From Candidatus Woesearchaeota archaeon (GTDB lineage: Archaea; Nanobdellota; Nanobdellia; SCGC-AAA011-G17; JACPNG01): DNA of 26,013 nt. The notes under the pieces were generated by a model that was given only the letters and a program-made list of their open reading frames with translations, had not been told where the DNA came from and did not search any database. The stretch is from the NCBI GenBank assembly GCA_017609845.1, contig JAFCDD010000007.1:1-26013 (forward strand), written 5' to 3'. This document shows positions 1-26,013 of this stretch, piece by piece. The position numbers were made by a program, and so were the translations under genes. Position 1 is the first letter of the stretch; each line of letters begins with the position of its first letter.

Positions 1-909
1 GGAAATCAATTTTTAGATGATTTAAGACAAGCAGATGTTTTAATTCATATTGTAGATATATCAGGAAGTTTAAATGCTCAAGGAGAAGAAATAGAACAAG
101 GTTCCTATGATCCATTAAAAGACATAGAATTTTTAGAATACGAATTAGATATGTGGTACTTTCAGATACTAAAAAAAGGATGGGAAAAATTCTCAAGAAC
201 AGTACATCAAGAAAAACAAGACATAATTAAAGCATTAGCAAAACAGTTATCAGCGTTAAAAATAACAGAACCAATGATTGAAGATTCTATTAAACACATA
301 AAAGATAAAAATCCTACAGAATGGACAGAACAAGAACTGAAAAAGTTGACAACAGAACTAAGAAAAAAATCAAAACCAATTATAATAGCAGCAAATAAAA
401 TTGATATTGATATAAAAAATAACTATGAAAGAATTAAAAAACAAATCAAAGAAATAATCATTCCTTGTTCTGCAGAATCAGAACTAGCTTTAAAAGAAGC
501 AGCAAAACATAACCTAATAGATTATATTCCTGGAGAAAGTTATTTTGAAATAAAAGGAGAACTCAATGAAGAACAAAAACACGCTTTAGAATTCATAAAA
601 GAAAAGATTTTATCTAAATACAAAACAACAGGAGTACAAAATATTCTTGACACAGCAATCTTTACATTATTAAAATATATTGCAGTTTATCCAGTTCCTA
701 ATGCAACTTTAAAAGATTCAGAAGGGAATACTCTCCCAGATTGTTATTTAGTTCCAGAAAATTCAACAGCTTTAGACTTGGCTTATAAGATTCATACCGA
801 CATAGGTTCTAATTTTATTAAAGCAATGGACGTTAAAACAAAAAAACCAATCGGAAAAGATCATAAACTAAATAATTTGGATGTAATTGAAATTATGACT
901 AAAAAATGA
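1..909 (+). CDS. ychF: YchF/Obg-family ATPase/GTPase, 5'-truncated by the window edge
   Basis: Frame 1 is open from base 1 (GNQFLDDLRQADVLIHIVDISG...YDPLKDIEFLEYEL) into the 151..909 ORF. It has the G4-like AANKID, CSAESELAL and a C-terminal TGS domain (STALDLAYKIHTDIG...IGKDHKL). Confidence 0.93.
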   Translation, partial: GNQFLDDLRQADVLIHIVDISGSLNAQGEEIEQGSYDPLKDIEFLEYELDMWYFQILKKGWEKFSRTVHQEKQDIIKALAKQLSALKITEPMIEDSIKHIKDKNPTEWTEQELKKLTTELRKKSKPIIIAANKIDIDIKNNYERIKKQIKEIIIPCSAESELALKEAAKHNLIDYIPGESYFEIKGELNEEQKHALEFIKEKILSKYKTTGVQNILDTAIFTLLKYIAVYPVPNATLKDSEGNTLPDCYLVPENSTALDLAYKIHTDIGSNFIKAMDVKTKKPIGKDHKLNNLDVIEIMTKK

Positions 910-1877
910 AATGCTTAGGAATAGAAGGAACAGCACACACATTCGGCGCTGCAATAATGGACAATAAAAAAATTCTTTCAGATATAAGAGACTCATATAA
1001 AACAAAAAAAGGAGGCATTATTCCAAATGATGCAGCAAACCATCATAGAAAAGTAGCAGATAAAGTAATTAAACAAGCATTAAAACAAGCAAAACTAACA
1101 ATAAAAGATATCAACTTAATTTCATTCTCCCAATCTCCAGGTTTAGCTCCTTGCTTAATAGCAACAAGAGATAAGGCAGTTGAAATAGCAAAAAAAAACA
1201 AAATTCCAATTATTGGTATTAACCACTGTATTTCACATTTAACTTCAGGATTACTATTCACCAAAGCAACCAACCCGGTTTTTATATTTGTCTCAGGAGC
1301 CAACACACAAATAATCTCACTAGAGGGAAATAAATTTAGAATTTTTGGAGAATCTCTAGATATAGGTCTAGGAAATGCATTAGATAAATTTGGAAGAGAA
1401 ATAAATCTAGGATTCCCTGCAGGACCAAAAATGGAATCTTTAGCTAAAAAAGGAAAATATATCCCTTTAACATACACAGTAAAAGGAATGGACTTAGCAT
1501 TTTCAGGAATAATAACAGAAGCAATAACAAAATTCAAAAAAGGAGAAAAAAAACAAGATTTATGTTATTCACTACAAGAAACCTTATTCGCAATGTTAAC
1601 AGAAGTTTCTGAACGTGCATTAGCACACACACAAAAAAATGAACTAGTTCTAATTGGGGGTGTAGCAGCAAATAAAAGATTATGCAATATGCTGAAAATA
1701 ATGTGCAAAGAAAGAAAAGCTAAATTTTTTAATGTTCCATTAAAATATGCAGGAGATAATGCAGTAATGATAGCATACCAAGGAATTCTCGAATATAAAT
1801 CAGGAAAAGAAGACAACTATAATATTGATATTATCCCAAATTTAAGAACAGACGAAGTAATGGTTACATGGAAATAG
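906..1877 (+). CDS. kae1: Kae1/TsaD tRNA t6A threonylcarbamoyltransferase (KEOPS), standalone with no Bud32 fusion
   Basis: LGIEGTAHTFG start, FSQSPGLAPCL, metal-binding NHCISH, VSGANTQ, GNALDKFGR, GGVAANKRL and GDNAVMIA. ATGA overlap with ychF. Confidence 0.96.
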   Translation: MKCLGIEGTAHTFGAAIMDNKKILSDIRDSYKTKKGGIIPNDAANHHRKVADKVIKQALKQAKLTIKDINLISFSQSPGLAPCLIATRDKAVEIAKKNKIPIIGINHCISHLTSGLLFTKATNPVFIFVSGANTQIISLEGNKFRIFGESLDIGLGNALDKFGREINLGFPAGPKMESLAKKGKYIPLTYTVKGMDLAFSGIITEAITKFKKGEKKQDLCYSLQETLFAMLTEVSERALAHTQKNELVLIGGVAANKRLCNMLKIMCKERKAKFFNVPLKYAGDNAVMIAYQGILEYKSGKEDNYNIDIIPNLRTDEVMVTWK

Positions 1878-2182
1878 GTGTTATTCAAATTATAAACAAA
1901 TTCTAATTTTTTTAAGCTTATTTTAAACTTGTTTTTTGAAAAGAAAGAGAAATAATGCTTATTTTGATATAAAAATGGACATAAGAAGATAATAATAAAA
2001 TATACAAATATTTATATAGTAAAAAGTAGCAATAATAAGTGTATTATGCTCTTATGGACATAATATAATCTCTTGAGGAGAATAAACCTAACAAAGAACA
2101 AGTAAAATTGTTAAAAACAATCCTAAACAAAGAAAAACTCTTTTTTAGGAAAGGAAAAAGCATCCAAGTTAATAACTTTAAA

Positions 2183-2189
2183 GAGGTGA
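2183..2189 (+). promoter_or_regulatory. Shine-Dalgarno GAGGTGA for the 66-aa ORF
   Basis: Exact complement of the archaeal 16S 3' end, 6 nt before ATG 2196. Confidence 0.7.
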
Positions 2190-2195
2190 TTAGAA

Positions 2196-2396
2196 ATGGC
2201 GACAACAGAAATGACATTAGAAGAGGCTTGTGGGGGTCAATATTCAGTAAAAAAGCCAGGAAGAATAAGTTACTTTTTGGCCAAATATCTTGGATTTGAA
2301 ACACCAGGATATAGAAAATACACAGTTGGAAAAATTGAGACTTCATGTGAAGATTTTGAAAGAAGACTCGAGAAACTGACATTGGGCACGGTTTAA
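2196..2396 (+). CDS. Small hypothetical protein (66 aa)
   Basis: ATG with a perfect GAGGTGA SD and protein-like composition. No family recognised. Confidence 0.7.
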   Translation: MATTEMTLEEACGGQYSVKKPGRISYFLAKYLGFETPGYRKYTVGKIETSCEDFERRLEKLTLGTV

Positions 2397-2520
2397 AAAA
2401 TAAAATATTTTTGAATTTACTCAAATTTCTAAGAAAGAAGTAAAATAGGAAGGAGAGGTTATGCAAGAACAACAATCTTTTGTGAAGATTAGTGTAGGCA
2501 TTAATTGAATTTAAATAAAA

Positions 2521-3651
2521 ATGATCGAAAATAATGATAAATTGAAGATATTTCAAATTTCTACCCCATATATTGCTCTGTCTCCAGAAATGAAATATGG
2601 GGGTACAGAAAGAGTAATATTATATTTAGATGAGCAATTTGTTAAAGGAGGACATAGTTCAATAGTCGCCGCACCAAGAGAGTCTAGAATTGCTGGTGAA
2701 TTATTATCCACAGTACCAAGTGGAAGCTGGAGAGTAAATGAAGAAGGAATTATGAGAACTCCAAAAGATAGGAGCCAATATACAGAAACACACGAAAGAG
2801 AGATTGTTAATTTCTTATCAAAGAATGAAGAAATTGATATTGTTCATGACCATATGAGTAATTTTCTTATTTCCGGAGAATATTTTGAAAGGGGACAACA
2901 AATCAGGGCACCAATACTCACCACACTACACGTTCCTTATTTAAATCTATCTCCAGAAATATATGGAGCGTGGAGAAGAATCAAAACAGAAGGAAGAAAG
3001 GTCTTCTTTAATGCAATTAGTCAATCTCAAAAAAGACATTTTGAAAAAAAAGTAGACGTTTGTGACGTTATTTATCACGGCATCCCTTTAGACAGATTTC
3101 CTTTTGAGGAAAAAAAATCAGATTATTTATTTTCTCTTGGAAAAATTTCTTATAAGAAAGGCCAACATATTGCAATTGAAGTAGCAAAAAAGACCGGAAT
3201 GAGATTAATAATTGCTGGAGAAATTCAGGACAGGGAAGAGATCTATTTTAGAGAGATGATTGAGCCCAATATAGATGGAGACCAAATAAGGTTTATTGGT
3301 TCTTTGAATGATCAGGAAAAAGTTGAGTGGTATAAAAATGCTTTAGTTTTTCTTATGCCAATTAATTGGGAAGAAGCTTTTGGTTTAGTAATGATAGAAT
3401 CAATGGCTTGTGGTACTCCAGTAATAGCTTTTAATAGGGGATCTGTTCCAGAAATTGTTAAACATGGCAAGACAGGTTTTGTTGTAGATACAAGCAGAGG
3501 AGCAGATTACGAATTAGAGGAGATGGTTAGAGCCGTAAATCGTATAGGAGAAATAAAGCCGGCAGATTGTAGAAGACATGTAGAAGAAGAATTCTCAATA
3601 GAAGAAGAAGCAAGAAATTATATTGAGCTATATAGGCGTATTATTAATTGA
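2521..3651 (+). CDS. GT4 family glycosyltransferase (GT-B fold)
   Basis: YGGTERV, DIVHDH, VIYHGIP, GKISYKKG and the E-x7-E motif EAFGLVMIESMACGTPVIAF. Confidence 0.92.
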   Translation: MIENNDKLKIFQISTPYIALSPEMKYGGTERVILYLDEQFVKGGHSSIVAAPRESRIAGELLSTVPSGSWRVNEEGIMRTPKDRSQYTETHEREIVNFLSKNEEIDIVHDHMSNFLISGEYFERGQQIRAPILTTLHVPYLNLSPEIYGAWRRIKTEGRKVFFNAISQSQKRHFEKKVDVCDVIYHGIPLDRFPFEEKKSDYLFSLGKISYKKGQHIAIEVAKKTGMRLIIAGEIQDREEIYFREMIEPNIDGDQIRFIGSLNDQEKVEWYKNALVFLMPINWEEAFGLVMIESMACGTPVIAFNRGSVPEIVKHGKTGFVVDTSRGADYELEEMVRAVNRIGEIKPADCRRHVEEEFSIEEEARNYIELYRRIIN

Positions 3652-3695
3652 AATAATTTCTTTAAAGAAAATAATTAAAAAATTTGAAATACAAA

Positions 3696-4583
3696 ATGGA
3701 GCTTGATAAGTTAAAAGAAAAAGTACAAAAAACATTGAACATAAGTGTAACACATATAGAACCACTCCCTTATATAAGTTCAAGTTTACGTTATAAATTA
3801 ACTTCTGAGGATGAACTTTTTATGTTAAAATTACCGGATGACAATGTGCCTGCCCCCCCTAGCCAACTAAAAAAACTTATACGATATTTATTTGAAAAAA
3901 AATTACCAATAATATTTCAAGAAAGATTCGAAAGAAGAACTCAAGAAAGAAGAGTAAGTTTAGAAGCAACAGTTTTACAAAATTGGGAACAATATAATAT
4001 AGATGCAGCAAGAGTAAGAGTTACAGATAAAAGAACAATGATACTTCTTGATTATATTATGGGACAAGATTATAAAGATCTTATTGAAGAAGGAAGATTA
4101 ACAAAAGAACAATTTGATAGTCTTATAGAAAATATCAGTTACATAAGATATGTTGCTAAGAGGGAAGAAAATCTAATGCTCCTTCATAATGATTTGCATA
4201 TAGGAAACTTTATGTTTGATCAAGAATCAAGAAAATCAAGAGCAATAGATCCAGGAATGATTCTCAATCCTTCTTTAAACTTTAAAGAAATAGACGCATA
4301 TCTTAATTTGTTTTTTTGTTATTCATTAGTATCTAATTTATTCTTTGATTCAAATAGAACACGTTATATTAGAGAAGAAATTTTAAATGCTTTTATAAAA
4401 ACATTAGAAAGACCAACAATACAAACAATGATTTCATTAAACAACCCAGTTTCACCACTATATTTAAGATACCAAAAAACTGGTAAAAAACCAGACCCAC
4501 ACAAAAACTTTAACTTATATAATACTTTTAATAAACAAAACTTTAAAATAGTGCAGGAAGCCTTACAAAAACAATATAAATAA
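3696..4583 (+). CDS. Protein-kinase-like (PKL) fold phosphotransferase (Kdo/WaaP/APH-like), substrate unknown
   Basis: beta3 Lys (FMLKLP), alphaC Glu (SLEATVL), hinge LLDYIMG, catalytic loop HNDLHIGN and DFG-like IDPG. ATG 3696 is preferred over TTG 3684. Confidence 0.7.
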   Translation: MELDKLKEKVQKTLNISVTHIEPLPYISSSLRYKLTSEDELFMLKLPDDNVPAPPSQLKKLIRYLFEKKLPIIFQERFERRTQERRVSLEATVLQNWEQYNIDAARVRVTDKRTMILLDYIMGQDYKDLIEEGRLTKEQFDSLIENISYIRYVAKREENLMLLHNDLHIGNFMFDQESRKSRAIDPGMILNPSLNFKEIDAYLNLFFCYSLVSNLFFDSNRTRYIREEILNAFIKTLERPTIQTMISLNNPVSPLYLRYQKTGKKPDPHKNFNLYNTFNKQNFKIVQEALQKQYK

Positions 4584-4602
4584 TTAAACAATTAATATAA
4601 AT

Positions 4603-5193
4603 ATGGAACCTTACATCCAAACAACAGACTATACTGCTGCCCCATCTTGTTTATTATCTATTCTTAATCACTTTAATAAACTAGAACTTAAAAGAAAAAA
4701 TGAATTTAAAATATGGATGAAATCAGCATTATTGCCAATAAGGGCTTCATCAATCTATGCCTTAGCAATAACAGCAAAAAAACACGGATTAAAACCAAAA
4801 ATAGTGGCAGGAAATTTAGATTACGAATACCCTAACTACAGGTTTAAATCTTACAAATTAAAAGAAATAAACCAAGCAAAAATTACTTCCAAACTATACT
4901 TAAAAAAAGCACAAAAAGAAAATATAAAAATAGAAAAAAAAGATTTTGATCTCGATTATGTTAAGAAATTATTAATGAAGAAAAAAATATTATTATTAAG
5001 ACTTAATATTGGAATAATAAGAAATATAAAATCAACATCCAATTATGTAGTAGTATACGGCTATGGAAATAACAAATTTCTTGTCAATGATTCAAGATTA
5101 GGTAAACTACTAATCCCAGAAGAACAAATGAAAGAAGCATTCGAAACAGTAATAACAAAATGTAAGAGAGACAGCAGAATGATTATTTTTTAA
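4603..5193 (+). CDS. Peptidase C39-like (DUF3335-type) protein with catalytic Cys and His substituted
   Basis: YIQTTDYTAAPSCLL matches the family pattern Y.QTT.FTCGPACL, EFKIW matches EL.LW, NYVVVYG matches HWVVV.G, and LVND matches YVHD. Confidence 0.72.
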   Translation: MEPYIQTTDYTAAPSCLLSILNHFNKLELKRKNEFKIWMKSALLPIRASSIYALAITAKKHGLKPKIVAGNLDYEYPNYRFKSYKLKEINQAKITSKLYLKKAQKENIKIEKKDFDLDYVKKLLMKKKILLLRLNIGIIRNIKSTSNYVVVYGYGNNKFLVNDSRLGKLLIPEEQMKEAFETVITKCKRDSRMIIF

Positions 5194-5194
5194 A

Positions 5195-5518
5195 ATGCTA
5201 AGAATTAACAATAAAATAATAACTAAAGAAACTAAAATCCTCAATTCTTCTTTATCTAAATTCCTAGGATTAATGTTCAGAAAAAAACAAACATTGATAT
5301 TCAAATTCAAAAAAGAAGTAAAACATTCAATTCACATGTTCTTTGTTTTCTTCCCAATAGATGTTATCTTCTTAGATAAAAATAATAAGATAATAGAAAC
5401 AAAAATGAACCTTAAACCATTCTCAATCTACTTTCCAAAAAACAAGTTTAATACACTAATAGAGTTACCAAAAGGGAAAATTAATAATATTAAAAAAGAA
5501 GACAATATCTCTTTTTAA
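5195..5518 (+). CDS. DUF192 (UPF0127) family protein
   Basis: GLMFRK, SIHMFFVFFPIDVIFLD, LKPFS and IELPKG. Confidence 0.88.
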   Translation: MLRINNKIITKETKILNSSLSKFLGLMFRKKQTLIFKFKKEVKHSIHMFFVFFPIDVIFLDKNNKIIETKMNLKPFSIYFPKNKFNTLIELPKGKINNIKKEDNISF

Positions 5519-5553
5519 TAAGAACACAAAGAATGGAAATTATAAATATTTCT

Positions 5554-6468
5554 CTAACAAGGCTCTATTTTATAATCTTTTAAGTAATTATATATAGAAT
5601 AAACAGCATTTACTCCTTGAGCAACACCAGTTATTGCCTGTTTAAATTCAAAGTTTGTACAATCTCCAGCAGCATAAATTCCTTTAACATTTGTTTCAGA
5701 CATTCCATTGATGATAATCTCTCCTTTTTCATTTAATTCAACTCCAAGCTTCTCTGCCAGCTCGGCCTTAACAACAAACCCAACCTCAATAAACAAACCA
5801 TCTAGTTTTAATTCTCTCAAATTAGAATCTAATCTAACCTTTTCAACAAAGTCTCTTCCTAAAATCTCAGTAACATTGGTATTATTAATAATCTCAATTT
5901 TATCATTTTCTTCTACTCTTTTAAGGTTTATTGGCTCAGCTCTTATTTTTTCTTTTCTATAAATGATATAAACTTTCTTAGCATACTGGCTTAATAATAA
6001 TGCTTCCTTAGCAGCAGAATCCGAACCACCAACAACACCAACAAATTTATCTTTGAATAATGGCCCATCACAAGTTGCACAGTAACTTACTCCCTTATTT
6101 GTAAATTCTTTTTCCCCAGGAACATTTAACTTTCTATGTTCTGCTCCGGTAGAAAAGACAATGGTTTTAGCTTGATATTCGCCATCTTCAGTCTTTATCA
6201 AGAAACAATCCCCATTTTTTTCAATATCAATAACTTTTTCTTTTTTAAATTCTATATTTTTATAACTTCTTGCGTGATCCTCTATACTTTTAGCTAACTC
6301 CATTCCTGTTACATTTGTAAAACCAGGATAATTCTCAACCAAATGCGTTGTTTTTATCAAACCACCAAAATCAGGATCAAAAATAATAGTTTTCAAATTA
6401 AATCTTGCCGAATATATGGAAGCTGATAAACCAGTTACCCCTCCCCCAATAATGGCCACATCATACAT
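5554..6468 (-). CDS. trxB: Thioredoxin reductase
   Basis: IIGGGVTG FAD motif, VENYPG, redox CATC (GVSYCATCDG), GGSDSA nucleotide motif and GIYAAGD. Confidence 0.95.
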   Translation of the reverse strand: MYDVAIIGGGVTGLSASIYSARFNLKTIIFDPDFGGLIKTTHLVENYPGFTNVTGMELAKSIEDHARSYKNIEFKKEKVIDIEKNGDCFLIKTEDGEYQAKTIVFSTGAEHRKLNVPGEKEFTNKGVSYCATCDGPLFKDKFVGVVGGSDSAAKEALLLSQYAKKVYIIYRKEKIRAEPINLKRVEENDKIEIINNTNVTEILGRDFVEKVRLDSNLRELKLDGLFIEVGFVVKAELAEKLGVELNEKGEIIINGMSETNVKGIYAAGDCTNFEFKQAITGVAQGVNAVYSIYNYLKDYKIEPC

Positions 6469-6586
6469 AACCCATTAGAACTTAGATTTATATAAAAAGG
6501 TTTTGTTTAAATTAACAATTCTTTAACAACAAAATTTATATATCCATTTATATGCTATATTAGCTTAAATAACCTAGAGGAATAAA

Positions 6587-7732
6587 GTGAACAAAGATCT
6601 GATTGTAGGAATCCCCTCATATAATGAAGAAGACTCTATTTCTTTTGTTGTTAAACAAATTGACAGGGGATTAACAAGATATTTTCCAGAATTAAGAACA
6701 CAAATAATAAATGTTGACAATAATTCACCAGACAATACAAAACAAGCATTCTTAAATACAAAAACAATAAATGAAAAAATTTATATTTCAACGCCACCAA
6801 AAATAAAAGGAAAAGGGAATAATTTCTATAATTTATTTAAATATGCACAAGAAACAGAAGCAAAAGCAGTAATAGTTGTTGATGCAGACCTAAAATCAAT
6901 TACGCCAGACTGGATAAAAAGACTTGGACAGCCAATTTTAGATGGAACAGACTTTGTTTCACCACTATACACAAGACATAAACATGACGGTACAATAACA
7001 AACAACATAGTTTTCCCATTAGTCTATTCTTTATTTAACAAATACATAAGACAACCAATAGGAGGAGAATTTGCGTTTTCAAAAAAATTAATTGATCATT
7101 ACCTTAATCAGCAATGGAATGAAACAACAAAACAATACGGCATTGATATATTTATAACAATGAATGCTTTAATAGGAAATTTTCCCACAAAACAAACCTT
7201 CCTCGGCACAAAAATACATAAGCCTTCTGCGCCAAAATTAGGACAAATGTTCACTCAAGTAGTTAATACGTTATTTGATCTTATTACATCTAACTATGAA
7301 ATAGTACAAAGATATAATGGGGAGAAAAAACAAGAACCAGAAATAATAGTCCCAGAATTTAAAATTTCTGATATAGAAGTTAATATGAATAATTTAAAAG
7401 AAACATCACATAAATGTTTTGATGAAAATAAAGAATTTCTTAGAAGAACACTAAATAAAGAAATCTTTAAAAAAATTGATTACTCATTCAATAACGGAAT
7501 TGTAGTTGATTCAGATTTATGGTCAGACATTGTATTTGAATTTTTAAATAAATATAAAAAAAATAACCTGGAATTGATTGAAGCTCTTAAGCCATTATAC
7601 CTTGCGACAACCCACACTTTTATAGAACAAACAAAAAATATCCCTTCACATCAAGCAGAAGAACTAATTATAAAACAAGCAGAAATTTTCTGGGAGAAAA
7701 AACACAGATTTCTTGGGATCAAAAATAACTAA
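6587..7732 (+). CDS. GT-A glycosyltransferase, glucosylglycerate-synthase (Ggs)/mannosylglycerate-synthase-like
   Basis: GIPSYNE, GKG, DxD (VDADLKSITPDW), RHKHDGTITN, IRQPIGGEFAFS, YGIDIFIT and LGTKIH. GTG start with GAGG upstream. Confidence 0.75.
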   Translation: MNKDLIVGIPSYNEEDSISFVVKQIDRGLTRYFPELRTQIINVDNNSPDNTKQAFLNTKTINEKIYISTPPKIKGKGNNFYNLFKYAQETEAKAVIVVDADLKSITPDWIKRLGQPILDGTDFVSPLYTRHKHDGTITNNIVFPLVYSLFNKYIRQPIGGEFAFSKKLIDHYLNQQWNETTKQYGIDIFITMNALIGNFPTKQTFLGTKIHKPSAPKLGQMFTQVVNTLFDLITSNYEIVQRYNGEKKQEPEIIVPEFKISDIEVNMNNLKETSHKCFDENKEFLRRTLNKEIFKKIDYSFNNGIVVDSDLWSDIVFEFLNKYKKNNLELIEALKPLYLATTHTFIEQTKNIPSHQAEELIIKQAEIFWEKKHRFLGIKNN

Positions 7733-8933
7733 ACAATCTTTTCTGTTCATTTAAATTTCTAATTAATTTGCTGTCTTTAATTAAATTAGAAACATCAATT
7801 CTTAAATTATTCAAAGCAATCTCTTTCATTTTTTCTAAAGCTTTATTTTTATCATCAAAACTTTCATAATTAACATTTAAAATCTTTCTACAAGCATTTC
7901 TAACAACCCAAACTCCCAAAGAAGCCCAATACTCTGGAGTTTCAAACCTCAAAACCAATGCGCTTGCCTGTCTCTTAATACCAACTAGATACTCTAGTAT
8001 TGCTAATCTAGTAGCATAATAACCTCCAGCAGTATTAAATGCATACCCCTTTCTTCCAAATACATCTTCATAATCATGAGCAGTTTTCAATCTCCAGTCA
8101 GGATTCCATGCACTTCCAGGCAAATAATTTTCAAATAAATCAAAAGAGAAAGGTCCAGGAATAAGTAAAATTAAATAATAGTTACCCATAAATTTTCCAA
8201 AAAACAACCTATGTTCATTAATAAAATTACATTCCTTAATCTTCTTAATTATGCTTTTGCCAATAATATCATCTACTGCAGTTATGCTCCATCGTGTAGG
8301 AACCAACTTACGGCTAGCCTTAACCCCCAACAAACCCAAAGATAATAATTTAACTAATTGACCTTCCTCAAAATTCTTACCTAAATATAACAAAGCATCA
8401 TTAGCCTTTAAATCTGTATCATCCACGACTTTATCTATTTTCTTTGGAACCTTAACATTATCAACTATTTTTGCTTTAAGTAAGGGAGCCCTAGGGCCCT
8501 GAGGACTATGAAATCTATCAAAATTAATTTCCAAACTAACCTTCTTCTTTAATTTAATCTCAACATCAACGTCTTTAATTCCCATCCCAATTTCCCTGGT
8601 AATATCTAAAAACTTATGAGAACTTTTGACACCAGTCATAAATTTAGAATTAACTAAATTACTCCTAAATTCAATAACATCTTTAATATCATAATCATTA
8701 TCAGCCCAGTATTTTTCAGCATCATACAGCCAAGCATCCTTAACCTTTTCAGTAGGAGACAAAATACCAACATTAACTTTAGGATATTTTAATTTAGAAC
8801 CAACAAAAACTGCAGGAGGACTACTTCCAAAAAATTCATCTATCTTAACATTAACGTTCTTAAATAAATTTGCAGTCCTCAAGGGCCTAGGCATTAATTT
8901 ATTGTATTTATAATTAATTTCTGCTATATCCAT
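7719..8933 (-). CDS. nreA: NreA archaeal PCNA-interacting DNA repair protein
   Basis: GSSPPAVFVGS..YPKVNVG, RKLVPTRWSITAVD, AGGYYATRL, Y...LGVW.VR and a C-terminal PIP box QKRLFSYF. Confidence 0.9.
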   Translation of the reverse strand: MDIAEINYKYNKLMPRPLRTANLFKNVNVKIDEFFGSSPPAVFVGSKLKYPKVNVGILSPTEKVKDAWLYDAEKYWADNDYDIKDVIEFRSNLVNSKFMTGVKSSHKFLDITREIGMGIKDVDVEIKLKKKVSLEINFDRFHSPQGPRAPLLKAKIVDNVKVPKKIDKVVDDTDLKANDALLYLGKNFEEGQLVKLLSLGLLGVKASRKLVPTRWSITAVDDIIGKSIIKKIKECNFINEHRLFFGKFMGNYYLILLIPGPFSFDLFENYLPGSAWNPDWRLKTAHDYEDVFGRKGYAFNTAGGYYATRLAILEYLVGIKRQASALVLRFETPEYWASLGVWVVRNACRKILNVNYESFDDKNKALEKMKEIALNNLRIDVSNLIKDSKLIRNLNEQKRLFSYF

Positions 8934-9005
8934 ATAAATAAAATAAAATACTAATTAAAAAGTCTTATGTATAAATGGCCCGTACATATATACTTGATAG
9001 CAACA

Positions 9006-9013
9006 TTTTTAAA
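9006..9013 (+). promoter_or_regulatory. TATA box for tRNA-Val
   Basis: TTTTTAAA lies 27-34 nt upstream of the tRNA 5' end. The same octamer precedes tRNA-Tyr and tsaC. Confidence 0.55.
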
Positions 9014-9039
9014 TCCATTATATTCCTAATTCTACATAT

Positions 9040-17605: not shown

Positions 17606-19093
17606 TTATTTAATGGCAGTTAAACCAGCAGCCTCCAAAAATTTTTTTATTTTTTCTTCTTGTGGAACTCTTTGCGTTATTTCACACAATAAAGCAAAGT
17701 TTTTTCTTAATCCTATTGGGGTTCCCTCAGGAGTTTCTATGCTGCACAACCTCCCCCAGTGAGTGGGATGTAAGGCTCTTGCCTCAAAATTTTCTTGTGA
17801 AGCACTTAATAAAGAAACAATCCGTTGTAGATGAGATGTTGTAGCTAAAAAATTAACCCTGTCCATATTTTGACTTATTCCTTTTCTTCCGCCAACCCAT
17901 GAACCAGTGGCCATTGCACTTTGTATTCTGCTAGTTAATAGTTTATCTCTAATAATTATTTTAACAGACGAAAATTTACTTCTTTTTACCAATCTCTGAA
18001 AATTATATAATATATCATTAATTAATATCCTTAAATTAACTCTAAACAAATCAGCAAGCAAGTCACCACTCATTTTTAATTTTTTATTCATATAATGGTC
18101 TTTGTCTCTTTGTTTTATTCCTTCTTTTGAAACCTTAAAAAATCTATTTATTATCCTACATAAATTATATGCTTTTATTATTCTATCTTTAGGAGAGATC
18201 CCAAGATGAGGCAACAAATACCTATCTAGATTGTTCTGAGTTTTTTCTATTTTAATTTCCCTAGGTTGATTTATTCCGGTTTTCTTAGCAATAAATTCTA
18301 ATGCATCATCTTCAGTTTTTAATTCTAGATTTTCATAAAGATTAATAAAAATATCATCATATTCTCTATCTCCAGAAATAAATCTCGTTATTTCTTGATC
18401 ACTTACTAAACCAAGAGCCTTAATAATTGCAACAACAGGTATCCTTTTAAATCTCGTAAATGAAAGATAAATCATTCCATCTTTCATCTGTTCTATTAAA
18501 TGAGGAATTCTGTAAGGTCCTTGTTCAGAAAATATTTTCGCAGTATATTCACTTGGCCCAACTTTATTTTTTTGTATAAATAACTTATTTGATGCCAAGT
18601 CTTCAACAGTAATCAAAATCCTTTCATTACCATTTAATATAAAGTATCCTCCAAAGTCATTAGGATCCTCATAATGTTTTATTAACTCCTCTTTTTTTAA
18701 TCCATGTAAATGACAATGCTTTGACTTAATCATTATTGGCAACTTACCAATCTCTGTGGTAAATGTTTCTCTTTGTACACCATCCATATGCGCACTAACT
18801 TCTAAATAGATAGGGGCAGCATAAGTTAAACTTCTTAACCTTGCCTCATAGGGAAAAACATCCCTTCTGCTTCCATCAGCCTCAACTATTTGTGGTTTTT
18901 TAATCCACACCTTATTAAATTTAATTTTGAAATCTTGAATTTCTTGAGGAGTTATTGTTGGGACAATTTCTCCCATTTCATCAACTATCTTCTGCATATC
19001 ATTTTCTATAAAATTATTAAAAGATTCTATGTCTGATTCAACAAAACTATTTTCTTCAAAATATTTTTTTATTAACAAATGTTTATCACTCAT
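17606..19093 (-). CDS. rpoB2: RNA polymerase subunit B'' (Rpo2N)
   Basis: ESFNNF, PYEARLR.LTY, GGYFILNG.E, ARALHPTHWG and ETPEG..IGL.KN. Confidence 0.98.
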   Translation of the reverse strand: MSDKHLLIKKYFEENSFVESDIESFNNFIENDMQKIVDEMGEIVPTITPQEIQDFKIKFNKVWIKKPQIVEADGSRRDVFPYEARLRSLTYAAPIYLEVSAHMDGVQRETFTTEIGKLPIMIKSKHCHLHGLKKEELIKHYEDPNDFGGYFILNGNERILITVEDLASNKLFIQKNKVGPSEYTAKIFSEQGPYRIPHLIEQMKDGMIYLSFTRFKRIPVVAIIKALGLVSDQEITRFISGDREYDDIFINLYENLELKTEDDALEFIAKKTGINQPREIKIEKTQNNLDRYLLPHLGISPKDRIIKAYNLCRIINRFFKVSKEGIKQRDKDHYMNKKLKMSGDLLADLFRVNLRILINDILYNFQRLVKRSKFSSVKIIIRDKLLTSRIQSAMATGSWVGGRKGISQNMDRVNFLATTSHLQRIVSLLSASQENFEARALHPTHWGRLCSIETPEGTPIGLRKNFALLCEITQRVPQEEKIKKFLEAAGLTAIK

Positions 19094-19322
19094 CTACAAC
19101 CACCCTATAATAAGGAGACTCTTTAGAAGTTGGACTCTTTCTTGTTATTTTTATTAGGTCTCCTTCTTTTGCACCAATAACTTTGATAACAGGATCTTTA
19201 AGTCTGATTTTTGGAAGCTGTCTTTTAGAAACATTATATTTTTTAAGAATTTTTTCTGCTTCTTCTTCAGATAAAATTTCGTGCTTCGGTAAAAACCTAT
19301 GTTTTAAAATTATTTCTTCCAT
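19086..19322 (-). CDS. rpoH: RNA polymerase subunit H (Rpo5)
   Basis: H..LPKHEIL, QLPKI...DPVI..IGAKEGD.IKI.RKS and YYR.V. Confidence 0.97.
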   Translation of the reverse strand: MEEIILKHRFLPKHEILSEEEAEKILKKYNVSKRQLPKIRLKDPVIKVIGAKEGDLIKITRKSPTSKESPYYRVVVDE

Positions 19323-19333
19323 TTTATTCTAAA

Positions 19334-19409
19334 TGGGCCGGATGGGATTTGAACCCACGACCCCTTGGTTAAAAGCCAAGTGCTCTAAACCAGGCTGAGC
19401 TACCGGCCC
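19334..19409 (-). tRNA. tRNA-Lys(TTT)
   Basis: Minus strand GGGCCGG...CTTGG-CTTTTAA-CCAAG...GTGGG-TTCAAAT-CCCAT-CCGGCCC-A. Confidence 0.97.
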
Positions 19410-19411
19410 GA

Positions 19412-19485
19412 CGCCCTGACCGGGATTCGAACCCGGGTCACGGCCTCGACAGGGCCGTATGATAAACCAACTACACCATCAGGGC
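19412..19485 (-). tRNA. tRNA-Asp(GTC)
   Basis: Minus strand GCCCTGA...CGGCC-CTGTCGA-GGCCG...CCGGG-TTCGAAT-CCCGG-TCAGGGC-G. Confidence 0.97.
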
Positions 19486-19661
19486 CTTTTAATCTTGCTA
19501 AATAAAGATTCTACACTCTATTTCTTATTAATCCCAATAAAAACCACAAAATGTCTTGATAAAATCATATTATAATCTCTTGTCTCCCTATAGATCTCTC
19601 AGAATCATTAACATTAATTTTTTTCACTTGGTTCTCATTTATAAAACTTTTGGTTGAAAAA

Positions 19662-19786
19662 TCCCTGCCCCTGGACTCGAACCAGGAACCTTCCGGTACC
19701 AGCTGACCCATTTTCATCCCTAGCAAATGCCGAGTCAAAGGGCGATTCATCTACAGCCGGACGCTCCACCATTAAGCTAGGCAGGG
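19662..19786 (-). tRNA. tRNA-Tyr(GTA) with a 53-nt intron at 37/38 (19698-19750)
   Basis: C1:G72 and A73 are archaeal Tyr identity elements. Removing the intron gives TCCGG-CTGTAGA-CCGGA and a 72-nt tRNA. A bulge-helix-bulge-like junction can be drawn. Confidence 0.93.
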
Positions 19787-19809
19787 ATAAAGAAAAGACT
19801 CCTATCTAG

Positions 19810-19817
19810 TTTAAAAA
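19810..19817 (-). promoter_or_regulatory. TATA box for tRNA-Tyr
   Basis: TTTTTAAA on the minus strand, 24-31 nt upstream of the tRNA 5' end. Confidence 0.55.
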
Positions 19818-19834
19818 GGTTATGTTTCTATAAA

Positions 19835-21238
19835 TTAAATCGGAATACCAGGGATTCTTTTAGAATATTCTTTAATTTCCTTACCTTTCTTCTTGTAAAC
19901 AACAACCGCACTAGGTAGCATAAACTTCCCAATTATATTTAGTTTTGATTTAATTTTATAACTAAAAACCCTCTCTTCCCCAGCCTCTAAAACATTCAAT
20001 TGCCAGATCAATCTCATACCAGATCTTCCTTTTTGAATCTTATCCGGCTTTAATGTTCCAAAGTCTCTTGTAGGAATAACAAGGTTAGGCAAGTAATCAA
20101 TAACTTTAACATTTTTTAACATCCCATTATTATTTCTAACATGCAATAATACTTTTAATTCAGAAACGCCTTCTTTTGTCTCACTTAATTTATAAGTTGT
20201 TTTTTTTATTGTAATCTTCCTACTTAACAAGTATAATATCAAACCAAAAACAACCAAAGCCACCAATATTGCTATCCAAAGACCCCTATAATCAGTAGTT
20301 ATTTCTAGTACATAATCTTGTCCGGGCATAATTTCAAAATTCCAGACAAAAGTATCATCCACAATCTTGCTTGGAGGAACATTAAATGTTGTAAAGTAAC
20401 TTGCAAATCCACCAACCTCCATCCTATAACTTTCTTTTGCAATTAAATTTCCAATATTGGTCTTTGTTATTTTAACTCTATTAACAAATAAATCATTATT
20501 CTTTATAATCTCTTCTTGTACATCAGGATTCTTAATTACTTCAAATTCCTTTTTATAACTGCCAATTAGTTCTTTATTGCTGTAAACCTTTATATCTAAA
20601 GTATATTCTCCTGCAGTTGTTGCAGGATCCAAATCAAGATCTATTGTTTTAACAATTGGTACACCATAATACAAAGGGGTTTCAAATTCATCTTCAAATA
20701 ATTCACTAACAACAAAAACTTCTACATTTTTATACACTTTATTCACTTTGTTGCTTAAAATAATATCAAAAAACACGCCCTTCCCAGCAACAATTTTATT
20801 TTTAAAATTTGTTGTTATTCCAACAATCTGTTCAGGATAAACAATATTTACTATTAATTCTTGCCTTTGCTTTATATTTTTATCAGATTCAGAAATTACA
20901 TCCACAAAAGTTTTATAATTCTTATTGGGTATTGCCTCTTCCAAAATTTTCACTCTTATATCAACTGTCTTTTCCTGGTTTGAACCAACAACCACCCTAC
21001 TAGGATCAACATTAATATGTTCAAATACATCAGAAAAAGGATAACTTGAAAATTCATCCGGAATTATCTTAAAAGTATCTTCCGCAATCCCATTATTCTT
21101 TATTGATAATTCAAAAACAGCCTCTTCTCCCGGAGAAGCCTTATTATTTTCTTCAATTAAATTTAACTCTATTCTATCAGCATAAACTAAAGATGTTAAA
21201 AGAAACAATATCATAAAAATAAATATAATTTTCTTCAT
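19835..21238 (-). CDS. Membrane-anchored protein: signal peptide, Ig-like beta-sandwich domains, one TM helix and a C-terminal DUF11-like domain
   Basis: MKKIIFIFMILFLLTSLVYA signal, TM LWIAILVALVVFGLILYLL followed by SRK, and a C-terminal V..NV.V.D.LP...L.W.L..LEAGEER..SYKI pattern. GAGGTGG SD 4 nt upstream. Confidence 0.75.
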   Translation of the reverse strand: MKKIIFIFMILFLLTSLVYADRIELNLIEENNKASPGEEAVFELSIKNNGIAEDTFKIIPDEFSSYPFSDVFEHINVDPSRVVVGSNQEKTVDIRVKILEEAIPNKNYKTFVDVISESDKNIKQRQELIVNIVYPEQIVGITTNFKNKIVAGKGVFFDIILSNKVNKVYKNVEVFVVSELFEDEFETPLYYGVPIVKTIDLDLDPATTAGEYTLDIKVYSNKELIGSYKKEFEVIKNPDVQEEIIKNNDLFVNRVKITKTNIGNLIAKESYRMEVGGFASYFTTFNVPPSKIVDDTFVWNFEIMPGQDYVLEITTDYRGLWIAILVALVVFGLILYLLSRKITIKKTTYKLSETKEGVSELKVLLHVRNNNGMLKNVKVIDYLPNLVIPTRDFGTLKPDKIQKGRSGMRLIWQLNVLEAGEERVFSYKIKSKLNIIGKFMLPSAVVVYKKKGKEIKEYSKRIPGIPI

Positions 21239-21292
21239 AAATCCACCTCTGGATATATGATATTATTACTTGTATTTAAATTTTGTTATTAG

Positions 21293-21841
21293 TTATGGCC
21301 TTATTATTTTAGCTACTTTTTTGGTTAAATCAATGATCGTAGAAGGTTTGCCACTTAGTGGTCCGTAGTCAATTATATAATCTACTTTATTTCTTATTCT
21401 TCTAGAGATATCATCTATTTTTGTTATATTATTTTCTCCACTTTTATTAACAGAAGTTGTAATAAAAGGCACATTTGCTTTTCTTATTAAATCACAAAAT
21501 TCATGTTTTGGAATTCTCACTCCAACGGTTTTACCAAAACTTACATTATTTGGGAATATTTTTCTTTTTAATTTTAAAATAAAAGTATATTTCCCAGGCA
21601 ATTTTTCTATGTAAGCTTTTTTATAATGGCAATTTTTGTATATCCAATTCTTGCTCGGAGCAATAACAGAAAAGGGCTTTTTAGATTTCTTAATTTTTCT
21701 TATTTTTTCAACTAAATCTTTATTTAGGGAATTACACCCAATACCATATATAGTGTCTGTTGGGTAAATAAAAATCTTACTCTTAATCTCTTTTATTATT
21801 CCCTTTCTTTTCTTAAATTCCTTAAAATCCATGATTTCCAT
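21293..21841 (-). CDS. tsaC: L-threonylcarbamoyladenylate synthase, short TsaC/YrdC form without the SUA5 domain
   Basis: IYPTDTIYGIGC, KPFSV, PGKYTFIL, VGVRIP, TTSVNKSG and PSTIIDL. Confidence 0.92.
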   Translation of the reverse strand: MEIMDFKEFKKRKGIIKEIKSKIFIYPTDTIYGIGCNSLNKDLVEKIRKIKKSKKPFSVIAPSKNWIYKNCHYKKAYIEKLPGKYTFILKLKRKIFPNNVSFGKTVGVRIPKHEFCDLIRKANVPFITTSVNKSGENNITKIDDISRRIRNKVDYIIDYGPLSGKPSTIIDLTKKVAKIIRP

Positions 21842-21865
21842 TGAATTATTAAATATTTTACAATT

Positions 21866-21873
21866 TTAAAAAC
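21866..21873 (-). promoter_or_regulatory. TATA box for a probably leaderless tsaC transcript
   Basis: TTTTTAAA on the minus strand, 25-32 nt upstream of ATG 21841. No SD is visible. Confidence 0.45.
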
Positions 21874-21915
21874 CTTCTTTCTTGGAATGTAACTACTTTA
21901 AAATAGTTGTAAAAT

Positions 21916-21930
21916 CGAAAGATTTATATA
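21916..21930 (+). promoter_or_regulatory. BRE + TATA promoter, predicted start near 21953
   Basis: CGAAAGA-TTTATATA is a close match to the archaeal BRE/TATA consensus. Confidence 0.55.
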
Positions 21931-21965
21931 TGACTTATAACATCTAAAATATATCACCTCTTTTT

Positions 21966-22005
21966 CCCAGGAAGAAGTCCTTTACGGGACTTTTTCTTGG
22001 GTTTT
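21966..22005 (+). terminator. 16-bp RNA hairpin followed by a U tract (terminator, attenuator or sRNA element)
   Basis: CCCAGGAAGAAGTCCT-TTAC-GGGACTTTTTCTTGGG-TTTT: 13 Watson-Crick pairs and 3 G.U pairs with no mismatch on the + strand. Confidence 0.6.
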
Positions 22006-22017
22006 ATACTCATTAAA

Positions 22018-22025
22018 TTTATAAA
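22018..22025 (+). promoter_or_regulatory. TATA box for a probably leaderless pafA-like transcript
   Basis: TTTATAAA lies 28-35 nt upstream of ATG 22053 and is flanked by the inverted repeat TATACTC/GAGTATA. Confidence 0.5.
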
Positions 22026-22052
22026 GAGTATAGGTAGTTTTTAGCTTTAAAA

Positions 22053-23534
22053 ATGAGTATAGAAACCTTTGTAGGAATTGAAACAGAGTTTGCTGGTTTA
22101 ACACACAAACAGGACAGAACACATTGTGGTTCTGGTGAGGAAATTATTTCTGCTTATTTATCTTATCTTAGACAAAAACACCCGAGAAGAGGAGTTGTAG
22201 CACAAGGCAAATCAAAGTCAAATCTTTTTTTAAGTAATGGTGCAAAATTTTACCCCGATACTGGGAAACATGCAGAATATGCTACACCAGAATCATCAAC
22301 AATACTAGATGTGATTCGTTATGACAAAGCCGGAGAAAGAATTATTGAACTTGCAGCAGACCATTTTAATAGAACAAACCCGGGAATAACCATAGAAATT
22401 TATAAAAATAATTCTGATGAGTCAACAAGATCGTCAACAAGATATAAACGCTCAGAAACACAAACATATGGTTGTCACGAGAATTATTTGATCGAAAGTT
22501 CTTTATATGAAAATGTTGACGACCTTGAATACAAATTAGCTCCATTTTTAATAACTCGCCAGTTATATGCCGGTTCTGGAAAAATTGGACAAAGATATTT
22601 TAGTGAAGAGCAAAACATATTCCAACTTTCACAAAGAGCAGATTTTATGGAAAATATCTTTGGTAAATGTTCAACATCAGAAAGACCACTTATATTCAGA
22701 AGAGATGAACATCATATAAGAAAAGGAAAAAGATTACATGTTTTGTGTGGAGACTCTAATCTAATGGAAATAGCAAACTATCTAAAAATAGGAACAACAG
22801 AATTGGTGTTGCGTGCAATAGAAGAAGGACATATCGAAGAAATAAGAGTTATGGATTCCCACTATGAAATGGGAAGAATATCAAGAGACCAATCAATGAA
22901 ATGGCAAGGAATTAGACTAGAAGATGGAAGAGAATTTTCTGCTTTGGATATACAAAGAATTTATTTCGAATTAATATATAAGAATTATTATAACAAAAGA
23001 AACGAAGAAACAAATGAAATAATAAAGTGGTGGGACCTTTTATTGTGTGCCTTAGAAGAACCATTAGGATACGGATTTAGATTACTTTCAAGAACAACAG
23101 ACTGGGGCGCAAAACTTTCTATAATCAAGAGAAAAATGAAAAGAACTCCAGAAATTTCTTCTTATGATCATCCACGTATAAAGAGAATATCCATACAATA
23201 TCATAAAGTAGATAGGAAGAAGGGCCTTTATTACATCTTAGAAAAGGAAGAAAGAGTTCAAAGGATATTAACCGACGAACAAATTGAAGATGCAATGGTT
23301 AATCCTCCACCAAACAATCGTGCCCATTTTAGAGGAAATGCAATTATGGCAGGAATTGTTGAAATAGCAGATTGGTCTATTACAACCATCAAATCAAATG
23401 GCGAATTATATAGAATTAAACTAGATGAACCAAGAACAGGAACCAATATAACAAGAGAAGACTTTCAACTTCCTCCTCAAGAATTAATTCTTAAACTAAG
23501 AAACCAAGGATTTAATGTAGAAAGAACACAATAA
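22053..23534 (+). CDS. pafA: Pup-ligase/deamidase family protein (carboxylate-amine ligase fold), PafA-like subtype
   Basis: GIETEF, SNLFLSNGAKFYPDTGKHAEYATPE, DKAGERI, KNNSD..YGCHENYL, PFLITRQL.AGSGK, LSQRAD, ST..RP.I.RRDEHH, RLHV.CGDSN, LKIGTT.LVL, QYH....KGLY, TDEQIEDAM.NPP..NRA.FRG and a C-terminal DW. Confidence 0.9.
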   Translation: MSIETFVGIETEFAGLTHKQDRTHCGSGEEIISAYLSYLRQKHPRRGVVAQGKSKSNLFLSNGAKFYPDTGKHAEYATPESSTILDVIRYDKAGERIIELAADHFNRTNPGITIEIYKNNSDESTRSSTRYKRSETQTYGCHENYLIESSLYENVDDLEYKLAPFLITRQLYAGSGKIGQRYFSEEQNIFQLSQRADFMENIFGKCSTSERPLIFRRDEHHIRKGKRLHVLCGDSNLMEIANYLKIGTTELVLRAIEEGHIEEIRVMDSHYEMGRISRDQSMKWQGIRLEDGREFSALDIQRIYFELIYKNYYNKRNEETNEIIKWWDLLLCALEEPLGYGFRLLSRTTDWGAKLSIIKRKMKRTPEISSYDHPRIKRISIQYHKVDRKKGLYYILEKEERVQRILTDEQIEDAMVNPPPNNRAHFRGNAIMAGIVEIADWSITTIKSNGELYRIKLDEPRTGTNITREDFQLPPQELILKLRNQGFNVERTQ

Positions 23535-23551
23535 ACAATTAGATTTGCAAA

Positions 23552-25594
23552 TTAATACAAAACCCCACTAATGTTATTTTCCTTCTTAAATTTAATCACA
23601 TTATCTACAAAACTTTCTATCTTAATCTCATGACTTACTAAAATAATTTGTTTTATGTTTAACTCCTCTAAAACAATCCTCATTCTGTCTAATTGTTCAT
23701 CACTAAAACCATCAGTAGGCTCGTCCAATATTAGTAAATCTTTAGTTTTTATATCAGTAATTAAATTATTTATCACCTGATTTAACGCTAATCGATAAGC
23801 TAAAGCAGCAGCATTTTTCTCTCCACCACTCAAATACAAATAATCCAAATCATGCCCTCCTTGTGTAATCAATGGTGAAAAATCTTTATCTAGATTAATC
23901 TTCAGATTCTCATTGTCAACAAGAATATCAAACCACTTCTGGAATAAGGAATTAAAATCAGAATGAACTCTAAACATCACATTCTTTTCAATAAGGTCAA
24001 TCATATTAATAAAATGATCATTGATCCAATTTTTAATCTCATTTAAATAAACAAAAATTTCCTTAATTTTAGTCATGTCTTCTATTTCTTTTTCAAGAGA
24101 TGCAATTAAATCCAAAGAATTTTTAAATTCTACTTCTTGGCTATTCAATTCCAGTTCAATGTCTCTTAACTCTTTTTCTAATGTTTCTAACTCTTCTTTA
24201 TCCTTCTCCAAATCTAATTCCTTATATTCTTCTATCTTATTTGTTAGATCTAATTTATTTTTTTCTAGAAGTTCAACCTCATTTTTTAATTTTTTCAGTT
24301 CTTCTCCAATAACTCTTTTTCTTAAATCATAAACACTAACTTCTCTCTTCTTTAATTCATTAATACCAATAACCTTTTCCCTTTCCTGTAACAGTTCAAA
24401 CTCTTTTTTTAATCTTTTTAAGCTATTTTCAACAAATTCTTTTTCCTCTTTACCATTTTTAATTTCTTCTCTATATCTAATCATCTCTTTATTTTCCTCT
24501 CCAATCACCCTTTTCTTATATTCTTCTTCTACTTTTTGCTTACATGTGGGACAAGTATCCAGTCTTTGAATACTATTAACAATCTTCCTAGAATTCTCCT
24601 GATTAATGGTTGCCACATTTATTTTATTTGATATTAATCTTAAACTCTTTTCAGCATCATCAATTTTATTTCTTATTTCATCTATTTTTTCCTTAATGCC
24701 CCCTTCCTTTATATCCTCTATTTTTATATTCTTTAATTTATTATCAATATCTTCTATTTCTGAATTACTATTGCTTATTCTTTCTAACTTATTTTTAATA
24801 TTTACTTCAATAATACTAAATTGTTTTTTTAATTCATTAATCTCAATAATTTGTTTTTCAATTTCCTTAATCTTTTTTCTTCTCTCATTAACTTCATTAT
24901 TTTTCTTCTCAAAAATTTGTTTTATCTCATTAATCCTTATTTCTATCTCTTTCTTTTTATTCTCTTTTTCTAATTTTTCTTGTTTTTTCTCCTCCAATCT
25001 TTCTATTTTCCCTTTAAGCACATTAGTTTTCTCTCTTAACCCAGTTAGGAAAATCTTTGCGTTCTCTTTTACAACTTTGTACTTATCAATTCCAAATACT
25101 TTCCTTAATGTATCAAGCCTTAGTTCTTTATCACCCAATAAAATCTTTTTCATCTCTTCTTGAGGAGTATAAACAGTGTAATGAAAAATCATTGATTTAG
25201 ACTTTGTTAACAATTCTTGAGGATAGTTTAAAAGATCTAAAACTGCTTGTTTTAATTCCATTGCACTTAAATCTTTTTTCTCTCCATTTATTATAATATA
25301 ACCAGAACTTTGTGTTATCGTTGTTCCCCTTCTTAATACCCTTTTTATTATTATATCCTTATTATCAATATTAAAAAATAATTCTACACAACCCTCATTA
25401 ACACCGGCCCTTAATAAAGAACCGCCACTCAAAGAACTTTTCCTCAGTCCAAATAAAACAAAATCTATTGCTAGTAATATTGTGCTCTTACCGCTTCCTA
25501 TGTTTCCTGCCAACAACAAATTTCCTTCTGGAAAAGTTATTTCTCCATTAACATAAGATCTTATATTATTTAGCCTTATTTTTTTCAAAATCAT
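23552..25594 (-). CDS. rad50: Rad50/SbcC DNA repair ATPase, short coiled-coil form
   Basis: Walker A GNIGSGKST, Zn hook CPTC centred in a coiled coil, signature LSGGE, Walker B LILDEPT and H-loop VSH. Confidence 0.95.
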   Translation of the reverse strand: MILKKIRLNNIRSYVNGEITFPEGNLLLAGNIGSGKSTILLAIDFVLFGLRKSSLSGGSLLRAGVNEGCVELFFNIDNKDIIIKRVLRRGTTITQSSGYIIINGEKKDLSAMELKQAVLDLLNYPQELLTKSKSMIFHYTVYTPQEEMKKILLGDKELRLDTLRKVFGIDKYKVVKENAKIFLTGLREKTNVLKGKIERLEEKKQEKLEKENKKKEIEIRINEIKQIFEKKNNEVNERRKKIKEIEKQIIEINELKKQFSIIEVNIKNKLERISNSNSEIEDIDNKLKNIKIEDIKEGGIKEKIDEIRNKIDDAEKSLRLISNKINVATINQENSRKIVNSIQRLDTCPTCKQKVEEEYKKRVIGEENKEMIRYREEIKNGKEEKEFVENSLKRLKKEFELLQEREKVIGINELKKREVSVYDLRKRVIGEELKKLKNEVELLEKNKLDLTNKIEEYKELDLEKDKEELETLEKELRDIELELNSQEVEFKNSLDLIASLEKEIEDMTKIKEIFVYLNEIKNWINDHFINMIDLIEKNVMFRVHSDFNSLFQKWFDILVDNENLKINLDKDFSPLITQGGHDLDYLYLSGGEKNAAALAYRLALNQVINNLITDIKTKDLLILDEPTDGFSDEQLDRMRIVLEELNIKQIILVSHEIKIESFVDNVIKFKKENNISGVLY

Positions 25595-26013
25595 TTCCAG
25601 ATATCTCCTAATTTTAAAACATCAATAACGTCTTCGATAACCCTTTTTTCAAAATCCATTACTTTTTCTCCTTCTTTCTTATCCTTATTTAATGCGTTAA
25701 TTAATTCAAAAGTAAGTTTTTCTTCTCCTTCCTTAGTTAAACCAGCCAAAGAAATTTTTCCAGTATGTTCTTTTACTATATTATCTTCAATTTCTTCAGT
25801 AGTGCCAACACTTATTTCTATCTCTTCAAATTCCCTTGATGTCAACTTAAAAGTGTTTTTTAGAACACAATAAGATTCTTTTAATTTATCTCCTATTTTT
25901 TTAAAGTTAATATCCCCAGGTTTCCCCGATTTTAATTTCCCTTCTATTCTTATTGTAACAATCTTACCCCAATAATCCCGTATGTTCATTAATTCCAATT
26001 CAACATCTTCAGG
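25591..26013 (-). CDS. mre11: C-terminal part of the Mre11/SbcD nuclease, 5' end outside the window
   Basis: The frame is open to the window edge. IVTIRIEG.L..G...DINF..I resembles the end of the Mre11 capping domain. ATGA overlap with rad50, the usual arrangement. Catalytic motifs are not visible. Confidence 0.7.
   Translation of the reverse strand, partial: PEDVELELMNIRDYWGKIVTIRIEGKLKSGKPGDINFKKIGDKLKESYCVLKNTFKLTSREFEEIEISVGTTEEIEDNIVKEHTGKISLAGLTKEGEEKLTFELINALNKDKKEGEKVMDFEKRVIEDVIDVLKLGDIWK

What the first reader, a model, noticed from the sequence alone, without database searches (positions are those of the whole stretch)
22053..23534. Intact PafA-type Pup ligase in a DPANN archaeon with no Pup, Dop or proteasome genes beside it
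Seen: a 493-aa ORF keeps the family's catalytic set in order: E10/E12 (GIETE), D69 and E75 (D-T-G-K-H-A-E-Y), GCHEN, SQRA, RDEH, RLHV..GDSN, YH and the C-terminal DW. The D-x-G-x-H-x-E spacing, the SN.FL.NG motif and the lack of a long Dop loop point to the ligase PafA rather than the deamidase Dop. Its neighbours are tsaC and rad50. I found no small ORF ending in GGE, GGQ or SGE in the window. Known: PafA joins the C-terminal Glu of Pup to target lysines for proteasomal degradation in Actinobacteria and Nitrospirota (UBact systems elsewhere) and is normally clustered with pup, dop, mpa and prcBA; archaea typically tag with SAMP/Urm1 proteins. Inference: an undescribed archaeal isopeptide-tagging system with an unlinked or novel modifier, perhaps feeding the native PAN-20S proteasome. 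It could also act on host proteins or ligate a small molecule. Archaeal promoter elements suggest it is domesticated.
Basis: partly seen in the sequence, partly recalled or inferred. Interest (0 to 1): 0.88.

Follow-up and report, generated by a model that had tools for sequence, protein, structure and literature searches.

The report
Orphan PafA/Dop-family enzyme in DPANN archaeon
A tiny-genome (DPANN) archaeon has picked up, as a single inserted gene, an intact relative of the bacterial enzymes that attach (PafA) and remove (Dop) the protein tag Pup. It is neither of the two, and no tag gene was found, so its partner is unknown.

Summary
The 493-aa ORF at 22053-23534 is real and belongs to the Pup-ligase family (PF03136, E 4e-104). 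It keeps 52 of 63 positions that are invariant in both PafA and Dop, including the whole catalytic set. The "PafA rather than Dop" call is not supported. NCBIfam, PDB sequences and the predicted fold favour Dop slightly, and my own HMMs are tied (349 vs 342 bits). The ML tree puts it as a long orphan branch on the Dop side, and AU tests reject neither sisterhood. Residues around the catalytic Asp are PafA-like, the alpha-loop is 0/9 PafA-like, and the Dop-loop is truncated. An 11-aa insert, rare in the family, sits at the Pup C-terminal pocket. No homologue exceeds 42% identity. Two close relatives share the mre11-rad50-[slot]-sua5-rpoH-rpoB block. Their slot is empty or holds a SnoaL gene, so the ligase is a lineage-specific single-gene insertion, not a chimera, and its codon usage is native. 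No Pup-like ORF or Mpa/PAN was found in the 525-kb, 72%-complete assembly; 20S and Cdc48-like genes are present. Nine of 400 other genomes of the phylum have homologues, and some carry full Mpa-Dop-Pup-ligase operons. This scan has noted such genes in at least 9 other DPANN genomes.

The parts
22053..23534 (+). 493-aa Pup-ligase-family (PafA/Dop) ORF, a single copy in the genome
   Evidence: The AF2 model has pLDDT 83 and pTM 0.89. The fold matches Dop 7oxy at TM 0.85 and PafA 4bjr at TM 0.79.
22074..22091 (+). GIETEF (residues 8-13), the GhExE ATP/Mg motif with E10 and E12
   Evidence: Invariant in alignments. The motif is defined in PMC7947786.
22092..22220 (+). Residues 14-56, the position of the Dop-loop. 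It is 43 residues long here, against 32-33 in canonical PafA and 62-76 in canonical Dop. The conserved Dop-loop sequence is absent.
   Evidence: The role of the Dop-loop is described in PMC8599861.
22257..22277 (+). D69-T-G-K-H-A-E75: the catalytic Asp with PafA-type one-residue insertion and Gly
   Evidence: and Table 1 of PMC7947786.
22416..22463 (+). An 11-residue Ser/Thr/Arg/Lys-rich insert (ESTRSSTRYKRSETQT region, residues 122-137) between KNNxD and YGCHEN. It is predicted to be disordered.
   Evidence: The spacing is 16 residues here against 5 in 218 of 228 homologues. pLDDT is below 50. It lies next to the residue equivalent to Mtb PafA S119 in the Pup C-terminal pocket (PMC5952411).
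22638..22685 (+). Alpha-loop region (ADFMENIFGKCSTSER, residues 196-211). It is Dop-like at 3 of 9 diagnostic positions and PafA-like at 0 of 9.
   Evidence: The model shows no long helix here.
22695..22715 (+). FRRDEHH in place of the family's NTRDEPH. The R-D-E-x-H residues are kept, and the invariant Asn-Thr pair is replaced by Phe-Arg.
22018..22025 (+). TTTATAAA, a candidate TATA box for the gene itself, about 30 nt before the ATG and inside the inserted segment. This would imply a near-leaderless mRNA (inference).
   Evidence: Sequence. This stretch has no counterpart in the relatives.
21888..22010 (.). Conserved non-coding element: a TATA-like box, a 16-bp hairpin at 21966-22001 and a T tail. 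It is also present in relatives that lack the ligase gene, so it is not part of the acquired gene.
   Evidence: Three-way alignment, hairpin, no Rfam family.
21293..21841 (-). Sua5/YrdC (tsaC-like) gene, one flank of the insertion slot
   Evidence: PF01300. It is 59% identical to the syntenic gene in L041.
23552..25594 (-). rad50-like gene, the other flank of the slot. It is convergent with the ligase, 17 nt apart.
   Evidence: AAA_23/SMC_N. It is 68% identical to the syntenic gene in L041.

Best explanation
This is a stand-alone, horizontally acquired member of the PafA/Dop (Pup-ligase, glutamine-synthetase-fold) family, kept under selection in a Woesearchaeota-type DPANN genome. It is neither PafA nor Dop; it sits about equally far from both. 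Shown: the GhExE motif, the catalytic Asp69 and the Arg/His/Asn residues that bind nucleotide, Mg and the gamma-glutamyl phosphate are all present, and the predicted fold matches Dop and PafA. Inferred: it still uses ATP to form, or to cleave through, a gamma-glutamyl-phosphate intermediate on a C-terminal Glu/Gln of a partner. The gene came in alone. No Pup-like gene exists nearby or in the 525 kb assembled. The pocket that holds Pup's C-terminus is remodelled by an 11-aa insert and by NT-to-FR next to the RDE triad. I therefore think the partner is not a canonical, co-inherited Pup. It could be another protein or peptide C-terminus, or a very divergent modifier. The direction of the reaction (ligase or amidase) is unresolved. 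The feature mix is PafA-like residues around the Asp, no Dop-loop and a non-PafA alpha-loop. This is closest to the engineered 'Dop2PafA' variant of Hecht et al., which was a weak hydrolase and not a ligase.
For: Family membership and catalytic set. Equidistance from the two families: NCBIfam 306 vs 284 bits with both below cut-off, own HMMs 349 vs 342, and AU p 0.418 for Dop and 0.125 for PafA. Fold. Single-gene insertion into a conserved mre11-rad50-[slot]-sua5 block, with the slot empty in L041 and holding a SnoaL_2 gene in L043. Zero of 40 genomes of the same family and order carry a homologue. Native codon usage (GC3 0.195 against a median of 0.223; KL at the 67th percentile) plus an intact 1.5-kb frame in 30% GC DNA argue for selection. 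No Pup-like ORF was found by C-terminal motif, by two HMMs or by PF05639, while the positive controls rang. Two other DPANN genomes, 92-95% complete and carrying a homologue, also lack a Pup-like ORF. The insert at the Pup pocket is rare in the family. The Dop2PafA phenotype is described in PMC7947786.
Against: The assembly is only 72.6% complete, so an unlinked modifier may simply be missing. Pup-like proteins are short, disordered and hard to detect, and my profiles rest on 6-8 sequences. In five DPANN genomes, homologues do sit next to Pup-like ORFs ending in GGQ, SGQ, SGE or SAE, which shows that the family's ordinary job exists in this class. No biochemical data exist. Whether the Pup-binding groove is kept could not be tested, because co-folding was not available.
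Confidence: 0.45

Rival explanations
1. The gene is the ligase, or a bifunctional ligase/deamidase, of a genuine Pup-like tagging system. Its small modifier gene is unlinked and lies in the unassembled quarter or so of the genome, or is too divergent to recognise. Tagged proteins would go to the native 20S proteasome through a Cdc48-type unfoldase.
For: The catalytic set is complete. Single-enzyme loci with an adjacent Pup-like ORF ending in Glu exist in the same class, in G265 (...YRQPSGE) and G043. Full Mpa-Dop-Pup-ligase operons occur in G084, G233 and G403, and the G403 contig is clearly archaeal. G000 has 20S alpha and beta genes and a double-AAA Cdc48-like gene. The assembly is 72.6% complete.
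Against: Wherever I found a Pup-like ORF, it lay next to a ligase gene. Here the inserted segment holds only the ligase. There is no Mpa/PAN-type OB domain. No Pup-like ORF was found by any method. The Pup C-terminal pocket carries an 11-aa insert that is rare in the family.
Confidence: 0.3
2. One reading: a PafA-type Pup ligase proper, working like actinobacterial PafA.
For: D-x-G-x-H-x-E spacing. PafA-like residues at 7 of the roughly 13 diagnostic positions outside the alpha-loop (S56, F59, the T70 insertion, G71, A77, T78, D440). A short loop. AU does not reject sisterhood with PafA (p 0.125).
Against: TIGR03686 scores 283.8 bits against a cut-off of 551.3. The alpha-loop is PafA-like at 0 of 9 positions. 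Dop scores higher by profile, by PDB sequence and by fold. The ML tree places it outside the well-supported PafA clade, and holding it there costs 25.8 lnL units against 5.5 for Dop. The C-terminal tail is Dop-length. No Pup was found.
Confidence: 0.1
3. A functionless passenger: a remnant of a transferred Pup locus that is on its way to being lost.
For: It is lineage-specific, sits in a variable slot, has no partner genes and lies on a long branch (1.3 substitutions per site). Two family-invariant residues (the Asn-Thr of NTRDEPH) are replaced.
Against: The frame is intact over 493 codons in 30% GC DNA. Codon usage is fully native, which implies long residence. It keeps 52 of 63 invariant positions, including all catalytic ones. 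The AF2 model is confident.
Confidence: 0.1
4. An assembly or binning artefact: a bacterial fragment joined to an archaeal contig.
For: None beyond the bacterial affinity of the family.
Against: Both flanks are syntenic with two independent relatives' contigs. GC and codon usage match the genome. The gene is internal to the contig, with archaeal genes on both sides.
Confidence: 0.03

Closest known systems
Dop, the deamidase/depupylase of Pup (Acidothermus cellulolyticus; PDB 4B0R, 5LRT, 7OXY; TIGR03688)
   Same: Same fold (TM 0.85, rmsd 2.7 A, 32% identity). It is the best PDB sequence match (5.8e-65). The catalytic Asp, GhExE, RDE and RxH residues are shared. The F-x-E-x-x-x-G start of the alpha-loop, P79 and a C-terminal tail of Dop length are also shared.
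   Different: TIGR03688 scores 306 bits against a cut-off of 492. There is no DHAHPE motif. The conserved 40-65-residue Dop-loop is reduced to about 10 unrelated extra residues. There is an 11-aa insert before YGCHEN. No Pup, Mpa or PafA partner was found.
PafA, the Pup-protein ligase (Corynebacterium glutamicum PDB 4B0T, 4BJR; TIGR03686)
   Same: Same fold (TM 0.79). D-x-G-x-H-x-E spacing. PafA-type residues at F59, G71, A77, T78 and D440. No long Dop-loop.
   Different: TIGR03686 scores 284 bits against a cut-off of 551. The alpha-loop has none of the 9 PafA-specific residues. It falls outside the canonical PafA clade in the ML trees. No Pup gene was found.
Engineered Dop2PafA variant (Hecht et al. 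2020, PMC7947786)
   Same: Its combination of features matches: PafA-type residues around the catalytic Asp, no Dop-loop, and a non-PafA alpha-loop.
   Different: That variant is a laboratory construct on a mycobacterial Dop backbone; it depupylated weakly and did not ligate. The alpha-loop here is not canonical Dop either.
Mpa-Dop-like-Pup-like-ligase operons of other DPANN genomes and metagenome contigs (G084, G233, G403; P0003, P0007, P0122), seen here
   Same: The Dop-position paralogues of these operons are the query's highest-identity matches (about 40-42%). The host class is the same.
   Different: Those loci carry an OB-domain AAA ATPase, a small ORF ending in GGQ or SGQ, and a second ligase paralogue. 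The window has only the one gene.
Single PafA/Dop homologues of Planctomycetes, used as the outgroup in PMC7947786
   Same: Single copy, similarly distant from PafA and Dop (29-31% identity there), with only partial alignment to the Dop-loop.
   Different: Those are bacterial. I did not identify them among my unlabelled homologues, so kinship is untested.

Membership tests
Pup-ligase family (Pfam PF03136; PafA/Dop, GS-fold carboxylate-amine ligases) | Profile match above the curated cut-off across the domain | tested here: met
   349.5 bits against a cut-off of 25, residues 6-433.
Pup-ligase family (Pfam PF03136; PafA/Dop, GS-fold carboxylate-amine ligases) | GhExE motif, catalytic Asp and the other family-invariant active-site residues | tested here: met
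   E10, E12, D69, H73, E75, H142, N144, R195, R211, R217, D218, E219, H221, R227, H229, D234, N236, R423 and R427 are kept. In all, 52 of 63 invariant positions are kept.
Pup-ligase family (Pfam PF03136; PafA/Dop, GS-fold carboxylate-amine ligases) | Two-domain PafA/Dop fold | tested here: met
   AF2 pLDDT 83 and pTM 0.89. Foldseek TM 0.85 to Dop and 0.79 to PafA.
PafA (TIGR03686 equivalog) | Score above the NCBIfam equivalog cut-off | tested here: not met
   283.8 bits against a cut-off of 551.3.
PafA (TIGR03686 equivalog) | PafA-type alpha-loop (H-x-W-E-G-x-S-S-A-T-T-R-S), critical for ligase activity (PMC7947786) | tested here: not met
   The query reads F-M-E-N-I-F-G-K-C-S-T-S-E, PafA-like at 0 of 9 positions.
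PafA (TIGR03686 equivalog) | One-residue insertion and Gly after the catalytic Asp (D-V-G-S-H-P-E) | tested here: met
   D69-T-G-K-H-A-E75.
PafA (TIGR03686 equivalog) | Falls within the PafA clade | tested here: inconclusive
   The ML trees place it outside the clade (support 99* for the clade without it). The AU test of forced sisterhood gives p 0.125 and delta lnL 25.8.
PafA (TIGR03686 equivalog) | A Pup substrate gene in the genome, usually adjacent | tested here: not met
   None in the window or in the 525-kb, 72.6%-complete assembly. Absence from the unassembled part cannot be shown.
Dop (TIGR03688 equivalog) | Score above the NCBIfam equivalog cut-off | tested here: not met
   306.4 bits against a cut-off of 492.3.
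Dop (TIGR03688 equivalog) | Conserved Dop-loop of 40-65 residues before strand beta2 (PMC8599861) | tested here: not met
   43 residues lie between GhExE and SNxFL, against 62-76 in canonical Dop and 32-33 in PafA. The conserved loop sequence is absent.
Dop (TIGR03688 equivalog) | D-H-A-H-P-E around the catalytic Asp | tested here: not met
   The query reads D-T-G-K-H-A-E.
Dop (TIGR03688 equivalog) | Falls within the Dop clade | tested here: inconclusive
   It sits unresolved at the base of the Dop-side supergroup (76/83 support for the 42-row set). The AU test of sisterhood to canonical Dop gives p 0.418 and delta lnL 5.5.
Pup-proteasome system (mpa-dop-pup-prcBA-pafA) | Mpa/ARC-type AAA ATPase with proteasomal OB domains | tested here: not met
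   PF16450 gives no match in G000. The AAA genes found are a Cdc48-like double-AAA gene and smaller AAA-domain genes that I did not classify. The genome is incomplete.
Pup-proteasome system (mpa-dop-pup-prcBA-pafA) | Ligase or deamidase activity on Pup and isopeptide formation on Lys | not testable with these tools
   This needs enzyme assays and mass spectrometry.

The most novel reading that the evidence does not exclude
A PafA/Dop-fold enzyme, captured as a lone gene by an episymbiotic DPANN archaeon, has been re-tooled at the pocket that normally holds Pup's C-terminus. It now acts on a non-Pup partner. That partner could be the C-terminal Glu/Gln of one of its own proteins or a host protein, a new kind of modifier, or pupylated proteins of a neighbouring organism. 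This would be a new branch of gamma-glutamyl protein modification in archaea.
Probability: 0.25. Interest if true: 0.8.

Novelty: new variant of a known kind. Interest (0 to 1): 0.5.

Why it matters
The papers I read (PMC7947786, PMC2588565) report pupylation only in bacteria. No paper in the searchable library couples pupylation with Woesearchaeota, Pacearchaeota or the other DPANN names I searched. One taxonomy monograph mentions pupylation once alongside DPANN. This gene adds a third kind of case to the full operons and the single-ligase-plus-tag loci I saw in other DPANN genomes: an intact enzyme, equally distant from ligase and hydrolase, that arrived alone and has been kept. If it is active, it either points to a hidden modifier or shows that this fold can be used for something other than Pup. 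It is also a natural sequence intermediate relevant to the question of how a hydrolase becomes a ligase. On its own, without a partner or biochemistry, it is a moderate finding.

Tried and rejected
1. I looked for a Pup-like gene in six ways. C-terminal G-[GSA]-[EQ] and [YFW]x(2-5)[GSAP][GSA][EQ] motifs over all stop-to-stop frames gave only spurious frames inside other genes, for example C15:6578-6817, which is antisense in a GTPase gene. A list of 33 intergenic small ORFs ending in E or Q contained nothing Pup-like. PF05639 found nothing. A six-sequence profile run through the genome search gave no hit, and its controls rang. An eight-sequence C-terminal HMM run with hmmsearch --max gave a best E of 2.9.
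2. I searched both junctions for small ORFs of at least 20 codons and found none.
3. I considered the enzyme's own C-terminal Gln (…NVERTQ) as a fused tag and rejected it, because that tail aligns with the ordinary Dop C-terminal tail.
4. I tested whether the protein is an N-terminal PafA / C-terminal Dop chimera like P0002. The partial scores differ by at most about 12 bits either way, so it is not.
5. I looked for target-site duplications or terminal repeats around the insertion and found only weak AT-rich matches, the best being 26 nt at 73%.
6. I looked for public sequencing runs holding the locus, to test expression. None was listed.
7. An Rfam search of the upstream conserved element found nothing above threshold.
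8. The position in the tree stayed unresolved with FastTree, quick PMSF and careful PMSF trees, and the AU tests were not decisive.
Full report
Observation. The window is the whole 26,013-bp contig C6 of a 525-kb, 61-contig assembly rated 72.6% complete and 0.35% contaminated. The ORF at 22053-23534 (+) encodes 493 aa. An in-frame stop lies 15 nt upstream of the ATG. The protein matches Pfam PF03136 (Pup_ligase) at E 3.9e-104 over residues 6-433. Its neighbours are a Sua5/YrdC-family gene (21293-21841, -) and a Rad50-like SMC ATPase (23552-25594, -). The archaeal rpoH, rpoB'', rpoB', rpoA' and rpoA'' genes lie a few kb away. RpoB relatives carry the names Woesearchaeota, Nanoarchaeia or Nanoarchaeota. 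GC content is even along the contig.

Is it intact? I took the positions that are at least 93% invariant and identical in my sets of canonical Dop (71 sequences) and canonical PafA (77 sequences). The query keeps 52 of these 63 positions. They include E10/E12 (GhExE), D69, H73, E75, H142, N144, R195, R211, R217-D218-E219-x-H221, R227, H229, D234, N236, R423, R427 and W441. The notable changes are R-to-K65, P-to-A74, and the Asn-Thr of NTRDEPH, which reads Phe-Arg here (FRRDEHH). An AlphaFold2 model built on a nine-sequence alignment is confident (pLDDT 83, pTM 0.89). It superposes on Dop (7oxy, TM 0.85, rmsd 2.7 A) and on PafA (4bjr, TM 0.79, rmsd 3.6 A).

PafA or Dop?
- NCBIfam gives Dop 306 bits and PafA 284 bits, both far under the equivalog cut-offs of 492 and 551.
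- PDB sequences give Dop 5.8e-65 and PafA 2.4e-47.
- HMMs I built from canonical sets give 349 bits (Dop) and 342 bits (PafA). The N-terminal third leans slightly to PafA and the middle part leans to Dop.

I then used the diagnostic positions of Hecht et al. 2020 (PMC7947786, Table 1). The query is PafA-like at seven positions: S56, F59, the extra residue T70, G71, A77, T78 and D440. It is Dop-like at four: P79, and F, E and G of the alpha-loop. It matches neither at nine. Within the alpha-loop itself it is PafA-like at 0 of 9 positions. That paper found alpha-loop replacement critical for turning Dop into a ligase. Its construct with PafA-type supporting residues, no Dop-loop and a Dop alpha-loop remained a weak depupylase and did not ligate. 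The stretch where the Dop-loop sits is 43 residues long here, against 32-33 in PafA and 62-76 in Dop, and it lacks the conserved loop sequence. The C-terminal tail has Dop length.

Phylogeny. I ran FastTree on 162 sequences, and quick and careful PMSF IQ-TREE runs on 72. All of them put the query on a long terminal branch (1.2-1.35 substitutions per site). It sits unresolved at the base of the Dop-side supergroup, outside the well-supported canonical PafA clade. The AU tests reject neither forced sisterhood. PafA gives p 0.125 with delta lnL 25.8, and Dop gives p 0.418 with delta lnL 5.5. So it is an orphan lineage of the family and belongs to neither characterised subfamily.

A rare structural feature. 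Between KNNxD and YGCHEN, 218 of the 228 homologues that match the pattern have five residues. The query has sixteen (ESTRSSTRYKRSETQT), and only three other divergent members have long inserts at this place. The insert is predicted to be disordered (pLDDT below 50). It immediately precedes the residue equivalent to Mtb PafA S119. That residue lines the pocket for Pup's C-terminal region, and bulky substitutions there abolish both pupylation and depupylation (PMC5952411). Together with the NT-to-FR change, this suggests that the partner-binding end of the active site is remodelled. This is an inference.

Origin. No protein exceeds 42% identity to the query, either in the 5.8-billion-sequence word-indexed search or in the exhaustive search of 1.84 billion cluster representatives. 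None of the 40 genomes searched from the same family and order has a PF03136 match. In a sample of 400 other genomes of the phylum, nine do. The two nearest relatives I could find have RpoB' 75-77% identical and lie on contigs of 43.6 and 86 kb. They share the gene order RNase J-like, VIT1, mre11, rad50, [slot], sua5, a 467-aa protein, rpoH, rpoB and onward. Rad50 is 68% identical and Sua5 is 59% identical to the window's copies. In one relative the slot is a 170-bp spacer. In the other it holds a 120-aa SnoaL_2 gene on the opposite strand. In the window it holds the ligase gene. So the gene is a lineage-specific single-gene insertion into a variable slot, or much less parsimoniously a repeated loss. 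Because both flanks are syntenic, the contig is not chimeric here. I saw no convincing target duplication or terminal repeats. The gene's codon usage is ordinary for this genome: GC3 is 0.195 against a median of 0.223, and its codon-usage KL divergence from the genome is at the 67th percentile for genes of its size. Either it has been resident for a long time, or the donor had the same composition. In 30% GC DNA an unselected 1.5-kb frame would soon acquire stops, so the intact frame argues for purifying selection. This is also an inference. dN/dS cannot be computed without close relatives.

The promoter claim. That block is about 90% identical in both relatives that lack the ligase, far more conserved than the flanking proteins. 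It is therefore an independent conserved element. It could be a small RNA, as another first-stage note proposes, or the sua5 control region. It is not evidence that the ligase has been domesticated. The inserted segment starts just past this block. It carries its own TTTATAAA at 22018-22025, about 30 nt before the ATG, which would give a near-leaderless mRNA (inference).

Partners. The assembly has 20S alpha and beta genes (C3 and C15) and one 813-aa double-AAA Cdc48-like frame. It has no PAN/Mpa-type OB domain. It also has ThiF-type E1-like genes. I found no Pup-like ORF by PF05639, by C-terminal motifs over all 12,791 stop-to-stop frames, in a list of intergenic small ORFs ending in E or Q, or with two profiles built from Pup-like ORFs I had found beside homologues. 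The first profile found its own sources in G265, G403 and G043 but nothing in G407 or G238. Those two are DPANN genomes, 92-95% complete, that also carry a lone homologue. There is no room for a gene next to the ligase: its stop is 17 nt from the rad50 stop.

Context in other DPANN genomes (seen in passing). Three genomes of the same class (G084, G233, G403) carry operons with four parts: an AAA ATPase with proteasomal OB domains, a long-loop Dop-like paralogue, an 83-86-aa ORF ending in ...QYKQQGGQ...YRQPGGQ or ...EKSGQ, and a second ligase paralogue. The G403 contig also encodes ribosomal protein L37ae, RpoP and prefoldin, so it is archaeal. G265 (0.6 Mb, 30% GC) has a single PafA-leaning enzyme followed by a 60-aa ORF ending in ...YRQPSGE, and G043 has a similar pair. 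The query's highest-identity matches (P0003, P0007, P0122) are the Dop-position genes of operons of this type. So Pup-type tagging does exist in this archaeal class. The window's gene stands out from these because it is alone. The searchable literature does not couple pupylation with Woesearchaeota, Pacearchaeota or the other DPANN names I searched; one taxonomy monograph mentions pupylation once alongside DPANN. Earlier notes of this scan report similar orphan genes and one complete locus in at least nine other DPANN genomes. I treated these notes as leads, and my own searches agree with them.

Mechanism and verdict. What is shown: membership of the PafA/Dop family, a complete catalytic apparatus, the fold, single-gene acquisition, native composition, and the absence of recognisable partners in the assembled 525 kb. 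What is inferred: the enzyme binds ATP/Mg and forms, or works through, a gamma-glutamyl-phosphate on a C-terminal Glu/Gln of a partner, as both PafA and Dop do. I rate the readings as follows.
- 0.45: an orphan enzyme whose partner is not a canonical, co-inherited Pup. This is supported by the lone arrival and the remodelled pocket. Direction is unresolved, with the feature mix leaning to hydrolase by analogy with Dop2PafA.
- 0.30: a member of a real Pup-like system whose modifier is unlinked and unassembled.
- 0.10: a true PafA-type ligase.
- 0.10: a decaying passenger.
- 0.03: an artefact.

Interest is moderate (0.5). An archaeal PafA/Dop-family enzyme would surprise specialists, but this locus alone gives no handle on the substrate. 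The fuller DPANN operons are the better entry point.

Noticed in passing
window 21888-22010: A roughly 120-bp non-coding block with a TATA-like box, a 16-bp hairpin at 21966-22001 and a T tail. It is about 90% identical in two relatives (L041 about 5545-5690; L043 about 5570-5720) whose flanking proteins are only 59-68% identical. It is present whether or not the ligase gene is there. No Rfam family matches. It is probably a small RNA or a conserved control region between rad50 and sua5.
   Followed up: partly
L013 (G084:C15) 6484-12140; L014 (G233:C21) 7343-12669; L015 (G403:C26) 3825-9348: Complete bacterial-style Pup loci in DPANN genomes of the same class. Each has an AAA ATPase with proteasomal OB domains, a long-loop Dop-like gene, an 83-86-aa ORF ending in GGQ or SGQ, and a second ligase paralogue. 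The G403 contig also carries L37ae, RpoP and prefoldin genes, so it is archaeal.
   Followed up: partly
L016 (G265:C11) 7312-9482; L018 (G043:C7) 7388-8918: Single Pup-ligase homologues immediately followed by small ORFs ending in ...YRQPSGE (60 aa) and ...NYQVGSAE (97 aa). In G265 a C39-family peptidase gene comes next. These look like minimal one-enzyme tagging modules whose tag already ends in Glu.
   Followed up: partly
L017 (G407:C15) 7112-11509: In a genome of the same order, a very divergent lone Pup-ligase homologue (531 aa) is followed by a TldD-type metallopeptidase gene and a second 452-aa ORF that looked like its PmbA partner; only the first was confirmed by Pfam. No Pup-like ORF was detected anywhere in that 92%-complete genome.
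   Followed up: partly
L029 562-1959 (protein P0002): A metagenome contig reads proteasome-like gene (by eye), a 465-aa Pup-ligase-family gene, canonical pup (PF05639, ...YVQKGGQ), proteasome-like gene (by eye). The N-terminal third of that enzyme scores as PafA (293 vs 185 bits) and its C-terminal two thirds as Dop (423 vs 376). It is either a natural PafA/Dop hybrid or an assembly chimera.
   Followed up: partly
G000:C51:7647-8957 (L024/L026): A 504-aa open frame with two ThiF (E1-like) domain matches in tandem. This could be a fused, pseudo-dimeric E1-type activating enzyme in the same genome.
   Followed up: no
L043 5159-5521: In one close relative, the rad50-sua5 slot that holds the ligase in the window holds a 120-aa SnoaL_2-domain gene instead. 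The slot appears to be a hot spot for gene gain.
   Followed up: partly
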